Virus record (IMG/VR): IMGVR_UViG_2684622542_000012
Source of the DNA: a virus
Taxonomy: Duplodnaviria; Heunggongvirae; Uroviricota; Caudoviricetes
Strand: one strand, 5' to 3'
DNA: 39,564 nt
Shown here: piece by piece, positions 1 through 39,564 of the stretch
Numbering within the stretch: position 1 is the first letter of the stretch
Layout of the letters: the number at the start of each line of letters is the position of its first letter
Notes under the pieces: generated by a model
The model's input: only the letters and a program-made list of their open reading frames with translations
What the model was told of the DNA's origin: nothing
Databases searched by the model: none
Program-made: the position numbers and the translations under genes

Positions 1-1236
1 CTACGATAACCGCGCATTCAACATGGCTACCTGTTCGTCGTTCATGTCATCAATCCACATACCGTAAATTTCATACACCATCTGCGCAGTTTCATGCCCC
101 ATCTGGCTGGCTATAAACGCCGGGTTCGCTCCTGCCGTCAACAGCCAGCAGGCAAAAGTATGCCGCGTATGGTACGGATTACGGCGGCGAATACCAGCAC
201 GTTTTACTGCTGCATTCCATCTCGCACCCAAACTGCTTACCGAGTAATAAGGTTTCTGTTTTCCGTTACACACTCTGGGCATGAAAACAAAATGCAGTTT
301 TTGCTTTTCGGTTCTGCCGTACTCCCGATGATAAAAAGTGATTTCGCTTTTGCGATGATGCCCGGTCAGTTTGTATTGCTCCTTCAGTGCTTCAAGAGCA
401 GGCTGCAGTAGTGTTACCGTCCGGATCCCCGCATTTGTTTTTGGGGGACCGAACATATCCAGTATCGTCAGGTTTCTTCTGACATTCACAACTCCCTTCT
501 CGAAATCCACATCCTCCCACGCCAGAGCAGCCAGTTCCCCGTGACGAAGCCCGGAGTATACGGCAAATTTCCACAAGTTCTGGCTCTGTCCTTTTTCACT
601 TTCCATTAATGCATTGAATTCTGTTTTAGATAACGGGTCAGGCTTTATTCTGTTTCTCTGTAATTTCTTTACTCCTTCAAATGGTTTGGTTGATATAAAT
701 CCCGACTGATACGCAAAACGTAACAACGAACAGAGCAGGGCGATATAGTTATCAACTGTGCGCACGGTTCTTCCTTTTTTGTTGGATCTTGGATTATCCA
801 GGTAAAGCGTTTCTCCATGCAGCAGTTCATTCCGGTAGTTTAAGATATCGCTATAACGAATATGCGATATCGGAGTACTCTCACAAATTATTATCCTGAG
901 TGTTTTTAATTGTGATTTCGTTTTCTTCATTGTGTTTGTTGTTAACTCTGTTTCTTTAATTTTTGTCCAGATATCACAAAGCTCCCCGAACGTTTTTATG
1001 ACCCTCGTTGTCACCATTTTTGCCCCAGTGCTGGACTGGGGAAAACGTCTTAAATACTCAAACTCACCGGAATTGATTTCATGAACTATCAACGCTCTTA
1101 AATTCCCGGCTTTTTTAATGTTACTGTTAGTAACCTCCCAGCCTTTCAATGTTTCCCGACATCGTTTTCCTCGAAACATGAACCAGATGCGAATGTATTT
1201 ACCTCGAATCTCGACACCTGTTGGTAATTTAGACAT
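1..1236 (-). CDS. intR: Phage integrase, tyrosine recombinase (Rac IntR-like), 411 aa
   Basis: Complete ORF on minus strand with stop at bases 1-3. N-terminus MSKLPTGVEIRGKYIRIWFMFRGKRCRETLKGW matches my recall of Rac IntR. C-terminal HxxR...Y catalytic region typical of tyrosine recombinases. Confidence 0.9.
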   Translation of the reverse strand: MSKLPTGVEIRGKYIRIWFMFRGKRCRETLKGWEVTNSNIKKAGNLRALIVHEINSGEFEYLRRFPQSSTGAKMVTTRVIKTFGELCDIWTKIKETELTTNTMKKTKSQLKTLRIIICESTPISHIRYSDILNYRNELLHGETLYLDNPRSNKKGRTVRTVDNYIALLCSLLRFAYQSGFISTKPFEGVKKLQRNRIKPDPLSKTEFNALMESEKGQSQNLWKFAVYSGLRHGELAALAWEDVDFEKGVVNVRRNLTILDMFGPPKTNAGIRTVTLLQPALEALKEQYKLTGHHRKSEITFYHREYGRTEKQKLHFVFMPRVCNGKQKPYYSVSSLGARWNAAVKRAGIRRRNPYHTRHTFACWLLTAGANPAFIASQMGHETAQMVYEIYGMWIDDMNDEQVAMLNARLS

Positions 1237-1237
1237 A

Positions 1238-1453
1238 TCATGAGTCTTTGATAAACTGATTTATCTTTGGATAGTTATACCAGATAATCCCTCGCTTACT
1301 GTCTGGCTTCCCTAAAGGAGATACTCGTTTGAAGTGGAAGCCTTCCACCCAACAGTTCTGGCGGTATGCTTCAATTTGTCTGGCCCCCAGACCAGTGCGA
1401 AGCATCAGGCCGTATTCAACCATCCACTCTTCATTAAAGATTACTTGTGCCAT
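1238..1453 (-). CDS. xisR: Excisionase (Rac XisR/YdaQ-like), 71 aa
   Basis: Small ORF immediately upstream of int on the same strand. Internal start gives [30 protein letters not shown]..., as recalled for Rac XisR. Int-xis arrangement. Confidence 0.8.
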
Positions 1454-1552
1454 CGCATCACCTCTGGCAGGCGCCAATGTTAGACTTAAATTGACGCCCG
1501 ATGTTGATTATTAATAATCAGCTATGAAGTTTTAATTTGAATACAATGCAAT

Positions 1553-1753
1553 TCACGAGGACTGAAGTTTCTCGCAATTAAAATTTATCAGTTTTACTTT
1601 CTGCTCTCTGGAAACGCCTGCTTCTTTTTTACCTGAGAGCATTTTTTCGCATTCTGATTTCGTTAGTTTAGATTTTGAATATCTTGTCCAGTTAGTAGGA
1701 GTGCCACCTTCCTTTTCAATAGTGGCGGTAATTTTATACATGAACACCTCCAT
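1553..1753 (-). CDS. rcbA: RcbA/YdaC-like small protein (DUF1187-like)
   Basis: ORF MEVFMYKITATIEKEGGTPTNWTRYSKSKLTKSECEKML... in the position of Rac ydaC, downstream of ralR. Exact start uncertain (ATG at 1753 or 1741). Confidence 0.55.
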   Translation of the reverse strand: MEVFMYKITATIEKEGGTPTNWTRYSKSKLTKSECEKMLSGKKEAGVSREQKVKLINFNCEKLQSS

Positions 1754-1928
1754 TATTATTTCCAGTGGTTCGTTTATTTCATCGTTCGAGTGCTTCTTTT
1801 TCACTTCCACCATAACCGGTTCGGGATTCGCATCCGTTACACTTCGCTCGGTAATATCCTGAAATGGCTTTCACCGTTACTGATGGACAACCACAAAATG
1901 GACATGGTTTAACATTGTCATATCTCAT
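1734..1928 (-). pseudogene. ralR: Restriction-alleviation protein RalR/Lar homolog with in-frame TGA after codon 49
   Basis: Minus-strand translation from ATG at 1928 gives MRYDNVKPCPFCGCPSVTVKAISGYYRAKCNGCESRTGYGGSEKEALER, then TGA at 1779-1781. The same frame continues NKRTTGNNNGGVHV to TAA at 1734-1736, which is the C-terminus I recall for 64-aa K-12 RalR. Confidence 0.55.
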
Positions 1929-1983
1929 AATTTTTCTCATAAAAATATTTCAAGTTGGCGGTGCATTACACCGCCAGGCTGAA

Positions 1984-2793
1984 TTATTCCTCTGAATTAT
2001 CGATTACACTGTATTCCCCGGTTAATACAGAGGAATCTGCAGGATCGATTGTCAGTGGTTCCTTTTCATCCATTGATACTGCACGCTGGATCTCAATTGA
2101 TACGGGCAGATATTTGAACAGGCGACGAATAGCCGTTTTCTTTGCCATTTCTTCCCAGTGAGTTACCCACGGCCCGTTATTACCAGCTTTACTCTGGCTG
2201 CGCACCAGCTCAATCTGTTTGCGCGTCATAACTTCAAACTGAGTACCTCCGTCTTTCAGTCTTGCGACAGCATAGACGTGGGTAACAGGGGCATCTTCGT
2301 TTTCTCCTGGGCGGTGTATTAACTTTTCATCAAGGCCAAATTCGAAATTAAACTCGTCACCTTCACGGACAACACGGGCTGACAGGCTGGCGATTTGACC
2401 TGAACGGCGAGCCAGATCAATCATGCCGCGATAGCCAATGATTAGCTGAACGTTTTTTTTACCGCTCTTTTCGTTTTTATTACCAAAAGGCAGTAAATAT
2501 GCATGACCGAGGGCGCTACCGGGCTCAAGTCCGAGCTGTGAACACTGTACGATTGCACTGACAAAACTCATAGTGTCACAGTTTCCTAACGCCGGAACTT
2601 TACGAATTTCTGTGGTGGCGATACGGATCATACGTTCAGCCGTCATATGGCGTGGAAGAGCTGCTGCCAGTTGCTCTTTCATTGATGGCTGGTTAATAAA
2701 ACTAATCACGTCGTTATTTTTAATTGCTGCTGGTGCACGGTTTCCCTGAGTTTTTTGCAGATCGGCTTTTGCGATTGGTGGTTGCTTAGTCAT
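1984..2793 (-). CDS. recT: RecT single-strand annealing recombinase, 269 aa
   Basis: Internal ATG gives MTKQPPIAKADLQKTQGNRAPAAIKNNDVISFINQPSMKEQLAAALPRHM..., matching recalled E. coli RecT over its length (269 aa). Directly downstream of recE on the same strand. Confidence 0.9.
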   Translation of the reverse strand: MTKQPPIAKADLQKTQGNRAPAAIKNNDVISFINQPSMKEQLAAALPRHMTAERMIRIATTEIRKVPALGNCDTMSFVSAIVQCSQLGLEPGSALGHAYLLPFGNKNEKSGKKNVQLIIGYRGMIDLARRSGQIASLSARVVREGDEFNFEFGLDEKLIHRPGENEDAPVTHVYAVARLKDGGTQFEVMTRKQIELVRSQSKAGNNGPWVTHWEEMAKKTAIRRLFKYLPVSIEIQRAVSMDEKEPLTIDPADSSVLTGEYSVIDNSEE

Positions 2794-2846
2794 TTGCATA
2801 TTCCTTAGCCCAGCGGGGCAGTGATAACGTCTTAATAGCTGGCCAT

Positions 2847-5393
2847 TCATNNNNNNNNNNNNNNNNNNNNNNNNNNNNNNNNNNNNNNNNNNNNNNNNNN
2901 NNNNNNNNNNNNNNNNNNNNNNNNNNNNNNNNNNNNNNNNNNNNNNNNNNNNNNNNNNNNNNNNNNNNNNNNNNNNNNNNNNNNNNNNNNNNNNNNNNNN
3001 NNNNNNNNNNNNNNNNNNNNNNNNNNNNNNNNNNNNNNNNNNNNNNNNNNNNNNNNNNNNNNNNNNNNNNNNNNNNNNNNNNNNNNNNNNNNNNNNNNNN
3101 NNGCCGTAGTTTTCACGTCCATGATCCAGTGAAATTCAGGGATAATTTTGTCCGGACGGCACCGACACAAAATTGCTGTTTCAGGATCTTCCCAGTAAAT
3201 TGATGATTCAGCGTGTCCGGCGCTTTCAACAAGCCATTGCCCCAGCGGCAAAGCCATAACGCTCTGATACATGAGTTCAATTTTCCGGCCTTCTTCGGCA
3301 GTGATAACCGTTTTTCCTGTGCTTGCGCATTCCCTCAGAAACGCTTTCTCTTCTTCTTTTCCGGAGTTTGTCCGGCGGTTAAATTCAGGTGCTACGATAA
3401 AGCGGTTACTGAATTCTTCCGGCTCAAGTACCCGGCAGTGGAAAGCGGTTCCTAAATCGAGCGTTTTTGTCTTTGTGGTGTCCACGGGGGCATTTTTACG
3501 CCACAAATACAGTGCCGGAGTATCAGCAATGTCATCGAGCTGAGACTTACTGACACCGGGACCCGCGTGGTAATTCTCATTCGAAATTCCGTAATAAATA
3601 CCTGGCTCTATGTCTTCTACGATTACGGGATCTGCGACTTCGCCAGTTTCATCACTGCAATCGCGATGCGGATCGCTGCCAGCATTCTCATTGTGCGGAT
3701 GTTCAGCGCCTTCCATTTCCTCCGGATCATTTTCCTTAGCTTCAACCTGACTCTCTTCATCGAATGTTTCCTGGTATGTTGCGTCGCCCATCACCGCACC
3801 ACAGTCAGGGCAGTTATCCCCGCCAGTCTGGCCGCAGGCATTGCAGGCTATTTCCGGTTCCTGTTGCACTACTGGCTCAGGTTGATTCATATCCGGGCTG
3901 GTTTTTTCCGTTTCTGGCTGGTTCTGGTACACACAATCGCGAGTCTGGATCCCCTTTACCCATTTCGGATCGTTCGGGTCGCTAATTCCGTCAACAAATT
4001 CACCACGTGATGCAGCAAGCAATTTATCGGCATCGACAGGATTTTTTGATGGAATGTTTTTCCGGGCTTCATGGAGTTCTGCCCGCAGTTCCTGATATTT
4101 CGCATCAACAGAATTTACCTGTGACTGAGCATCCAGCGGCTGCGTGTCCTGATGATGTTCAGTTGCGTCCGGTTCCATTGTTTCAGCCTCTCCCTGTTCA
4201 ACTGCCGTTGTTCCAGATGGTTGCGGTTTTTCTTCATCATCCTGTTTTCCTTCTTCTGTTACTCGCTGCGGCATCGGGGCAGAGGAGCGACCGCAGGCAA
4301 TATCCACGATTTCCGGATCAGGGTTGGCATGATCGGTTTCAGTCAGTACTTTGTTCAGATATTCAGTGACGTGCGCGGGGATGACCTCGATCCCAATTGG
4401 TGCTTCTTTTACGGACGCAACCACGATGGCGCGGGAATAATCCAGCCCGCCAGGCATGGTGATGAATTTGTCGCGGAAAACAGAAAAGGGCGGTTTATTT
4501 TCAGCGATAATTTCCTCAATGCGTTTAGCGTGTGCCGGATGAAGGTTATAGATGTCCAGATCCATTGAACGGGCCAGTACGCCAGTGGCTACGTCCCGCG
4601 CCAGTGACGTCAGATCGTGTACGAAACCTTCGCCGCGATCGGTGAGGTTTCCGCCGCCAGCATTAGCACCGGAAGCCGTGCGAGTGATGTGTGAAACACG
4701 ATTACCCTTCATCCACTCTTTTGTCAGCAGTCCTCGATCGGTGTAGTCAGCGTTCAGGTATGCTTCGAAAAAAGCAGTTATCAGTCCCAGGTTTGAATTA
4801 CCAGGATTAGGGAAAACTTTGTCAGTGTCACGAACCAGTTTGTGGAGTTCGCGAATTTCCAGCGGGTCGAGCAGGCTGGTTTTGTGGGAAACAGCCAGGG
4901 CAGTAACAGCCGGTAGTTCTTCAGCCCGAGCAATGTGTAATGCCTGGAGTCCGTCGCGTGAAACGTGCGTTACCGGTTTTTCGCTGCCGTGTTGAGCAAG
5001 CCAACGAATGGGCAGTTCCTGGCCAGAAATTGGGAGTAGCATATTCTCCTCAATCTCAGTCATGTCTTCGCCGTTGACGTTGGTATTGCCTTGATAGTGA
5101 GCGTTGTCTGGTGCTGCTCCCGGTTTTAGTTCCCATGTCATGGAGTCTTTGCTGAGTTGATAGCGTTCACTCCAGGTAAAATCGATCTCACCTTCAGCGG
5201 GCAGGTCATTAACGACAGGAAAATTCGTGGCAACAGCTTTAAAATAGCTGCTCAGTTTTTTACCTGACTTAACGATCAGGTAGTCCAGAGTGGCACAGGT
5301 CGATTCAAAATCGTTGCTTGCCCACAGGACGACGTCAGGTTCACCGGATGATTTTTTCGCTTTCCGTAACAGGAAGAGTGGTTTTGTGCTCAT
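2847..5393 (-). CDS. recE: RecE exonuclease VIII; C-terminal part lies in masked N-run 2851-3102
   Basis: Long minus-strand [44 protein letters not shown]... with acidic linker and C-terminal nuclease region ([24 protein letters not shown]...). Overlaps recT start as in the recET operon. C-terminus unreadable because of Ns. Confidence 0.85.
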
Positions 5394-5494
5394 TGTTTTT
5401 TAACCTCAACTCAGATTAAAATTCGTTTTGTTCAGTGAATGATCTTGCCGGATACACACTGTTCATAGCCTGCGCCATACGCAGGCTATTTCTT

Positions 5495-5770
5495 TCAGAT
5501 TTCACCTTTTAATTTCATTGCAATTAGAGTTGCCAGAAATTCGGCTTTTTTTTCTGCGGGCAGATTCTTTCCGATATGCACCAGGCACATTTTTTTGACA
5601 CCTTCATCAAGTGTTTTTACGTTGCCTGATGGACCATCGATATCAACCACAGTGAATGGGGTTTCTTTATTTTCTGTTTTAATTACGTAGCCAATGCGCT
5701 TTCCTTCCAGATTCACCTCGTGAACAATGTCATCGGTAGTTACAACAGTGGCTTCATAATTGGTAATCAT
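5495..5770 (-). CDS. racC: RacC protein, 91 aa
   Basis: MITNYEATVVTTDDIVHEVNLEGKRIGYVIKTENKETPFTVVDIDGPSGNVKTLDEG... matches recalled RacC. Immediately upstream of recE. Confidence 0.8.
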   Translation of the reverse strand: MITNYEATVVTTDDIVHEVNLEGKRIGYVIKTENKETPFTVVDIDGPSGNVKTLDEGVKKMCLVHIGKNLPAEKKAEFLATLIAMKLKGEI

Positions 5771-5844
5771 GTTTTTCTCCTTAATTAAGGTTGAGCGAAT
5801 ACCTGCCATTTCTGGCATAAATTCAGTTTCGAATAGTCAATTAA

Positions 5845-6015
5845 TTAAAGTTCATGTGCCATCTGGTCTTTTTCGGCACAAGCTTCACTGCAATATTTTC
5901 TCGGTTCGTCTTTTGATAAAATCCCGTGCATGAAGTGAAGCATTCTTTCAATAGCTTTGCTTTCTTCAACGTCTTTTTTGCAAAGGTGGTAAGCACATTT
6001 TATTTTCTTAGTCAT
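5845..6015 (-). CDS. ydaE: YdaE small Cys-rich protein, 56 aa
   Basis: Hand translation of the minus strand gives [59 protein letters not shown] overlaps the kilR stop (TGATG). Below the 60-aa ORF-track cutoff. Confidence 0.75.
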   Translation of the reverse strand: MTKKIKCAYHLCKKDVEESKAIERMLHFMHGILSKDEPRKYCSEACAEKDQMAHEL

Positions 6016-6236
6016 CACCATGACTCCGCCTTTACAGGTAAACCATCACGACCGAGGAAGACTTTAATCATGCGGTCAGTAATGCATGTTTTTGTGGTCA
6101 GGTTACGAATATATAGTTTTCGCTTTTTAATATTGTTTGCCGAGGCAATATATGTCCGGCCTTCATGAAGAACATAATCGCCAGGAGTCACACACTGACG
6201 TGGTATTTCATCAGTTCCGAAGTGATGTGCAATCAT
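6015..6236 (-). CDS. kilR: KilR cell-division (FtsZ) inhibitor, 73 aa
   Basis: [73 protein letters not shown] matches recalled KilR. Confidence 0.8.
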
Positions 6237-6677
6237 AATTATCTCCATTTTTACAAATGAACTTTGTTGATGCGGTGCCTGGTGCCTCCAGGTGACTGCA
6301 ACCAGTTAACAATTACAGTCGGCTTTCCCACCCAAACCAATAAGGACTAACATGACTTTTAACTGTGCCACGTGCGCTTAGCCGCATTCACCGCATCACA
6401 AAATTCACTTTAAAAAGGGCGGACATCAGCCGAACTTCAAGAAAAAAACTGATGCCGCCAGGACTACACACAGCAATGTCGTTATTTACAACCGGAGGCG
6501 CACTCCCACCATTTAAATTTAACAGACAAGACCGACTCTTTATGGATATCGGAAATGCGCCTTCGTGTTGTGCCCGGTTTTATTTCACCACCTCCGGGCT
6601 TCGGTGGTCTCGGCTATACCCCTACAGCGAGAGCTTGTGTTAACATTTCAATACCCTTACAGTTGAGAGTTATTGAT

Positions 6678-7166
6678 ATGTTGGATGTATTTACTCCATT
6701 GTTGAAACTTTTTGCTAACGAGCCACTCGAAATACTTATGTATACGATTATCATTTTTGGTCTCACTCTCTGGCTGATACCGAAAGAGTTTACTGTCGCA
6801 TTCAATGCTTATACTGAAATACCTTGGCTCTTTCAGATTATCGTTTTTGCCTTTTCTTTCGTGGTCGCCATTTCCTTCTCAAGATTGCGAGCACATATTC
6901 AAAAGCATTATTCATTACTACCAGAGCAACGAGTATTGCTTCGTTTATCTGAGAAAGAAATCGCTGTATTTAAAGATTTCCTTAAAACAGGAAATCTTAT
7001 TATCACTTCTCCTTGCCGTAACCCGGTTATGAAAAAATTAGAACGGAAGGGCATCATTCAACATCAGAGTGATAGCGCAAACTGTTCTTATTATCTCGTC
7101 ACCGAAAAATACTCCCATTTTATGAAGTTATTCTGGAACAGCAGGAGTAGACGTTTTAATCGTTAG
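6678..7166 (+). CDS. sieB: SieB superinfection-exclusion membrane protein, 162 aa
   Basis: MLDVFTPLLKLFANEPLEILMYTIIIFGLTLWLIPKEFTVAFNAYTEIPWLFQIIVFAFSFVVAISFSRLRAH... with hydrophobic N-terminal helices. Opposed to the flanking early-left genes, as in Rac. Confidence 0.8.
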   Translation: MLDVFTPLLKLFANEPLEILMYTIIIFGLTLWLIPKEFTVAFNAYTEIPWLFQIIVFAFSFVVAISFSRLRAHIQKHYSLLPEQRVLLRLSEKEIAVFKDFLKTGNLIITSPCRNPVMKKLERKGIIQHQSDSANCSYYLVTEKYSHFMKLFWNSRSRRFNR

Positions 7167-7318
7167 CTTACTGTGTGCTTCTCCAACCATCGGCGCGCAC
7201 CAGTTTCGGTTTTAAATGTTTTGCTTTTGGTATACGTCATGGCAGTGAACGTTCCATCCTGGTTGGGGAACACGCCGCACACCAGGGATTCGTTGTTGCC
7301 GAGGTCGATTTTTTGCAT
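7163..7318 (-). CDS. ydaF: YdaF-like small protein, 51 aa
   Basis: Hand translation of the minus strand gives MQKIDLGNNESLVCGVFPNQDGTFTAMTYTKSKTFKTETGARRWLEKHTVS. Convergent overlap with the sieB stop. Confidence 0.65.
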   Translation of the reverse strand: MQKIDLGNNESLVCGVFPNQDGTFTAMTYTKSKTFKTETGARRWLEKHTVS

Positions 7319-7328
7319 TTTGCGAATC

Positions 7329-7463
7329 TCACATCTTGTTGCTGTGTATAGCGACTTCTGCCTGCCAGAGATCCCAGTCGTTGCTGCGTAAAGCCTGCAC
7401 AGCCTGGTTGTAAGTGATACCGCAACAATCCATCAAATACTGAACTACTTCGTAATGCACCAT
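7329..7463 (-). CDS. ydaG: YdaG-like small protein, 44 aa
   Basis: Internal ATG gives MVHYEVVQYLMDCCGITYNQAVQALRSNDWDLWQAEVAIHSNKM. First gene of the leftward early operon. Confidence 0.65.
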   Translation of the reverse strand: MVHYEVVQYLMDCCGITYNQAVQALRSNDWDLWQAEVAIHSNKM

Positions 7464-7629
7464 CTTATCTCTCCCCTTAACGCCGGGTGGCGGAACTGAA
7501 ACCTGCTGCACTGCAAAATCTGAACCCTGCCGTCATGTTCATACGCCTCGGGCTGGCTACTTAACCCCTGACCACTGCCTGGTAACTCGAAGTATTGCCC
7601 TGCGTTCTGTGGGGCGGGGTGGGTTGGTA

Positions 7630-7690
7630 GGTATATAATGTACTTTGTGTTCATTGATGTAAAGTACTATAAGTACATTTTGTGTGTAAA
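7630..7690 (-). promoter_or_regulatory. Putative early-left (pL-like) promoter with ATGTAC-type operator repeats
   Basis: AT-rich segment upstream of ydaG containing aatgtactttgtg, aaagtac and aagtacattttgtg. Minus strand reads TTTACA-N18-ATTATA. The same ATGTACT motif recurs in the racR/ydaS divergent region. Confidence 0.4.
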
Positions 7691-7753
7691 AAAATGAGAT
7701 GGGATAAAGTGAAGCACAAACCCGGAGGGGGACGCTACCGGATTTATGCTGGT

Positions 7754-8191
7754 TTAAGAGGCTTTTTGTTTTTTCTTTCGTGCTAGCTCTTCGTAAATTG
7801 CATTGTACTTCTGTTTTTTCTCCTCAAGAGTTTTTAAAAGTTCATCTGTCTCACTGTCAGGGAGCTCGTCCAGAAGGTCAATGATGATTTTTTGTCTTGG
7901 ATTTAACTCCTGATAGAAACGTACCTGTCCACTTTCTTCTGTATCCTCTCCCAAAAGATAGGTTGGTGTTGTTCCAATGAGTGTTGCTAATTCCCTTAAT
8001 TTCTCTCGGCGAGGAATTGTTTCGCCATTAAACCATTTGCTAACCGCTTTTGGTGTTAATTTCATTCGACGGGCAATTTCTGCCTGCCTTCCATGTTGTT
8101 CATAACCAGCGTTTTCACAGGCTAGCGCAAGCCTACTGGCGAACTCTTTACGCGCTTTATCTTCATGAACCATAAGTTCAATGATATTCAC
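7754..8191 (-). CDS. racR: RacR prophage repressor (CI-like HTH, XRE family)
   Basis: ORF with HTH region QAEIARRMKLTPKAVSKWFNGETIP and acidic C-terminus. Transcribed divergently from the cro-like ydaS, as in Rac immunity regions. Exact start uncertain. Confidence 0.8.
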   Translation of the reverse strand: MNIIELMVHEDKARKEFASRLALACENAGYEQHGRQAEIARRMKLTPKAVSKWFNGETIPRREKLRELATLIGTTPTYLLGEDTEESGQVRFYQELNPRQKIIIDLLDELPDSETDELLKTLEEKKQKYNAIYEELARKKKQKAS

Positions 8192-8252
8192 TCTTGAATG
8201 TACTGTCAGTTCTGTTATAGCATGTACTCAAAGTTCACATTGTGAGGGTGAT
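8192..8252. promoter_or_regulatory. Divergent racR/ydaS promoter-operator region
   Basis: 61-bp intergenic between divergent racR and ydaS. Contains two copies of atgtact (gaatgtactgtcag, gcatgtactcaaag) and GAGGG Shine-Dalgarno before the ydaS ATG. Confidence 0.45.
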
Positions 8253-8507
8253 ATGAACCAGAAAACACTTGAAGATGTAATCAAAACTGTTCGCGTTTCT
8301 GTTGTGGCCGACGTTTGTGGTGTCAGCCAAAGAGCAATCTACAAATGGATGGATAACGGAAAATTGCCTCGCACAGAATATACCGGCGAAACAAATTACG
8401 CTGAAAAAATCGCTCATGCATCAAACGGATTATTTTCTGCTGATGTAATTTTAACTATTGGCAGAAATAAAACTACTACGAAAAAGCTGATGGGAGTTGA
8501 TTCATGA
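8253..8507 (+). CDS. ydaS: YdaS Cro-like HTH protein
   Basis: MNQKTLEDVIKTVRVSVVADVCGVSQRAIYKWMDNGKLPRTEY... with HTH. Good RBS (gagggtgat) before ATG at 8253. Overlaps the ydaT start (ATGA). Confidence 0.75.
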   Translation: MNQKTLEDVIKTVRVSVVADVCGVSQRAIYKWMDNGKLPRTEYTGETNYAEKIAHASNGLFSADVILTIGRNKTTTKKLMGVDS

Positions 8508-8926
8508 AAATCAAGCATGAGCACATCGAGTCAGTGTTGTTAGCCCTGGCAGCCGAAAAAGGGCAGGCATGGGTAGCCAATGCCATTACTGAAGAATATC
8601 TGCGCCAGGGGGGCGGCGAATTGCCCCTGGTACCAGGCAAGGACTGGAATAATCAGCAGAATATCTATCACCGTTGGTTGAAAGGTGAAACGAAAACGCA
8701 AAGAGAAAAAATTCAGAAGCTGATCCCAGCAATTCTGGCAATCCTTCCGCGCGAGCTGCGTCACCGACTCTGCATCTTCGATACCCTGGAACGCCGTGCA
8801 TTACTGGCGGCGCAGGAAGCGTTAAGTACGGCAATTGATGCGCATGATGATGCAGTCCAAGCCGTTTACCGGAAAGCGCATTTCAGCGGCGGCGGGTCTT
8901 CCGACGATTCTGTCATTGTTCATTAA
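8504..8926 (+). CDS. ydaT: YdaT protein (CII-position, toxic when derepressed), 140 aa
   Basis: MKIKHEHIESVLLALAAEKGQAWVANAITEEYLRQGGGELPLVPGKDWNNQQNIYHRWLKGETKTQREKIQ... matches recalled YdaT. Confidence 0.8.
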   Translation: MKIKHEHIESVLLALAAEKGQAWVANAITEEYLRQGGGELPLVPGKDWNNQQNIYHRWLKGETKTQREKIQKLIPAILAILPRELRHRLCIFDTLERRALLAAQEALSTAIDAHDDAVQAVYRKAHFSGGGSSDDSVIVH

Positions 8927-8938
8927 GCAAAAGTTTCC

Positions 8939-9796
8939 ATGCTGTTTGTGCTTATTCTAAGCCACCGGGCAGCATCATACGGGGCAATTATGGCCGCATT
9001 ACCATACATGCAACTGTACATAGCTGATTACCTGGCTGACACCATGCATTTGTCAGCAGAGGAGCATGGTGCGTATTTGTTGCTGATGTTCAATTACTGG
9101 CAAACAGGAAAGCCAATACCTAAAAACAGGCTGGCAAAAATTGCCCGTCTGACTAACGAGCGATGGGCTGATGTTGAACCATCCTTGCAGGAGTTTTTTT
9201 GCGATAACGGCGAGGAATGGGTGCATCTTCGGATTGAGGAAGATCTGGCATCAGTCAGGGAAAAATTAACCAAAAAATCAGCCGCAGGAAAAGCATCTGT
9301 TCAGGCCAGAAGAAGCAGAAAGGAAGCAGATGTTCAAACAAAACAAGAGAGAAATTTAACAGGTGTTCAAACAGATGTTGAAGTGGTGTTTGAACATGAT
9401 GTCAACACAAAGGCAACTAATAAAGATACAGATAAAGATCTAAAAACAGATCCCCCCCTAAATCCCCCCCGGGGGAATCGAGGTGTCAAAAAGTTTGACC
9501 CTCTGGATATTGCTTTGCCGAACTGGATTTCTGTCTCGCTTTGGCGTGAGTGGGTTGAATTTCGCCAGGCATTGCGAAAACCGATTCGAACGGAGCAGGG
9601 CGCTAACGGGGCGATACGGGAGCTGGAAAAATTCCGCCAGCAGGGTTTTTCACCTGAGCAGGTGATTCGACACAGCATCGCCAATGAATACCAGGGCTTG
9701 TTCGCGCCGAAAGGTGTTCGACCTGAGACGTTACTCCGACAGGTTAACACCGTCTCGTTACCGGATAGTGCGATCCCGCCAGGCTTCAGGGGGTAA
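8939..9796 (+). CDS. ydaU: YdaU replication protein (DUF1376, O-like position), 285 aa
   Basis: MLFVLILSHRAASYGAIMAALPYMQLYIADYLADTMHLSAEEHGAYLLLMFNYWQTGKPIPKNRLAKIARL... Placed between the immunity region and the DnaC-like gene. Confidence 0.8.
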   Translation: MLFVLILSHRAASYGAIMAALPYMQLYIADYLADTMHLSAEEHGAYLLLMFNYWQTGKPIPKNRLAKIARLTNERWADVEPSLQEFFCDNGEEWVHLRIEEDLASVREKLTKKSAAGKASVQARRSRKEADVQTKQERNLTGVQTDVEVVFEHDVNTKATNKDTDKDLKTDPPLNPPRGNRGVKKFDPLDIALPNWISVSLWREWVEFRQALRKPIRTEQGANGAIRELEKFRQQGFSPEQVIRHSIANEYQGLFAPKGVRPETLLRQVNTVSLPDSAIPPGFRG

Positions 9797-9802
9797 CTGA
9801 CC

Positions 9803-10549
9803 ATGAAAAATATTGCGACAGGCGACGTTCTTGAACGTATCCGCAGACTGGCCCCGTCACATGTAACCGCGCCATTCAAGACGGTAGCGGAGTGGCGCGA
9901 GTGGCAACTTTCCGAAGGCCAGAAACGTTGTGAGGAGATCAACCGTCAGAATCGTCAGTTGCGGGTGGAAAAAATTCTGAATCGCTCTGGCATCCAGCCA
10001 TTGCACCGCAAATGCTCGTTTTCGAATTACCAGGTGCAGAACGAAGCGCAGCGATACGCGTTGAGTCAGGCGAAATCCATCGCTGATGAACTGATGACCG
10101 GGTGTACAAATTTTGCGTTCAGCGGAAAACCTGGTACCGGGAAGAACCACTTAGCGGCAGCTATCGGGAATCGCCTGCTGAAAGACGGTCAGACAGTGAT
10201 TGTGGTTACCGTGGCTGATGTTATGAGTGCCCTGCACGCCAGCTATGACGATGGGCAGTCAGGCGAAAAATTTTTGCGGGAACTATGCGAAGTGGATCTG
10301 CTGGTTCTTGATGAAATTGGCATTCAGCGCGAGACGAAAAACGAGCAGGTGGTGCTGCACCAGATTGTTGATCGCCGGACAGCGTCGATGCGCAGCGTGG
10401 GGATGCTGACAAACCTGAACTATGAGGCCATGAAAACATTGCTCGGCGAGCGGATTATGGATCGCATGACCATGAACGGCGGGCGATGGGTGAATTTTAA
10501 CTGGGAGAGCTGGCGTCCGAATGTCGTCCAGCCAGGAATTGAGAAGTAA
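9803..10549 (+). CDS. ydaV: YdaV DnaC-like helicase loader (AAA+ ATPase)
   Basis: Walker A motif [17 protein letters not shown] and Walker B LLVLDEIG. Position equivalent to lambda P. Confidence 0.8.
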
Positions 10550-10571
10550 TTTTTACCGGGAGGAAATTTTT

Positions 10572-11333
10572 ATGGAGACTGTTTTTGACGCACTGAAAGC
10601 AATGGGAAAAGCCACATCCATAGAACTTGCTGCGCGACTTGATATCAGTCGTGAAGAAGTGCTGAACGAACTATGGGAACTGAAAAAAGCTGGTTTCGTT
10701 GATAAAAGCGCGTACACCTGGCGTGTGGCTGATAACAACGTTCAGCAGGAACAGCCAATGCAGGCAGAACTGCCGGAAGAAACCACCACGGCAACTGTAG
10801 TGAAAATCTCAGAGTGCGATTTAACCGCGACGATTGAACAACGCGGACCACAAACGGCGGATGAACTGGCTACGCTGTTCGGTACAACATCCCGCAAAGT
10901 TGCTTCAACGCTGGCAATGGCAATCAGCAAAGGACGCCTGATTCGCGTAAACCAGAACAGTAAATTTCGTTACTGCATGCCGGGCGATAATTTACCAGCA
11001 GAGCCGAAAGCTGCATCGGTAGCGGAAACTGATGGTAAAGCCTTTCCTCAGCCAGCCGGTGTTGCGTTACCAGTACAGGAAGCGGCAACACAGGAAGATA
11101 TTAAAACAGAAACTGTGGCGGACATTGTGCAGTCGCTGCCATCGTTTACTGAAACGCAAGCGGATGACCTAGTTTTACCATCGCTGCATATGGCAAACCG
11201 CGAACTGCGTCGGGCGAAAAATCATGTCCAGAAGTGGGAGCGAGTCTGCGCCGCGCTGCGGGAGCTGAACAAGCACCGGGATATTGTCCGACAGATTGTC
11301 GATTCCTCCAGTCGTATTGTGTCGGAAAAGTGA
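10572..11333 (+). CDS. ydaW: YdaW-like protein with N-terminal winged helix (DUF1627-like)
   Basis: [46 protein letters not shown]... followed by a low-complexity acidic/Q-rich region. Start chosen at the ATG preceded by ggaggaaatttttATG. Confidence 0.6.
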
Positions 11334-11348
11334 TTGCCGGAGGCGCTT

Positions 11349-11765
11349 ATGGCAAAAGTTTTTACACAGGAAGAGCGTGAAAAAATTAAGGAGCAGGTTG
11401 TTGAGTTGGTACGCCAGAGTGGGCGCGAGACGTTAAGGCAACTGGAGGCCAAGACAGGTGCGACAAGATATCTGATGAGCATTCTTGCCAGAGAGTTGGT
11501 TGCCAGTGGCGATGTATACAACTCTGGCTATGGGTTATTCCCGTCTGAACAGGCTCGTAAGGATTGGAAAAACGCCCGCAAAAAACTATCCAGGGCAAAG
11601 GTGAAAAAAACGGTTGTGGTTGATCCTGACCTTATCTGGTCATTACCAGACGGAGAAATACGCCGCTATGACAGGCGTCAGAACATAATCTGTCGCGAGT
11701 GCCGGAAGAGTGAAGTTATGAAACGTGTACTGGCATTTTATCAAGGAAATCTTCGGTATTTATAG
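11349..11765 (+). CDS. Hypothetical early-region protein
   Basis: ORF MAKVFTQEEREKIKEQVVELVRQSGRETLRQLEAKTGATRY... with GGAGG Shine-Dalgarno 6 nt before the ATG. GC content is phage-like. No recognisable family. Confidence 0.5.
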   Translation: MAKVFTQEEREKIKEQVVELVRQSGRETLRQLEAKTGATRYLMSILARELVASGDVYNSGYGLFPSEQARKDWKNARKKLSRAKVKKTVVVDPDLIWSLPDGEIRRYDRRQNIICRECRKSEVMKRVLAFYQGNLRYL

Positions 11766-11903
11766 ACGTTACTAGATCAAAGAGCATTAGTTCATATGTA
11801 AATTGACATTTTTCTGGCACAGGGGAGAGCTAGCGTGGTTGTCCGCTTTGTGCCAATAGCGGACATTGCTGGCTCATGGTATGTTAGTTTAAGGAGGCAG
11901 GTT

Positions 11904-12926
11904 ATGCCCTGTATTTCGCTGTGGTATAATAGTTGCGCAATTGATACAAGGGAGCGTTACATCGTGAAAATTGTTTTCGAGGTTAATGGAAAGAAAGTTC
12001 CACTAAAATCTTTAAAATACATAAGCAAAAAAGATCAACTCGAAGTAATGAAAAACTGGTTCTTTGAAAACTTTGAAGATCCGGCAAATGCTTGTCCGTA
12101 TGAAAGTAGAGAAGGTGGCTATGCTTACATATATGGCGGGCCGTATGATGCGAGCGAAGAACTACAATCCATCTTCGGTCAATATGTTAAATCTGAGTAT
12201 ATTGAGGAATTAGTAGATGAATTACAAACACAATGTTTTGACTGGTCTGGAAACTCAAATAATATAGATGATTGGTACGATGATGATATCTACGACGCTG
12301 TAACGTCTTCCGGTAATCCGTATTTAAAATTCATTGATAATATCGATAAAATAAAAAAACTTGCAAAAGATAAAACTGAACAACAGCAAAAAAACCACTT
12401 GCTTAGTTTGCTCTACACGAATGTTATTACAGCTTTGGAAACGCTTTATGTTGAGCTATTCATTAATTCTATAGAGAAAGATGATGTCTACATAGCCAAT
12501 TGTATAGAAAAAGGTAAGACTGAATTTAAAGTAAGCAAAGATATTGCTGCGTTGCCTTTCAAGGGTGAACCCATCGAGAAAATTAGGGGAGAGCTAATCA
12601 GGTCAATCAAGGAACACTTGATCAGTGCAAGCTGGCATAGCACTAAAAAGGTAATCGACCGCTATGAAGCTACATTCGATATAAAAGTACAAAAAGACTG
12701 TCCGATAGAAGCTATTGAATTGGCAACCCTCAATCGAAATCACTTAGTGCATCGTGGTGGAAAGGATAAAGAAGGGAACCTCGTAGTGATTACAGACCAG
12801 GATCTTGAAACGCTGATTGAAAATGCATCGAACCTGGCAATTATGCTCTACAACAGTTTAAATGTAGCAACGAATAAAACCACCATTTTGCAACCAGATG
12901 ACAAACCGTTCATTCATGAATTTTAA
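11904..12926 (+). CDS. Hypothetical protein A of AT-rich accessory cassette (about 340 aa)
   Basis: Strong RBS ttTAAGGAGGcaggttATG at 11904. Alternative GTG start at 11964 preceded by aagggag and an extended -10-like TGgTATAAT at about 11922-11930. Visibly AT-rich, Lys/Asn/Ile-rich coding. No family recognised. Confidence 0.55.
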   Translation: MPCISLWYNSCAIDTRERYIVKIVFEVNGKKVPLKSLKYISKKDQLEVMKNWFFENFEDPANACPYESREGGYAYIYGGPYDASEELQSIFGQYVKSEYIEELVDELQTQCFDWSGNSNNIDDWYDDDIYDAVTSSGNPYLKFIDNIDKIKKLAKDKTEQQQKNHLLSLLYTNVITALETLYVELFINSIEKDDVYIANCIEKGKTEFKVSKDIAALPFKGEPIEKIRGELIRSIKEHLISASWHSTKKVIDRYEATFDIKVQKDCPIEAIELATLNRNHLVHRGGKDKEGNLVVITDQDLETLIENASNLAIMLYNSLNVATNKTTILQPDDKPFIHEF

Positions 12927-12941
12927 TAGCGCAGGTCATAC

Positions 12942-13943
12942 ATGGATATTCGCACACGAAAGACAAAATTTTTAGAGTCGTTAGATTCAACTGAAGTGAT
13001 ACGCAAAGCAGTAAGTCTCGCTATAGATTGCATTATTGATAATCATAATAGTAATGAAGATACCCCCTTAGTTATTACCAGCTATGATGATCTCTGTAGA
13101 ATCCAGGTGCTAAATTATGTACAGGAGTTTTGCGAAGCTGCATTCCCTGATATGGATGAATATTACTTTAGTCCTAACATACTTCGCATCAACGGCAAGA
13201 CTAGTGAAGAAGCTTGTATTAACTTAATTAAACTCTTAAGAAGTACAAAAGGCATGCTATTCTGGTCCGATGCCCCATCGTGGTTCGCTAGCCTCCCCGA
13301 CGGATTATTCCATGTTGTTAACATTGATCAAAAAATCGTTACTCGCGGCCTTAATAAGAAAAACTCTAAGCCGACAATAATCAATAAAGATTACAGTGTA
13401 GATACACTACTATCAGAGCTATTTTTGAATGGCGCACACATGGAGCAACCCAACGTACACAACGTTTCTGAGGGAAACATGAAGTTCTATGATGAATGCC
13501 ATGCTGGATTAATCAGACCAATACCCGCTCCAATAGGCGCGTCATACGATGAAGAGATCACAATTAATTCTCCAGATTGGCAAAAGCTCGCGTGTGTAGC
13601 TTTACGCCGCTATCAGTCGAAGGAATGTCATGACGGAATGCAATGGGATACAACCGATCATGGTTGGACTGATGTAATCGCGTATCCATTCGTCGAAGAA
13701 ATACAATCAATGGATAATAGTGGTTATCGACAATGTTTAGTTGGGCTGGTCACAATAAACAATTCAAATGCAAATTCTCCGTACCTATCTACCGTTTGGA
13801 TACATCCATTTTATCGCAGGAGAGGGTTATTAAGTAAGTTATGGCCAAAATTACAAGAGTTATATGGAAGTAACTTCGAAATTGAGCGACCTAATGAAAA
13901 TATGAAAGCATTTCTGAAAAGTGCGAAACACGCAGATTACTAA
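12942..13943 (+). CDS. Hypothetical protein B of AT-rich cassette with GNAT-acetyltransferase-like C-terminal motif
   Basis: 333-aa ORF 15 bp after protein A. C-terminal segment ...QCLVGLVTINNSNANSPYLSTVWIHPFYRRRGLLSKLWPKLQELYG resembles the GNAT motif-A strand-helix (h-x-P-x-Y-R-x-x-G). AT-rich like gene A. Confidence 0.55.
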   Translation: MDIRTRKTKFLESLDSTEVIRKAVSLAIDCIIDNHNSNEDTPLVITSYDDLCRIQVLNYVQEFCEAAFPDMDEYYFSPNILRINGKTSEEACINLIKLLRSTKGMLFWSDAPSWFASLPDGLFHVVNIDQKIVTRGLNKKNSKPTIINKDYSVDTLLSELFLNGAHMEQPNVHNVSEGNMKFYDECHAGLIRPIPAPIGASYDEEITINSPDWQKLACVALRRYQSKECHDGMQWDTTDHGWTDVIAYPFVEEIQSMDNSGYRQCLVGLVTINNSNANSPYLSTVWIHPFYRRRGLLSKLWPKLQELYGSNFEIERPNENMKAFLKSAKHADY

Positions 13944-14496
13944 TTTATGAATCAGTCTGTGGAGTTAGGGTTGGTGTGAACAAGTAGGGTAAGAGCCTCA
14001 ACGTGATGCTATGCCGACCTGCTCCCTGAGAATTCACACAGAAGGCTGCTAGCAATGTCTGCAGATCGCTCAAAGCGGACTAAAATGTTGGCTTGTTTCT
14101 GACTTAGAGCATTTAAGGAAGTGCTGGTGGTGACTGGTTGTTGTGTTCCATTTCTACAGAATAAAATCACAGAAACTATACCCAATAGTTGTATTGAATC
14201 ACTGACGAGACAGCCTCATATTTATCAGGACTGGTGTGCGTCTAATACAGGGGGTTGTCGTGCTGGTTCTCAAATGTGCGCTGGCTATTGCGGCTGTAAT
14301 GGCAATTTATTGTCTTGCTGTTGTTCTTATGGAGCGGCTTTCTGATTGATTACATACTGGCTAGAAAAAAGGTGTTACCTTGGTTTATCTTTGTCCGGCA
14401 AGGTGCGCTCATTAATCTTAAGTAAATTTATTGCTCAAGTATTCAGATTACTTCTTATGGTTGAAGTCTCCTGTCAATGTAGAACCAATATATTTA

Positions 14497-14533
14497 CAAA
14501 AATGAGACCCGTCGGGGATAGCCCTGCCGGGTC
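14497..14533 (-). terminator. Putative intrinsic terminator for the yeaR-like gene
   Basis: On the minus strand: agacccggcagggctatccccgacgggtct followed by cattttt, just downstream of the stop at 14564-14566. Confidence 0.5.
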
Positions 14534-14563
14534 TGACTGTTAAAGCATTTTTAATATGATCAT

Positions 14564-14902
14564 CTATTTTTTGGTGCTATAGACTTTTTCGCCCGAAAAG
14601 TCTGGAGCGACCCAAAAGTTAATATTAAACTGAGCATCATCGCTTAGTTCAACACGGTGCCAGTATTGTGGTGGGCTTGTTGCAAAAGCGCCAGCATTAA
14701 TGACTACTTTTATCTCCGGTTCAGTAGCATTCTCATCAGTAAAACCATAATATGTTACAGTGCCTTCCATTACGCACAACTGCCCAAAAACACCTGCTGC
14801 TGTATTATGATGTGTTAATAACGCTGAAGGTACGTTCTCTTTTGTGAAGAACGGAGTTGAGCGTTTGATTACCCAATCTTTAGGAATTCTCTTGTGTGTC
14901 AT
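14564..14902 (-). CDS. YeaR-like DUF1971 protein (TehB N-terminal-like domain)
   Basis: MTHKRIPKDWVIKRSTPFFTKENVPS...LCVMEGTVTYYGFTDENATEPE...AGAFATSPPQYWHRVE...FNINFWVAP follows the E. coli YeaR pattern as I recall it (RSTPFW...VMHG.V.Y.G..DE..EP...AG.FA..PP..WH...FNI.F.VAP). GGAGG Shine-Dalgarno before ATG at 14902. Opposite orientation to surrounding phage genes. Confidence 0.7.
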   Translation of the reverse strand: MTHKRIPKDWVIKRSTPFFTKENVPSALLTHHNTAAGVFGQLCVMEGTVTYYGFTDENATEPEIKVVINAGAFATSPPQYWHRVELSDDAQFNINFWVAPDFSGEKVYSTKK

Positions 14903-15715
14903 AACCACCTCCTCCAAAACATGCATTAAAAATGCATCTTTTGGAGGGTTATGTCAAGCTGTTATGAAACACATAATTGATATGTTGATTAGAGGAGAAG
15001 ATAGAATAAATATGGTTGTTTTTCGTATAACTATTTGTTTTACTTTTAGTTTATGCATTCTGTGTGTTAGGAATAAGTTATTAAAGTTTAATCAAAAAAT
15101 CTCGATGTAGTCCACATAGATTACTGTTACTGAACCTTATTGTGTGTATTAGTTGTGTTCTGAAATTTCAGCTTAATTATTTATGATGTATTTTTTAACG
15201 ATAAATATTTTCCCAGGATACCTTTACTGTGTATATAAATAAATTATATACGCATAAATAATGTAAAGGCGTCCTTTTAGATATATCTTATCAAATGTTA
15301 ATGACTTGAGTGGGAAATATGATTCCAGCAACTTATCATGTGGCTACTTTATAAAAATAATGCCCATATAAAACAACAAGCGAAAAGGATTACGGATAAA
15401 AAAGGAGCGAGATGTGCGAACTTGTTATTTTCCATGTTTAACCACCTTAAATAATTGATGATGACGGGATGATTGCATCTGTAATGCTTTTATTGAAATG
15501 TTATGATAAAAAAGAACTTTTGCATAACATTAAAATGTAATTTATCTAATCGTTTTTAATAATAAGTGTCGTATTTCTATCCTTGTACCAGCTATTTGAT
15601 ATGTAGTGTTTGTTCATGCTATGTGGGGCTTTACACCATAGCCAGTTTATTTATACTTTATTCGTCAGCCTGAACAACTGGCATCTGCTGCGCTGCGCCA
15701 TCGAGAGATTGAGAA

Positions 15716-16315
15716 ATGGCGCATATACAACTGGTCAAACAAACCTCTTCTGGTTTACTTCTCCCGGCGACGCCGGAGAGTTGCGATTTTCTGCATCAAA
15801 TCAAAATAGGTGAGTGGATACACGCAGACTTTAAGCGTGTGCGTAACTACGCATTCCACAAGCGTTTTTTCAAACTCCTGCAACTGGGATTCGATTACTG
15901 GACTCCGGTCGGTGGGGCGATCACGCCTCGCGAACGAGAACTGCTGTCTGGTTTCGTTGATTACCTGTGCGAATCAGTTGGTCGGGAACACACGCCAGCC
16001 CTGAGTGATGCCGCAGAGCAATACCTTAACACCGTTGCGACTCGTAGAACCCGGGATACGGCGTTGCTAAAGTCGTTTGAGGCTTTCCGCGAGTGGGTAA
16101 CCATTCAGGCCGGATTTTACACCGAGCATATTTATCCGGACGGTAGCCGTGGGCGTCGGGCAAAATCCATCGCTTTTGCGAATATGGACGAAGTCGAGTT
16201 TCAGCAGGTTTATAAATCTGTACTGAATGTGCTGTGGAACTGGATTCTGTTCCGTAAATTCTCCTCTCAGGAGGAAGTTGAAAATGTGGCCGCACAACTA
16301 CTGGAGTTTGCGTAA
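15716..16315 (+). CDS. DUF1367 protein (YbcN-like nin-region protein)
   Basis: MAHIQLVKQTSSGLLLPATPESCDFLHQIKIGEWIHADFKRVRNYAFHKRFFKLLQLGFDYWTP... resembles the YbcN family found upstream of Q in DLP12-type prophages. Confidence 0.7.
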   Translation: MAHIQLVKQTSSGLLLPATPESCDFLHQIKIGEWIHADFKRVRNYAFHKRFFKLLQLGFDYWTPVGGAITPRERELLSGFVDYLCESVGREHTPALSDAAEQYLNTVATRRTRDTALLKSFEAFREWVTIQAGFYTEHIYPDGSRGRRAKSIAFANMDEVEFQQVYKSVLNVLWNWILFRKFSSQEEVENVAAQLLEFA

Positions 16316-16605
16316 TGGTGAATTTACGTAAAGCGGCTAAAGGCCAGATGTGCCAGATCAGAATCCCTGGCTACTGCAATCACAATCCCGAAACCTCTGT
16401 GCTGGCGCATTACAGGCTGGCGGGGACGTGCGGAACAGCGACAAAACCACATGATATGCAGGCGGCGATAGCCTGTAGCTCATGCCACGATCTAATCGAC
16501 GGGCGGGTAAAAACCAGCGATTACACCAAAGAAGAATTGCGCCTGATGCATGCTGAAGGGGTTTTTCGCACACAAGAAATCTGGAGAAAGAAAGGTCATT
16601 TATGA
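16315..16605 (+). CDS. DUF1364 protein (YbcO-like, Cys/His zinc-binding putative nuclease)
   Basis: 96-aa ORF with CQIRIPGYCNHNPETSVLAHYR...ACSSCHD motif. Overlapping start/stop with neighbours, as in nin operons. Confidence 0.7.
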   Translation: MVNLRKAAKGQMCQIRIPGYCNHNPETSVLAHYRLAGTCGTATKPHDMQAAIACSSCHDLIDGRVKTSDYTKEELRLMHAEGVFRTQEIWRKKGHL

Positions 16606-17144
16606 TTTACCCAACGAATACAGGAAAAAGCGGAGAACACCTTCGCCTCACCACGCTGGAAAGTGTCTGGATTCAGGGAAAACTACGTATGTGGGGGCGC
16701 TGGTCGTATATTGGCGGTGGCAGGTCAGGGAATATGTTCAATCAGTTGTTGGCATCCAAAAAACTGACGAAAACAGCCATTAATGAAGCCCTGCGCAGAA
16801 TGAAAAAAGCGGGAATAGAGAAAGCTGAGCTGGAAGCGTTTTTGCGAGAGATGATCAACGGCAAGCAAAAGAGCTGGCTGGCGCATTGTACTGATGCAGA
16901 GGCGTTATGTATTGATCGAGTCATAAGTGAGGTGCTGGCAGAGCATCCAGGATTGATTTGCATTCTCCGGCAACGCTATGAAGGGCGGGGGATGACTAAG
17001 CGCAAAATGGCTGAATTGCTAAATGATGCACACCCAGAGTGGTGTTTTAGCACATGCGAAAAACGGATTGCTAATTGGTTAGCTGTTGCTGAGTATGCCC
17101 TATATATTCCCATGCGTGAATCATTTGCTGAGAAAATGGCTTGA
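16602..17144 (+). CDS. Putative late-gene antiterminator Q-like protein
   Basis: 180-aa ORF last in the nin-like operon, directly upstream of a strong intrinsic terminator and the lysis cassette. Assignment is positional plus weak family resemblance. Confidence 0.55.
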   Translation: MIYPTNTGKSGEHLRLTTLESVWIQGKLRMWGRWSYIGGGRSGNMFNQLLASKKLTKTAINEALRRMKKAGIEKAELEAFLREMINGKQKSWLAHCTDAEALCIDRVISEVLAEHPGLICILRQRYEGRGMTKRKMAELLNDAHPEWCFSTCEKRIANWLAVAEYALYIPMRESFAEKMA

Positions 17145-17224
17145 TTTCTTACGTATAAACTGCTTCAATTTTGCTATGCTTCGCAAAGCTGTATCGCGAG
17201 GCGGATTGCAGACATGGACATCGT

Positions 17225-17251
17225 AAAAAAACCGCTTAATGCGGTTTTTTT
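17225..17251 (+). terminator. Rho-independent terminator (tR'-like, downstream of Q)
   Basis: aaaaaaACCGCttaatGCGGTttttttt: 5-bp GC stem, 5-nt loop, T7 run, about 80 bp after the Q-like stop. Confidence 0.7.
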
Positions 17252-18128
17252 ACGTCAGGAAAGCAGGGGAGAATGCTGCTAGTTGGGCAACTGGTCTTTC
17301 TGCTCCAAATTATAACAGAGACCAGTTATAGTTTCGGTGCTGTGTTTTTTTTACAATATTGTGATAACACATTGCTGGCGGGAGTTTTGATATTTCTTGG
17401 CAGGGGCTGATGATGCGTTATCCTGATGTCGTCAACTCATATAAAATGAGATGAGAGATCATTGCAGGGTGGTTTGTAATNNNNNNNNNNNNNNNNNNNN
17501 NNNNNNNNNNNNNNNNNNNNNNNNNNNNNNNNNNNNNNNNNNNNNNNNNNNNNNNNNNNNNNNNNNNNNNNNNNNNNNNNNNNNNNNNNNNNNNNNNNNN
17601 NNNNNNNNNNNNNNNNNNNNNNNNNNNNNNNNNNNNNNNNNNNNNNNNNNNNNNNNNNNNNNNNNNNNNNNNNNNNNNNNNNNNNNNNNNNNNNNNNNNN
17701 NNNNNNNNNNNNNNNNNNNNNNNNNNNNNNNNNNGTATGATGAGTATTTTTTGTTTTCCTTTTTTCCAGTCATCTGATGATGACCTGCTTCTTTTTAATC
17801 CGGATCGACATCAGTTTTTTAAGATAATTCCTGCGAGTTATATGCATAAATGCCACAAACTCCGCATTTTATGTGGTTGGGAGTTGCCGGGCGCGCAGTG
17901 AGTTTGCTAAGAAAACTCCTGCATGGTGAATCCCCCTGTGCGGTGGGGTGATACCATTAACCTTTTCTGTCGCCGACAGGTATCACGAACATTTTGTTCA
18001 CCGGGAGGCACCCGGCACCATGCACTTCAATAGATTCTCTCCACATTATGGATATTCTTTCAGAATATCCCACGCAGACTTTGTGTAAATGTTAACAAAT
18101 GTGCGTTTTATTTGATCTGATTCGCTGT

Positions 18129-18158
18129 TTGAGCGTCCAAAACAACGGTATATATAAT
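18129..18158 (+). promoter_or_regulatory. Putative sigma70 promoter for the TolA-like lipoprotein gene
   Basis: TTGAGC (18129-18134), 18-bp spacer, TATAAT (18153-18158), followed by RBS gtgAGGAaaa and ATG at 18188. Confidence 0.4.
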
Positions 18159-18187
18159 CCTTTACTATATGACATATGTGAGGAAAA

Positions 18188-18616
18188 ATGGGTTTTCGTA
18201 GCGCATCAATTCTTACGTTGATTATTAGTGGGATTATTATCGGGTGCACTGATGCTGTATCGACAAATTATCATGACCGTACATCATATTACTCCGATAA
18301 AGCAATAGAGACACAGTATGTGAGTTCATCTGAACGTACTTCTGATGTTAGTGAGGATATCCGTCTGTATGCCCATCAAATCAAGAGCGCCATCGAAAAA
18401 CAGTTCGGGGATGCGAGTAAGTATTCAGGAAAAGAGTGTACACTGAGAATGCATATGGCCCCGAATGGCCTTCTACTGGAGGTTAAAAGAGAAAGTGGAG
18501 ACCTCGATTTATGTCGTGAAGCGATGAATGCGATAAAGAATGCTGATATACCTGCCCCCCCTTCGCCGGAAGTATATAAAGTATTTCAAAATGGGGTGCT
18601 GGATTTTAAACCCTGA
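18188..18616 (+). CDS. Lipoprotein with TolA C-terminal domain III-like fold
   Basis: Signal peptide with lipobox IIGC. C-terminal region YAHQIKSAIEKQFGDASKYSGKECTLRMHMAPNGLLLEVKRESGDLDLCREAMNAIKNADIPAPPSPEVYKVFQNGVLDFKP is colinear with the recalled E. coli TolA C-terminus (YAGQIKSAIESKFYDASSYAGKTCTLRIKLAPDG...PPSQAVYEVFKNAPLDFKP). Confidence 0.75.
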   Translation: MGFRSASILTLIISGIIIGCTDAVSTNYHDRTSYYSDKAIETQYVSSSERTSDVSEDIRLYAHQIKSAIEKQFGDASKYSGKECTLRMHMAPNGLLLEVKRESGDLDLCREAMNAIKNADIPAPPSPEVYKVFQNGVLDFKP

Positions 18617-18937
18617 TATTTATTGTTTTGTAATAAACGGTTTCGGCTTAGGTTTGTTCTGACNNNNNNNNNNNNNNNNNNNNNNNNNNNNNNNNNNNNN
18701 NNNNNNNNNNNNNNNNNNNNNNNNNNNNNNNNNNNNNNNNNNNNNNNNNNNNNNNNNNNNNNNNNNNNNNNNNNNNNNNNNNNNNNNNNNNNNNNNNNNN
18801 NNNNNNNNNNNNNNNNNNNNNNNNNNNNNNNNNNNNNNNNNNNNNNNNNNNNNNNNNNNNNNNNNNNNNNNNNNNNNNNNNNNNNNNNNNNNNNNNNNNN
18901 NNNNNNNNNNNNNNNNNNNNNNNNNNNNNNNNNNNNN

Positions 18938-19191
18938 GGGCGCAAGCGCGGGGAATCAGAGCTGCAATTAATGCCAAACTTGATGAGCCGCATAACTGGA
19001 AAGGGAAAAAATGCAGGTTGCATATGGAATTCTCTCAGGATGGCACGGCGTTAAAAATATCTACCAGTAACGGTGATAAAGCCTATTGCGAAGCGATAAA
19101 GTCCGCAGCTCATAAAGCCAAATTTCCGGCCTTCAACAATCCGGAAGTCTACAGAGATTTTCAGAAATCTGGCTTTGACATGCGAGGTTAG
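18938..19191 (+). CDS. Second TolA domain III-like protein; N-terminus in N-run 18664-18937
   Basis: In-frame translation after the gap: ...GKKCRLHMEFSQDGTALKISTSNGDKAYCEAIKSAAHKAKFPAFNNPEVYRDFQKSGFDMRG, stop 19189-19191. Same G-K-x-C-x-L...C...PEVY pattern as the upstream paralog. Confidence 0.55.
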
Positions 19192-19442
19192 CTCTTCAAT
19201 TACTATATCTCATTCATAGCAAACTGACAGATTTGATGATGTTCTATATACGAAACCTGTGATGTCAAGTCTGAGCTAATACAAATAAACATAATATCAG
19301 AGAAATACATTTTATTAGCTCGCTACGGCGAGCTTTTTATATTGCATCGTCTCCAGCATATATATCAATTAAGGCTCTGATTGATGTGTCTGAAAGCCTA
19401 CACATAATAACTATGCCATCCGTTCCGTGCGGAGGTGAGGCT

Positions 19443-19658
19443 ATGAAATCCATGGACAAAATTTCAACAGGCATTGCCTACGGCACCTCCGCAGGCAGTG
19501 CTGGCTACTGGTTTTTACAGTTGCTCGATAGAGTAACTCCGTCACAGTGGGCTGCAATCGGTGTGCTGGGTAGTCTGGTATTTGGCCTGCTGACGTACCT
19601 GACAAACCTTTATTTCAAGATTAAAGAAGATAAGCGCAAGGCTGCGAGAGGTGAATAA
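19443..19658 (+). CDS. Holin (phage 21 S / EssD-like class II), 71 aa; possible upstream alternative start at 19386
   Basis: [71 protein letters not shown]. Two transmembrane segments and charged C-terminus. Overlaps the endolysin start. Confidence 0.85.
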
Positions 19659-20155
19659 TGCCTCCATCATTACGAAAAGTCGTTGCTGCTGCTATTGGTG
19701 GCGGAGCAATTGCTATAGCATCAGTGTTAATCACTGGCCCAAGTGGTAACGATGGTCTGGAAGGTGTCAGCTACATACCATACAAAGATATTGTTGGTGT
19801 ATGGACTGTATGTCACGGGCATACAGGAAAAGACATCATGCTCGGTAAAACGTATACCAAAGCAGAATGCAAAACACTCTTGAATAAAGACCTTGCCACT
19901 GTCGCCAGACAAATTAACCCGTACATCAAAGTCGATATACCGGAAACAACGCGCGGCGCTCTTTACTCGTTCGTTTACAACGTGGGTGCTGGTAATTTCA
20001 GAACATCGACGCTTCTTCGCAAAATAAACCAGGGCGATATCAAAGGCGCATGTGATCAGCTACGTCGCTGGACATATGCTGGCGGTAAGCAATGGAAAGG
20101 TCTCATGACTCGTCGTGAGATTGAGCGTGAAGTCTGTTTGTGGGGTCAACAATGA
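19658..20155 (+). CDS. SAR endolysin (lysozyme, RrrD / phage 21 R-like), 165 aa
   Basis: N-terminal signal-anchor-release segment [20 protein letters not shown] followed by a T4-lysozyme-like domain (E...D...T motif region [11 protein letters not shown]). Confidence 0.9.
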
Positions 20156-20687
20156 GCAGGGTAACCGCGATTATCTCCGCTCTGGTTATNNNNNNNNNNN
20201 NNNNNNNNNNNNNNNNNNNNNNNNNNNNNNNNNNNNNNNNNNNNNNNNNNNNNNNNNNNNNNNNNNNNNNNNNNNNNNNNNNNNNNNNNNNNNNNNNNNN
20301 NNNNNNNNNNNNNNNNNNNNNNNNNNNNNNNNNNNNNNNNNNNNNNNNNNNNNNNNNNNNNNNNNNNNNNNNNNNNNNNNNNNNNNNNNNNNNNNNNNNN
20401 NNNNNNNNNNNNNNNNNNNNNNNNNNNNNNNNNNNNNNNNNNNNNCGAAAGCTGAAAATGATGCTCTGCGTGATGATGTTGCCGCTGGTCGTCGTCGGTT
20501 GCACATCAAAGCAGTCTGTCAGTCAGTGCGTGAAGCCACCACCGCCTCCGGCGTGGATAATGCAGCCTCCCCCCGACTGGCAGACACCGCTGAACGGGAT
20601 TATTTCACCCTCCGGGAACGACTGGTAATGATGCAGGCCCAACTTGAAGGTGCTCAGCAATACATAACCGAGCAGTGTTTAAAGTAA
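20152..20687 (+). CDS. Rz-like inner-membrane spanin; middle in N-run 20190-20445
   Basis: Start [12 protein letters not shown]... overlaps the endolysin stop. C-terminal coiled-coil part after the gap (...[26 protein letters not shown]...[17 protein letters not shown]). Frames before and after the gap differ, so the gap length is not the true length. Confidence 0.7.
20458..20628 (+). CDS. Rz1-like outer-membrane lipoprotein spanin embedded in Rz (+1 frame)
   Basis: [56 protein letters not shown]: lipobox VVGC, proline-rich, nested in Rz. Confidence 0.65.
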   Translation: MMLCVMMLPLVVVGCTSKQSVSQCVKPPPPPAWIMQPPPDWQTPLNGIISPSGNDW

Positions 20688-20824
20688 AATCTTAACTACA
20701 ATATGATTCATTTTGATGATTGTTTCATAAGGAACAGTGAAGTAAGATCTAAGAGGAGTTAAATTTTATACAGTATAATCATAATATTGCAGCAAGGTGG
20801 TTATAATTGAAAGAATATTTAGAT

Positions 20825-22282
20825 ATGAATACATCTCATGTAAGAGTTGTTACTCATATGTGTGGGTTCCTGGTTTGGCTCTATAGTCTTTCAATGTTGC
20901 CACCAATGGTTGTAGCATTGTTTTATAAAGAAAAAAGCCTGTTCGTTTTCTTTATAACTTTCGTTATATTTTTTTGCATTGGTGGCGGAGCGTGGTATAC
21001 AACTAAGAAATCTGGCATTCAATTACGTACCCGTGATGGGTTTATTATAATTGTAATGTTTTGGATTTTGTTTTCTGTTATTAGTGCATTCCCTTTATGG
21101 ATTGACTCAGAACTTAATTTAACGTTCATTGATGCTCTGTTTGAAGGGGTTTCTGGAATAACAACAACAGGAGCAACTGTAATTGATGATGTTAGTTCAT
21201 TACCTCGGGCATATTTGTACTATCGGTCACAGTTAAATTTTATAGGTGGTTTAGGAGTTATTGTTCTGGCGGTTGCAGTATTGCCATTATTGGGTATTGG
21301 TGGTGCAAAGCTTTATCAGTCAGAAATGCCGGGGCCATTTAAGGATGACAAACTCACTCCCCGCCTGGCCGATACGTCACGGACACTGTGGATAACTTAT
21401 TCTTTATTAGGTATTGCTTGTATTGTCTGTTATAGACTTGCAGGAATGCCTTTGTTTGATGCTATTTGTCACGGGATTTCCACAGTTTCGCTTGGTGGTT
21501 TCTCAACTCATAGCGAGAGTATCGGATATTTTAATAACTATTTGGTTGAGCTGGTGGCTGGTTCTTTTTCCCTGCTATCGGCTTTCAACTTCACTCTTTG
21601 GTATATTGTTATTAGCAGAAAAACGATAAAACCTTTAATCAGAGATATTGAACTTCGTTTCTTTCTGTTAATAGCCTTAGGGGTGATCATTGTTACCTCT
21701 TTCCAGGTCTGGCATATAGGTATGTATGACTTGCATGGAAGTTTTATTCATTCGTTTTTTCTTGCCAGCTCCATGCTCACTGATAATGGTTTAGCTACGC
21801 AGGATTATGCAAACTGGCCCACGCACACGATAGTGTTTTTGCTGTTGTCAAGTTTCTTTGGGGGATGTATAGGTTCAACCTGTGGTGGAATTAAGTCACT
21901 TCGATTTCTTATACTTTTCAAACAAAGCAAACACGAGATAAATCAGCTTTCTCATCCCAGAGCGTTGTTGAGTGTAAATGTAGGAGGGAAGATAGTTACA
22001 GATCGTGTAATGAGGTCTGTATGGAGTTTCTTTTTTCTTTATACTCTCTTCACGGTGTTTTTTATACTGGTGTTAAATGGTATGGGATATGATTTTCTTA
22101 CATCATTTGCAACAGTGGCTGCATGTATTAATAATATGGGATTAGGTTTTGGGGCTACTGCATCGTCATTCGGAGTGCTTAATGACATTGCAAAATATTT
22201 AATGTGCATAGCTATGATTCTTGGTCGCCTTGAAATTTATCCTGTTATTATATTGTTTTCAGGTTTTTTTTGGCGCTCCTAA
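20825..22282 (+). CDS. trkG: TrkG potassium uptake protein (TrkH family), 485 aa
   Basis: MNTSHVRVVTHMCGFLVWLYSLSMLPPMVVALFYKEKSLFVFF... multi-pass membrane protein matching recalled Rac TrkG. Coding sequence is markedly AT-rich relative to phage neighbours. Confidence 0.9.
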   Translation: MNTSHVRVVTHMCGFLVWLYSLSMLPPMVVALFYKEKSLFVFFITFVIFFCIGGGAWYTTKKSGIQLRTRDGFIIIVMFWILFSVISAFPLWIDSELNLTFIDALFEGVSGITTTGATVIDDVSSLPRAYLYYRSQLNFIGGLGVIVLAVAVLPLLGIGGAKLYQSEMPGPFKDDKLTPRLADTSRTLWITYSLLGIACIVCYRLAGMPLFDAICHGISTVSLGGFSTHSESIGYFNNYLVELVAGSFSLLSAFNFTLWYIVISRKTIKPLIRDIELRFFLLIALGVIIVTSFQVWHIGMYDLHGSFIHSFFLASSMLTDNGLATQDYANWPTHTIVFLLLSSFFGGCIGSTCGGIKSLRFLILFKQSKHEINQLSHPRALLSVNVGGKIVTDRVMRSVWSFFFLYTLFTVFFILVLNGMGYDFLTSFATVAACINNMGLGFGATASSFGVLNDIAKYLMCIAMILGRLEIYPVIILFSGFFWRS

Positions 22283-22419
22283 TATATGGCTGATTTATAA
22301 TTGTGAGTTTAATATTATGTTGACTCACTCATTGATCCAATACCTAACTTTACCAGCAACACCTCCGCCCCCAGTAGCACTGGCTGCTGGGGTGCGTTTT
22401 ATTCATAAAGCAAGGCTGT

Positions 22420-22860
22420 ATGAGCGAGAAATTAAAGATAGTCTATCGCCCATTACAAGAATTGTCACCGTATGCGCACAACGCCAGGACGCACAGTACT
22501 GAGCAGGTGGCACAACTGGTAGAAAGTATTAAGCAATTCGGCTGGACTAATCCGGTNNNNNNNNNNNNNNNNNNNNNNNNNNNNNNNNNNNNNNNNNNNN
22601 NNNNNNNNNNNNNNNNNNNNNNNNNNNNNNNNNNNNNNNNNNNNNNNNNNNNNNNNNNNNNNNNNNNNNNNNNNNNNNNNNNNNNNNNNNNNNNNNNNNN
22701 NNNNNNNNNNNNNNNNNNNNNNNNNNNNNNNNNNNNNNNNNNNNNNNNNNNNNNNNNNNNNNNNNNNNNNNNNNNNNNNNNNNNNNNNNNNNNNNNNNNN
22801 NNNNNNNNNNNNNNNNNNNNNNNNNNNNNNNNNNNNNNNNNNAAATTGATGAACTGTTGA
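22420..22860 (+). CDS. ynaK: ParB-like nuclease domain protein (YnaK-like); middle in N-run 22557-22842
   Basis: N-terminus MSEKLKIVYRPLQELSPYAHNARTHSTEQVAQLVESIKQFGWTNP has the ParB N-terminal signature (L.PY..NAR.H). Rest masked. Confidence 0.6.
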   Translation: MSEKLKIVYRPLQELSPYAHNARTHSTEQVAQLVESIKQFGWTNPXXXXXXXXXXXXXXXXXXXXXXXXXXXXXXXXXXXXXXXXXXXXXXXXXXXXXXXXXXXXXXXXXXXXXXXXXXXXXXXXXXXXXXXXXXXXXXXXKLMNC

Positions 22861-23246
22861 CGGATGTTTTGCCCGGTACAGGAAATGAGGAGGAGCCGTA
22901 TACGACGAAAATTGATACGCCTGTTTATGAGCCGTCAGGCGGTAAACCGGATATCAGTGAACTGTACGACGATACGAAAACTCAGGAGCTGATCAGCCGG
23001 ATACGTTCGGCGTCCCTTGATCCTGATATTGAGAAATTCCTCCTGTGTGCAGCAGAACGTCACACGGTGTTTAATTTCAGCAGAATTGCGGACTATTACG
23101 CTCATGCCCCCGCTGAAATTCAGTGCCTTTTCGAGGAGTCGGCGCTGGTGATCATTGATTATCAGCAGGCTATTGAAAATGGATTTGTCCGAATGACGCA
23201 GCGCATGGTGGAGATCATGCATGGCGGGGAGGAGGAATATGCGTGA
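22857..23246 (+). CDS. ydaY: YdaY-like hypothetical protein
   Basis: 129-aa acidic ORF MTDVLPGTGNEEEPYTTKIDTPVYEPSGGKPDISELYDD... ATGA overlap with the preceding stop. Assignment by position in Rac and vague recall. Confidence 0.5.
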   Translation: MTDVLPGTGNEEEPYTTKIDTPVYEPSGGKPDISELYDDTKTQELISRIRSASLDPDIEKFLLCAAERHTVFNFSRIADYYAHAPAEIQCLFEESALVIIDYQQAIENGFVRMTQRMVEIMHGGEEEYA

Positions 23247-24171
23247 TGATTTTTGCGCCTTTATTCTGACTCACGGGCGACCGGACAAAGTTCTGACTTA
23301 CCGGACGTTGCGTCGTGCTGGCTATACCGGGAAAATTTTTATCGTTGTTGATGATGAAGATAAGACACGGCATCAGTACATGGCTGAATTTGGTGAACAG
23401 GTGCTGGTATTTTCCAAAGCCGATATTGCTAGTCGTTTTGACGAAGCCGATAATTTTAGTGACCGCCGCTCAATTTTTTACGCCCGTAATGCCTGTTTCG
23501 ACCAGGCAAAACTGGTCGGGTGTAAATACTTCATTCAGCTCGATGATGATTATCACGAGTTCCAGTTTCGGGTGGATCGCAACTATGACCAGGCCTATTT
23601 CCCGATAAGGAAACTGGATGAGATCCTTTCTGAAATGCTTGCGTACTACGAATCAATACCTGCTCTTTCCATCGCTATGTCGCAGGGCGGGGATTTTCTT
23701 GGTGACAATGGCGGCCATGCTTCGTGGGTGAAACGCAAGGCAATGAACAGCTTTATCTGTTCGGTTGATCGACCGTTCTCATTCATGGGGCGCATTAACG
23801 AGGATGTGAATACGTACACGAATCTCGGTCGCTGTGGTGAATTGTTTATGACGATCGGTGCTGTCCAGTTAGGGCAGAAACAGACGCAGAAAAACAGCGG
23901 CGGAATGACCGAGCTGTATCTGGATTCCGGAACCTACGTTAAAAGTTTTTACTCCGTCATGTATGCGCCGTCGTGCGTAAAAATCTCACTTATGGGTGCC
24001 AGTCATAAACGCATTCACCATCAGGTCACCTGGAACAACGCTGCAGTAAAAATCCTTCACGAAAAATACAGGAAGAAGACACCCTGCATATCAATGGGGG
24101 TGACAAATGATTCCGTATTCGAAAGTCGAGTCTCTGGCAGCGTGCCGGATGACTGCACAACAAATCGCTGA
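23239..24171 (+). CDS. Hypothetical protein with DDD motif (possible nucleotide/sugar-transferase-like fold)
   Basis: ATG at 23239 preceded by GGAGGAGG. Contains ILTHGRPDKV...IFIVVDDED...YFIQLDDDYHEF reminiscent of DxD-type transferases. No confident family. Confidence 0.5.
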   Translation: MRDDFCAFILTHGRPDKVLTYRTLRRAGYTGKIFIVVDDEDKTRHQYMAEFGEQVLVFSKADIASRFDEADNFSDRRSIFYARNACFDQAKLVGCKYFIQLDDDYHEFQFRVDRNYDQAYFPIRKLDEILSEMLAYYESIPALSIAMSQGGDFLGDNGGHASWVKRKAMNSFICSVDRPFSFMGRINEDVNTYTNLGRCGELFMTIGAVQLGQKQTQKNSGGMTELYLDSGTYVKSFYSVMYAPSCVKISLMGASHKRIHHQVTWNNAAVKILHEKYRKKTPCISMGVTNDSVFESRVSGSVPDDCTTNR

Positions 24172-24358
24172 CGTTCTGGATGTTGATCTGAACCGACTGA
24201 AAGAAAATCGGGAAGCAATGACAGATTTTTATGCGGCCATCCGTAAGGGCAGAGCGAAAGGTGAAGCCGAGTTACGAGCGGCATTGTTTAAGCTTGCCAG
24301 AAAAGGGGATGCCTTTGCTCTGCGCGAACTACTCAGGGTGGATAAAAATCAGGACTAA
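24107..24358 (+). CDS. Small hypothetical protein (possible DNA-binding protein)
   Basis: 83-aa basic ORF overlapping the end of the previous gene, upstream of the packaging genes. Confidence 0.35.
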   Translation: MIPYSKVESLAACRMTAQQIADVLDVDLNRLKENREAMTDFYAAIRKGRAKGEAELRAALFKLARKGDAFALRELLRVDKNQD

Positions 24359-24361
24359 CTG

Positions 24362-25456
24362 ATGAGCAGACCGGACTGGGGGGCGTTGCAGCAGGAGTAT
24401 ATTGCTGAATACACCCGCTCCGGTATATCTCCGGTGGCATGGTGTGAAGCAAGGGGACTGAATTACGCAACAGCCCGTCGTTACATCAAAAAAACTCCGA
24501 AAAATGCGCAGACAGAAATGTGCAAAACTGCGCAAAAAAGTGCGCAGAAAAAATCTGCGCAGACTGCACAAAAGCGGAACGAAAAATCTCAGGAAAAAAA
24601 GCCAGTATTCGATGCGGGCCTGAATGAGGGCGACGCGGAGGAATTTTCGTTCTGTCCCGATGAATTCGGCATTTCTGACCAGCAGGCTAAGTTTGCGATG
24701 CTTGTTGCTCAGGGTAAAAAGCCGACAGAGGCGTACCGACTAGCCGGTTATGAGGGGCAAGGTGCGACAGCTAACAGCAACGCCAGTCGTATGCTTAGAA
24801 ATGCCAGGGTTTTTCGCGCTATCAGCTACTTCCGCAATCAGTACCAGAAACGCTATACCGCAGACCTGGATTTACTAGTGAGTCAGTTGATGGCTATTGT
24901 CCTGGCCGACCCCAATCAGCTTGCACAATTTCGCCGTGTTAACTGCCGTTATTGCTGGGGCGAGAATCATCTCTACCAGTGGCGCGATATAGCAGAATTC
25001 GACAAGGCAGCGGCGCAGGCTTCCAGAGATGGCAAACCCGAACCGGAATATGGAGGCCTCGGCTTTGTTGATAACGCCATACCCAATCCGGACTGCCCGA
25101 AGTGCTGCGGTGAGGGAACGGGACAGCTTTATATGGCTGATACCACTCTGCTTGATGGGGATGCGCGGCAATTATATGCAGGGGCAAAATTCGGAAAATT
25201 CGGCGTTGAGATCCTGCTGGAGGATAAGGCTGCCGCCCGGCGTGAATTGTTGCGTTTGTTTTCTGCTGGCGGGGCTTTATGTGCAGATAAGCGGCTACGG
25301 GAACTGGAAATTGAACGGCGCAGAATGGAAAACCAGAAGCTGCGCAAAGAGATCGAAACGGTGGAAGATAATGAACATCCCCAGCCTGTGGCGATCAATA
25401 TTAATGTGGTTGATGCCAGAGTAAGGAGTGATGAAGATGATCTCTCCGACGCTTAA
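24362..25456 (+). CDS. Putative terminase small subunit / DNA-packaging protein with Cys-rich zinc-finger region
   Basis: Immediately upstream of and overlapping the terminase large subunit. N-terminal HTH-like region (YATARRYIKK) and CRYCWGENH...CPKCCGEG motif. Confidence 0.5.
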   Translation: MSRPDWGALQQEYIAEYTRSGISPVAWCEARGLNYATARRYIKKTPKNAQTEMCKTAQKSAQKKSAQTAQKRNEKSQEKKPVFDAGLNEGDAEEFSFCPDEFGISDQQAKFAMLVAQGKKPTEAYRLAGYEGQGATANSNASRMLRNARVFRAISYFRNQYQKRYTADLDLLVSQLMAIVLADPNQLAQFRRVNCRYCWGENHLYQWRDIAEFDKAAAQASRDGKPEPEYGGLGFVDNAIPNPDCPKCCGEGTGQLYMADTTLLDGDARQLYAGAKFGKFGVEILLEDKAAARRELLRLFSAGGALCADKRLRELEIERRRMENQKLRKEIETVEDNEHPQPVAININVVDARVRSDEDDLSDA

Positions 25457-26748
25457 TGTGCCTCAGGCGCGATTTCTTTCAATGCCCCATAAATTTAAAG
25501 CCTATATTGCTGGTTTTGGCTCGGGCAAAACATGGGTTGGGTGTGGCGGCATATGCAAGGGGATTTGGGAGCATCCAGGTATAAATCAGGGATATTTTGC
25601 GCCAACGTATCCCCAAATTCGCGATATTTTTTACCCTACAGTGGAAGAAGTTGCTGCTGACTGGGGATTGAACGTAAAAATTAATGAGGGAAATAAAGAG
25701 GTTCACTTTTATTACGGACGCCAGTATCGGGGAACCACTATCTGCAGATCGATGGAGAAGCCACAAACGATCGTCGGTTTCAAAATTGGTAATGCGTTGG
25801 TGGATGAACTGGACATTTTGCCGAAGGAAAAAGCCAGAACGGCGTGGCGCAAGATAATTGCACGTATGCGTTATAAGATTGATGGACTTCGCAACGGTAT
25901 TGACGTTACAACCACGCCGGAAGGATTCAAATTTGTCTACGAGCAGTTTGTTAAAGCCGTGCGTGAAAAAACAGAGCTGGCCTCACTGTATGGTCTGGTG
26001 CAGGCATCTACTTTCGATAATGAAAAGAACCTGCCAGCAGATTACATTCCTTCGCTTCTTGAATCATACCCTCCAGAGCTGATTAAAGCCTATCTTCGAG
26101 GACAGTTTACTAACCTGACAAGTGGTACTGTTTACCATCAGTTTGACCGGAAACTGAATAATTGCGAAGAAGTGGAGCAGCCAGGGGAGCCGATTTATAT
26201 TGGGATGGATTTTAACGTTGGAAAGATGGCGGGAATCGTCCATGTGCTGCGTTTGGGGCTTCCATGTGCGGTAACTGAAATCATCAATGCCTACGATACG
26301 CCGGATATGATCCGCATCATTAAAGAACGCTTCTGGCTGTATGATGGGAATGATTACCGGAANNNNNNNNNNNNNNNNNNNNNNNNNNNNNNNNNNNNNN
26401 NNNNNNNNNNNNNNNNNNNNNNNNNNNNNNNNNNNNNNNNNNNNNNNNNNNNNNNNNNNNNNNNNNNNNNNNNNNNNNNNNNNNNNNNNNNNNNNNNNNN
26501 NNNNNNNNNNNNNNNNNNNNNNNNNNNNNNNNNNNNNNNNNNNNNNNNNNNNNNNNNNNNNNNNNNNNNNNNNNNNNNNNNNNNNNNNNNNNNNNNNNNN
26601 NNNNNNNNNNNNNCAGGTCTGGGATGAGAAGGGGGAGCCTGATAAAAAATCTGGCAATGATCACCCGAATGATGCCGGAGGTTATTTCATCGTTAAGCAA
26701 TTCCCTATTGTCAAACCGACCGGAAGAGTCACATCACTTCGGATTTAA
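25437..26748 (+). CDS. Terminase large subunit; part in N-run 26363-26613
   Basis: Walker A YIAGFGSGKTWVGCGG near the N-terminus. RBS gtAAGGAGtg upstream. C-terminal segment continues after the gap to stop at 26746-26748. Confidence 0.85.
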
Positions 26749-26750
26749 TT

Positions 26751-28157
26751 ATGGCTGATATATCAACACCCAACCTCGACTATAACGATATGCTGGAGGC
26801 GTGGGATATTAACGACGCACTGATGGGCGGTACGCTTGAAATGCGCAGGCAGGGGGAAAATTATCTCCCAAAATGGCCTAACGAAGATGAAGACGCTTAT
26901 AAAAAACGCCTGTCTGTGGCTACGCTACTTCCTGTGTATGAAGAAAGCATCAAGCAAAATATTGGGCGCATATTTGCAGAGCCGACAGTATTGAGTGAGG
27001 AAACGCCGGCAAAAATCAGGGAATATGCAGAAAATATCGACATGGAGGGGAGCCGACTGGATGTGTGGGCGCAGCAATTTTTCAGCCTCGCATTTCAGTA
27101 TGGTGTGGCACATGCGCTGGTGGACTATCCACGAACGGATATGAAAGAGATTCGGACAAAAGCCGATGAAAACGCGACCGGTGGTCGTCCGTACGTTACG
27201 ATGCTGAATCCACGCCAGGTTATTGGATGGAAATCGAAAGTTGAAAAAGGGAAAGTTGTTCTCACTGATTTGCGTATAAAAGAGGTCATCATTATTGATG
27301 GTGATGATTTCGGGCAGAAGAAGGTGGAGCAGATCCGCCATATTATGCCCCGTCGAGTTGAAATTTATCGACGTAGCGAAGGCACTAATGGCGAATCTGT
27401 CTGGACGCTTCATGAGTCATGGAATACCAGCCGTGATGATATTCCTCTGGTAACACTGTACACGAAGAAAACAGGATTTATGCGTGGTACACCGCCATTG
27501 CTTAATCTTGGCTTGCTGAATATCAAGCACTGGCAAAGCCAGAGCGAGCAGGACAATATTCTTCATGTTGCCCGCGTTCCATTGCTGGTGGCCTACGGGC
27601 TGGACAGGAATGAAGAACTGACGGTTGGTGCATCCACCGCTACGATTTTTGAGGACAGAACAAAAAATGGCCTCGAATATGTTGAACATAGTGGCGCAGC
27701 GATAGAATCTGGCGAAACATCACTTGAGAAGCTGGAAAATCAGATGCGTCATGCCGGCGCTAAACTTCTGCGTGCTGAAAATACATCCACCAAATCTGTT
27801 GATCAGACTAATGAAGAGCGAATGCAGGAAAACTCGCCGCTTTATACAATGGCGAACTCCCTCGAAGATGCCCTCGATAATATTCTCCAGATAATGGCGG
27901 AATGGATCGGAGAGAGTTGCGGTGGCAATGTGGATGTGCGCACTGAACTGGATGTATCTGCCCAGGTGTTTGACTCATCCTCCGCGCTGGCTGTTCAGTC
28001 ATTGCGTCAGGGCGGTGATATACGTCAGATTGATGCGGTTCGGGTGTTGCAGGCGTTGAAATTTATCGATCAGGATTCCCGTCCAGAGGAAGTGATCGAT
28101 GAATTAAAAAATCAGAGTGTAATGCTGATGGAAATCAATGATGCAAACCGTGAATGA
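26751..28157 (+). CDS. Portal protein
   Basis: 468-aa ORF directly after the terminase large subunit. Typical portal size and acidic C-terminus. Packaging-module synteny. Confidence 0.75.
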   Translation: MADISTPNLDYNDMLEAWDINDALMGGTLEMRRQGENYLPKWPNEDEDAYKKRLSVATLLPVYEESIKQNIGRIFAEPTVLSEETPAKIREYAENIDMEGSRLDVWAQQFFSLAFQYGVAHALVDYPRTDMKEIRTKADENATGGRPYVTMLNPRQVIGWKSKVEKGKVVLTDLRIKEVIIIDGDDFGQKKVEQIRHIMPRRVEIYRRSEGTNGESVWTLHESWNTSRDDIPLVTLYTKKTGFMRGTPPLLNLGLLNIKHWQSQSEQDNILHVARVPLLVAYGLDRNEELTVGASTATIFEDRTKNGLEYVEHSGAAIESGETSLEKLENQMRHAGAKLLRAENTSTKSVDQTNEERMQENSPLYTMANSLEDALDNILQIMAEWIGESCGGNVDVRTELDVSAQVFDSSSALAVQSLRQGGDIRQIDAVRVLQALKFIDQDSRPEEVIDELKNQSVMLMEINDANRE

Positions 28158-29253
28158 ACGGCTGCGTGATGAATCAATTGCTCATGCAGTCTGGATATCC
28201 CGCTATAGCACTGGCGTGGCTGCCAGAATGGTGAAAATACTGAATGACAGCGATGCGGAACTTACTGCTCGCCTGCTGATAGCACTGGACAGCCTCGATC
28301 CAGGTAGTTTTACCGTTAAGCGCCTGGAGTCACTTCTGGCGAGCGTCAGAGAGGTTAACCGCACTGCTATTAACAGCATGTTTACCAGTCTCTCCGGAGA
28401 GCTGAACGAGCTGGCAATTTATGAGGCTGGTTATCAGTTAAGTCTGTTTGATTCTATGCTACCTGATTTTGTTGCTGATGTTCACCCTCTGGTTGGTATC
28501 TCTCCTGATGCACTTTATGCCGCTGCAATGGCGCGACCATTCCAGGGACGACTGCTCAGTGAGTGGGCCTCAGATCTTGAGGCGGATCGGCTCAGACGCA
28601 TAACAAATACAGTGCGTCAGGGTTTTTTGCTGGGGGATACCAATGAGCAGATCGCAAGAAAAATTCGGGGACATGTCAGTAAGGGATTTCAGGATGGTGC
28701 ATTGCAGATGAGCCGGGCTAATGCGGCCAGCATTGCAAAAACAGCGGTTGGACATCTTGCTGCTACTGCCCGTGAGAGTTTTGCCAGCGCGAATAATGAT
28801 TTGATTAAGGGTAAGCAATGGTTATCAACGCTTGATAATCGTACTACGCCACAATGTCGAATCAGGGATCGCCTCAAATATACGCTGAATAATAAACCTG
28901 TAGGTCACAGCGTGCCTTATTTGCAGGGGCCGGGAAAAATTCATTTCTGCTGCCGCTCAACGGAAACGTTCATTCTGAAATCAGCGAAGGAACTGGGTAT
29001 TGATGTTCGCGATATTTCCCCGGCTGAGCGGGCCAGCATGGATGGCGTGGTGGCCGGAGATACAACCTACAGGGAATGGTTTTTGCGTCAGCCTTACACC
29101 AGACAAAAACAGATTGTGGGGGAAAGCCGAGCAAAGCTGATTCGGGATGGTGGTATGTCGCCAGATGAATTTTACACCGATAAAGGCGAATGGCTGACGC
29201 TGAAGCAGCTCCGTGAGCGTGATGCACAGGTATTCAGAAAAGCAGGGATTTAA
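28138..29253 (+). CDS. Head morphogenesis protein (Mu F / SPP1 gp7-like minor capsid protein)
   Basis: 371-aa ORF following the portal, with conserved-looking region WLSTLDNRTTPQCR...HFCCRS typical of the F-like family. Confidence 0.7.
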   Translation: MMQTVNERLRDESIAHAVWISRYSTGVAARMVKILNDSDAELTARLLIALDSLDPGSFTVKRLESLLASVREVNRTAINSMFTSLSGELNELAIYEAGYQLSLFDSMLPDFVADVHPLVGISPDALYAAAMARPFQGRLLSEWASDLEADRLRRITNTVRQGFLLGDTNEQIARKIRGHVSKGFQDGALQMSRANAASIAKTAVGHLAATARESFASANNDLIKGKQWLSTLDNRTTPQCRIRDRLKYTLNNKPVGHSVPYLQGPGKIHFCCRSTETFILKSAKELGIDVRDISPAERASMDGVVAGDTTYREWFLRQPYTRQKQIVGESRAKLIRDGGMSPDEFYTDKGEWLTLKQLRERDAQVFRKAGI

Positions 29254-29273
29254 ATAAATCATTTATTACAACA

Positions 29274-29297
29274 GGCTACCTTCGGGTGGCCTTTTTT
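29274..29297 (+). terminator. Intrinsic terminator-like hairpin between head morphogenesis and scaffold genes
   Basis: GGCTACCttcgGGTGGCCtttttt: 7-bp stem with TTCG tetraloop and T6 run. Confidence 0.6.
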
Positions 29298-29357
29298 ATT
29301 GCTGCGATCCGGATGGTGAGCAGCGTAACTGTCGGAAGACTTAAACCAGGTACTAAT

Positions 29358-30122
29358 ATGAAACTGAAAACGGTCGAGATTAACGGAAAACAATACGCAG
29401 AAATTGATACTGCTGGCCTGCCAGTTTATGTGCACGACGATGGTAAAGAAATTGGCTTCGATGCACCGCTGGCGACAAAAAAAATTACAGAGCTTAATGG
29501 CGAGGCAAAAAATCATCGCCTGGCTAAAGAAGCTGCAGAGGAAAAACTGGCTAAGTTTGCCGCTATCGAAGACCCGAAGAAGGCGATCGAGGCACTGGAA
29601 ATGCTGTCAAAAATCGACCAGAAAAAGCTGCTCGATGCGGGACAGGTTGACCAGGTTAAGGCAGAAATTACGAAAAATTTTCAGCAGCAATTAGATGAAG
29701 AAAAGCAACGCTCTCAGATGCTGGAGAAGCAGCTTTACGATTCTATGATTGGCGGTAGTTTTGCGGGTTCAAAATATATTGCCGATAAAATTGCGATTCC
29801 GGCAGATTTATTACAAGCCCGCTTCGGGCAGGCATTCAAAGTGGAAGAAGGGAGGATCGTTGCTTATGACGCTTCCGGCAACAAAATTTATTCCCGCGCG
29901 AAGCCTGGCGAACTGGCGCAGTTTGATGAGGCGCTGGAGTTCCTTGTCGAAAATTACCCTCAGAAAGACTACATCCTGAAAGCCAGTGGCAACAATGGCG
30001 GCGGCTCCCGTCCGACACAGCATGATATTGGTCAGAAAACGATGAAACGCTCTGCTTTTGATGCACTGGATGTTGCAGGTAAGCAAAACGCATTGAAAGA
30101 CGGTATCACAATCGTTGATTAA
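29358..30122 (+). CDS. Putative scaffolding protein
   Basis: Coiled-coil-rich, charged ORF (AKEAAEEKLAKFAAIEDPKKAIEALEMLSKIDQKKLLDAG...) immediately upstream of the major capsid gene. Confidence 0.6.
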   Translation: MKLKTVEINGKQYAEIDTAGLPVYVHDDGKEIGFDAPLATKKITELNGEAKNHRLAKEAAEEKLAKFAAIEDPKKAIEALEMLSKIDQKKLLDAGQVDQVKAEITKNFQQQLDEEKQRSQMLEKQLYDSMIGGSFAGSKYIADKIAIPADLLQARFGQAFKVEEGRIVAYDASGNKIYSRAKPGELAQFDEALEFLVENYPQKDYILKASGNNGGGSRPTQHDIGQKTMKRSAFDALDVAGKQNALKDGITIVD

Positions 30123-30220
30123 CACATTTGTCAGCTTCCGGATGGGAGCTGGTGTCAGGGCTGGATAGCTCATTACTCCATCTATTCACAATTACGCAAA
30201 TTTTTAAGGAATATTTAATT

Positions 30221-31360
30221 ATGGCTGGAAATACCCTGACCGGGTTGATCCCGACTATTTATACCGCCCTGGATGTTGTATCCCGTGAGCAGGTAGGTTT
30301 TATCCCTGCGGTAGCAAAAAACGCAAAAGCTGACGCCGCAGCAAAAGATCAGACGGTAACCGCGCCAGTTGCGCCTGAGGCGAAAACCGAAGATATCGTA
30401 CCGGGGCCGTCAGCTCCGAATACCGGTGATCAAAATATTGGCACTGTTGATGTAAAAATTACTAAATCCAAAATGGCACCGGTTAAATGGAATGGTGAAG
30501 AACAACTGGCTCTTGGCCCTTCAGGGACTTACAACACCATTCTGGCTGATCAGTTCAAGCAGGCTTTTCGCGCCCTTGCAAACGAGGTTGAGGCTGATCT
30601 TGGTGCGTTGTATTTCGGTGCTTCCCGCGCCGTGGGAACCGCAGGGACAACGCCGTTTGGTGTTAAAGATGATCTTTCTGATGCTGCTCTGGCTCGTCAG
30701 GTTCTGGAGGATAACGGCGCACCGACAACCGATCTGCAGATGGTGCTTGGCTCCACTGCCATTGCTAATTTGCGCGGAAAACAGTCTGTATTGTTTAAAG
30801 TGAATGAATCCGGCACTGAACAGCTACTGCGTGAGGGCGTGTTGGGGCGTCTGGAGGGATTCAATATTCACAGTTCGGCAGGTGTGAAACGAGCGCCAAA
30901 GGTTGCTGCAACTGGTTATCTCGTGAATGGAGAGAAAAAAGAAGGCGATGTTCTTATTTCCATTGATACTGGTTCGGGGAGTATTTCTGCAGGTCAGATT
31001 GTTACGTTCGCTGGTGATCCGAATCAGTATGTTGTGGCAGCAGCGACCAGCAATCTGATTACTCTTGCAGCGCCCGGACTGCGTCAGGATCTGGCCGATG
31101 ATACTGCCATCACAGTTGTTGGGGCCTTTACTGCAAATATGGCGTTTGATCGCAACGCGTTTCTGCTGGCATCCCGTACTCCGGCAATGCCGGAAGGTGG
31201 CGATAATGCTGATGATGTAATGAATGTTACGGACCCGATTTCAGGGATTACGTTCCAGATTGCACTGTATCGTCAGTATCGCCAGGTGCGCTATGAAGTT
31301 GGACTGGCATGGGGTGTTTCATCAGTGAAGCCGGCACATGGTTGTCTGATTCTTGGTTAA
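30221..31360 (+). CDS. Major capsid protein
   Basis: About 380-aa ORF with RBS ttAAGGAatatttaattATG, following the scaffold gene and followed by a strong terminator. Size and position typical of a coat protein. Confidence 0.75.
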   Translation: MAGNTLTGLIPTIYTALDVVSREQVGFIPAVAKNAKADAAAKDQTVTAPVAPEAKTEDIVPGPSAPNTGDQNIGTVDVKITKSKMAPVKWNGEEQLALGPSGTYNTILADQFKQAFRALANEVEADLGALYFGASRAVGTAGTTPFGVKDDLSDAALARQVLEDNGAPTTDLQMVLGSTAIANLRGKQSVLFKVNESGTEQLLREGVLGRLEGFNIHSSAGVKRAPKVAATGYLVNGEKKEGDVLISIDTGSGSISAGQIVTFAGDPNQYVVAAATSNLITLAAPGLRQDLADDTAITVVGAFTANMAFDRNAFLLASRTPAMPEGGDNADDVMNVTDPISGITFQIALYRQYRQVRYEVGLAWGVSSVKPAHGCLILG

Positions 31361-31370
31361 ACATTCAAAC

Positions 31371-31390
31371 GGGGCTTCGGCCCCATTTTT
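31371..31390 (+). terminator. Intrinsic terminator after the major capsid gene
   Basis: GGGGCttcgGCCCCattttt, 10 bp after the capsid stop. Confidence 0.6.
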
Positions 31391-31402
31391 AATGGGGGGC
31401 AT

Positions 31403-31579
31403 ATGGCCGGATTAACTAAAGAGCAAAGAGCACAGCGTGAAGCCGCACAAAAAACGCAAATTGAGTTAGTGGTTATGGTGACCGATTATCAGATGTTTCC
31501 CGGCGCACCAACTATCGCTAATGTTCATCCTGATGAAGTTGACAACTGGAAGGCTATGGGCTGGAAAACTCAGGAGTAA
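31403..31579 (+). CDS. Small hypothetical protein (58 aa), not in the ORF track
   Basis: ATG at 31403 after gggggc. Translates MAGLTKEQRAQREAAQKTQIELVVMVTDYQMFPGAPTIANVHPDEVDNWKAMGWKTQE. Ends 4 nt before the next gene's ATG. Confidence 0.3.
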   Translation: MAGLTKEQRAQREAAQKTQIELVVMVTDYQMFPGAPTIANVHPDEVDNWKAMGWKTQE

Positions 31580-31582
31580 CAC

Positions 31583-31978
31583 ATGATCACTTACGTGACC
31601 TGTGATGACGTTGATAATGCGTTTGGGAACGCCTGGACGAGTGAGAACGCTAAAAATAAAGCTGTTTTAATGGCTAATGCCTGGCTTAATGGCTTCAACC
31701 TGAAAATTAACCCATCCCGTATTCCGGAAGAGGTAAAACTTGCGGGAGCATATGCAGCCAGAATTGCCTCATTCGGTAAGTTGTTTCAGCAGAAAAATGA
31801 TTCTGGCGTTGTTATCAGTAAAGCCGTGTCGGCTGACGGGGTCAGTGTATCGAAATCATTTTCTGAGTTGCCAGCAAACAGCACTGCATTGCTTGAACCC
31901 GATTTACAGCTTGCGATAGCACTGCTGAAACCGTACGGACTTAGTCGCTCACAAGTCAGGGTTGTGAGGGGGGGATAA
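31583..31978 (+). CDS. Putative head-tail connector / head completion protein
   Basis: 131-aa ORF with AGGAG RBS, first of four small overlapping ORFs between capsid and major tail genes. Positional inference. Confidence 0.45.
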   Translation: MITYVTCDDVDNAFGNAWTSENAKNKAVLMANAWLNGFNLKINPSRIPEEVKLAGAYAARIASFGKLFQQKNDSGVVISKAVSADGVSVSKSFSELPANSTALLEPDLQLAIALLKPYGLSRSQVRVVRGG

Positions 31979-32361
31979 TGGGGCTTCGTGAAGAGATTCA
32001 GTCAGAGGTTGCCGCTGCTTTTGATGAGGATTTAGCGGACGCCGTGAGTGATTTTTCTGGTTCTTACGTTACGCACCGGCACTGGGATCCTGTGACGGAA
32101 ACTGGCGGCGAATCAACCGCAATCTATACCGGGCGAGGCGTGTTGACACGTTATAAGCTGGGCAGAATTGATGGGATTAATATTTTGCATGGTGACCTTA
32201 AATTAACCGCTCTGGTATGCGAGGTTACGGATAAACCAGCTGTCGACCATATTATTGAGATTTATGATCCTGTATCAAGGCAGTTACAACGATACGAGGT
32301 AATTACAGCAAGTGTAGATCCTTCCGCATCAGTTTACTCTATCCAGTTAAGGAGAGCGTAA
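31978..32361 (+). CDS. Putative head-tail joining protein
   Basis: 127-aa ORF, start overlapping the previous stop. Positional inference. Confidence 0.4.
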   Translation: MGLREEIQSEVAAAFDEDLADAVSDFSGSYVTHRHWDPVTETGGESTAIYTGRGVLTRYKLGRIDGINILHGDLKLTALVCEVTDKPAVDHIIEIYDPVSRQLQRYEVITASVDPSASVYSIQLRRA

Positions 32362-32742
32362 ATGGCAAAGGCATGGGATATAGAACCGTCAATATTTGCC
32401 GGGATGATTGAGGAAGATGTAGGGCTGAAGATTCGCTACATCGCTATGCAGATTCTTACTGCTATTGATATTGCTGCTCCGGTTGATACCGGACGTTTCA
32501 GAAATAACAACCTGGTGTCGTTACAGCATCCCGATTTTGGTATATCTGATAACGTGGATCCGAACGGTACGATTGCTGTTCAGCGTGGGATCGGGGTTAT
32601 TTCGAAAGCTGCAAATTACGGGGTTATTTATATCCAGAATAACCTTCCTTATGCAGAGGCTCTTGAAAACGGTCATTCACAACAAGCGCCAACTGGCGTG
32701 TATGCCAACGCTTTTCATGGTGTTTTACAGGCTTACAAATGA
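32362..32742 (+). CDS. Putative tail completion protein (gpZ-like position)
   Basis: 126-aa ORF in the head-tail joining block. Positional inference. Confidence 0.45.
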   Translation: MAKAWDIEPSIFAGMIEEDVGLKIRYIAMQILTAIDIAAPVDTGRFRNNNLVSLQHPDFGISDNVDPNGTIAVQRGIGVISKAANYGVIYIQNNLPYAEALENGHSQQAPTGVYANAFHGVLQAYK

Positions 32743-33131
32743 AGTTTACTGAAATCAGAAATACGGTTATTTCCAGAATGACGGCACAGACGATTATTGA
32801 TGGAAAAGACGTATTGTATCCGAACGGGCCAACGTTCGATCCTTCCGGTAAGTTAATCTGGGCGCGGTTAAGTAATATTCCCGGGCAGGCTGGAGTTAAT
32901 GAAATTGGCGCGGGGCCGGTTGTTTATCGCACGGGGATAATCATTATTCAGTTATTTGTCCCCGCAGGTTCTGGTTCAAAACTCATTACTGAGACAGCCG
33001 ATAAATTGCGGGAACTGTTTGAGTTTCAGGATGACGATCGTCTCAGTTACCAGGCTGTTTCCTCAATAGCCGTTGGCGAAAAGAATGGCTGGTTCCAGCT
33101 TAATCTTCAAATTCCATATCGCGCGCTCTAG
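32739..33131 (+). CDS. Putative tail terminator protein (lambda gpU-like)
   Basis: 130-aa ORF MKFTEIRNTVISRM... immediately upstream of the major tail gene. Weak resemblance to the gpU N-terminus. Confidence 0.5.
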   Translation: MKFTEIRNTVISRMTAQTIIDGKDVLYPNGPTFDPSGKLIWARLSNIPGQAGVNEIGAGPVVYRTGIIIIQLFVPAGSGSKLITETADKLRELFEFQDDDRLSYQAVSSIAVGEKNGWFQLNLQIPYRAL

Positions 33132-33157
33132 CGCAATTAATGACATAGGAGGCTCCT

Positions 33158-34056
33158 GTGAGTTCAGGTGCAAAGGTTATCTCGGCATTTATCCGGGAGA
33201 CGGTTGCAGGCACTACGCCAGCAAGTGGTGACTGGAGTTTATTAAAACGCACAAGCTGGGGAGTAAAANNNNNNNNNNNNNNNNNNNNNNNNNNNNNNNN
33301 NNNNNNNNNNNNNNNNNNNNNNNNNNNNNNNNNNNNNNNNNNNNNNNNNNNNNNNNNNNNNNNNNNNNNNNNNNNNNNNNNNNNNNNNNNNNNNNNNNNN
33401 NNNNNNNNNNNNNNNNNNNNNNNNNNNNNNNNNNNNNNNNNNNNNNNNNNNNNNNNNNNNNNNGCTCATGGAAAATGCAGATCCCTAACGACGGCGATAT
33501 TACAGCGACCGTAACCTTTGCCGGACTGGACTGGGAATCAAAGGCCGATGATACGAATTTTATCAAAGGCGAACCTGTGGATAGTGCAGGAAAGCTACGT
33601 TATTCGTTTAAGGAGGTTTCAGCAGTAAGCCTGAATGGTGTTGCCGGAGGTAACGGTTTTTGTATCGACAGTTTTGATATTCAGTTCGATAACAAACTCC
33701 AGACACAGCGTTGTATCGGGACTGGCTCGCCTTATGCAGGAGCAAATATTCCGACTACTTTTACACCGTCCGGTACGGTGACGCTTTCATGGTCTAAAGC
33801 CGCGTGGGAAATCTGGAGTAAAACACTGACTGGAGAAACAGTTCCGTTCAGCTTCACGCTTTCGAATGGAGAGGGGGCATACACTTTCAGTTTCCCGAAG
33901 GTTCAGGTGTCAGGTGAATGGCCTGATGGGGGTAATAGCGACATTATCCAGGTTCAATTGAGCATTACCGCAGCAGATGAAGCACCTACGATAACCAGAA
34001 AAAAAAATTCCCCGGCTGCCGTGATCGCAAAAGCCAGTGCTGAGGCGATTAGTTGA
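33158..34056 (+). CDS. Putative major tail (tube) protein; interrupted by N-run 33269-33463
   Basis: N-terminal fragment MSSGAKVISAFIRETVAGTTPASGDWSLLKRTSWGVK..., then a Thr/Ser/Gly-rich beta-type sequence after the gap to stop at 34056. Frames differ across the gap. Confidence 0.55.
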
Positions 34057-34104
34057 TTTTCCGTTATTCCTCCTGTGGTACTGCCCTACAGGGGGACGCA
34101 TTGA

Positions 34105-34524
34105 ATGAGGTTATGGATGTTTATTCTTAATCAGAAAATTATCATTGGTGGAGAACGCTGGTTTACGCCAATGAAGGACTTAAAACCTGTAGACGGGTTA
34201 AAACTGTTGGTGGCAAGCAGCGATAACGATCAGTATCGCTCCCGTAATGCATTAATCCGTCGCCACATTGAGAAAATGGATGCCAGTTTGCACGTCGGAA
34301 CGAAGGAGTTTGATATTTCAAAGGTTTCCGAGGTGGATTCTGTTGATGATTTACTCATTGATAATGCCGCTCGTTATCTGCTGAAAGACTGGAAAGGGGT
34401 TGGTGAACTGGTTAATGGTGTTGAGGTTGCACTGGAATATACGGCAGAACGAGGGATCGCGCTGCTTAAGCAGAATCCAGAGTTGTACTGGCAGATCCTT
34501 GCAGAAGCAGCCAGCATCGCCTAG
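34105..34524 (+). CDS. Putative tail assembly chaperone (gpG-like position)
   Basis: 139-aa acidic ORF between the major tail and tape measure genes. Confidence 0.5.
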   Translation: MRLWMFILNQKIIIGGERWFTPMKDLKPVDGLKLLVASSDNDQYRSRNALIRRHIEKMDASLHVGTKEFDISKVSEVDSVDDLLIDNAARYLLKDWKGVGELVNGVEVALEYTAERGIALLKQNPELYWQILAEAASIA

Positions 34525-34640
34525 GGTAAAGAGCAGCAGAAGCAGGATACGATAAAAAAGCCATAGCTGCCCAGCGGTGGTTATCGGAGTTCGGGGGAGA
34601 AAGGGGGGAAAAGGCAAGATGGAAGCGAGAAAAACTCAGG

Positions 34641-34874
34641 TTGCCACCGATACCGGAACCAGAAATAGACCCGGTGCTTAAGGAGTTGTTGTACGCCTAT
34701 TCGGTAATATCCCGTGCCCGACGTTATGCTGGAATGGCTGGGGTGCCTTTGCCTTTATCTCTGACAGAGATAAATGAATATTTAGCCACTCATCCGGTAT
34801 TGATTGAGCGCGATGAATTTGAAGCAGTGATCTTTGCACTGGATGACCAGTATTTTCAGGAGCAGTGTGTGTAG
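34641..34874 (+). CDS. Small ORF in gpT-like position (TTG start in ORF track)
   Basis: 77-aa ORF between the chaperone and tape measure. Not reachable by a simple -1 shift from the chaperone frame. Confidence 0.3.
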   Translation: MPPIPEPEIDPVLKELLYAYSVISRARRYAGMAGVPLPLSLTEINEYLATHPVLIERDEFEAVIFALDDQYFQEQCV

Positions 34875-34995
34875 TTGTTAATTACGTACACTCTGTTACA
34901 GAGATGTGATGGTGTCTTTAATTAAATCGATGATGCTCCTGGAGAAAAGCATTGCGTGGCCTCGTAATCGCTATATCTACTATTATGTCGCCTGA

Positions 34996-35019
34996 AACCC
35001 ACTTCGCGGTGGGTTTTTT
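34996..35019 (+). terminator. Terminator-like hairpin just upstream of the tape measure gene
   Basis: aaACCCACttcgcgGTGGGTtttttg: 6-bp stem, T6 run, 20 bp before the tape measure ATG at 35040. Confidence 0.45.
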
Positions 35020-35039
35020 GTTGTCAGGAGTTTTAATAA

Positions 35040-38000
35040 ATGGCAGAGCAAACCTCGCGTCTCGCAATAATTATTGATAGCACTGGAGCGAAAAATAATG
35101 CTGACAATCTGACCTCCTCATTAGTCAAAATGACGCAGGCTGGGGAAACTGCTGCAAATAGCGCAGGGAAAGTGACTAAGGCAACAGAAGATGAGAAGAA
35201 CGCGCTCGCAAAATTAAAAGCAGCTATTGATCCAGTTGGTGCCGCAATTGATACTGTCGGTCGACGCTATTCTGAATTAAAGAAATTTTTCGATAAAGGG
35301 CTTATTGATAAAGAAGAATATGAATTTCTTGTCCGTAAACTTAATGAAACCACAGAGGAATTGAGCGGGGTTGCGCAAGCGCAGAGAGAAGCCGAGAAGG
35401 CCGGAAAACTTGCTGCCGCCCAGCAGGAAGCGCAGGCTCAGGCCTTTCAAAGAATGCTGGACAAGATCGACCCTCTGGCTGCGGCGCTAAGAAATCTTGA
35501 ACAACAGCATGATGAACTTAATGCTGCGTTTGCATCCGGGAAAATAAATGGTTCTCAGTTTGAGAATTATAGCCGAAAAATACAGGAAACACGGCGAGAG
35601 CTTACCGGAGAGGCTCAGGCAGAGCGAGAAGCAGCAAAAGCGCATGATGAACAGGTTGTTGCTTTGCAACGTCTGATTGCTCAACTTGATCCTGTCGGAA
35701 CTGCTTTTAATCGTCTGGTAGAACAACAGAAACAGCTCAATGAAGCAAAAGCTAAGGGGATGCTTTCTCCTGAAATGTATGAGGAGCTTTCTGGAAAACT
35801 TCGTGCTATGCGGAGTGAGCTTGAGGTTACTCAATCACAATTAAGCAAAACCGGAATGTCGGCAAAACAAACGGCTTTTGCTATGCGCATGTTGCCTGTA
35901 CAAATGACGGATATTGTTGTTGGGTTGTCCACTGGTCAGTCGCCATTTATGGTGTTAATGCAGCAGGGCGGCCAGCTAAAAGATATGTTCGGTGGGATTG
36001 GCCCGGCGATCAAAGGTGTAGGTTCTTATGTGCTGGGATTAATTAATCCTTTTACCCTGGCCGCAGCAGCCGTTGGGGTCTTAGGACTGGCTTACTATAA
36101 AGGCTCTCAGGAGCAGGACGAATTTAATAAATCTCTTATTCTTACCGGAAATCAGTTGGGGACAACCAGCGGGCAATTGGGCGATATAGCTCAACGTGCC
36201 GGGAATGCGGCTGATTCGACAACTGGTGCTGCGGCGGCAGTATTAAATCAGCTTGTGCGTTCGGGAAAGGTAGCGAGCAGTTCGCTGGAGCAAGTGACGA
36301 CAGCGATAGTAAAAACGAGCGAAGTAACAGGAATATCAACCGAACAACTGGTTAATGACTTCAATGAAATTGCAAAGGATCCTGTCAGTGCCATATCAAA
36401 ACTTAATGATCAGTACCATTTTCTGACACTTGCGACTTATAACCAGATTAAGGCGCTACAGGATGAAGGGAACCAGCAGGAGGCCGCCCGCATTGCGACA
36501 GAAGAATACTCATCCTCAATGATCCAGCGCACCAACCAGATTAAAGAAAATCTTGGTTATCTTGAGACTGCATGGAAAGCTGTCGCAGACTCCGCAAAAT
36601 GGGCATGGGATTCCATGCTGGATATTGGCCGTGAGGCCTCCCTTGATCAAAAAATCTCAGATGTTCTCCGTCAAATTGATGAAATAGAAAAAAATACCCG
36701 ACCCGGAGTTTTCGGGTTAGGTGGCATTGGAGATGGCGGAGCTCAAAATAAAAGGCTGGCACGATTAAAGCAGCAATTGGGCGTACTTCAAGCAGAAAAA
36801 ATTGCTCAGGACGTACTAAATTCATCAATAAACGATTACAACAAGCGACAACAGGAAGGAATTGAACTCAGACAGAGAGCAGATGCCTTTTCAAAACAAT
36901 ATCAGACCCGGGAGCAGCAGAGAGCTAGTGAACTTGCAAAACTGGAAAAGCTAAAGAATCAGTATTCAAAGGAAGAATATAATAATCTTATCGCTCAAAT
37001 AAATGAGCGTTATAAAGATCCAAAGCAACCAAAGGCGAAAGGTTATTCTGATGATGCAGCCCAACGAATGATTGATCATCTGAATCAACAGAATGCGTTA
37101 CTAAGTTCACAAGCTGAGTTGACCGTTAAATTAAGTTCCTCTGAACAGGAACTGGTTAAGTGGCGTCAGCGGATTGCCGACCTAGAGTCACGACCATCAT
37201 CGAAATTAACCCAGGATCAGAAATCGCTTCTCTTACACCGGGAAGAAATAACCACGTTGATGGAGAAAAATGTTGCGATTGAAAAAAATAACAGGCTAAT
37301 CAAGGAATCCGCCGAAATAACAGCATGGCGTGATTCATTGCAGGCTTCGATTGATAATCGTCAGCAGGGGTATGATATTCAGATTGCTGGTTATGGGGTT
37401 GGCGATAAAAATCAGCAACGCCAGCAGGAATTACTGCGGATTGAACATGGATATAACAATCAGCGTCTGCAACTTGAACGTGACTATGCAGATAAATCCC
37501 GTGGAATGTCAGATCATGTTTTTCAAGAGAAAATGCAGGCTCTGAATGATGCTCTGGAACGGGAAAAAGAAATTGTCAGACAGAAAAACGAGCAGCTCGA
37601 TATTCAGGCAGGAGACTGGGTTAGTGGTGCCTCCCAGGGATTCAATAACTGGCTGGATGACACTAAGGATATCAGTGAGCAGATAAAATCAACCACGACT
37701 CAGATGTTTGATGGGATGACCGATGCGCTGGGTGATTTTGTCACGACAGGCAAGGCAAATTTTCGTTCTTTCGCTACTTCCGTGATTTCGGATCTTAGTC
37801 GAATAGCATTAAAGGCTTCAATTACTGGGATTTTCGACAGCATTAGTAACAGTTCTTCTGGGGGGATTTTAGGAACTATCGGGAGTGCTATTAGTAAATT
37901 TATTCCGAATGCAAAGGGCGGTGTTTATGAGTCTCCGTCATTGAGCACGTATTCGAACGGTATTTATGATTCCCCGCAATTTTTTGCTTTTGCAAAAGGG

Positions 38001-38273
38001 GCTGGTGTTTTTGGTGAGGCTGGACCGGAAGCCATTATGCCATTAACACGAACTTCCGATGGTTCTCTTGGTGTCAGAGCTATTAATAGTAAAAGTGGTA
38101 ATGGAGGCGGAGATATTACCTATGCCCCTGTATACCAAATCACTATTCAAAATGACGGCCAGAATGGAGAGATTGGCCCTCAGGCAATAAAAGCACTTAT
38201 GGGGATGGTTGATCAGCGGGTGCAGGGCAATCTGTTAAATATGCGACGTGATGGGGGAATGTTAAGTGGCTAA
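35040..38273 (+). CDS. Tail tape measure protein, 1077 aa
   Basis: Long coiled-coil-rich ORF with central hydrophobic segment and C-terminal region ([43 protein letters not shown]) typical of lambda H-type tape measure proteins. Confidence 0.9.
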
Positions 38274-38604
38274 TACGGAAGAATTTCACTGGTTACCAGA
38301 GGATGGAATGAAAACAGAAAATAAACCATCGATAAAAACTGTAAGATTTGGTGATGGTTATGAGCAACGAAGTCCAAATGGACTTAATCATTCTCTGCGC
38401 GTTTTCACCTGTGATTTCAAAGTTGAGGCGAATGAACGTGATTCATTTGAAAAATTTTTAGCCCGGCATGAAGGCTATAAATCTTTTTTTTGGCGCCCGC
38501 CGGGTATTAACAGAAAAATCAGAGTGGTGTGTCGAACGTGGTCAGCGACAGAACATATCACCTATACCGATTTTTCGTGTCAGTTTGACGAAGTGGTGAT
38601 CTGA
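38266..38604 (+). CDS. Minor tail protein M (lambda gpM-like)
   Basis: [16 protein letters not shown]...KSFFWRPP... resembles recalled lambda gpM (VRFGDGYSQRAPAGLN...KSFLWTPP). Overlaps the tape measure stop. Confidence 0.85.
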
Positions 38605-39302
38605 TGCAGGACATACAACAGGAAACGCTGAATGAATGCATTCGTGCGGAGCAGTCGGCCAGCGTGGTGCTCTGGGAAATCGACCTGACCGAGGTAGGCG
38701 GGGATCGCTACTTTTTCTGCAATGAGCAGAACGAGAAAGGAGAGTCTGTCACCTGGCAGAGTCGGCAGTATCAGGCCTATCCCATTCAGGGGAGTGGATT
38801 TGAGATGAACGGCAAAGGTGCCAGTGCAAGGCCAACGCTGAAAGTCTCTAATCTGCACGGCATGGTCACCGGGATGGCGGAAGACCTGCAGAGTCTGGTC
38901 GGCGGAACGGTGGTCAGGCGTAAGGTTTACGCCCGTTTTCTGGATGCGGTGAACTTCGTCAACGGAAACAGTGACGCCGATCCGGAGCAGGAGGTGATCA
39001 GCCGCTGGCGTATTGAGCAGTGCAGCGAACTGAGCGCGGTCAGTGCCTCCTTTGTACTGTCCACGCCGACGGAAACGGACGGCGCTGTTTTTCCGGGGCG
39101 CATCATGCTTGCTAATACCTGCACCTGGACCTATCGCGGTGATGAGTGCGGTTATCACGGTCCGGCTGTCGCGGATGAATATGACCAGCCAACGTCCGAT
39201 ATCACGAAGGATAAATGCAGCAAATGCCTGAGCGGTTGTAAGTTCCGCAATAACGTCGGCAACTTTGGCGGCTTCCTTTCCATTAACAAACTTTCGCAGT
39301 AA
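38604..39302 (+). CDS. Minor tail protein L (lambda gpL-like)
   Basis: 232-aa ORF with C-terminal Cys cluster (CTWTYRGDECGY...CSKCLSGCKFRNN) typical of gpL. Position after M. Confidence 0.85.
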   Translation: MQDIQQETLNECIRAEQSASVVLWEIDLTEVGGDRYFFCNEQNEKGESVTWQSRQYQAYPIQGSGFEMNGKGASARPTLKVSNLHGMVTGMAEDLQSLVGGTVVRRKVYARFLDAVNFVNGNSDADPEQEVISRWRIEQCSELSAVSASFVLSTPTETDGAVFPGRIMLANTCTWTYRGDECGYHGPAVADEYDQPTSDITKDKCSKCLSGCKFRNNVGNFGGFLSINKLSQ

Positions 39303-39306
39303 TCCC

Positions 39307-39564
39307 ATGACAGAGACAGAATCAGCGATTCTGGCGCACGCCCGGCGATGTGCGCCAGCGGAGTCGTGCGGCTTCGTGGTGAGAACACCGGAGGGGGAAA
39401 GATATTTTCCCTGCGTGAATATTTCCGGTGAGCCGGAGGAGTATTTCCGGATGGCTCCGGAGGACTGGCTGCAGGCAGAGATGCAGGGTGAGATTGTGGC
39501 GCTGGTCCACAGCCACCCCGGTGGTCTGCCCTGGCTGAGTGAGGCCGACCGGCGGCTGCAGGTG
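39307..39564 (+). CDS. Tail assembly protein K (lambda gpK-like), 3' end truncated by window end
   Basis: MTETESAILAHARRCAPAESCGFVVRTPEGERYFPCVNISGEPEEYFRMAPEDWLQAEMQGEIVALVHSHPGG: Mov34/JAB metalloprotease-like N-terminus (HSHP motif) typical of gpK. Confidence 0.8.
   Translation, partial: MTETESAILAHARRCAPAESCGFVVRTPEGERYFPCVNISGEPEEYFRMAPEDWLQAEMQGEIVALVHSHPGGLPWLSEADRRLQV

Follow-up and report, generated by a model that had tools for sequence, protein, structure and literature searches.

Why does a toxin gene end after 49 codons when the remainder of its coding sequence still stands in frame behind the stop, and does the shortened protein retain activity? The question is raised by ralR at the left end of a Caudoviricetes record from IMG/VR (IMGVR_UViG_2684622542_000012), a 39,564-nucleotide stretch of DNA that is referred to here, in its entirety, as the window. 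The answer that we consider probable is that ralR carries an inherited nonsense allele of single origin whose product is likely inactive, within a locus that is otherwise intact.

On the minus strand, positions 1940-1734 translate to MRKIMRYDNVKPCPFCGCPSVTVKAISGYYRAKCNGCESRTGYGGSEKEALER, a stop, NKRTTGNNNGGVHV and a second stop. The initial annotation had named the gene ralR and placed 49 codons ahead of a TGA at 1779-1781, and both the name and the coordinates proved exact. It had also recognized the next 14 in-frame codons as the C terminus of K-12 RalR; the 42 nt 3' of the premature TGA are indeed those of K-12, base for base. We aligned the gene with its counterpart in MG1655 (NC_000913.3; ralR b1348, ralA b4714, rcbA b1347), a deterministic comparison in which no statistical signal is involved, and found 193 of 195 nt identical. 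One of the two differences turns codon 50 from TGG to TGA and the other turns codon 49 from AGA to CGA. The single change that had been proposed, TGG to TGA (W50*), is thus borne out as the lesion but not as the only substitution, since a synonymous one lies directly beside it. Codon 50 is TGG (Trp) in K-12 and in every other full-length relative, and the base that follows the TGA in the window is A (context UGA-A). With this stop the toxin open reading frame (ORF) of the RalR/RalA type I pair is not intact: compared with K-12 RalR it has 49 codons rather than 64 and lacks W50, N51, K52 and R53. The features of the locus are listed in Table 1.

Table 1. Features of the ralR locus and its neighbors, in coordinates of the window.
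Feature	Position	Strand	Basis or remark
intR	1-1236	-	ORF layout; EDL933/K-12 annotation
xisR	1238-1453	-	ORF layout; EDL933/K-12 annotation
rcbA (ydaC, DUF1187), 62 aa	1553-1741	-	EDL933 CDS; PF06688, 132 bits, model positions 1-61 of 61
RalA antitoxin sRNA, 179 nt	1557-1735	+	RF02694 (Rfam), 225.1 bits (gathering score 170), model positions 1-179
RalA seed, UGCUUCUUUUUUACCU	1619-1634	+	unchanged relative to K-12
original ralR stop, TAA	1734-1736	-	shares bases with RalA (3' end) and rcbA (5' end)
ralR 3' remnant, 14 in-frame codons, NKRTTGNNNGGVHV	1737-1778	-	untranslated past the TGA; identical to K-12
premature TGA, codon 50 of ralR	1779-1781	-	translation; alignment to K-12
codon 49 of ralR, CGA (Arg)	1782-1784	-	AGA in K-12; synonymous
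ralR ORF	1782-1928	-	49 sense codons, M1 to R49; ATG at 1928
16-nt RalA pairing site, AAGTGAAAAAGAAGCA, ralR codons 41-46	1791-1806	-	11-nt core at 1791-1801; identical to K-12
recT	1984-2793	-	270 codons; upstream neighbor of ralR in the same leftward operon
recE	from 2786	-	ORF layout; EDL933/K-12 annotation

The locus belongs to a known system. In the Rac prophage of K-12, the RalR/RalA pair (PMC4041452; b1348, b4714, RF02694) occurs in the same gene order, recE-recT-ralR-rcbA-xisR-intR, with the same 16-nt repeats and a RalA that is identical over 179 nt. The antisense RalA that the initial annotation had suggested looking for nearby is present at full length, without a single difference from K-12, and lies antisense to rcbA. 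The 16-nt complementarity between RalA and ralR, a pairing sequence that we deduced from M1, a construct of Guo et al. (2014; PMC4041452), is also preserved; the site in ralR ends 9 nt before the premature TGA, and the copy of the repeat within rcbA/ralA is intact too. RalA was found in all of the E. coli, Shigella and E. ruysiae-type loci tested. At the Rfam gathering score it was absent from the loci of two more distant Lar homologs, one in Citrobacter braakii (L014, 75% identity) and one in a Proteobacteria metagenome-assembled genome (L015, 67%), which suggests that RalA may be limited to the Escherichia-type ralR-rcbA arrangement.

A third complement of the RalA seed, the 13-mer AAAAAGAAGCAGG at 17784-17796 on the minus strand, was considered as a second RalA target and rejected because the similarity does not extend beyond it. 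It equals the rcbA copy of the pairing repeat, and no such match is expected in shuffles of the window; the score of the local alignment there falls within the shuffle range. The match is probably a coincidence.

The rcbA product is 62 aa long, compared with 69 aa in K-12, and we considered whether this gene is truncated as well. This was rejected, since codon 63 is TGA in five of the six lineages compared (the window, EDL933, L73, Rac-SA53 and 683R6) and AGA in K-12, and since the 62-aa form spans the whole DUF1187 model; the 69-aa RcbA of K-12 therefore appears to be a stop-loss extension. The polymorphism in this codon lies at 1555, 2 nt upstream of the RalA 5' end.

At its left end the window holds the early-left arm of a Rac-like lambdoid prophage, encoded entirely on the minus strand, and ralR sits in its usual place in the leftward early operon, with recT on one side and rcbA on the other. 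No internal stops occur in intR, xisR or recT, and their differences from K-12 are mostly synonymous (45 nt but 5 aa in intR, 12 nt but 4 aa in recT). With RalA and the neighboring genes unharmed, the operon is intact apart from a single lesion, in the toxin gene. The window prophage carries lysis, head and tail genes and is a full-length lambdoid element, in contrast to the 23-kb Rac remnant of K-12. A 14.4-kb portion of it is 100% identical to E. coli NCTC10444 and NCTC9112, and only 24 genomes carry at least 80% of this segment; the ralR arm is thus common to differently assembled Rac-like prophages, including Sp10 of Sakai. The genomes vB_EcoS-666R9, vB_EcoS-673R7 and vB_EcoS-613R10, which carry the allele, were considered as infectious virions and set aside, because the paper that names them places them within the genomes of clinical isolates; they therefore give no sign of an active prophage. 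A scan of positions 1400-2100 for promoter and terminator consensus sequences returned nothing informative. Upstream of the ralR start region, a T-run at about 1941-1946 has five Ts in the window and EDL933 and six in K-12. Seven masked runs of N, 195 to 286 nt long, interrupt the window (2851-3102, 17481-17734, 18664-18937, 20190-20445, 22557-22842, 26363-26613 and 33269-33463); one breaks recE and several yield spurious ORFs, and the ralR locus is free of them.

To determine how common the allele is, we probed 5,426 complete E. coli genomes with 55-mers that carry the polymorphism at their center, so that the 28-base word of megablast was forced to span it. The TGA 55-mer was found in 310 genomes, which, in a collection rich in O157:H7 and other enterohemorrhagic E. 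coli (EHEC), are not 310 independent observations. The TGG 55-mer was found in 1,310 genomes (123 with CGA-TGG and 1,187 mostly with AGA-TGG). The TGA share is accordingly about 19% among classified ralR loci, and the full-length allele is about four times as common; among the 1,923 genomes with the region, some 300 matched neither 55-mer and are unclassified. Many unrelated complete genomes match the 521 bp around the ralR locus at 100% identity, among them O157:H7 EDL933 and Sakai, O55:H7, O111 and various clinical isolates. The sources of the allele include bovine and human isolates, and it is present in three deposited prophage records.

The TGA is the derived state, as judged from sequence comparison. 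Tryptophan occupies codon 50 in all full-length relatives retrieved, including those of Salmonella (81% identical) and Citrobacter (73%), and the CGA-TGG haplotype occurs in strain L73 and phage Rac-SA53, whose ralR lineages are divergent. The 99% conservation of W50 across the Lar family, described below, points the same way. All 310 TGA matches are 100% identical over the 55-mer and carry CGA at codon 49, and the AGA-TGA haplotype was found in none of the 5,426 genomes, although its 98.2% identity would have seeded a match. These observations together point to a single derived step on the CGA background, and we infer that the TGA arose once, on the CGA(R49) haplotype. A separate scan of one genome per species recovered only full-length RalR, in E. 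coli, S. flexneri and E. ruysiae, and more distant Lar proteins in Citrobacter; one of its six seed patterns (EKEALERW) is blind to the TGA allele, so that the scan says little about distribution.

Other disruptions of ralR are rare. They comprise two frameshifts (P0003 and P0005) and two ralR-rcbA fusions (P0012 and P0015), each on 1 to 9 contigs. Both fusions are in frame and correspond to 1791-1801 and 1619-1629 on the minus strand; P0012 joins RalR residues 1-46 to RcbA exactly at the common AAAAAGAAGCA repeat. The P0012 fusion implies a deletion between the RalA-pairing repeats, one that would also have removed the 3' part of ralA.

The history that we favor is as follows. The TGG-to-TGA change would have arisen in a Rac-type ralR (also called lar) on the CGA(R49) haplotype and would since have been carried on the left arm (int-xis-rcbA-ralR-recT-recE) of several Rac-like lambdoid prophages that are assembled differently, such as Sp10/CP-933R of O157:H7 and the NCTC10444-type prophage in the window. 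The product would keep its zinc ribbon and lose half of its C-terminal helix together with the invariant W-N-x-R motif. The locus would now consist of an antitoxin with a crippled toxin, leaving RalA, the pairing site, rcbA and the recombination genes untouched. The truncation is most likely the ordinary decay of a prophage accessory gene.

It could be asked whether the nonsense allele instead spread because loss of a DNase toxin benefits the lysogen. A share of about one-fifth of classified loci, the presence of the allele in lineages as distant as O157:H7, O55:H7 and O111 and in bovine and human isolates, the few further independent disruptions and the intactness of the surrounding genes are all in keeping with such selection. 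However, the stop has one origin on one haplotype, the other disruptions are confined to a handful of contigs, full-length ralR still prevails, and RalA, which already neutralizes the toxin, is fully intact. In addition, Guo et al. (2014; PMC4041452) mention a large-scale screen of Keio mutants in which the ralR knockout has a negative fitness score on fosfomycin. How often the allele occurs does not by itself tell selection apart from hitchhiking or from an over-representation of EHEC, and drift in a repressed accessory gene, or hitchhiking with a successful prophage arm, fits the data equally well. We therefore regard selected inactivation as unlikely.

The preservation of the 14 codons behind the stop could also suggest that they are still translated. 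In E. coli, TGA is the stop that is most often read through, it is mainly replaced by Trp, and the rate goes up in the cold and when nutrients are limiting (PMC11126739; PMC10570021). The codon lost from ralR was a Trp codon, and what follows it is intact, in frame and closed by the native TAA. As UGA is leaky and read as Trp, some wild-type RalR may still be made; a near-cognate tRNA-Trp would then yield a low, condition-dependent amount of the 64-aa protein, and the allele would be attenuated rather than null. The tail has other reasons to persist, however. It holds the GGAGG ribosome-binding site of rcbA, adjoins the terminator hairpin of RalA and, in ATGTATAA, overlaps the rcbA start: the ATG lies at 1741-1739, and 5 nt of the old ralR 3' end (1737-1741) coincide with the first rcbA codons. 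In six lineages that diverge in other parts of the locus, the pairing site, the 5' part of rcbA and everything between the two are invariant, and the tail is equally invariant in TGG alleles. Because of these overlapping constraints, its preservation is no sign of continued translation, and a single recent mutation together with the independent constraint from the rcbA ribosome-binding site, the rcbA start and the RalA terminator would account for codons that are still in frame.

Other observations also argue against a significant role for readthrough. The stop occurs on a single E. coli haplotype, with TGG in every other lineage, unlike the conservation that a recoding-type stop would display, and no readthrough-stimulating element was identified at the ralR stop. 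The high rates of readthrough come from K-12, a strain with an RF2 variant that is unusually poor at termination (PMC11126739). The part of that paper that treats the following base has T raising termination and G lowering it and offers nothing specific on A, the base found at ralR. We consider a leaky stop of this kind very unlikely. Its elaboration into a "self-healing" stop, which would give more RalR in the cold or under nutrient stress and may have been favored by selection as a stress-gated low dose, is less likely still.

On the account that we prefer, the product is impaired, and the Lar family offers a measure of what it has lost. The 49-aa product shares the zinc ribbon of this family (PF14354 and TIGR03655; Lar of Rac), scores above both thresholds and keeps all four cysteines (C9, C12, C30 and C33; CxxC...CxxC). 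The W-N-x-R motif of the family's C-terminal helix, in contrast, goes untranslated, and the 49-aa product thus lacks this hallmark. An exhaustive HMMER search identified 909 family representatives at an E value of at most 1e-3, and conservation was calculated from 214 aligned Lar-family domains of 144 representatives that share no more than 50% identity with each other. In these domains W50 is conserved at 99%, N51 at 95% and R53 at 85%, next to 95 to 99% for the four cysteines. Apart from the cysteines, no residues of the family are more conserved than W50, N51 and R53, and all three lie 3' of the stop; conservation disappears only beyond about residue 54. Alignments of the query with the best 150 family representatives extend to about residue 52-60, which indicates that family homology runs past W50. 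The product reaches 39 bits against Pfam PF14354 (Lar_restr_allev; model positions 2-52 of 58), compared with 53.5 bits when the last six positions are included, and it exceeds the cut-off of TIGR03655 (anti_R_Lar) by 0.7 bits, with coverage that ends at position 49 of 55.

An AlphaFold model of a full-length RalR that is 92% identical, built on a shallow alignment of nine sequences and of moderate confidence (pLDDT 74.8), predicts a beta-hairpin at residues 17-30, a lone helix at 43-57 with W50 in its middle and a disordered tail at 59-64. A stop at codon 50 would, by this model, cut the only helix in half. RalR had no relative in the PDB by sequence, and a fold search returned no match at an E value of 0.001 or below, its top hits being generic zinc ribbons (eIF2-beta, Pol III Brf and an Elf1-like domain); the structure is consequently silent for or against a nuclease mechanism.

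Published mutagenesis bears directly on the missing residues. Guo et al. (2014; PMC4041452) reported that changes at residues 14, 37, 39, 49, 51 and 52, recovered by error-prone PCR, lower RalR toxicity, that altering E43-A46 abolishes it and that purified RalR K52Q does not cleave DNA. Residues 51 and 52 are among those missing from the 49-aa product. Taken together, the loss of the conserved W50, N51 and R53 and the sensitivity of positions 51 and 52 to mutation suggest that the product has most likely lost its function as a DNase toxin, wholly or in large part. Some residual or altered activity of the zinc-ribbon core may persist, since the 49-aa form still passes the NCBIfam RalR cut-off and is annotated as intact. 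It is probably impaired as a Lar-type restriction-alleviation protein too. Lar of Rac was assigned that role by King and Murray (1995), as cited in PMC4041452; in the introduction of that paper Guo et al. state that they did not see RalR inhibit restriction-modification.

It is highly improbable, in our view, that the 49-aa zinc-ribbon core is instead a functional short isoform, maintained for toxin, restriction-alleviation or other activity. The four cysteines and the beta-hairpin are kept, the product exceeds the cut-offs of Pfam and NCBIfam, and the allele persists inside operons that are otherwise whole, as such an isoform would predict; yet the protein has forfeited the W50, N51 and R53 of its family, single changes at 51 and 52 already lower toxicity (and K52Q abolishes DNA cleavage; PMC4041452), and the TIGR03655 margin is slight in a family whose homology continues past W50. 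A sequencing or assembly error at the codon-50 base of the source genome, raised as a caveat in the initial annotation and favored by nothing beyond general possibility, can be dismissed, since the identical allele recurs in 310 complete genomes that many laboratories assembled independently and on various platforms, in three prophage records and on at least 1,000 contigs of the protein collection. In the 310 genomes it is also linked to a specific synonymous marker, CGA at codon 49.

These contigs are those that bear the exact sequence of RefSeq WP_001443846.1, a 49-aa RalR with a MULTISPECIES name. A reference RalR that ends at residue 49, which the initial annotation had named as grounds for doubting a truncation, does therefore exist, but it is the same allele. 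Such records show that the allele is common and not that 49 residues is the native length, as W50 is kept in 99% of domains. In EDL933, the identical 150-nt coding sequence (CDS) is annotated as ralR (WP_001443846.1) without a pseudogene flag. Against the NCBIfam RalR equivalog NF007260 the 49-aa product scores 126.9 bits, where the cut-off is 113 and K-12 RalR scores 166, while covering only positions 1-49 of the 64 in the model and thus falling short of full length. That the fragment clears this cut-off explains how annotation pipelines miss the truncation. The PGAP name for the fragment is "endodeoxyribonuclease toxin RalR," as if it were intact. In Sakai (NC_002695.2; Sp10, locus 1763-2004) there is no CDS between ydaC (ECs_1931) and recT (ECs_1933); the same ralR allele is thus treated inconsistently, as a 49-aa CDS by PGAP in the identical EDL933 and as none in Sakai. 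In the literature on ralR in O157, we found no relevant description of the truncated allele. The W50 nonsense allele is a common natural variant, already catalogued, of a known system.

The locus resembles other decayed type I loci. The hok-like chromosomal loci of K-12 appear inactive (PMC4041452), and there, likewise, the toxin is broken by a simple mutation and the locus and its regulatory RNA persist. The toxins themselves differ, those of the hok type being small membrane peptides and RalR a soluble zinc-ribbon protein and reported DNase. The lesion differs also: a lone UGA in place of a Trp codon is in principle suppressible to wild-type protein. The allele raises no new biological question, yet it calls for caution in annotation, as about one-fifth of classified E. 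coli ralR loci, including those of EDL933 and Sakai, lack the invariant C-terminal motif. [quoted passage not shown] The allele also provides a natural test of the need for the W-N-x-R helix in the reported DNase activity and in restriction alleviation.

Two further observations lie outside the locus. The window contains an Rfam match to the STnc100 sRNA (RF02076) at 17891-18077 on the plus strand (86.6 bits; gathering score 47), a short way upstream of the ORFs beginning at 18188. The record PP818812.1, deposited as "Actinobacillus phage vB_Apl-pPE4," has a Rac-like recE/recT/ralR arm that is about 91% identical to the E. coli prophage of the window, an unexpected host assignment for this module.

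Follow-up and report, generated by a model that had tools for sequence, protein, structure and literature searches.

The window analysed here, 39,564 nucleotides of a Caudoviricetes virus (IMG/VR record IMGVR_UViG_2684622542_000012), carries two adjacent ORFs on the same strand that end at 12926 and 13943, as an earlier note made from the sequence alone had described. The upstream gene, A (11964-12926, + strand; WP_014639476), encodes 320 aa, with a HEPN/RES-NTD1 domain and a HEPN RNase-type domain. The downstream gene, B (12942-13943, + strand; RefSeq WP_000354966), encodes 333 aa in two domains. Between them lies a spacer of 15 nt (12927-12941, + strand; TAATAGCGCAGGTCATAC-ATG), the length of which is kept in every paired copy. 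The host of this cassette is a Rac-like lambdoid prophage of E. coli, one slot of which is filled by A-B as an accessory operon of two genes (a 'moron').

The cargo slot and its left junction

The operon occupies a variable segment (11869-14065, + strand) between a DUF977 gene and a hok-like/DUF1971 region. The sibling prophages L110 and L111 have flanks in common with the window up to 11867/8 and again from 14066, with different genes in between; the alternative occupants of the slot in siblings are a DUF5677 protein, a 269-aa hypothetical protein and a BstA-like KilA-N protein. The slot is a cargo-exchange hotspot, swappable between sibling prophages, which bears out what the earlier note had supposed of this position. 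BstA is a KilA-N abortive-infection protein of prophages. The BstA-like gene lies in the same DUF977-to-hok/DUF1971 slot of a sibling E. coli prophage; as a protein BstA is unrelated to A or B, and its presence shows only that the slot carries defence cargo.

The A-B genes differ from their flanks in composition, in agreement with the AT-rich and Lys/Asn/Ile-rich character previously noticed. The GC content is 0.361 for A and 0.391 for B, against 0.47-0.53 for the flanking genes; GC3 is 0.35-0.36 for the two genes, against 0.47-0.61; and the fraction of Lys, Asn and Ile is 0.26 in A and 0.20 in B, against 0.12-0.18. Moreover, blastn delimits a mobile unit (11905-13985, + strand) that is common to this prophage and a relaxase-bearing Aeromonas element, at 86% nucleotide identity over 2082 bp. 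No Rfam RNA family was matched inside or adjoining the cassette.

At the left junction of the slot is a hairpin-forming element (11827-11876, + strand; RNA fold -35 kcal/mol, z -2.85), the core of which is an inverted repeat with perfect 8-nt arms, TGTCCGCT at 11840-11847 and AGCGGACA at 11858-11865 (+ strand). An 8-nt repeat within 300 nt is, taken alone, only weakly unusual. Homology of the backbone to prophages with other cargo stops at 11867/8, and homology to the Serratia cassette begins at 11841; therefore, the inverted repeat sits exactly on the swap point. The earlier note had read the repeat (as 11841-11864) among the signals of gene A. It is real and slightly longer (11840-11865), but judged from where these homologies end it is part of the prophage backbone or junction and not of the cargo. 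A slot with a hairpin exactly on its swap point offers a convenient site for mining the cargo of lambdoid prophages.

Expression signals and domains of gene A

The start of gene A had been placed at ATG 11904, behind TAAGGAGG as ribosome-binding site (11890-11897). Both are present in the window; neither is kept in the Aeromonas copy, and we rejected this start. Copies from E. coli, Serratia and Aeromonas instead share a conserved start at GTG 11964, and a direct reading gives this start the ribosome-binding site AAGGGAG (11948-11954, + strand), which is AAGGAG in Aeromonas. The RefSeq call is likewise the 320-aa form, and nearly all homologues have 310-326 aa. Given this start, the extended -10-like element TGGTATAAT (11922-11930, + strand) sits 5′ of gene A and not inside it. 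As TGnTAYAAT it recurs in all three of these copies (E. coli, Serratia, Aeromonas), 33-42 nt 5′ of the conserved GTG; hence, of the signals ascribed to A in the earlier note, the -10-like element stands and TAAGGAGG does not. The position of this element and the conservation of the one motif make it the probable, putative promoter of the operon. The motif is not enriched in the window (2 found, 2.7 expected by chance), and when the region was scanned for consensus promoters and terminators, these turned up no more often than chance would predict. Within the operon a promoter-like conserved element is present 5′ of A only, and the stretch from the DUF977 gene to A showed no terminator in the consensus scan.

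The earlier note could name no family for either protein, which is wrong for A, a HEPN protein as far as its profiles, motif and fold predict. The N-terminal HEPN/RES-NTD1 domain (PF18870; residues ~1-100, 11964-12263, + strand) is the best-conserved region of the A family, with the motif WF..NFEDP..CPYES.EGGY.YIYGGPYDA; in an alignment of 66 family members, most of the invariant columns lie at residues 25-94. A of the window matches PF18870 with E 1.9e-4 and 22.2 bits, under the gathering score of 27.4. Among the 66 members 62 match it at E<0.01, and PF18870 is already among the precomputed annotations of many homologues. At family level, these profile matches indicate that the assignment of A to PF18870 (HEPN_RES_NTD1) holds.

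The remainder of A is a helical HEPN domain (residues ~136-308, 12369-12887, + strand) with the four-helix up-and-down core of the HEPN fold. By the published definition, the HEPN motif is R-x4-6-H with a polar residue after R (PMC3710099). A has R258-N-H-L-V-H263 at this place (12735-12752, + strand), an R-x4-H catalytic motif with Asn after the Arg, and R258, H263 and R264 are invariant across the 66 sequences. Also invariant is E159, in helix 140-170, a candidate for the acidic residue that HEPN proteins conserve in the helix preceding the motif. PF18735 (HEPN_RiboL-PSP) is matched by 30 of the 66 relatives (best E 7e-11) and not by A of the window itself at E<=1, and membership of A in PF18735 would be by transitivity only. 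The nearest structural neighbours of A are HEPN toxins of the HEPN-MNT (HepT/MntA) systems (5yep, 7ae2 and 8xdj). Taken together, A is a predicted HEPN RNase-type protein. The R-x4-H HEPN RNase domain is the most informative feature of A, and it was overlooked in the earlier note.

The architecture of NTD1 with a HEPN domain of the MAE_18760/RiboL-PSP type is already listed, with a predicted Abi-like role, in a published survey (Anantharaman et al. 2013, PMC3710099). A is the same as these proteins (PF18870 + PF18735), with NTD1 N-terminal and the R-x4-H HEPN C-terminal, and has no domain-level difference from them; that survey describes neither a GNAT-like partner gene nor the slot in lambdoid prophages. 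Literature searches on the RefSeq accessions, on HEPN+GNAT anti-phage systems and on the family names returned the 2013 survey only. In PADLOC-DB v2 the best match of A was not significant (E 0.01) and B had none. Searches of NCBIfam and of PDB sequences gave nothing useful for A or B, and in PHROGs both matched their own unannotated families only. The suggestion that the system is undescribed thus fails for the architecture of A, and stands insofar as neither gene was found in PADLOC or in the literature searched.

Two further prophage proteins invite comparison, HepS of the Salmonella prophage Gifsy-1, a solo HEPN abortive-infection protein (PMC13043305), and Tha, a HEPN protein of S. aureus prophages (PMC11087260). 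All three are prophage-encoded HEPN proteins with R-x4-6-H, usually partnerless and presumably inactive until triggered; moreover HepS, as A, occupies an accessory slot after the replication genes. A different likeness is to the type VII modules HEPN-MNT (HepT/MntA), in which a HEPN RNase gene adjoins a transferase-fold gene in one operon, as in A-B. However, the partner in A-B is GNAT-like and not a minimal nucleotidyltransferase, the pairing is not obligate, and A has 320 aa with an extra domain whereas toxins of the HepT type have about 130 aa.

Gene B and its minimal GNAT-like domain

The N-terminal alpha/beta domain of B (residues 1-175, 12942-13466, + strand) is family-specific. Its sequence matches were full-length relatives or fragments thereof only, and a search for its fold gave no convincing match. 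A candidate Cys30/His124/Asn138 triad was considered in this domain.

The C-terminal domain (residues 176-333, 13467-13943, + strand) is GNAT-like and minimal, and also occurs as stand-alone proteins of ~160 aa, of which we found ~40. Pfam GNAT (PF00583) matches B at aa 264-311 with E 9e-4 and 19.9 bits, just below the cut-off of 20.7; the same profile is found at E<0.01 in 17 of 45 B relatives (best 6e-6) and in 1 of 10 stand-alone relatives of the C-terminal domain. The C-terminus also has the GNAT alpha/beta fold, and PGAP labels a C-terminal fragment of B 'GNAT family N-acetyltransferase'. The GNAT-like C-terminus proposed in the earlier note is upheld by the Pfam match and the fold. The complete GNAT topology was not found, as the model stops after helix 319-327 (alpha4) and strands beta6-beta7 are absent. 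The beta4-alpha3 'motif A'-like segment, VWIHPFYRRRGLLSKLWPKLQELYG (13794-13868, + strand), contains R292-R-R-G295-L-L297. Compared with the consensus Q/R-x-x-G-x-G/A, R292 is invariant, some relatives have R, Q or E in place of G295, and the last position, G/A in the consensus, is always Leu. On this alignment the CoA loop of B appears degenerate (R-R-x-G-K/L-L). With this loop, and with the last GNAT strands missing from the model, B could be a non-catalytic binder; most likely, it is an acyl-CoA-using transferase. The B family is small and uncharacterised, with a new N-domain and a minimal GNAT, and its ~160-aa stand-alone relatives occur in phages.

TacT-like modules consist of a single-domain GNAT of about 160-180 aa and an adjacent RHH/DUF1778 antitoxin gene. 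B resembles the GNAT toxins of the TacAT, AtaRT, ItaRT and KacAT modules in its GNAT-type fold and in being borne on mobile elements. It differs from the TacAT-type toxins in its 333 aa, large N-terminal domain, truncated GNAT core and atypical CoA loop. Beside B there is no gene for an RHH/DUF1778 antitoxin, its neighbours being A and the hok-like region. The description of B as a toxin-like acetyltransferase is not sustained, given its length, its two domains, the missing RHH/DUF1778 partner and its persistence without A.

Inheritance and likely function of the pair

The pair was found in the Rac-like prophage, in a relaxase island of Aeromonas, next to a SIR2 gene, at a second chromosomal/prophage site (L117), in an SSU5-like phage-plasmid and on a Providencia plasmid; A-B moves as a unit, on at least five kinds of mobile element. 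The cassette is present in 209 of 5426 complete E. coli genomes (~4%), including the type strain ATCC 11775 and ExPEC/APEC strains such as S88 and IHE3034, and outside E. coli in Aeromonas, Serratia, Citrobacter, Klebsiella and Providencia. Within each comparison dS is alike for A and B, and spacer and gene order are preserved on five types of mobile element even where dS reaches about 0.7-1.1. With dN/dS of 0.12-0.16 for A and 0.21-0.46 for B, both genes appear to be under purifying selection.

Beyond the paired lineage the genes part. Homologues of A at up to 76% identity were never found with B (about 50 loci) and are mostly solo, at prophage ends or beside integrases, with no partner. Homologues of B at up to 62% identity all lack A, as do several at 86-91%, and no conserved partner lies beside solo B, the neighbours being heterogeneous (antirestriction/RadC, CbeA, DUF4400, PolA, unknowns) and in some cases ordinary chromosomal genes. 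In the tree, the paired A sequences form one clade and solo B is nested within the paired-B clade. A proposed rule that paired-clade A is never without B was discarded as not robust, because an A of 76% identity is solo. Natural knock-outs exist in both directions: B is intact next to a truncated A in 4 E. coli genomes and next to a frameshifted A in Providencia, while in strain SF-173 B is split by IS1 with A intact, and strain MB56 has an IS within the first codons of B. Since most relatives are solo and a knock-out of either gene leaves the other intact, A-B is an operon and not an obligate two-component or toxin-antitoxin system, and the linkage is, on these genomic distributions, facultative, each gene being able to exist and persist without the other. 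The obligate pairing and mutual dependence implied by the two-component system of the earlier note are not supported.

We favour, with a little better than even confidence, the reading that A is a solo-capable HEPN abortive-infection effector and B its facultative GNAT-like accessory. In the lysogen, the extended -10 promoter would drive production of A, which would be kept inactive. A cue received via the NTD1 module would lead the HEPN domains of A to pair into a composite RNase site, and the activated A would cut tRNA, mRNA or rRNA, such that translation stops and the infection is aborted. This proposed mechanism would resemble that of HepS and Tha, the solo HEPN defences of prophages. B, probably co-transcribed from its position 15 nt 3′ of A, would be an acyl-CoA-using transferase and a facultative companion of A, rather than its antitoxin or an obligate subunit. 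Against this reading counts that NTD1 is the best-conserved part of A, which would not usually be expected of a domain that senses phage proteins, as these evolve fast; NTD1 may bind a conserved host factor or serve another role. The missing PADLOC matches, the degenerate CoA loop and incomplete GNAT topology of B, and a promoter call based on one motif not enriched over chance count against it as well.

The strongest competitor, although unlikely, is that A and B are two functionally unrelated morons linked by history only, in a cassette that is not anti-phage defence. A could then be a factor in RNA processing or element maintenance, and B could acetylate a small molecule or a host protein to the benefit of lysogen fitness. 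Such a view draws on the mostly solo occurrence of both families, the absent PADLOC match, the small-molecule GNATs among the structural neighbours of B (SSAT, AAC and polyamine acetyltransferases) and the solo B genes beside ordinary chromosomal genes. However, mere historical linkage sits poorly with a spacer and order kept to such divergence on five element types, with the invariant R-x4-H of A in an architecture typical of Abi proteins, and with the defence-type contexts, namely BstA-like alternative cargo, SIR2 neighbours and prophage ends.

It is distinctly less probable that, in the paired lineage, B chemically controls the HEPN RNase A, by acetylation near its active site or by acylation of the same RNA/tRNA pool, for which the N-domain of B would act as adaptor or sensor. 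If it does, the pair would be an abortive-infection or type VII-like module with a HEPN RNase under GNAT regulation, a so far undescribed combination. Slimmer still are the prospects of an enzyme-controlled toxin (type VII-like toxin-antitoxin or regulated abortive infection), in which B acetylates A, for example at the lysines of the RGGKDK segment adjoining the catalytic His, or otherwise keeps it inactive, in parallel to MntA AMPylating HepT. The arrangement of a HEPN gene and then a transferase-fold gene at 15 nt in one operon is consistent with this, as are the co-inheritance of A-B across several mobile elements with matching dS and, in the sampled paired clade, the loss of A with B kept being commoner than the reverse. 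Chemical neutralisation of HEPN toxins also has precedent (PMC7641770). But A relatives at 56-76% identity lack B or any conserved neighbour, B relatives are solo in unrelated contexts, the CoA loop of B is degenerate, and A persists intact in SF-173 despite the IS1-split B, as MB56, with its IS at the start of B, also suggests. SF-173 keeps the N-terminal 187 residues of B, and so a neutralising role of the B N-domain is not fully excluded by this strain.

As doubtful is that B, or the cassette in its entirety, works for the mobile element and not for the protection of the host, in counter-defence against host immunity, in takeover or in the element's own replication. In the replication module of one phage contig, the end of a DUF3987 primase-like gene is overlapped by the gene for a stand-alone 160-aa relative of the B C-domain; the C-domain has its ~40 stand-alone relatives; and the cassette lies within the early-right transcription unit with no upstream terminator found by the scan. 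But the cassette carries a promoter-like element of its own, is AT-rich in the manner of a moron and is also found in non-phage elements, and a role as defence effectors is known for HEPN RNases (PMC3710099, PMC13043305).

Under the favoured reading of A as effector and B as accessory, the operon is a reasonable anti-phage candidate rather than a system of a new kind. Should A turn out to confer phage protection, the HEPN/RES-NTD1 family would have its first tested member, and A would provide a handle on the NTD1 module, which is also common to RES NADase toxins.

The cargo slot and the start of gene A

A Rac-like lambdoid prophage makes up the window, in which Rfam recognises RalA (1557-1735, 225 bits), an sRNA that is the antitoxin to RalR in the Rac prophage, as well as the sRNA STnc100 (17891-18077, 87 bits). 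Genes for a DUF1376 replication protein, a DnaC/IstB-like ATPase, DUF1627 and DUF977 are succeeded by gene A, encoding a HEPN RNase-type protein, and the GNAT-like gene B; DUF1971 (minus strand), DUF1367, YbcO and a Q-like antiterminator follow. A and B are ORFs on the same strand, ending at 12926 and 13943. Their GC content is 0.361 and 0.391, against 0.47-0.53 in the neighbouring genes; GC3 is 0.35-0.36 against 0.47-0.61, and the Lys, Asn and Ile content of the two genes is 0.26 and 0.20 against 0.12-0.18. Therefore, the AT-rich, Lys/Asn/Ile-rich character ascribed to the pair in the earlier note is correct. Several patches with a GC of 0.20-0.29, more extreme than the cassette, also occur elsewhere in the prophage, at 15001-15500, 17501-18000, 18501-19000, 20001-20500, 22501-23000 and 33001-33500; they may represent further cargo that was acquired, or regulatory sequence.

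E. coli prophages that share these flanks and carry other cargo are homologous to the window up to 11867/8 and again from 14066, therefore the variable slot spans 11869-14065. In locus L110 it holds a DUF5677 protein (L110 2163-3188) and in L111 a 269-aa hypothetical protein on the minus strand (L111 1419-2228), neither of which was recognised by PADLOC. In L112 the slot is filled by a 167-aa protein and a KilA-N protein matching the PADLOC BstA model (E 3e-21). These different fillings, one of them BstA-like, confirm the proposal that this position is a hotspot for cargo, and the L110 and L111 proteins are further candidates from it. The right flank (14066-14364) shows homology to sequence that precedes hokD in ATCC 11775 and PSS-08-1; neither a hok gene nor a Sok RNA was detected in it. 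It contains a 37-aa hydrophobic ORF (MRLIQGVVVLVLKCALAIAAVMAIYCLAVVLMERLSD, 14236-14349) without a Pfam match and two terminator-like hairpins (14284-14338).

At the left edge, the inverted repeat TGTCCGCT/AGCGGACA (11840-11865), previously counted among the signals of gene A, is real and sits inside a hairpin at 11827-11876. Backbone homology with the other-cargo prophages stops just past it and the Serratia copy of the cassette is homologous only from it onward, therefore the repeat is part of the junction. Alignment with the loci L110, L111 and L015 places the hairpin exactly on the cargo swap point. Moreover, the L110 repeat has C-to-T changes in both arms that would still pair as G-U in plus-strand RNA. 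The hairpin may mark the boundary of a module, serve in recombination or act as structured RNA.

An Aeromonas element with a relaxase gene shares the unit 11905-13985 with the window (86% nucleotide identity). The earlier note started gene A at ATG 11904 with TAAGGAGG (11890-11897) as its ribosome-binding site, yet both are missing from the Aeromonas copy, whereas a GTG at 11964 preceded by AAGGGAG/AAGGAG is conserved when the copies from E. coli, Serratia and Aeromonas are aligned. RefSeq also starts the protein at GTG (320 aa, WP_014639476) and homologues are 310-326 aa long. Therefore, gene A is 11964-12926, which puts the extended -10-like element TGnTAYAAT (11922-11930), kept across all three copies, upstream of A, where a promoter is expected. 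Such elements are no more frequent than chance, and a consensus scan of signals found nothing special; from position and conservation we infer that this one is probably the promoter of A. The original observation was largely right, with the start of A and the role of its signals corrected.

The two proteins

The gene A protein itself matches Pfam HEPN_RES_NTD1 below threshold, whilst PF18870 matches 62 of its 66 aligned relatives and PF18735 (RiboL-PSP-HEPN) matches 30. R258, H263 and R264 (R-N-H-L-V-H-R) are invariant in the alignment. HEPN RNase sites are defined by R-x4-6-H with a polar residue after R (PMC3710099), and R-N-H-L-V-H has this signature; the HEPN domain had been missed when A was said to belong to no nameable family. 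The majority of invariant columns lie in NTD1 (residues 25-94), thus the strongest constraint is on the domain common to A and RES toxins. Fusion of HEPN/RES-NTD1 to a HEPN of the RiboL-PSP group was already described by Anantharaman et al. 2013 (PMC3710099), who remarked that such fusions resemble Abi proteins, although none had been tested; we found no paper on this family later than that survey. Gene A is a new member of an already catalogued architecture and a putative defence protein.

Gene B yields a confident AF2 model (pLDDT 90.6) with a GNAT fold. Pfam GNAT falls just below its cut-off (19.9 vs 20.7 bits) and matches 17/45 relatives, and where an IS has split a copy, PGAP annotates the C-terminal piece as 'GNAT family N-acetyltransferase'; the GNAT-like C-terminus suggested earlier stands as a fold. 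The CoA loop is atypical (R292-R-R-G295-L-L), its only invariant residue being R292 and its last G/A position Leu, and in the model the chain stops after alpha4, without the last strands of a full GNAT. Catalysis is putative; an acyl-CoA-dependent transferase or a CoA-binding protein, in either case expressed with A, is the most likely identity of B, which may modulate A, work alongside it or have an unrelated role. An exhaustive profile search found the C-terminal domain also as stand-alone proteins of ~150-175 aa (E down to 1e-37), one of which, in the replication module of a phage contig (locus L118, 3001-3483), comes after a DUF3987 primase-like gene and overlaps with its end. The N-terminal 175 residues gave no family or fold match and are confined to full-length members, which make up some ten clusters at 50% identity. 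Gene B belongs to a small uncharacterised family. The stand-alone proteins (P0192-P0235), mostly without Pfam recognition, have the motifs IRP..A..G..FD.WIT..SP.WQR and W.HPF.R..GLL.

Linkage of A and B and a proposed mode of action

A single promoter-like element lies upstream of A, the A-B spacer is 15 nt in every paired copy, and elements of five kinds carry the pair: the Rac-like prophage (209/5426 complete E. coli genomes), an Aeromonas relaxase island (adjoining a SIR2 gene), a further site in locus L117 (beside an HNH gene), an SSU5-like phage-plasmid of Citrobacter (copies identical at 100% also stand in records of plasmids from Klebsiella variicola and E. coli) and a Providencia plasmid. 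Both genes are under purifying selection, with similar dS for A/B in each comparison (0.055/0.072, 0.14/0.10, 0.41/0.46 and 1.10/0.74), and paired A sequences form one clade. However, A homologues at ≤76% identity (~50 loci) all lack B, usually being solitary at prophage ends or beside integrases, and all B homologues at ≤62% lack A, as do several at 86-91% nested inside the paired-B clade. The neighbours of these solo B homologues are heterogeneous. Moreover, a truncated A is seen in four E. coli genomes and a frameshifted A twice in Providencia, B being intact, whilst A is intact in SF-173, where IS1 splits B, and in MB56, where ISSen4 lies near the start of B. We conclude that A and B are an operon travelling as a unit, neither of which requires the other to be tolerated.

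The proposals of a two-component system and of a toxin-like acetyltransferase were overstated, although the GNAT fold, the hotspot and the candidacy for defence hold. A more novel reading, that B controls A chemically as MntA controls HepT, is made improbable by the distribution of solo homologues and by the disrupted copies in SF-173 and MB56. The best-supported reading, by analogy, is that A would be a solo-capable HEPN abortive-infection effector like HepS of Gifsy-1, which occupies the same kind of slot without a partner, is inactive until triggered and cleaves the anticodon loops of tRNAs (PMC13043305). A similar case is Tha, from prophages of S. aureus (PMC11087260). Gene A protein would be kept inactive until a cue reaches it through NTD1; its HEPN domains would pair, and RNA cleavage would stop infection. 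For phage-challenge experiments the cassette is a good and inexpensive candidate; it is not a categorically new system.

Other genomic settings

In E. coli MB56 (L145, NZ_CP073936.1) two ISSen4 copies surround gene A, one upstream and the other in the first codons of B, a composite-transposon-like arrangement. Beside A-B in the Aeromonas loci L106-L109 (7221-9293 and 4446-4862) is a SIR2-domain gene overlapping a cREC_REC gene, together with a 239-aa unknown; PADLOC recognised none of these three. A 138-aa protein upstream partially matches PD-Lambda-2_B (E 2e-7), and these surroundings may amount to a small defence island that a mobilisable element carries. Lastly, in L004, L020 (Marinomonas) and L009 polA directly adjoins solo homologues, in two cases of B and in one, distant, of A, with an integrase in between in L009; this site may be an integration hotspot.

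Follow-up and report, generated by a model that had tools for sequence, protein, structure and literature searches.

A Rac-type prophage of Escherichia coli carries an STM1808-type DUF1971 moron with a predicted NsrR operator

The closest described counterpart of the gene considered here is STM1808 of Salmonella Typhimurium, whose protein reportedly binds zinc, its residues H32 and H82 being reported as necessary for zinc binding and for nitric oxide (NO) resistance; data from mice have reportedly been published as well. STM1808 encodes 113 aa, is monocistronic and chromosomal, lies beside dsbB, and has a predicted NsrR operator just upstream of its ATG, overlapping the -10 element. It has been listed as an NsrR-regulated gene with a role in virulence (PMC7527575; PMC7082413), tehB homologues have been predicted as NsrR targets in enterobacteria and Photobacterium (PMC1274295), and a Yersinia gene named tehB was induced by products of activated macrophages, an effect that its authors credited mainly to NO (bioRxiv 2026.03.25.714363). 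The E. coli protein YeaR (PDB 3BB6) belongs to the same Pfam family, and its gene, which has the partner yoaG, likewise belongs to the NsrR targets and has an 11-1-11 site. Activation of yeaR by NarL has reportedly been described as well. The closest solved structure, PDB 3DL3, is a DUF1971-only chain of 119 residues named 'tellurite resistance protein B' and is, to our knowledge, a structural-genomics entry with no function assigned.

Among phage-borne genes, the classical lambdoid morons (bor and lom of lambda, sodCI of Gifsy-2) are likewise small cargo genes with their own promoter and terminator, and they share expression from the repressed prophage, a deviating base composition and a patchy presence among related phages. 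The window, i.e. the whole stretch of 39,564 nt that was analysed, is a Rac-type prophage integrated at ttcA, and it carries a DUF1971 gene that combines features of both groups. The preferred reading, to which we give a probability of about 0.7, is that of a lysogenic-conversion moron that encodes an STM1808-type DUF1971 protein, was captured with its native promoter/operator and terminator, and would be switched by NsrR in response to NO. The E. coli prophage example is new, the kind of gene (an NsrR-linked NO-resistance DUF1971 gene) being already known; the literature search returned no paper mentioning the E. coli prophage gene. The features of the locus are as follows:

14365-15348 (approximate), minus strand: moron unit, running from the 3' flank over terminator, gene and promoter/operator into about 390 bp of upstream DNA that is AT-rich
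14497-14533, minus strand: intrinsic terminator, with stem AGACCCG...CGGGUCU and an inner 3-bp stem, then CAUUUUUGU
14564-14902, minus strand: DUF1971 gene of the STM1808 / PDB 3DL3 subfamily, 112 aa, ATG at 14902
14908-14913, minus strand: Shine-Dalgarno sequence (SD) AGGAGG, seen in the sequence itself 5 nt ahead of the ATG
14900-14954, minus strand: extended palindrome around the operator, with arms 14911-14927 and 14931-14947 and outer arms 14948-14954 and 14900-14906
14918-14940, unstranded: predicted NsrR operator, an 11-1-11 inverted repeat (AAGATGCATTTTTAATGCATGTT on the gene strand), 27.8 bits
14925-14957, minus strand: inferred sigma-70 promoter from a relaxed scan, with -35 TTGACA (14957-14952), 17 bp, and CATTTT (14934-14929)
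14958-15348, unstranded: AT-rich DNA travelling with the moron, 27% GC over 14960-15348

The 112-aa product was identical to RefSeq WP_000149055.1 and matched Pfam DUF1971 (PF09313) over profile positions 1-80 of 80 (E = 2.3e-26; 92 bits for a cut-off of 23.1), which agrees with the family named in the initial annotation. The same annotation had called the gene a close relative of YeaR; the shared family stands, but identity to E. coli YeaR was only 43%, compared to 77-82% over the full length for chromosomal genes of Kluyvera, Leclercia, Citrobacter, Klebsiella and Salmonella. On sequence grounds, the prophage gene is a member of the STM1808-type DUF1971 subfamily and not a YeaR orthologue. 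The Salmonella orthologue beside dsbB (context nhaB-dsbB-gene-...-ycgN), which we take to be STM1808, was 77% identical in the Salmonella arizonae copy and 79% in the S. enterica clusters. H32 and H82 were kept in the prophage protein and invariant in the alignment of orthologues. The match to PDB 3DL3 (E = 3.5e-59, aligned over 1-111) corresponded to about 80% identity by our own count from the alignment, and the YeaR structure 3BB6 was matched with E = 1.6e-24.

The gene ran against the rightward phage genes, as initially annotated, and was the sole minus-strand gene between about 8181 and 38604. Relatives lacking it matched the window at 13944-14364 and again from about 15348 on, with hok in between, and these matches set the bounds of the moron unit. 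In related Rac-type phages, the same slot was occupied by hok, by rem, by an S8 peptidase with an AAA protein, or by a DUF262 protein with an AAA ATPase; because the slot is polymorphic among related phages, the DUF1971 gene is considered as cargo. Its promoter was found in 464 of 5426 complete E. coli genomes and the adjacent backbone (15349-15715) in 850 of 5426, while three deposited phage genomes (vB_EcoS-666R9, -673R7 and -613R10) also had the gene. The E. coli and Shigella copies lay in a Rac prophage at ttcA and not beside dsbB, the E. coli context having been inspected in three of the 464 carrier genomes, all three with Rac at ttcA. A tblastn search with Hok revealed no hok remnant in the window, and PADLOC gave no hits on the DUF1971 gene and the two upstream cargo genes. 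Rfam searches of the whole window at gathering thresholds, and of 14300-15900 in E-value mode, returned nothing credible in the region, including the AT-rich DNA at 14958-15348. Elsewhere in the window, the Rfam matches were RalA and STnc100 only.

The sequence and RNA fold placed the terminator hairpin at 14505-14533, with CAUUUUUGU next on the gene strand, and phage vB_EcoS-666R9 kept a homologous, diverged hairpin with a T-run. Both the ribosome-binding site and the intrinsic terminator of the initial annotation were thus recovered, and its description of an independently regulated moron is supported by the self-contained promoter/operator, the terminator and the variable cargo slot. The own promoter and terminator, the orientation independent of the phage operons and the presence/absence polymorphism among relatives are all features of a moron. 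A consensus promoter/terminator scan, which showed overall no excess over shuffles, missed both elements of the DUF1971 gene because of its strict rules, the terminator apparently because its loop exceeds the 3-8 nt limit of the scan.

For the NsrR operator, a matrix was derived from the CFT073 sites (PMC5320621, Table 4), using 26 of 27 rows because the duplicated c0118/c0233 sequence was entered once. In leave-one-out scoring, the CFT073 sites ranged from 8.7 to 30.6, and only ytfE scored above the 27.8 bits of the site at 14918-14940, which was identical to the ytfE site at 21 of 23 bases. The next best score in the window was 13.8 bits, and when the AT-rich region was shuffled 5000 times with dinucleotides preserved, 27.8 bits was never reached (maximum 25.2). 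The initial annotation had named NsrR and Fnr among the sites to look for in the AT-rich region but had not noticed this NsrR candidate. No FNR site, NarL 7-2-7 site, NarL heptamer or Fur box was detected within 210 nt upstream of the gene.

Orthologues from other genera showed the same arrangement. A site of at least 15 bits was present within 300 bp upstream in 54 of 80 orthologue loci, and the enterobacterial loci had theirs 15-27 nt ahead of the ATG with scores of 20-30 bits, with one exception (Leclercia L010, 12.2 bits); elsewhere in the 12-kb orthologue loci, the median best score was 11 bits. The operator-ATG gap was 15 nt in the E. coli copy and 27 nt in Salmonella. Most Vibrionaceae orthologues had no NsrR site detectable with the E. 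coli matrix, unlike the E. coli prophage gene, and NsrR regulation therefore seems to be lineage-specific. The promoter allele of the window was rare (16 of the 464 carrier genomes), and the operator of the common allele was weaker (20.7 bits compared to 27.8).

Within the putative promoter, the -35 TTGACA was invariant in 12 alleles. Besides CATTTT, an alternative -10 lies at 14930-14925, which reads TTTAAT in the window and TATAAT in most genomes. Both candidate hexamers fall inside the predicted operator, downstream of TTGACA, and that of the window is weak, being either CATTTT or TTTAAT without the -11 A. The same geometry (-35, 17-18 bp, -10 at operator positions 7-12) was also found in Kluyvera, Klebsiella, Citrobacter and Salmonella.

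Taken together with the orthology, these elements suggest the following mechanism. In a lysogen, host NsrR, an Fe-S repressor and NO sensor, would bind the 11-1-11 operator, which covers both candidate -10 elements and probably the point where transcription starts at a sigma-70 promoter with a perfect -35. NO would inactivate NsrR and the promoter would fire, giving a short leader with a free AGGAGG for translation and a monocistronic transcript ending at 14497-14533. By analogy with Salmonella STM1808, the product may then aid growth under nitrosative stress. The prophage thus probably provides its host with an NO-inducible defence, as the gene is a near-copy of a Salmonella NO-resistance gene behind a near-perfect NsrR site. 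The sequence features, the orthology, and the score and cross-genus conservation of the operator are observed; from them we infer that NsrR binds, that NO induces the gene, where exactly transcription starts and that the product protects.

If correct, this would be a clear case of prophage cargo wired to a host stress sensor through an operator imported with the gene; in this, and as judged from its sequence, the DUF1971 moron apparently differs from the classical lambdoid morons. It would also represent a strain-variable NO-tolerance factor in E. coli and Shigella, with promoter alleles differing in predicted strength, and would have a bearing on survival in the inflamed gut, the urinary tract and macrophages, as well as on the persistence of Rac.

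The initial annotation had raised H-NS silencing of the DUF1971 gene as a possibility. Silencing mainly by H-NS bound to the AT-rich tract, with the palindrome being incidental, is an improbable alternative. It draws on base composition, as 14927-15715 contained 30.5% GC compared to 45.5% in the window and had less GC than any other of 3149 N-free stretches of 789 bp, and on one 9-of-10 match to the H-NS motif TCGATAAATT at 15539-15548. However, the motif was not enriched in the window (67 matches vs 53.5 ± 7.4 expected), and the operator was also kept in other genera, on chromosomes where the GC content around it is normal. Moreover, the roughly 790 bp initially annotated as one AT-rich upstream region, while indeed AT-rich, are not one regulatory region: about 14941-15348 belongs to the moron, and 15349-15715, about half of the whole, is phage backbone and also occurs where the DUF1971 gene is missing. 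The part at 14958-15348 occurred in every gene-carrying prophage type, apart from a 57-nt indel near 15212. Silencing by H-NS would be compatible with control by NsrR.

It is about equally doubtful that the extended palindrome is mainly an RNA element, acting either as a hairpin that hides the SD and AUG or, in rightward phage transcripts, as an RNase or pause site. The arms do reach well past the 23-bp operator and take in the SD and start codon, with an inverted repeat (I1) of 17 nt that is 94% complementary; folded as RNA (-26.5 kcal/mol, z = -5.75), the palindrome would bury both. Three pairs had changed on both sides and the observed pairing was reached by 3 of 500 shuffles, but this covariation was modest, its score being reached by 32 of 500 shuffles among closely related sequences. 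Against a main role in RNA, the 5' arm falls inside the promoter, after the invariant -35 and ahead of the -10, and would therefore be absent from the transcript of the DUF1971 promoter, and in the two chromosomal orthologue types inspected by eye (Kluyvera/Leclercia and Klebsiella), the palindromes exceed the operator by a few nt only and stop short of the SD. Operator and RNA roles can coexist, and a hairpin could insulate the DUF1971 gene from read-through transcripts.

Even less likely is a gene that benefits neither host nor phage, whether as a neutral hitch-hiker or as a remnant in decay. The promoter/leader bin at 14900-14949 was, in the comparison between prophage types, the most variable 50-nt bin of the gene-linked region, and the operator alleles are of unequal strength, both in favour of this reading. 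The coding sequence, however, was near-invariant, the two main alleles differing by one change; each prophage type examined had an intact ORF, and at least 1000 contigs carried the exact protein. The residues invariant across genera were all present in the E. coli prophage protein, and every allele kept the -35, SD, ATG and terminator.

Least probable of all is an equivalence with YeaR or TehB, whether as a yeaR-type gene activated by nitrate/NarL or as a methyltransferase for tellurite resistance, as suggested by the Pfam family common to YeaR and by the name 'TehB family protein' in some RefSeq records, since the low identity to YeaR, the lack of a yoaG partner for this monocistronic gene with a terminator directly after it, and the lack of either type of NarL site in the 210 nt searched all argue against the former, while the TehB equivalog model gave 49 bits for a cut-off of 303 and was matched only over its N-terminal 96 of 289 positions, so that the DUF1971 protein has no methyltransferase domain.

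The backbone beyond the moron contained further features:

15349-15435, minus strand: unannotated hydrophobic 28-aa ORF, MENNKFAHLAPFLSVILFACCFIWALFL, with AAGGTGG 6 nt upstream; phage backbone, not moron
15412-15441, plus strand: mini-ORF MCELVIFHV, antisense to the 28-aa ORF and judged a non-gene
15523-15566, unstranded: nearly invariant non-coding backbone block, CATAACATTAAAATGTAATTTATCTAATCGTTTTTAATAATAAG
15630-15657, plus strand: promoter-like site TTTACA-16-TATACT ahead of DUF1367-YbcO-Q-like genes, which ranked first in the consensus scan with 10 of 12 matches

The AT-rich region had been initially annotated as having no convincing ORF, a view contradicted by the 28-codon minus-strand ORF, which was intact in all 11 distinct DNA variants, with 6/7/17 variable columns by codon position and pN/pS of 0.12-0.43. 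It was never annotated under the 850 genome matches, its exact sequence was found neither in a collection of 15 billion proteins nor in the papers searched, and Pfam, NCBIfam and PHROGs gave no hits. Given its presence in about 850 complete genomes, it could be a candidate for the E. coli small-protein catalogue. The plus-strand mini-ORF does exist as described, but it was rejected as a gene: its frame is not conserved (pN/pS 0.7-1.7, length varying from 9 to 12 codons, ATG lost in L159), and it is antisense to the conserved 28-aa ORF. A plus-strand 38-aa ORF at 15338-15454 was also rejected, a stop codon read by eye breaking its frame in L160-type loci and 683R6; its low pN/pS is only a consequence of sharing wobble positions with the minus-strand ORF.

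The block at 15523-15566 was shared by prophage types whose identity across the segment as a whole is only 62-71%. Neither a second copy of it nor one of its quasi-palindrome (15526-15539) was found in the window, e.g. in the immunity region.

A broader picture that joins moron and backbone can be put forward tentatively, and is rather doubtful as a whole. In ~8.5% of complete E. coli genomes, Rac-type prophages may provide a gene for NO defence of the STM1808 type, plugged into the NsrR regulon and apparently absent from E. coli's own chromosome, as far as the three inspected contexts show. Its control region might be actively tuned, with substitutions clustered in 35 bp around the operator, an NsrR-neutral central base toggling two -10 elements, and the palindrome blocking read-through translation. 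The backbone might in turn hide a gene for a 28-aa membrane peptide and an invariant 44-bp element, perhaps a toxin-like or regulatory module beside the hok slot.

The promoter-like site at 15630-15657 was retained in 683R6 and in L160-type loci.

The DUF1971 gene (14564-14902, minus strand; WP_000149055.1) is a real moron, as the initial annotation had proposed in calling it an independently regulated lysogenic-conversion gene, and its sequence context is best explained by an NsrR-repressed, NO-inducible gene of the STM1808 type carried by Rac prophages. The gene is already annotated as encoding a DUF1971 protein; literature searches turned up no paper that mentions its NsrR wiring, STM1808 orthology, promoter alleles or neighboring small ORF. 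The elements of the gene and its control region are the following:

14505-14533, minus strand: GC-rich terminator hairpin past the stop codon, followed by CAUUUUUGU on the gene strand
14908-14913, minus strand: Shine-Dalgarno sequence AGGAGG, preceding the start at 14902
14918-14940: predicted NsrR operator, AACATGCATTAAAAATGCATCTT, sharing 21 of 23 bases with the ytfE NsrR site
14957-14952 (TTGACA), 17 bp, 14934-14929 (CATTTT), minus strand: candidate promoter, CATTTT being operator positions 7-12

Several structural features recognized in the initial annotation were recovered. The gene is the sole minus-strand gene within a long rightward block (~8181 to 38604), has a ribosome-binding site before its ATG, and is followed by an intrinsic terminator, of which a homologous but diverged hairpin and T-run occur 3' of the DUF1971 gene in phage vB_EcoS-666R9. 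This hairpin was not reported by the consensus terminator scan, apparently because its loop exceeds the 3-8 nt limit of the scan. The DNA upstream is very AT-rich (14927-15715; 30.5% GC, the lowest among stretches of equal length in the window). RefSeq gives an identical 112-aa product, and the suggested profile search returned a Pfam DUF1971 match at 92 bits. A longer 120-aa reading from 14926 was rejected, as it starts within the operator without a Shine-Dalgarno sequence and is contradicted by the orthologues, which all begin with MSH or MTH.

The supposed close relationship to YeaR did not hold, as the protein shares 43% identity with E. coli YeaR (PDB 3BB6) versus 73-82% with other single-domain DUF1971 proteins of Kluyvera, Leclercia, Citrobacter, Klebsiella, Raoultella, Salmonella, Vibrio, Aliivibrio and Photobacterium. 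The DUF1971-only chain PDB 3DL3 aligned across residues 1-111 (E = 3.5e-59; ~80% identity by hand count of the alignment). TehB proper was ruled out (49 bits with the equivalog model, whose cut-off is 303, and a match confined to the N-terminal part of the model). The Salmonella copy (77% identity) lies in the order nhaB, dsbB, the DUF1971 gene, further genes and ycgN; we take this to be the STM1808 locus, as STM1806 is nhaB and STM1807 is dsbB in the LT2 numbering. Work by Karlinsey et al. in 2012 reportedly found STM1808 to be NsrR-repressed and zinc-binding, with H32 and H82 required, and the protein is said to support growth both during nitrosative stress and in the mouse. Both histidines were invariant at those positions in the orthologue alignment. 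STM1808 is counted among the NsrR regulon (PMC7527575, PMC7082413), and one of these two sources gives it a role in virulence. The Kluyvera orthologue is chromosomal, since it is flanked by murQ/PTS and fimbrial genes, and all E. coli and Shigella copies whose context was examined were located in Rac at ttcA or in deposited phage genomes.

Scanning for NsrR sites, as had been suggested, was based on a symmetrised matrix of 26 CFT073 sites, derived from the 27 rows of 11-1-11 sites in PMC5320621 (Table 4) with the c0118 and c0233 rows, which have the same sequence, entered once. The predicted operator scored 27.8 bits, compared to 13.8 for the runner-up in the 39.5 kb scanned. Known CFT073 sites scored between 8.7 and 30.6 in leave-one-out analysis, ytfE alone exceeding the window site, and 27.8 was never reached in 5000 dinucleotide-preserving shuffles of 14903-15715 (maximum = 25.2). 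Orthologue loci of 12 kb from other species were also scanned. Of these 80 loci, 54 had a site scoring 15 bits or more in the 300 bp upstream of the gene, against a median of 11 bits for the best site elsewhere in the loci. Apart from one Leclercia locus (L010; 12.2 bits), every enterobacterial locus scored 20-30 bits at a site whose end lies 15-27 nt ahead of the ATG. With this CFT073-derived matrix, Vibrionaceae loci were mostly devoid of a site, and two Photobacterium loci possessed one. This footprinting result agrees with an earlier comparative study that predicted tehB homologues to belong to the NsrR regulon in enterobacteria and in Photobacterium (PMC1274295). No FNR, NarL or Fur motif was detected within 210 nt upstream of the gene, so that the suggested Fnr scan was negative. 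Judged by these motifs, the promoter looks like a simple, NsrR-repressed one, and differs in this respect, and in having no NarL motif, from that of yeaR. In seven orthologue loci (L004, L005, L007, L011, L025, L056 and L074), a Fur-box-like sequence (e.g. GATAATGAGATTCATTATC) was observed ~40-70 nt upstream of the operator, directly upstream of the -35 in Kluyvera, Pantoea, Enterobacter, Leclercia, Buttiauxella and Photobacterium, which hints at dual Fur/NsrR control in those loci; it was absent from the prophage copy.

NsrR bound to the operator would occlude the -10 and the inferred transcription start. The same promoter geometry was found in orthologues from Kluyvera and Leclercia (TTTACA-17-TATTTT), Klebsiella and Raoultella (TTGACG-17/18-CATATT) and Citrobacter (TTGCCT-18-TATATT, read by eye), and in Salmonella, which has the Citrobacter -10 at the same operator position. 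The promoter segment was carried by 464 of 5426 complete E. coli genomes. The allele of the window was rare among these carriers (16 of 464), with 362 others at 95-99% and 86 at 90-95% identity to it. The two main alleles had 10-14 differences per 1401 bp, 5-7 of them inside 14912-14946, and a single-base difference in the DUF1971 gene itself; among more distant prophage types, 14900-14949 was the most variable 50-nt bin of the gene-linked part. Operators scored 27.8 bits in the window allele, 28.6 in a perfect-palindrome variant, 20.7 in the common allele, and 25.7 and 26.6 in distant types. Position 14929, the central operator base left unspecified by the 11-1-11 model, is T on the gene strand in the window, giving CATTTT, and A in other alleles, where CATTTT loses its final T and TATAAT arises four bases downstream. 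We infer that these differences tune expression.

A 17-nt inverted repeat (14911-14927/14931-14947; 94% complementary) has the operator at its core, and further arms (CATAACC/GGTTATG) take in the start codon, extending the palindrome to 14900-14954. The gene-strand RNA folds at -26.5 kcal/mol (z = -5.75), with both the Shine-Dalgarno sequence and the AUG buried. As the 5' arm is located between the -35 and the -10, it is predicted to be absent from the NsrR-controlled transcript and present in upstream read-through transcripts; a role in translational insulation is possible. Three pairs were altered on both sides by complementary substitutions among alleles (14915/14943, 14912/14946, 14920/14938), and 85.8% of cells were paired compared to 83.2% in shuffles (3 of 500 reached the observed value). 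The covariation score was equalled or exceeded by 32 of 500 shuffles, and as the sequences are closely related, this modest support for an RNA element is treated as a lead only.

The upstream DNA, initially described as one region of ~790 bp, proved to be composite. Prophages that are related but lack the gene have hok between two shared segments, 13944-14364 on the left and the sequence from ~15348 on the right, which delimits a moron unit of ~14365-15348; in another phage the slot holds an S8 peptidase gene whose terminator abuts the shared sequence. About 390 bp thus belong to the moron (14958-15348; 27% GC), without Rfam match or conserved ORF, and 15349-15715, present in 850 genomes and annotated in none, belongs to the DUF1367-YbcO-Q-like phage backbone. 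Silencing of the gene by H-NS, also raised initially, may occur alongside NsrR control, with which it is compatible; AT-richness is the one feature in its favor, but the suggested site scan revealed no enrichment of the high-affinity motif. The backbone part harbors the following elements:

15349-15435, minus strand: unannotated hydrophobic ORF of 28 codons, MENNKFAHLAPFLSVILFACCFIWALFL, with a strong Shine-Dalgarno sequence AAGGTGG 6 nt upstream
15523-15566: nearly invariant AT-rich 44-bp block between the 28-codon ORF and DUF1367, containing a quasi-palindrome ATAACATT-AA-AATGTAAT and kept among prophage types just 62-71% identical overall
15630-15657: conserved promoter-like site TTTACA-16-TATACT, also between the 28-codon ORF and DUF1367

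The tract had been thought to lack a convincing ORF. The 28-codon ORF, part of the DUF1367-Q backbone of ~850 complete E. coli genomes, was compared across 80 viral contigs and phage 683R6, and kept 28 codons in all 11 distinct DNA versions (variable columns 6/7/17 by codon position; pN/pS 0.12-0.43). Its product, with a polar N-terminus and a single hydrophobic helix-length segment, matched no Pfam, NCBIfam or PHROG family; its exact sequence was not found in a 15-billion protein collection, nor was the ORF mentioned in the literature searched. From its composition and its position beside the hok slot of relatives, we would guess that it is either a small peptide of the membrane or resembles a type I toxin. 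The mini-ORF proposed initially (MCELVIFHV; 15412-15441, plus strand) is antisense to it and was discarded as a gene, its frame showing pN/pS of 0.7-1.7, length changes and loss of the ATG in one type. An ORF of 38 aa on the plus strand, in the wobble-matched frame, was likewise rejected, being broken by a stop codon in loci of the L160 type and 683R6 (read by eye).

The window spans a full-length lambdoid E. coli prophage of the Rac type, with intR at its left end. In complete genomes the same sequence adjoins ttcA and is surrounded by xisR, ralR, recET, kilR, sieB, ydaSTUV and trkG, and 14400-15800 was 100% identical in several chromosomes. Seven runs of masked N of ~195-285 bp each (2851-3102, 17481-17734, 18664-18937, 20190-20445, 22557-22842, 26363-26613, 33269-33463) locally distort ORF calls and GC profiles. 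Other features of the prophage are:

1557-1735, plus strand: RalA antitoxin RNA (Rfam match), adjoining ralR
11835-13943, plus strand: pair of AT-rich cargo genes (phrog_17908, phrog_16994)
14236-14349, plus strand: conserved, very hydrophobic 37-aa ORF, with a single E-to-D change in one compared locus (L175)
17891-18077, plus strand: STnc100 sRNA (Rfam match), downstream of the Q-like gene

The phrog_17908/phrog_16994 pair, whose sole family matches were weak and below threshold (HEPN/RES-NTD and GNAT) and for which PADLOC gave no match, may be an uncharacterised defence or accessory pair; IS2 lies directly ahead of it in one genome. The adjacent 13944-14364 segment is unannotated and common to relatives, where a hok gene comes after it. 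One compared locus (L202; NZ_CM135829.1), from a 4.83-Mb assembly labelled DH5alpha, contains a lambdoid prophage that carries hok as well as DUF262/AAA and tRNA genes; to our knowledge such a prophage is not expected in a K-12 derivative, and the label therefore looks doubtful.

Follow-up and report, generated by a model that had tools for sequence, protein, structure and literature searches.

Why should a prophage carry, just before its lysis genes, two genes for what looks like the tip of the host protein TolA? The question arises from a window of 39,564 nucleotides (IMG/VR record IMGVR_UViG_2684622542_000012), in which a first-pass annotation, made from the sequence alone, had placed two tandem mimics of TolA domain III (TolA-III), at least one of them a lipoprotein, between Q and the holin. 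The host element is an intact Rac-type prophage of E. coli, and the pair lies between its late-gene activator and its lysis genes; the proposed placement therefore stands (Table 1). The holin and the endolysin carry the RefSeq names essD and rrrD.

Table 1. Features of the Q-to-lysis region, in window coordinates
Feature	Position	Strand	Evidence or detail
Q-like late antiterminator	16602-17144	+	PHROG 753 'anti-termination protein Q-like', E 2e-79; PGAP: DUF1133 family
STnc100-family prophage sRNA	17891-18077	+	Rfam RF02076, 86.6 bits, gathering score 47; 110 nt 5' of gene 1
Sigma70-like promoter candidate, gene 1	18129-18158	+	10/12 consensus match
-35 of the candidate	18129-18134	+	TTGAGC; 18-nt spacer follows
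-10 of the candidate	18153-18158	+	TATAAT
Gene 1, TolA-III mimic lipoprotein	18188-18616	+	intact ORF, 142 aa
Gene 1 signal peptide	18188-18244	+	residues 1-19
Gene 1 lipobox Cys20	18245-18247	+	
Gene 1 disordered tether	18248-18346	+	residues 21-53
Gene 1 TolA-III domain	18347-18613	+	residues 54-142
Gene 2, divergent TolA-III lipoprotein	18796-19191	+	131 aa; start inferred, inside mask
Intrinsic terminator, gene 2/holin gap	19317-19344	+	AGCTCGCTACGGCGAGCT then TTTTATATTG
Holin	19443-19658	+	PHROG 9876/20, E 1e-37
SAR-type endolysin	19658-20155	+	PHROG 7, E 2e-68

Gene 1 starts with ATG, with a Shine-Dalgarno sequence GAGGA 4-8 nt 5' of it. Its product matches Pfam TolA_C (PF06519) over residues 49-140 with 82.6 bits (E 2.4e-23; cutoff 25), and phmmer matched it to the TolA-III structures 1s62, 3qdp, 2x9a and 1tol in the PDB at E about 5e-28. 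The phmmer alignment runs without gaps along TolA residues 334-421, with 52/88 positions identical (59%), and ends in the C-terminal LDFKP. Among everything found, E. coli TolA-III is the nearest relative of gene 1; the stand-alone lipoprotein representatives are at most 52% identical to it and two longer TolA-like ones 52-53%. The AlphaFold2 model has a pLDDT above 90 at residues 54-142 and below 50 at residues 1-50, and Foldseek superposes it on chain B of 2x9a, the complex of If1 g3p with TolA, with an rmsd of 0.7 Å, a TM score of 0.95 and 59% identity. The N-terminus reads MGFRSASILTLIISGIIIG-C-TD, that is, a signal peptide, the lipobox cysteine and a threonine at +2, the lipobox I-I-G-C being residues 17-20. 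Despite divergence of the signal peptide the lipobox is kept, as IVGC, TTGC or TAGC among others, in 24 of the 27 full-length relatives of gene 1. It is clear that gene 1 was correctly described from the start as a lipobox protein ending in TolA-III.

Gene 2 is partly masked in the window. Its visible part, at 18940-19191, begins in frame at 18940 and not at 18938 as first given; the mask covers the GTG start and residues 1-48, which were taken from E. coli genomes with 100% identity across the two flanks (locus L001). The full sequence, L001 7033-7428, differs from P0048 by one residue. It starts GTG-MGLKKIVMLTFWVGFVAGC..., with GAGGAG just 5', and its N-terminus reads MGLKKIVMLTFWVGFVAG-C-TP, with a lipobox, VAGC, that is kept in 117 of 118 relatives. 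With the N-terminus recovered in this way from identical genomes, gene 2 is also predicted to encode a lipoprotein, which extends the original "at least one" to both. Its visible part scores 54.6 bits against PF06519 (E 1.3e-14; cutoff 25), and its AlphaFold2 model superposes on 3qdp with an rmsd of 1.2 Å and a TM score of 0.91 (Foldseek). Identity to TolA-III is 31%, and neither of the known binding surfaces of that domain has escaped divergence: the beta3 strand reads SGFDMRG and the ColA box ALKIST, with E for K368 and H for K396.

The first-pass annotation called gene 2 a more divergent paralog in tandem. It is indeed an adjacent TolA-III, but "paralog" overstates the kinship: the two proteins share 25/88 residues (28%) ungapped, or 29% in a MAFFT alignment. 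Origin as a tandem duplicate of gene 1 was rejected on this identity, and because gene 1 lies nearest to E. coli TolA-III, whereas gene 2 clusters with short proteins only. At dS values of 0.45-1.1, dN/dS is 0.06-0.12 for gene 2 and 0.25 for the TolA-III domain of gene 1; it is 0.11-0.16 in the Cys-loop "tether" of gene 2, and for gene 1 it ranges over 0.25-0.36. Gene 2 is a member of a separate family, which is under strong purifying selection. A conserved motif in gene 2, GSCSSGRWDDQDEWG, was also considered as a mimic of the colicin TolB box, which has the form DGSGW...WG. This too was rejected; its counterpart in TolA-III is the N-terminal part of helix 1 (TolA 334-340), AlphaFold2 builds the stretch into the domain, and its Gly varies among relatives.

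Both genes encode TolA-III by sequence and by predicted fold. The alpha/beta fold, a three-stranded sheet on helices that superposes on solved TolA-III, is predicted for each, so that structure prediction, which might have spoken against the original assignment, bears it out. The TolA-III cysteines C363 and C388 are invariant in both proteins and in the family alignments, the disulfide itself being only predicted. Both also have a lipoprotein signal, with a positive n-region, a hydrophobic core, a lipobox of the form [LVI][ASTVI][GAS]C and a +2 residue other than Asp; in relatives this residue is T, A or S and never Asp. From the lipobox and the non-Asp +2 residue, lipidation and sorting to an outer-membrane anchor are predicted for both proteins. 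The remainder of TolA is absent: at 142 and 131 aa, neither protein has the N-terminal TM anchor or the Ala/Lys/Glu-rich helical domain II, and models of full-length TolA (NCBIfam NF007065 and TIGR02794) are matched only at positions 293-386/387 and 265-362/362. Since the TM anchor and the long helical domain are missing from both, coupling to the TolQR motor is impossible. In Pfam, NCBIfam and PHROG, the sole matches were TolA/TonB-type models and PHROG 5772 ("unknown function"), with none to the Llp, Cor or TraT families.

PGAP, however, would have gene 1 be a decaying, non-functional 3' piece of host tolA picked up by the phage; in RefSeq the gene is labelled "tolA, incomplete, missing N-terminus" or "frameshifted", and the match does cover only the last ~95 positions of the full-length TolA models. 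The label probably arises because gene 1 passes the TIGR02794 cutoff (75.6 against 59.45); its NF007065 score of 107.8 is below the cutoff of 213. A fragment would not be expected to be an intact ORF with its own Shine-Dalgarno sequence, ATG and a lipoprotein signal peptide that TolA does not have, nor to keep its lipobox across diverged variants, to evolve at the dN/dS given above or to yield a confident AlphaFold2 model. Furthermore, 784 of 5426 complete E. coli genomes (about 14%) have the pair at 99% conservation or more, and it is also carried by a sequenced phage record, mEp460_ev081. The Rac prophage of E. coli K-12 has neither gene. On the sequence, this explanation is effectively refuted, and we give it hardly any weight.

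The pair is a moron-like cassette, consisting of a promoter-like site, two genes and a terminator before the holin, in which the promoter and terminator are consensus matches. As for the claim that gene 1 has its own sigma70-like promoter, the site is there, with near-consensus hexamers, but it is a consensus match only, in a region with 11 sigma70-like sites against 6.7 +/- 2.2 in shuffles, and while identical in phage mEp460 it is absent 5' of a 66%-identical variant of gene 1. The terminator has a 7-bp stem with 5 GC pairs and a T-run; it was found in a scan of the identical locus (L001 7554-7571), and its sequence is visible in the window. The features that mark lambdoid morons are present: a position between Q and lysis genes, variability among related phages, and a promoter-like site and a terminator as flanks. 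The cassette is absent from most lambdoid phages. The 66%-identical variant occupies the same Q-to-holin slot in unrelated lambdoid prophages, where terminators also lie downstream. The STnc100 element precedes gene 1 in mEp460 as well; that it is an obligatory part of the gene-1 module was rejected, as two tRNAs take its place in the variant context.

What would such a cassette do? On our analysis a decoy function is the most likely, and we propose, tentatively and at a little short of an even chance, that this is a two-gene moron cassette of lipid-anchored TolA-III decoys against colicins and filamentous phages. The localisation, binding partners, expression and phenotype that we infer for it are as follows. 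The cassette would make two secreted lipoproteins, each with a lipid anchor, a tether of ~30 residues and a TolA-III fold, and the inner face of the outer membrane would be the destination of both. As unenergised decoys of the host TolA tip, not coupled to the motor, they would use beta-strand augmentation to bind ligands whose entry into the cell depends on capture of TolA-III, and would strand them at the outer membrane. For group A colicins the ligand would be the translocation domain, for filamentous phages the N1 domain of g3p, and the lysogen would be tolerant. Gene 1 would imitate E. coli TolA-III closely; gene 2 would be a family member of greater age, acquired separately, with a ligand set that is probably different or broader. 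In the lysogen, expression would come from the cassette's own promoter, with the terminator shielding the holin; in lytic growth the genes would also be expressed from the Q-antiterminated late transcript.

The published binding surfaces of TolA-III bear directly on this proposal. Binding of TolB and ColN is abolished by TolA D418P and K420P, mutations which also give a full tol phenotype with periplasmic leakage (PMC4339652); g3p binds the same beta3 strand as TolB and ColN (PMC4339652, PMC7391070), and the ColA box is the other known surface, considered here together with K379 and K396 (PMC3365938). Gene 1 keeps the beta3 strand L417-D418-F419-K420-P421 exactly, and its ColA box is changed conservatively, from LLDIKP to LLEVKR, with K379 and K396 retained. 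The retention of the TolB/g3p/ColN edge strand and of most of the ColA box makes a decoy more plausible. Furthermore, the affinity of TolA-III is about 1 µM for ColN and about 40 µM for TolB (PMC4339652), so a modest amount of decoy could trap the parasites without crippling Tol-Pal. A decoy that occupied the TolB N-terminus could be costly. Counted against a decoy are the promoter candidate, as a consensus match that the gene-1 variant does not conserve, and the divergence of gene 2 at both known surfaces.

Compared with E. coli TolA-III itself (1TOL, 1S62, 2X9A, 3QDP/3QDR; PF06519), the two proteins share the fold and the disulfide cysteines, and gene 1 also the edge strand and nearly the ColA box. 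In place of the TM anchor and helical domain II of TolA they have a signal peptide of the lipoprotein type, followed by a short, disordered tether; they have no coupling to TolQR or the proton-motive force, and their predicted anchor is in the outer membrane, where that of TolA is in the inner. A motor-less tip in the periplasm that competes with the native protein has precedents in the laboratory. Levengood-Freyermuth, Click and Webster reportedly found (J Bacteriol, 1993) that periplasmic TolA-III renders E. coli colicin-tolerant, Ff-resistant and leaky, and Howard et al. are said to have stopped TonB-dependent uptake with a periplasmic TonB C-terminal domain (J Bacteriol, 2001). Those constructs were artificial; the present proteins are natural, predicted to be lipid-anchored, under purifying selection and carried on prophages and plasmids.

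Small outer-membrane lipoproteins made by mobile elements to stop later invaders, often as morons, are familiar from T5 (Llp), phi80, N15 and mEp phages (Cor) and F (TraT). The cassette proteins resemble these in size, in predicted location and in coming from a mobile element; Llp, Cor and TraT, however, target a receptor of the outer membrane (FhuA, OmpA), lack a TolA-like fold and are unrelated by Pfam and PHROG, whereas the target proposed here is the TolA-binding epitope of the invader, in the periplasm. The g3p-TolA-III interaction (structures 1TOL, 2X9A, 4G7X) is also the one blocked by periplasmic g3p of Ff and CTXphi, which gives lysogens superinfection immunity and also colicin tolerance. 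There g3p occupies the host TolA; here a copy of TolA would occupy the incoming g3p or colicin and leave the host TolA free.

Relatives of these genes are also found on plasmids. By tblastn, TolA-III-domain sequences occur on 1307 plasmids, and those inspected are stand-alone lipoprotein genes. About 380 CloDF13-like cloacin plasmids encode a TolA-III lipoprotein of ~120 aa, with a C-terminal APLDFRP, that shares 39% identity with gene 1 and 48% with E. coli TolA-III. Its gene is joined by translational coupling to one for a secreted, stand-alone TonB C-terminal domain and has genes for bacteriocin, immunity and lysis as neighbours, whereas the prophage cassette has two different TolA-III proteins and no TonB_C partner. 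An unrelated mobile element (L100) has an operon of a TonB_C lipoprotein, a secreted protein and a TolA-III lipoprotein, adjoining a reverse transcriptase with SLATT_5 and a GIY-YIG gene. Several distant short homologues sit on contigs too short to be informative. The literature searched held no functional study of such proteins, and the TolA and "TolB family" (sic) genes of a cloacin plasmid are merely mentioned there, without a function (PMC10269471).

The presence of homologues on conjugative and bacteriocin plasmids makes a decoy more plausible, and the recurrence of TolA-III genes in operons with stand-alone TonB C-terminal domains supports it, since a block on import would be well served by the tips of both motors together. 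Filamentous phages that depend on TolA, If1 among them, use as receptors the conjugative pili of the IncI1 and pO157 plasmids that carry such genes. It is possible, although on balance doubtful, that stand-alone lipid-anchored TolA-III and TonB_C tips are a widespread, unrecognised defence cargo of mobile elements, periplasmic decoys giving broad tolerance to Tol/Ton-dependent bacteriocins and pilus-specific filamentous phages; the Rac/mEp460 cassette would then hold two such decoys, adapted to the ligands of E. coli TolA. Among phages, tblastn found such a gene in a single one of 50,697 phage records, which shows that it is not a common phage strategy; a fold search of BFVD gave no viral TolA-III fold at E <= 1e-3; and among the 80 loci kept from an IMG/VR scan there were only near-identical E. 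coli prophage copies. The single phage carrier, and the failure of any PADLOC defence model to match, also count against a decoy.

The cassette could instead act on the envelope of its own host. A TolA-III tethered to the outer membrane would bind the TolB N-terminus (TolB-Pal) or CpoB, compete with TolA and locally disable the mobilisation of Pal, with a weaker outer membrane or more vesicles as the payoff; in lytic growth the genes would act from the Q-dependent late transcript just 5' of holin, endolysin and spanin, and in the lysogen the vesicles could serve as sinks for phages or colicins. The leakiness that artificial periplasmic TolA-III is said to cause would fit, as would the position directly 5' of the lysis genes and the exact conservation in gene 1 of the strand that binds TolB. 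The phenotype of TolA D418P and K420P (PMC4339652) points the same way, and a review holds that tuning TolB interactions could regulate vesicle production (PMC7391070). Yet a terminator and candidate promoter of its own follow the logic of a moron and not of a lysis gene, the prophage already has an Rz/Rz1-type spanin region, and the plasmid and chromosomal homologues have no lysis context. Moreover, the weakness of the TolA-TolB interaction means that high expression would be needed, and a family carried constitutively on the chromosome in Enterobacter is presumably harmless to the envelope. We therefore consider such a modulation of Tol-Pal unlikely.

A further explanation, which we also regard as improbable, is that stand-alone TolA-III lipoproteins, those of the gene-2 family especially, are envelope proteins which bind partners of their own, other than those of TolA (an outer-membrane protein, peptidoglycan enzymes, or a plasmid or phage component), and that the mobile copies are ordinary accessory cargo. 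The gene-2 family is present at fixed, non-mobile chromosomal loci in Enterobacter (24 contigs, with the same neighbours) and in K. oxytoca, so a ligand of its own is possible; this fixed family fits a housekeeping role in the envelope at least as well as defence. Its very strong purifying selection, which extends to the tether, and the divergence of both TolA-III surfaces agree with this, as does the large size of the stand-alone family: in an exhaustive profile search 78 of the 149 top representatives were 100-165 aa long, and 55 of these 78 had a strict lipobox. On the other hand it is E. coli TolA-III in particular that gene 1 most resembles, with the ligand-binding strands retained, the family is enriched on colicin and conjugative plasmids and recurs with stand-alone TonB_C, and beta-strand augmentation is mostly backbone-based, so that changes of side chain would be tolerated. 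Service to the traffic of the element itself (conjugation, entry exclusion or phage DNA entry), and not defence against third parties, is less probable again, and we think it very unlikely. Genes of the gene-2 family do lie directly 3' of the relaxase and beside trbABC on IncI1 plasmids and in the leading region of pO157, and on Klebsiella IncF plasmids one TolA-III gene has a TraF/DsbA-like thioredoxin-fold gene as its neighbour; but the same family is found on non-conjugative cloacin plasmids, in prophages and in chromosomes, and neither conjugation nor lambdoid phage infection is known to require TolA-III.

If the cassette does encode decoys, it would represent a new layer of defence, in which the invader is intercepted in the periplasm by a copy of the host protein that it needs, with no masking of a surface receptor. 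Decoys carried by ~14% of complete genomes, together with gene-2-type copies on plasmids in roughly 9% more, would help to account for the natural variation of E. coli in sensitivity to colicins and filamentous phages. They would also account for the presence of such genes on conjugative plasmids, whose pili attract TolA-dependent phages, and for the pairing of TolA-III with a TonB C-terminal domain on cloacin plasmids. Dependence on TolA or TonB is shared by colicin-, klebicin- and pyocin-like therapeutics and by the helper phages of phage display. Annotation pipelines (PGAP) currently mislabel gene 1 as a tolA pseudogene.

Gene 1 and gene 2, the two plus-strand open reading frames that lie between the Q-like gene and the holin in the late regulatory and lysis region, are by sequence and predicted fold members of the TolA C-terminal domain (TolA-III) family. 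Gene 1 matches Pfam TolA_C with an E-value of 2.4e-23 (82.6 bits, cutoff 25), is matched by both NCBIfam full-length TolA models over their last ~95 positions, and aligns gap-free to E. coli TolA 334-421 (PDB 1S62, 3QDP, 2X9A, 1TOL; E ~5e-28; 52/88 residues identical), in agreement with the first-pass annotation, which had called it a TolA-III mimic. Structure prediction, named there beforehand as a test that could refute the idea, returned the TolA-III fold for both proteins. In the AlphaFold2 model of gene 1 residues 1-50 are disordered and residues 54-142 are confident (pLDDT >90), superposing on solved TolA-III at 0.7 Å over 88 residues (2x9a_B, TM 0.95); the gene 2 model superposes at 1.2 Å (3qdp, TM 0.91, 31% identity).

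The visible part of gene 2, 18940-19191, matches TolA_C with E 1.3e-14; its earlier start at 18938 was two bases out of frame. The masked N-terminus was recovered, as had been proposed, from E. coli genomes 100% identical on both flanks, and gives a protein of 131 aa beginning MGLKKIVMLTFWVGFVAGC. The start lies inside the mask and was counted back from the right flank; since the N-runs do not keep length (18664-18937 is 274 N vs 245 nt, and 17483-17734 is 252 N vs 255 nt, in flank-identical genomes), coordinates inside or across masks are approximate. RefSeq/PGAP starts gene 2 at an internal ATG, losing the positively charged signal-peptide start, which looks like an annotation artefact from judging it against full-length TolA.

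Features of the prophage around the TolA-III cassette (window coordinates; L001 is an E. coli locus identical to the window on both flanks)
Feature	Position	Strand	Details
RalA antitoxin sRNA, full-length	1557-1735	+	Rfam RF02694, 225 bits; part of Rac RalR/RalA type I toxin-antitoxin
Q-like antiterminator	16602-17144		PHROG 753, E 2e-79
isrK-like matches, sub-threshold	17177-17305 (L001 5443-5571)	both	~20 bits vs gathering score 50
STnc100-family sRNA	17891-18077	+	Rfam RF02076, 86.6 bits vs gathering score 47; 110 nt upstream of gene 1
sigma70-like site, TTGAGC-18-TATAAT	18129-18158		10/12 consensus; 30 nt upstream of gene 1
Gene 1	18188-18616	+	142 aa; GAGGA ribosome-binding site
Gene 2	18796-19191	+	131 aa; GTG start preceded by GAGGAG
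Intrinsic terminator	19317-19344		AGCTCGCTACGGCGAGCT then T-run; between gene 2 and holin
Holin	19443-19658
SAR-type endolysin	19658-20155
Masked Rz/Rz1 region, then trkG	3' of endolysin

Both proteins are predicted lipoproteins, so that the earlier "at least one", correct for gene 1, was an understatement. In gene 1, R4 and a hydrophobic core are accompanied by the lipobox IIG-C20; the counterparts in gene 2 are K4-K5, another hydrophobic core and VAG-C19. A lipobox is present in 24/27 full-length gene 1 relatives (the other three look like mis-called or truncated starts) and in 117/118 gene 2 relatives, and is kept even where other parts of the signal peptide have diverged. In E. coli the +2 rule sorts lipoproteins with a residue other than Asp after the cysteine to the outer membrane; in both families this residue is Thr, Ala or Ser, never Asp, and outer-membrane sorting is therefore predicted for both proteins. 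A low-confidence stretch of ~30 residues joins anchor to domain in both models. In the gene 2 family this tether (residues 19-48; window ~18850-18939, masked; L001 7087-7176) is conserved as CxPLHPSxCHKTTAxGSCSSGRWDDQDEWG, with a C-x8-C loop or pair, and has a dN/dS of 0.11-0.16 despite its low AlphaFold confidence; it may have a function of its own and not be just a passive linker.

Gene 2 had been described as a divergent paralog of gene 1; it is indeed a second TolA-III, but at 28-29% identity the two are not close paralogs. The nearest protein found to gene 1 is E. coli's own TolA-III (59%), with stand-alone lipoprotein representatives at no more than 52% and two longer TolA-like representatives at 52-53%, whereas gene 2 shares 31% identity with TolA-III and has only short proteins as nearest neighbours; the two are therefore independent acquisitions. 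By the Nei-Gojobori method, dN/dS against a 66%-identical relative of gene 1 in other lambdoid prophages (the gene-1 variant) is 0.25 for the domain (dS 0.45) and 0.36 for the whole protein (dS 0.59); for gene 2 it is 0.075 against the Enterobacter copy (dS 1.10), 0.106 against the K. oxytoca copy (dS 0.87) and 0.116 against the pO157 copy (dS 0.52). Judged on these sequences, both genes are functional and neither is a duplicate of the other, and the reading of gene 1 as a tolA pseudogene is effectively excluded by the sequence evidence. PGAP/RefSeq does label intact gene 1 a tolA pseudogene, "incomplete, missing N-terminus" (L001 6622-6882) or "frameshifted" (a second locus, L093 21729-22156), probably an artefact of judging it against full-length TolA models.

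The proposal that gene 1 has its own sigma70-like promoter holds in that a 10/12 site is present, but this is a consensus match only, in a region that yielded 11 sites vs 6.7 +/- 2.2 in shuffles. The site is identical in phage mEp460 and absent upstream of the gene-1 variant. No terminator was detected in the interval between gene 1 and gene 2. As read from the sequence, candidate promoter, two genes and a good terminator form a classic moron layout, which predicts that the lysogen would express the genes with the holin shielded from read-through, and that the Q-modified late transcript would express them as well.

Of 5426 complete E. coli genomes, 784 carry the pair at 99% identity or more, and phage mEp460_ev081 has it at 98.9%; sequenced phages are otherwise almost without it (1/50,697 records), and a BFVD fold search gave no TolA-III fold. 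The gene-1 variant, alone and followed by terminators, fills the same Q-to-holin slot in other lambdoid prophages. Gene-2-type genes occur at 525 places on plasmids in complete E. coli genomes, at 80-90% nucleotide identity: on IncI1-type plasmids (L094/L095 6964-7395) directly 3' of the relaxase gene, beside trbABC, and on pO157 (L091 4815-5246) between hok/psiAB and toxB. They are part of the backbones of these plasmids. In Enterobacter (L083 6001-6435; 24 contigs, same neighbours) and K. oxytoca (L089 6001-6408) the family is a solo chromosomal gene with housekeeping neighbours and no phage or plasmid genes near, its proteins 83-85% identical to prophage gene 2 (dS 0.9-1.1). When 1.84 billion representatives were searched exhaustively with a profile, 580 relatives came up; among the best 149, 78 are 100-165 aa, 55 of these 78 with a strict lipobox, so stand-alone TolA-III lipoproteins are a sizeable family. 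By tblastn, TolA-III sequences are found on 1307 plasmids.

The TolB N-terminus, g3p-N1 and colicin N all bind TolA-III by augmenting its beta3 strand, and D418P and K420P abolish TolB and ColN binding (PMC4339652; PMC7391070); colicin A is bound by beta2, 375-LLDIKP-380, plus K368, K379 and K396 (PMC3365938). L417 to P421 are unchanged in gene 1, bearing out the terminal LDFKP noted earlier; in gene 2 both surfaces are divergent.

Ligand-binding positions of TolA-III (TolA numbering)
Protein	beta3 (415-421)	ColA box (375-380)	K368	K379	K396
E. coli TolA	APLDFKP	LLDIKP	K	K	K
Gene 1	GVLDFKP	LLEVKR	H	K	K
Gene 2	SGFDMRG	ALKIST	E	S	H

Both proteins lack TolA domains I and II, so neither can pass on TolQR force, and for this reason an unenergised decoy is the best-supported mechanism. 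Such a decoy, which probably has its tether in the outer membrane, would capture TolA-III-seeking ligands and strand them. Since TolA-III binds ColN at ~1 uM vs ~40 uM for TolB (PMC4339652), a modest amount could trap invaders with Tol-Pal barely disturbed. This reading is tentative, at somewhat less than even confidence; export, anchoring, binding, expression and phenotype are all inferred. The decoy interpretation of the first-pass annotation is plausible, and the context now lends it more support. Levengood-Freyermuth et al. reportedly found in 1993 that periplasmic TolA-III expression in the laboratory led to colicin tolerance, Ff resistance and leakiness, and Howard et al. are said to have shown in 2001 that periplasmic TonB-CTD blocks TonB-dependent uptake; these constructs are direct precedents for the proposed mechanism.

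Alternatively, the proteins could compete for TolB and weaken Pal mobilisation, which would help outer-membrane disruption at lysis or raise vesiculation. The position of the cassette on the late transcript and the intact TolB-binding strand favour this, but the moron terminator, the spanin already in the prophage and the homologues without lysis context speak against it, and it seems unlikely. About equally doubtful is that the family, gene 2 above all, has a cellular ligand of its own and is mere cargo in the prophage; the chromosomal loci at which it is fixed in Enterobacter and Klebsiella, together with the divergent surfaces, favour this. That the domain serves the mobile element's own transfer is very improbable.

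Neither protein is TolA, whose defining anchor and domain II both lack. In function, the putative decoy comes closest to the artificial dominant-negative TolA-III and TonB-CTD constructs and, without homology, to the entry-blocking moron lipoproteins Llp, Cor and TraT; periplasmic g3p, which blocks host TolA, is the mirror image. The cassette may be likened to a variant of entry-blocking mobile-element lipoproteins and dominant-negative import-motor tips. Literature searches turned up no functional work on a natural TolA-III encoded by a phage or plasmid, no PADLOC model matches, and the PHROG 5772 match is annotated "unknown function".

The decoy idea may apply more broadly, to a wide class of mobile-element decoys built from TolA-III and TonB-CTD. 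On CloDF13-like cloacin plasmids (~10 kb) the gene for a 123-aa TolA-III lipoprotein ending in APLDFRP and that for a secreted 121-aa TonB C-terminal domain (PF03544, E 9e-11) are translationally coupled and adjoin the cloacin, immunity and lysis genes (e.g. L090 9206-9939, a K. pneumoniae 10-kb ColRNAI plasmid). Such pairs are carried by ~380 plasmids, and on a cloacin plasmid the pair has been noted as a variable module, without a function given (PMC10269471). An unrelated element, on a metagenomic contig (L100 4112-5357; protein in 70 blocks of the collection), carries a coupled operon of a 152-aa TonB_C lipoprotein, a secreted 144-aa protein without a Pfam match and a 118-aa TolA-III lipoprotein. 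The operon has DUF4942, a reverse transcriptase with SLATT_5 and a GIY-YIG gene as neighbours, and these surroundings resemble a defence island.

The STnc100 element, a known prophage sRNA (bioRxiv 10.64898/2026.05.13.724894), also precedes gene 1 in mEp460 (L002 4891-5081, 114 bits), its 5' half diverged and its 3' half identical; two tRNA genes take its place beside the gene-1 variant. The isrK-like matches surround a bidirectional terminator immediately 3' of the Q-like gene and are probably chance or the hairpin alone. The window is a full-length Rac-type prophage inserted at ttcA; its left part carries intR, xisR, ralR/RalA, recET, kilR, sieB and ydaTUV, and its right part the genes for terminase, portal, head and tail. 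It appears complete over 1-39564 (Q, holin, endolysin, spanin, terminase, portal, head, tail), with trkG inserted 3' of the lysis cassette; E. coli K-12 has a truncated Rac without the Q-to-endolysin segment and so without either TolA-III gene. In the strain SCU-316 copy, IteA/IteS anti-phage genes lie upstream (within L001 1-2339 and 3074-4194) and a NinB-like (DUF1367) gene is split by an ISSen4 insertion, so the early-region cargo is variable.

What the first reader, a model, noticed from the sequence alone, without database searches (positions are those of the whole stretch)
22420..24171. ParB-like nuclease, YdaY-like and DDD-motif genes between lysis and packaging modules
Three genes of unclear function sit between the lysis module/trkG and the packaging genes. 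A ParB-family N-terminus (partly masked) next to a DxD-type putative transferase (23239-24171) is the kind of pairing seen in phage DNA-modification or anti-restriction modules. The transferase assignment is tentative.
Basis: inference. Interest (0 to 1): 0.5.

Follow-up and report, generated by a model that had tools for sequence, protein, structure and literature searches.

The report
ParB-partnered glycosyltransferase cassette in Rac prophage
Just upstream of the DNA-packaging genes of this E. coli Rac-type prophage sit two coupled genes, a ParB-like adaptor protein and a sugar-transferring enzyme of the family that glycosylates DNA bases. They travel together in phages of many phyla, yet lack the hydroxylating enzyme such transferases are known to need, so what they modify is an open and easily testable question.

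Summary
The finding holds two genes, not three. The N-masks in this window do not keep sequence length. In E. coli EC2, whose unmasked flanks are 100% identical, the "ParB" and "YdaY-like" ORFs are one 262-aa ORF. True ydaY is a tail-region gene. K-12 ynaK is the 5' stump left by an 11.5-kb deletion.

Gene 1 (22420-23246) has four parts:
- a ParB/Srx N-domain;
- a helical segment, which together with the N-domain matches the N-terminal module of ParB-fused DNA methyltransferases;
- a disordered linker;
- a strongly conserved ~110-aa C-terminal domain (CTD) with no Pfam or PDB match.

Gene 2 (23239-24171) is a GT-A glycosyltransferase of Pfam TAGT (E 3.7e-34), the family named for association with TET/JBP dioxygenases. 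Its R/DDD/ED motifs are intact.

In 108 of 109 loci the CTD gene lies immediately upstream of the TAGT gene. These loci span Enterobacterales, Bacteroides, Lactobacillus phages and an archaeal virus. The pair usually sits directly before the terminase genes.

No TET/JBP dioxygenase or other conserved third gene accompanies the pair. Both genes are under strong purifying selection (dN/dS below 0.1).

Best reading: a late-expressed, ParB-adaptor-assisted DNA glycosyltransferase. Its acceptor is unknown. I rate it a new variant of a known kind and moderately interesting.

The parts
22369..22392 (+). Terminator-like hairpin (10 bp, 7 G-C) followed by TGCGTTTTAT. It ends the inserted accessory ('moron') gene trkG, so the cassette downstream must be read as part of the late operon.
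   Evidence: sequence
22420..23246 (+). Gene 1: full-length YnaK-type ParB partner. It is 262 aa / 789 nt in the unmasked EC2 copy. The window length is inflated by a 286-N mask over a 248-nt stretch.
   Evidence: PF02195; phrog_620 over the full length
22420..22556 (+). Visible part of the ParB/Srx N-terminal NTP-binding domain. The rest of this domain and the helix-helix segment lie under the mask.
   Evidence: Residues 3-141 match phrog_498 'DNA methyltransferase' (E 6e-51) and residues 10-144 match PADLOC MTase_II (E 1.5e-38).
22557..22842 (.). N-mask that does not preserve length. It hides aa 46-129 of gene 1 and creates the false frame break.
22893..23243 (+). Conserved C-terminal domain (CTD) of gene 1. 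Motif: YTxKIxxPxYEP...FLxxAAxRHxVF...SALVIIDxxxAIxxG. It is the invariant partner of this TAGT subfamily.
   Evidence: no Pfam or PDB match
23239..24171 (+). Gene 2: TAGT-family GT-A glycosyltransferase (310 aa). Its ATG overlaps the gene 1 stop (ATGCGTGA) and is preceded by GGAGGAGG.
23278..23280 (+). Invariant Arg14, the 'R' of the R...DDD...ED motif set.
   Evidence: motif definition
23542..23550 (+). Invariant DDD (D102-D104), the metal/nucleotide-sugar binding motif.
23800..23805 (+). Invariant E188-D189 (NEDV), equivalent to the ED(Y/F) motif of phage GT-A DNA glycosyltransferases and the base-J glucosyltransferase JGT.
24107..24358 (+). Small ORF (83 aa; PGAP aa from 24149) with similarity to a terminase small subunit. 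It is the first packaging gene and overlaps the E. coli-specific 3' extension of gene 2.
   Evidence: phrog_309, E 1e-17; an ~85-aa ORF at the same position in enterobacterial relatives
24362..25456 (+). Terminase small subunit. Context only: the cassette lies directly upstream of the packaging genes.

Best explanation
The locus is a translationally coupled two-gene cassette at the head of the late (packaging) operon of a Rac-type lambdoid prophage.

Gene 2 is a catalytically intact GT-A nucleotide-sugar transferase. It belongs to the TAGT family, which includes JGT, GREB1 and phage DNA glycosyltransferases.

Gene 1 is its obligate partner. Its core is a newly delineated ~110-aa C-terminal domain. 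In most lineages that domain is fused to a ParB/Srx NTP-binding domain plus a helical segment. These together match the N-terminal module of ParB-fused DNA methyltransferases.

I infer that the partner binds and activates or positions the transferase on double-stranded phage DNA late in infection. Progeny genomes would then be sugar-tagged shortly before or during packaging, presumably to blunt host nucleases in the next cell. This mirrors ParB-dependent thymine dioxygenases, where a ParB with the same layout is required for activity on dsDNA.

Shown here: family membership, intact motifs, obligate pairing, position, selection, and the absence of a dioxygenase partner.

Inferred, not shown: that DNA is the substrate, that the partner activates the enzyme, and the biological role. 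The acceptor group is unknown, because no source of 5-hydroxymethyl-pyrimidine is present.
For: 1. Family and fold. Pfam TAGT E 3.7e-34. phrog_842 E 7.5e-104. The AF2 model has a GT-A fold, with best viral matches being TAGT-domain proteins at TM 0.7-0.8.

2. Motifs. R14, D102-104 and E188-D189 are invariant in 45 sequences. They match the R...DDD...ED(Y/F) motifs of characterised phage GT-A DNA glycosyltransferases and JGT.

3. Obligate pairing. In 108 of 109 loci the CTD gene ends within 150 nt upstream of the TAGT gene on the same strand. The loci span several bacterial phyla plus the archaeal virus HHTV-2.

4. No other conserved neighbour. Among 15 diverse loci only these two genes are conserved.

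5. The partner's core is the CTD. Its N-terminal ~140 aa matches the N-terminal module of ParB-methyltransferase fusions. The CTD is better conserved than the ParB domain. The CTD occurs alone next to TAGT in a Lachnospiraceae phage (between DNA polymerase A and the sliding clamp) and in Vibrio phage pv27 (replication module).

6. Layout. NBD, helix-helix, disordered linker and CTD, without an HTH. This equals ParB176, which activates its cognate DNA dioxygenase on dsDNA.

7. DNA-centred context. The pair lies directly upstream of five or more unrelated terminase types. Neighbours include DNA methylases and replication genes. One relative has a TAGT::SAM-methyltransferase fusion plus a second TAGT, typical of glycan tailoring.

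8. Constraint. Purifying selection is strong: dN/dS 0.07 for TAGT and 0.09 for the partner. TAGT identity across phyla is 51-59%, which fits a universal substrate.

9. Charge. TAGT is mildly basic, median pI 8.4.
Against: - Every characterised DNA glycosyltransferase of this family needs 5hmC or 5hmU.
- None of the following was found in this prophage: a TET/JBP dioxygenase, a thymidylate-synthase-type hydroxymethylase, or a cytosine methylase.
- None was found within 8-10 kb in six Pfam-annotated relatives.
- The complete genomes of Lactobacillus phages phi jlb1 and c5 have essentially no spare ORF large enough for such an enzyme.
- The partner protein is very acidic (median net charge -27, pI 4.5) and has no DNA-binding domain. 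This fits an activator better than a DNA loader.
- GREB1, of the same family, glycosylates a protein (PMC7968844).
- The authors who mined these enzymes regarded GT contigs without a dioxygenase or ThyS as less obviously DNA-related.
- No experiment exists. The AF2 models are only moderate (pLDDT 74 and 64).
Confidence: 0.5

Rival explanations
1. Protein glycosyltransferase. The TAGT enzyme O-glycosylates a protein, as GREB1 does. The target could be its own partner, at the invariant Tyr/Thr-containing peptide YTxKIxxPxYEP in the disordered linker, or a packaging or host protein.
For: - GREB1 of the same family O-GlcNAcylates ER-alpha (PMC7968844).
- An invariant Y-T-x-K-x-x-x-P-x-Y peptide sits in a low-confidence, disordered stretch of the partner.
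- No hydroxymethyl-pyrimidine source exists.
- The partner is acidic and lacks a DNA-binding domain.
Against: - The ParB_N plus helical module is the one fused to DNA methyltransferases.
- CTD-only pairs sit inside replication modules.
- 51-59% identity of the enzyme across phyla and into an archaeal virus suggests a universal substrate.
- The catalytic motifs match those of DNA-acting relatives.
Confidence: 0.15
2. Strict 5hmC/5hmU glycosyltransferase without a resident substrate. The cassette acts only on hydroxymethyl-pyrimidine DNA. In this prophage it is then idle, or depends on an unrecognised hydroxylase, or acts on foreign hydroxymethylated DNA such as that of co-infecting phages.
For: - All characterised family members use 5hmC or 5hmU.
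- The authors of PMC13229309 report that many phage dioxygenases escape the Pfam TET/JBP model.
- Vibrio phage pv27, which carries a CTD-TAGT pair, encodes a thymidylate-synthase homolog elsewhere in its genome.
Against: - No third conserved gene was found in 15 diverse loci.
- phi jlb1 has no unassigned early ORF above about 120 aa, and c5 has only one of about 209 aa.
- dN/dS below 0.1 and thousands of intact copies argue against an idle relic.
- The pv27 thymidylate-synthase homolog sits next to dihydrofolate reductase, which looks like ordinary dTMP synthesis.
Confidence: 0.15
3. Envelope or small-molecule glycosyltransferase, that is, lysogenic conversion or anti-defence by modifying a metabolite or RNA. 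On this reading the ParB-like gene is functionally unrelated.
For: - GT-A enzymes of prophages such as TarP remodel cell-wall polymers, and structural similarity to them was noted for phage GT-A enzymes.
- The Foldseek PDB hits are polysaccharide and peptide glycosyltransferases.
Against: - The pairing holds in 108 of 109 loci, with overlapping stop and start codons.
- The same pair occurs in Gram-negative, Gram-positive and archaeal viruses, whose envelopes are unrelated.
- The cassette lies in the late operon behind a terminator, not in a lysogeny-expressed accessory position.
- There is no PADLOC match for the enzyme.
Confidence: 0.05
4. Partition protein or nuclease. The ParB-like gene works in prophage or plasmid partition, or as a packaging nuclease, and its adjacency to the transferase is incidental.
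For: - Historical Pfam name ('ParB-like nuclease domain').
- Phage records annotate it as a 'partitioning protein'.
- Position next to the terminase.
Against: - No HTH domain and no parA gene; the TIGR00180 score is 38 bits against a 58-bit cutoff.
- GERR is replaced by GHGR.
- The prophage is integrated, not a plasmid.
- The pairing statistics and the CTD-only partners exclude an incidental neighbour.
Confidence: 0.03

Closest known systems
Phage 5-methylpyrimidine-dioxygenase (5mYOX, TET/JBP) hypermodification clusters with ParB and GT-A glycosyltransferases (Burke 2021, PMC8256090; bioRxiv 10.1101/2023.12.21.572611; O'Toole 2026, PMC13229309)
   Same: - Same glycosyltransferase family (TAGT / JGT-like GT-A) with the same catalytic motifs.
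- A ParB homolog with the same layout: NBD, helix-helix, unstructured linker and CTD, with no DNA-binding domain.
- Frequent proximity to the terminase.
   Different: - No dioxygenase, cytosine C5-methylase or ThyS-type hydroxymethylase is present.
- The ParB-type partner is coupled directly to the glycosyltransferase.
- The partner's CTD, not its ParB domain, is the invariant element and can occur alone.
Kinetoplastid base-J glucosyltransferase (JGT)
   Same: TAGT-family GT-A enzyme with R/DDD/ED motifs, known to transfer glucose to a DNA base.
   Different: JGT acts on 5hmU made by JBP1/2 and has no ParB-type partner. Here no hydroxylase exists.
ParB_N-fused phage and prophage DNA methyltransferases (phrog_498; PADLOC MTase_II)
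   Same: The first ~140 aa of gene 1 are homologous to their N-terminal module (E 6e-51 and 1.5e-38). Per PMC12704722 these fusions are strongly enriched in prophage regions.
   Different: The catalytic domain is not fused. Instead a CTD follows, and a separate glycosyltransferase gene is translationally coupled. The chemistry is glycosyl transfer rather than methyl transfer.
GREB1 (animal TAGT-domain protein)
   Same: Same Pfam family. PGAP names the E. coli protein 'GREB1-related protein'.
   Different: GREB1 is a large multidomain cytoplasmic protein reported to O-GlcNAcylate ER-alpha. It has no ParB-type partner and no viral context.
T4 alpha- and beta-glucosyltransferases
   Same: They would work alike: post-replicative sugar tagging of phage DNA to evade restriction.
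   Different: The T4 enzymes have a GT-B fold, act on 5hmC incorporated during replication, and need no adaptor.

Membership tests
TAGT (PF20691; JGT/GREB1/phage GT-A DNA glycosyltransferases) | Sequence match to the family model above the curated cutoff | tested here: met
   118.9 bits against a 27.5-bit cutoff, E 3.7e-34, residues 8-222. All 120 listed homologs carry PF20691.
TAGT (PF20691; JGT/GREB1/phage GT-A DNA glycosyltransferases) | GT-A fold | tested here: met
   AF2 model with pLDDT 74 and pTM 0.74. Foldseek hits to GT-A enzymes K4CP, SpsA and SunS. Hits to viral TAGT-domain models at TM 0.7-0.8.
TAGT (PF20691; JGT/GREB1/phage GT-A DNA glycosyltransferases) | Catalytic motifs R...DDD...ED(Y/F) | tested here: met
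   R14, D102-D104 and E188-D189 are invariant in 45 sequences. The third position of the last motif is V rather than Y/F.
TAGT (PF20691; JGT/GREB1/phage GT-A DNA glycosyltransferases) | Genomic association with a source of 5-hydroxymethyl-pyrimidine (a TET/JBP dioxygenase or a ThyS-type hydroxymethylase) | tested here: not met
   None found in the prophage, in six Pfam-annotated relatives within 8-10 kb, among 125 neighbour ORFs (only the top 25 of 65 matched families are shown), or in the complete phi jlb1 and c5 genomes. No third conserved gene.
TAGT (PF20691; JGT/GREB1/phage GT-A DNA glycosyltransferases) | Transfers sugar to 5hmC or 5hmU in DNA | not testable with these tools
   Needs LC-MS of DNA or an in vitro assay.
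ParB-dependent DNA-modification enzymes (5mYOX/ParB, PMC13229309) | ParB homolog with NBD, helix-helix, unstructured linker and CTD, lacking the HTH DNA-binding domain | tested here: met
   AF2 domain layout. ParB_N aligns to the Noc/Spo0J NTP-binding domain only. Description of ParB176. Sequence homology of the two CTDs could not be tested because no ParB176 sequence is held.
ParB-dependent DNA-modification enzymes (5mYOX/ParB, PMC13229309) | Cognate enzyme is a TET/JBP-type thymine dioxygenase | tested here: not met
   The coupled enzyme is a glycosyltransferase, and no dioxygenase was found.
ParB-dependent DNA-modification enzymes (5mYOX/ParB, PMC13229309) | Enzyme activity on dsDNA depends on the ParB partner | not testable with these tools
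   Only co-occurrence (108 of 109 loci) and translational coupling are shown.
Canonical ParABS partition ParB | Central HTH parS-binding domain, a ParA partner, and a match to TIGR00180 | tested here: not met
   No HTH. No parA in the prophage. TIGR00180 scores 38.1 bits against a 58.45-bit cutoff.
Canonical ParABS partition ParB | GERRxRA CTP-binding/hydrolysis motif | tested here: inconclusive
   The aligned motif is IIAGHGR, so G and the last R are kept while E becomes H and R becomes G. Nucleotide binding is untested.
ParB_N-DNA methyltransferase fusions | N-terminal ParB_N plus helical module | tested here: met
   phrog_498 positions 31-171 of 633, E 6e-51. PADLOC MTase_II positions 13-151 of 436, E 1.5e-38.
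ParB_N-DNA methyltransferase fusions | Methyltransferase catalytic domain in the same protein | tested here: not met
   Only ParB_N is detected. The C-terminal 117 aa have no Pfam match.
YdaY | Homology or orthologous position to E. coli ydaY | tested here: not met
   ydaY is annotated after the tail tube gene in EC2 (L002 36500-36859). The K-12 ynaK-ydaY adjacency is a deletion junction.

The most novel reading that the evidence does not exclude
The CTD/ParB-TAGT pair glycosylates DNA that carries no hydroxymethyl handle. The target would be a canonical base, a DNA end or the backbone. That would be a kind of DNA modification chemistry not yet described. It would be carried by roughly 15-30% of complete E. 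coli genomes and by phages of many phyla, with the CTD as a new activator or acceptor-presenting subunit.
Probability: 0.2. Interest if true: 0.9.

Novelty: new variant of a known kind. Interest (0 to 1): 0.55.

Why it matters
Phage DNA glycosylation is currently understood as a second step on 5hmC or 5hmU. Database mining has left most GT-A "DNA glycosyltransferase" hits (about 65% of contigs) without a hydroxylating partner and without an explanation.

This cassette is a clean, abundant example of that orphan class:
- It is self-contained: two genes under strong purifying selection.
- It is spread from E. coli to Lactobacillus phages and a haloarchaeal virus.
- It sits in an inducible E. coli prophage whose K-12 relative keeps only the stump (ynaK).

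If it modifies DNA, it reveals either a new acceptor chemistry or a hidden source of hydroxylated bases. It would also extend the "ParB as activator of DNA-modifying enzymes" principle from dioxygenases and methylases to glycosyltransferases. If it modifies a protein, it gives a bacterial model for GREB1-type enzymes. Either way, standard E. coli genetics and nucleoside mass spectrometry can answer the question.

Tried and rejected
- Separate middle gene. I treated the middle ORF (22857-23246) as a gene of its own and rejected this once the masks proved not to preserve length and EC2 showed one ORF.
- YdaY homology. Rejected.
- Hidden dioxygenase or hydroxymethylase. I looked in four places and found none:
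  - Pfam on ten early-region ORFs of the window.
  - Precomputed Pfam around six relatives.
  - Batch Pfam on 125 neighbour ORFs. Only the top 25 of 65 families are shown, so a single weak hit cannot be fully excluded.
  - All-versus-all clustering for a conserved third gene.
- PDB sequence searches. TAGT returned only noise. The CTD returned only weak chance-level hits to armadillo repeats and adhesin.
- Pfam on 14 diverse CTDs gave nothing significant.
- PADLOC and NCBIfam gave no hit for the enzyme.
- Iyer et al. 2013 (PMC3763556), the original TAGT paper, is not held.
- No supplementary sequences are held for PMC13229309, so CTD homology to ParB176 could not be tested.
- A literature search for 'ynaK' returned mostly noise. 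No functional study of a ParB-glycosyltransferase pair without a dioxygenase was found.
- Vibrio phage pv27 check. The first 50 kb show a thymidylate-synthase homolog next to dihydrofolate reductase, which is not informative about hydroxymethylation. I did not pursue it further.
- Nocardia phage NTR1 shows the same gene order but is otherwise unannotated.
- CTD-TAGT fusion proteins. None appear among the top 150 CTD representatives. The CTD is always at the C-terminus.
Full report
**What the window is.** The 39.5-kb window is an essentially complete Rac-type lambdoid prophage of E. coli. Its gene order is intR, xis, recET, immunity and replication genes, Q-like genes, lysis genes, trkG, the finding, terminase, portal, P22-type capsid and tail. 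The region 22300-24400 is 100% identical, outside the mask, to E. coli EC2 and several other genomes. Of 5426 complete E. coli genomes, 1607 have a match and 840 carry at least 80% of it.

**Checking the observation.**
- ORFs exist at the stated coordinates, but the three-gene picture is an artefact.
- All seven N-runs in the window differ in length from the homologous EC2 segments: 252/245, 254/255, 274/245, 256/185, 286/248, 251/241 and 195/259. Reading frames cannot be followed across a mask.
- With the 248-nt EC2 sequence in place, 22420-23246 is one 789-nt ORF of 262 aa. The database cluster of the intact 263-aa protein contains 1812 sequences.
- The 'YdaY-like' label is wrong. ydaY lies after the tail tube gene in EC2.
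- K-12 Rac is collinear with EC2 only up to nucleotide 254 of this gene. It then jumps 11.5 kb to ydaY. K-12 ynaK (87 aa) is therefore the 5' stump of gene 1, and K-12 has lost gene 2, the packaging and head genes and the tail tube gene.

**Gene 2 (23239-24171).**
- The start at 23239 fits the homologs (MRDDFCAF...). It is preceded by GGAGGAGG and overlaps the gene 1 stop in ATGCGTGA.
- The protein matches Pfam TAGT, the family named for association with TET/JBP dioxygenases, at 118.9 bits against a cutoff of 27.5. It also matches phrog_842. PGAP names it 'GREB1-related protein'.
- It has no sequence relative in the PDB.
- An AF2 model (pLDDT 74) has a GT-A fold. The best solved matches are K4CP, SpsA and SunS. 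The best viral models are other TAGT-domain proteins at TM 0.7-0.8.
- R14, D102-D104 and E188-D189 are invariant in 45 homologs. They correspond to the R...DDD...ED(Y/F) motifs reported for phage GT-A DNA glycosyltransferases and the base-J glucosyltransferase JGT.
- The E. coli protein has a 3' extension of about 22 aa that overlaps the next ORF. Relatives are about 288 aa.

**Gene 1 (22420-23246).** The full protein has four parts.
- Residues 1-95 are a ParB/Srx N-domain (PF02195). It aligns to the NTP-binding domain of Noc, Spo0J and ParB, with GERR replaced by GHGR.
- A helical segment follows at about residues 103-134.
- Residues 136-169 are a low-confidence, probably disordered stretch.
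- Residues 170-255 are a helical C-terminal region.
- There is no HTH. TIGR00180 scores below its cutoff and there is no parA gene.
- The first ~140 residues match the N-terminal module of ParB-fused DNA methyltransferases: phrog_498 at E 6e-51 and PADLOC MTase_II at E 1.5e-38.

**The C-terminal domain (CTD).**
- It spans ~110 residues with the motif YTxKIxxPxYEP...FLxxAAxRHxVF...SALVIIDxxxAIxxG.
- It is better conserved across phyla than the ParB domain.
- It has no Pfam or PDB counterpart.
- A search of 1.84 billion representative proteins finds 1196 clusters with this domain. In the 150 best matches listed it lies at the C-terminus.
- Five of the six longer proteins checked carry ParB_N. 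The four short ones checked have no Pfam domain.
- The whole protein is very acidic (median net charge -27), whereas the transferase is mildly basic.

**The pairing.**
- In 109 loci holding a TAGT homolog, 108 have the CTD coding region ending within 150 nt upstream on the same strand.
- The loci come from viral contigs, species-representative genomes, metagenomes and cultured phages.
- They include Enterobacterales, Bacteroides, Dysgonomonas, Lachnospiraceae, Prosthecochloris, Saccharibacteria and Hyphomonadaceae. They also include Lactobacillus phages phi jlb1 and c5 (tblastn additionally detects the transferase in LL-Ku), Nocardia phage NTR1, Vibrio phage pv27 (related large Vibrio phages also carry the transferase) and the archaeal virus HHTV-2.
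- TAGT identity across phyla is still 51-59%.
- In two lineages the partner is the CTD alone, without ParB_N. One is a Lachnospiraceae phage, where the order is DNA polymerase A, CTD, TAGT, sliding clamp. The other is Vibrio phage pv27, where the pair sits in a replication module.
- So the CTD is the invariant partner and ParB_N a common accessory.
- One relative has ParB-CTD, then a TAGT fused to a SAM-methyltransferase, then a second TAGT. This looks like glycan elaboration.

**Position and expression.**
- In most of the loci examined the pair lies directly upstream of the terminase genes, whatever the terminase type. The types seen are Terminase_2/P22-like here, Terminase_4/HK97-like, GpA/lambda-like, Terminase_3, Terminase_6N and GP3.
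- In phage c5 the pair starts 90 bp from the cos site.
- In the window, trkG ends with a strong terminator-like hairpin at 22369-22392. No convincing promoter precedes gene 1. The cassette is therefore presumably read with the Q-dependent late transcript.
- The small ORF that follows (24107-24358) resembles part of a terminase small subunit.

**What is missing.**
- No TET/JBP dioxygenase, thymidylate-synthase-type hydroxymethylase or cytosine methylase is present in the prophage.
- None occurs within 8-10 kb in six independent Pfam-annotated relatives.
- None appears among the families shown for 125 neighbour ORFs.
- Clustering of all neighbours in 15 diverse loci finds no conserved gene other than the two.
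- The complete genome of phi jlb1 has no unassigned early ORF above about 120 aa. That of c5 has only one, of about 209 aa.
- Both genes are under strong purifying selection: dN/dS 0.07 and 0.09, with synonymous sites saturated in the more distant comparisons. The cassette is not a decaying relic.

**Interpretation.** Published work gives three relevant points.
- Phage TAGT-like GT-A enzymes glycosylate 5hmC made by methylase plus dioxygenase.
- A ParB with exactly this domain layout is required by a subclass of phage thymine dioxygenases to act on dsDNA.
- About 65% of mined GT contigs lack a dioxygenase or ThyS neighbour and remain unexplained.

The cassette here is a well-defined member of that unexplained class. 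I consider it most likely (about 0.5) to be a DNA glycosyltransferase. On this reading the ParB/CTD partner activates or positions the enzyme on replicated phage DNA just before packaging. That would be analogous to ParB-methylase fusions and ParB-dependent dioxygenases.

The acceptor is the open point. The options are a canonical base or DNA end (new chemistry), an unrecognised supply of hydroxylated bases, or not DNA at all. The rivals are listed with their evidence:
- protein glycosylation, possibly of the partner's invariant Tyr/Thr peptide;
- a strict 5hm-pyrimidine enzyme with no resident substrate;
- an envelope or small-molecule glycosyltransferase;
- a partition protein or nuclease.

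**Verdict.** The gene count, the YdaY label and 'nuclease' do not hold. The family and the general ParB association are known. The dioxygenase-free, CTD-centred two-gene form and its tight linkage to packaging genes are not described in the papers I could reach. I rate it a new variant of a known kind, with interest 0.55.

Noticed in passing
window 2851-3102, 17481-17734, 18664-18937, 20190-20445, 22557-22842, 26363-26613, 33269-33463: None of the seven N-masks preserves the length of the hidden sequence. Differences from the EC2 homolog range from -64 to +71 nt. ORFs that cross a mask therefore appear frameshifted, for example the terminase large subunit at 25428-26748.
   Followed up: yes
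L003 (K-12 MG1655) 4378-4981 versus L002 24951/36508: K-12 Rac carries an 11.5-kb deletion running from nucleotide 254 of the ParB-CTD gene to the start of ydaY. It removed the glycosyltransferase, terminase, portal, capsid and tail tube genes. K-12 ynaK is the resulting stump.
   Followed up: yes
L001 6121-6909 (EC2): RefSeq/PGAP annotates only the first 258 nt as a ynaK pseudogene ('missing C-terminus') and leaves the rest of an intact 262-aa ORF, including the conserved CTD, unannotated. This looks like an annotation artefact driven by the truncated K-12 protein.
   Followed up: partly
window 11835-12926 and 12942-13943 (+): Two adjacent large ORFs (363 and 333 aa) lie between the replication genes and the Q region. 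Both have only weak, sub-cutoff Pfam hits (HEPN/RES N-terminal domain 1, E 1.9e-4; GNAT, E 9e-4) and no PADLOC match. They may be an accessory gene pair with a toxin or defence role.
   Followed up: partly
window 20807-22282 (+) and 22369-22392: trkG, a potassium transporter gene, sits as an accessory insertion between the lysis genes and the cassette, with its own terminator-like hairpin.
   Followed up: partly
window 18188-18616 (+): A phage-encoded TolA C-terminal-domain protein (PF06519, E 2.4e-23) lies upstream of the lysis genes. EC2 additionally has a tolA fragment pseudogene next to it.
   Followed up: no
window 14564-14926 (-): A DUF1971 gene lies on the opposite strand in the region between the early and late genes.
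   Followed up: no
window 24090-24171: The E. coli TAGT gene has a 3' extension of about 22 codons that is absent from relatives (310 aa against about 288 aa). It overlaps the following terminase-like small ORF in another frame.
   Followed up: partly
L106 2614-6161 (Hyphomonadaceae MAG): The gene order is ParB-CTD, then a 564-aa TAGT fused to a class I SAM methyltransferase, then a second TAGT. This variant suggests a methylated or two-sugar product.
   Followed up: partly
L095 4242-5516 (Dysgonomonas prophage): A PAPS-reductase/DUF3440 protein lies about 1.7 kb upstream of the ParB-TAGT pair. From memory, this is the IbrA type that is usually paired with a ParB-like IbrB.
   Followed up: no
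L098 8875-9447 (Faecousia MAG): A second, separate ParB_N protein (190 aa) is encoded immediately downstream of the TAGT gene.
   Followed up: no
one search hits P0200, P0201, P0208, P0219, P0220, P0230, P0237: Many E. coli database proteins are chimeras of the ParB N-terminus with Lom, tail-fibre, NlpC/P60 or terminase fragments. This indicates repeated independent deletions at this point in decaying Rac-type prophages.
   Followed up: no
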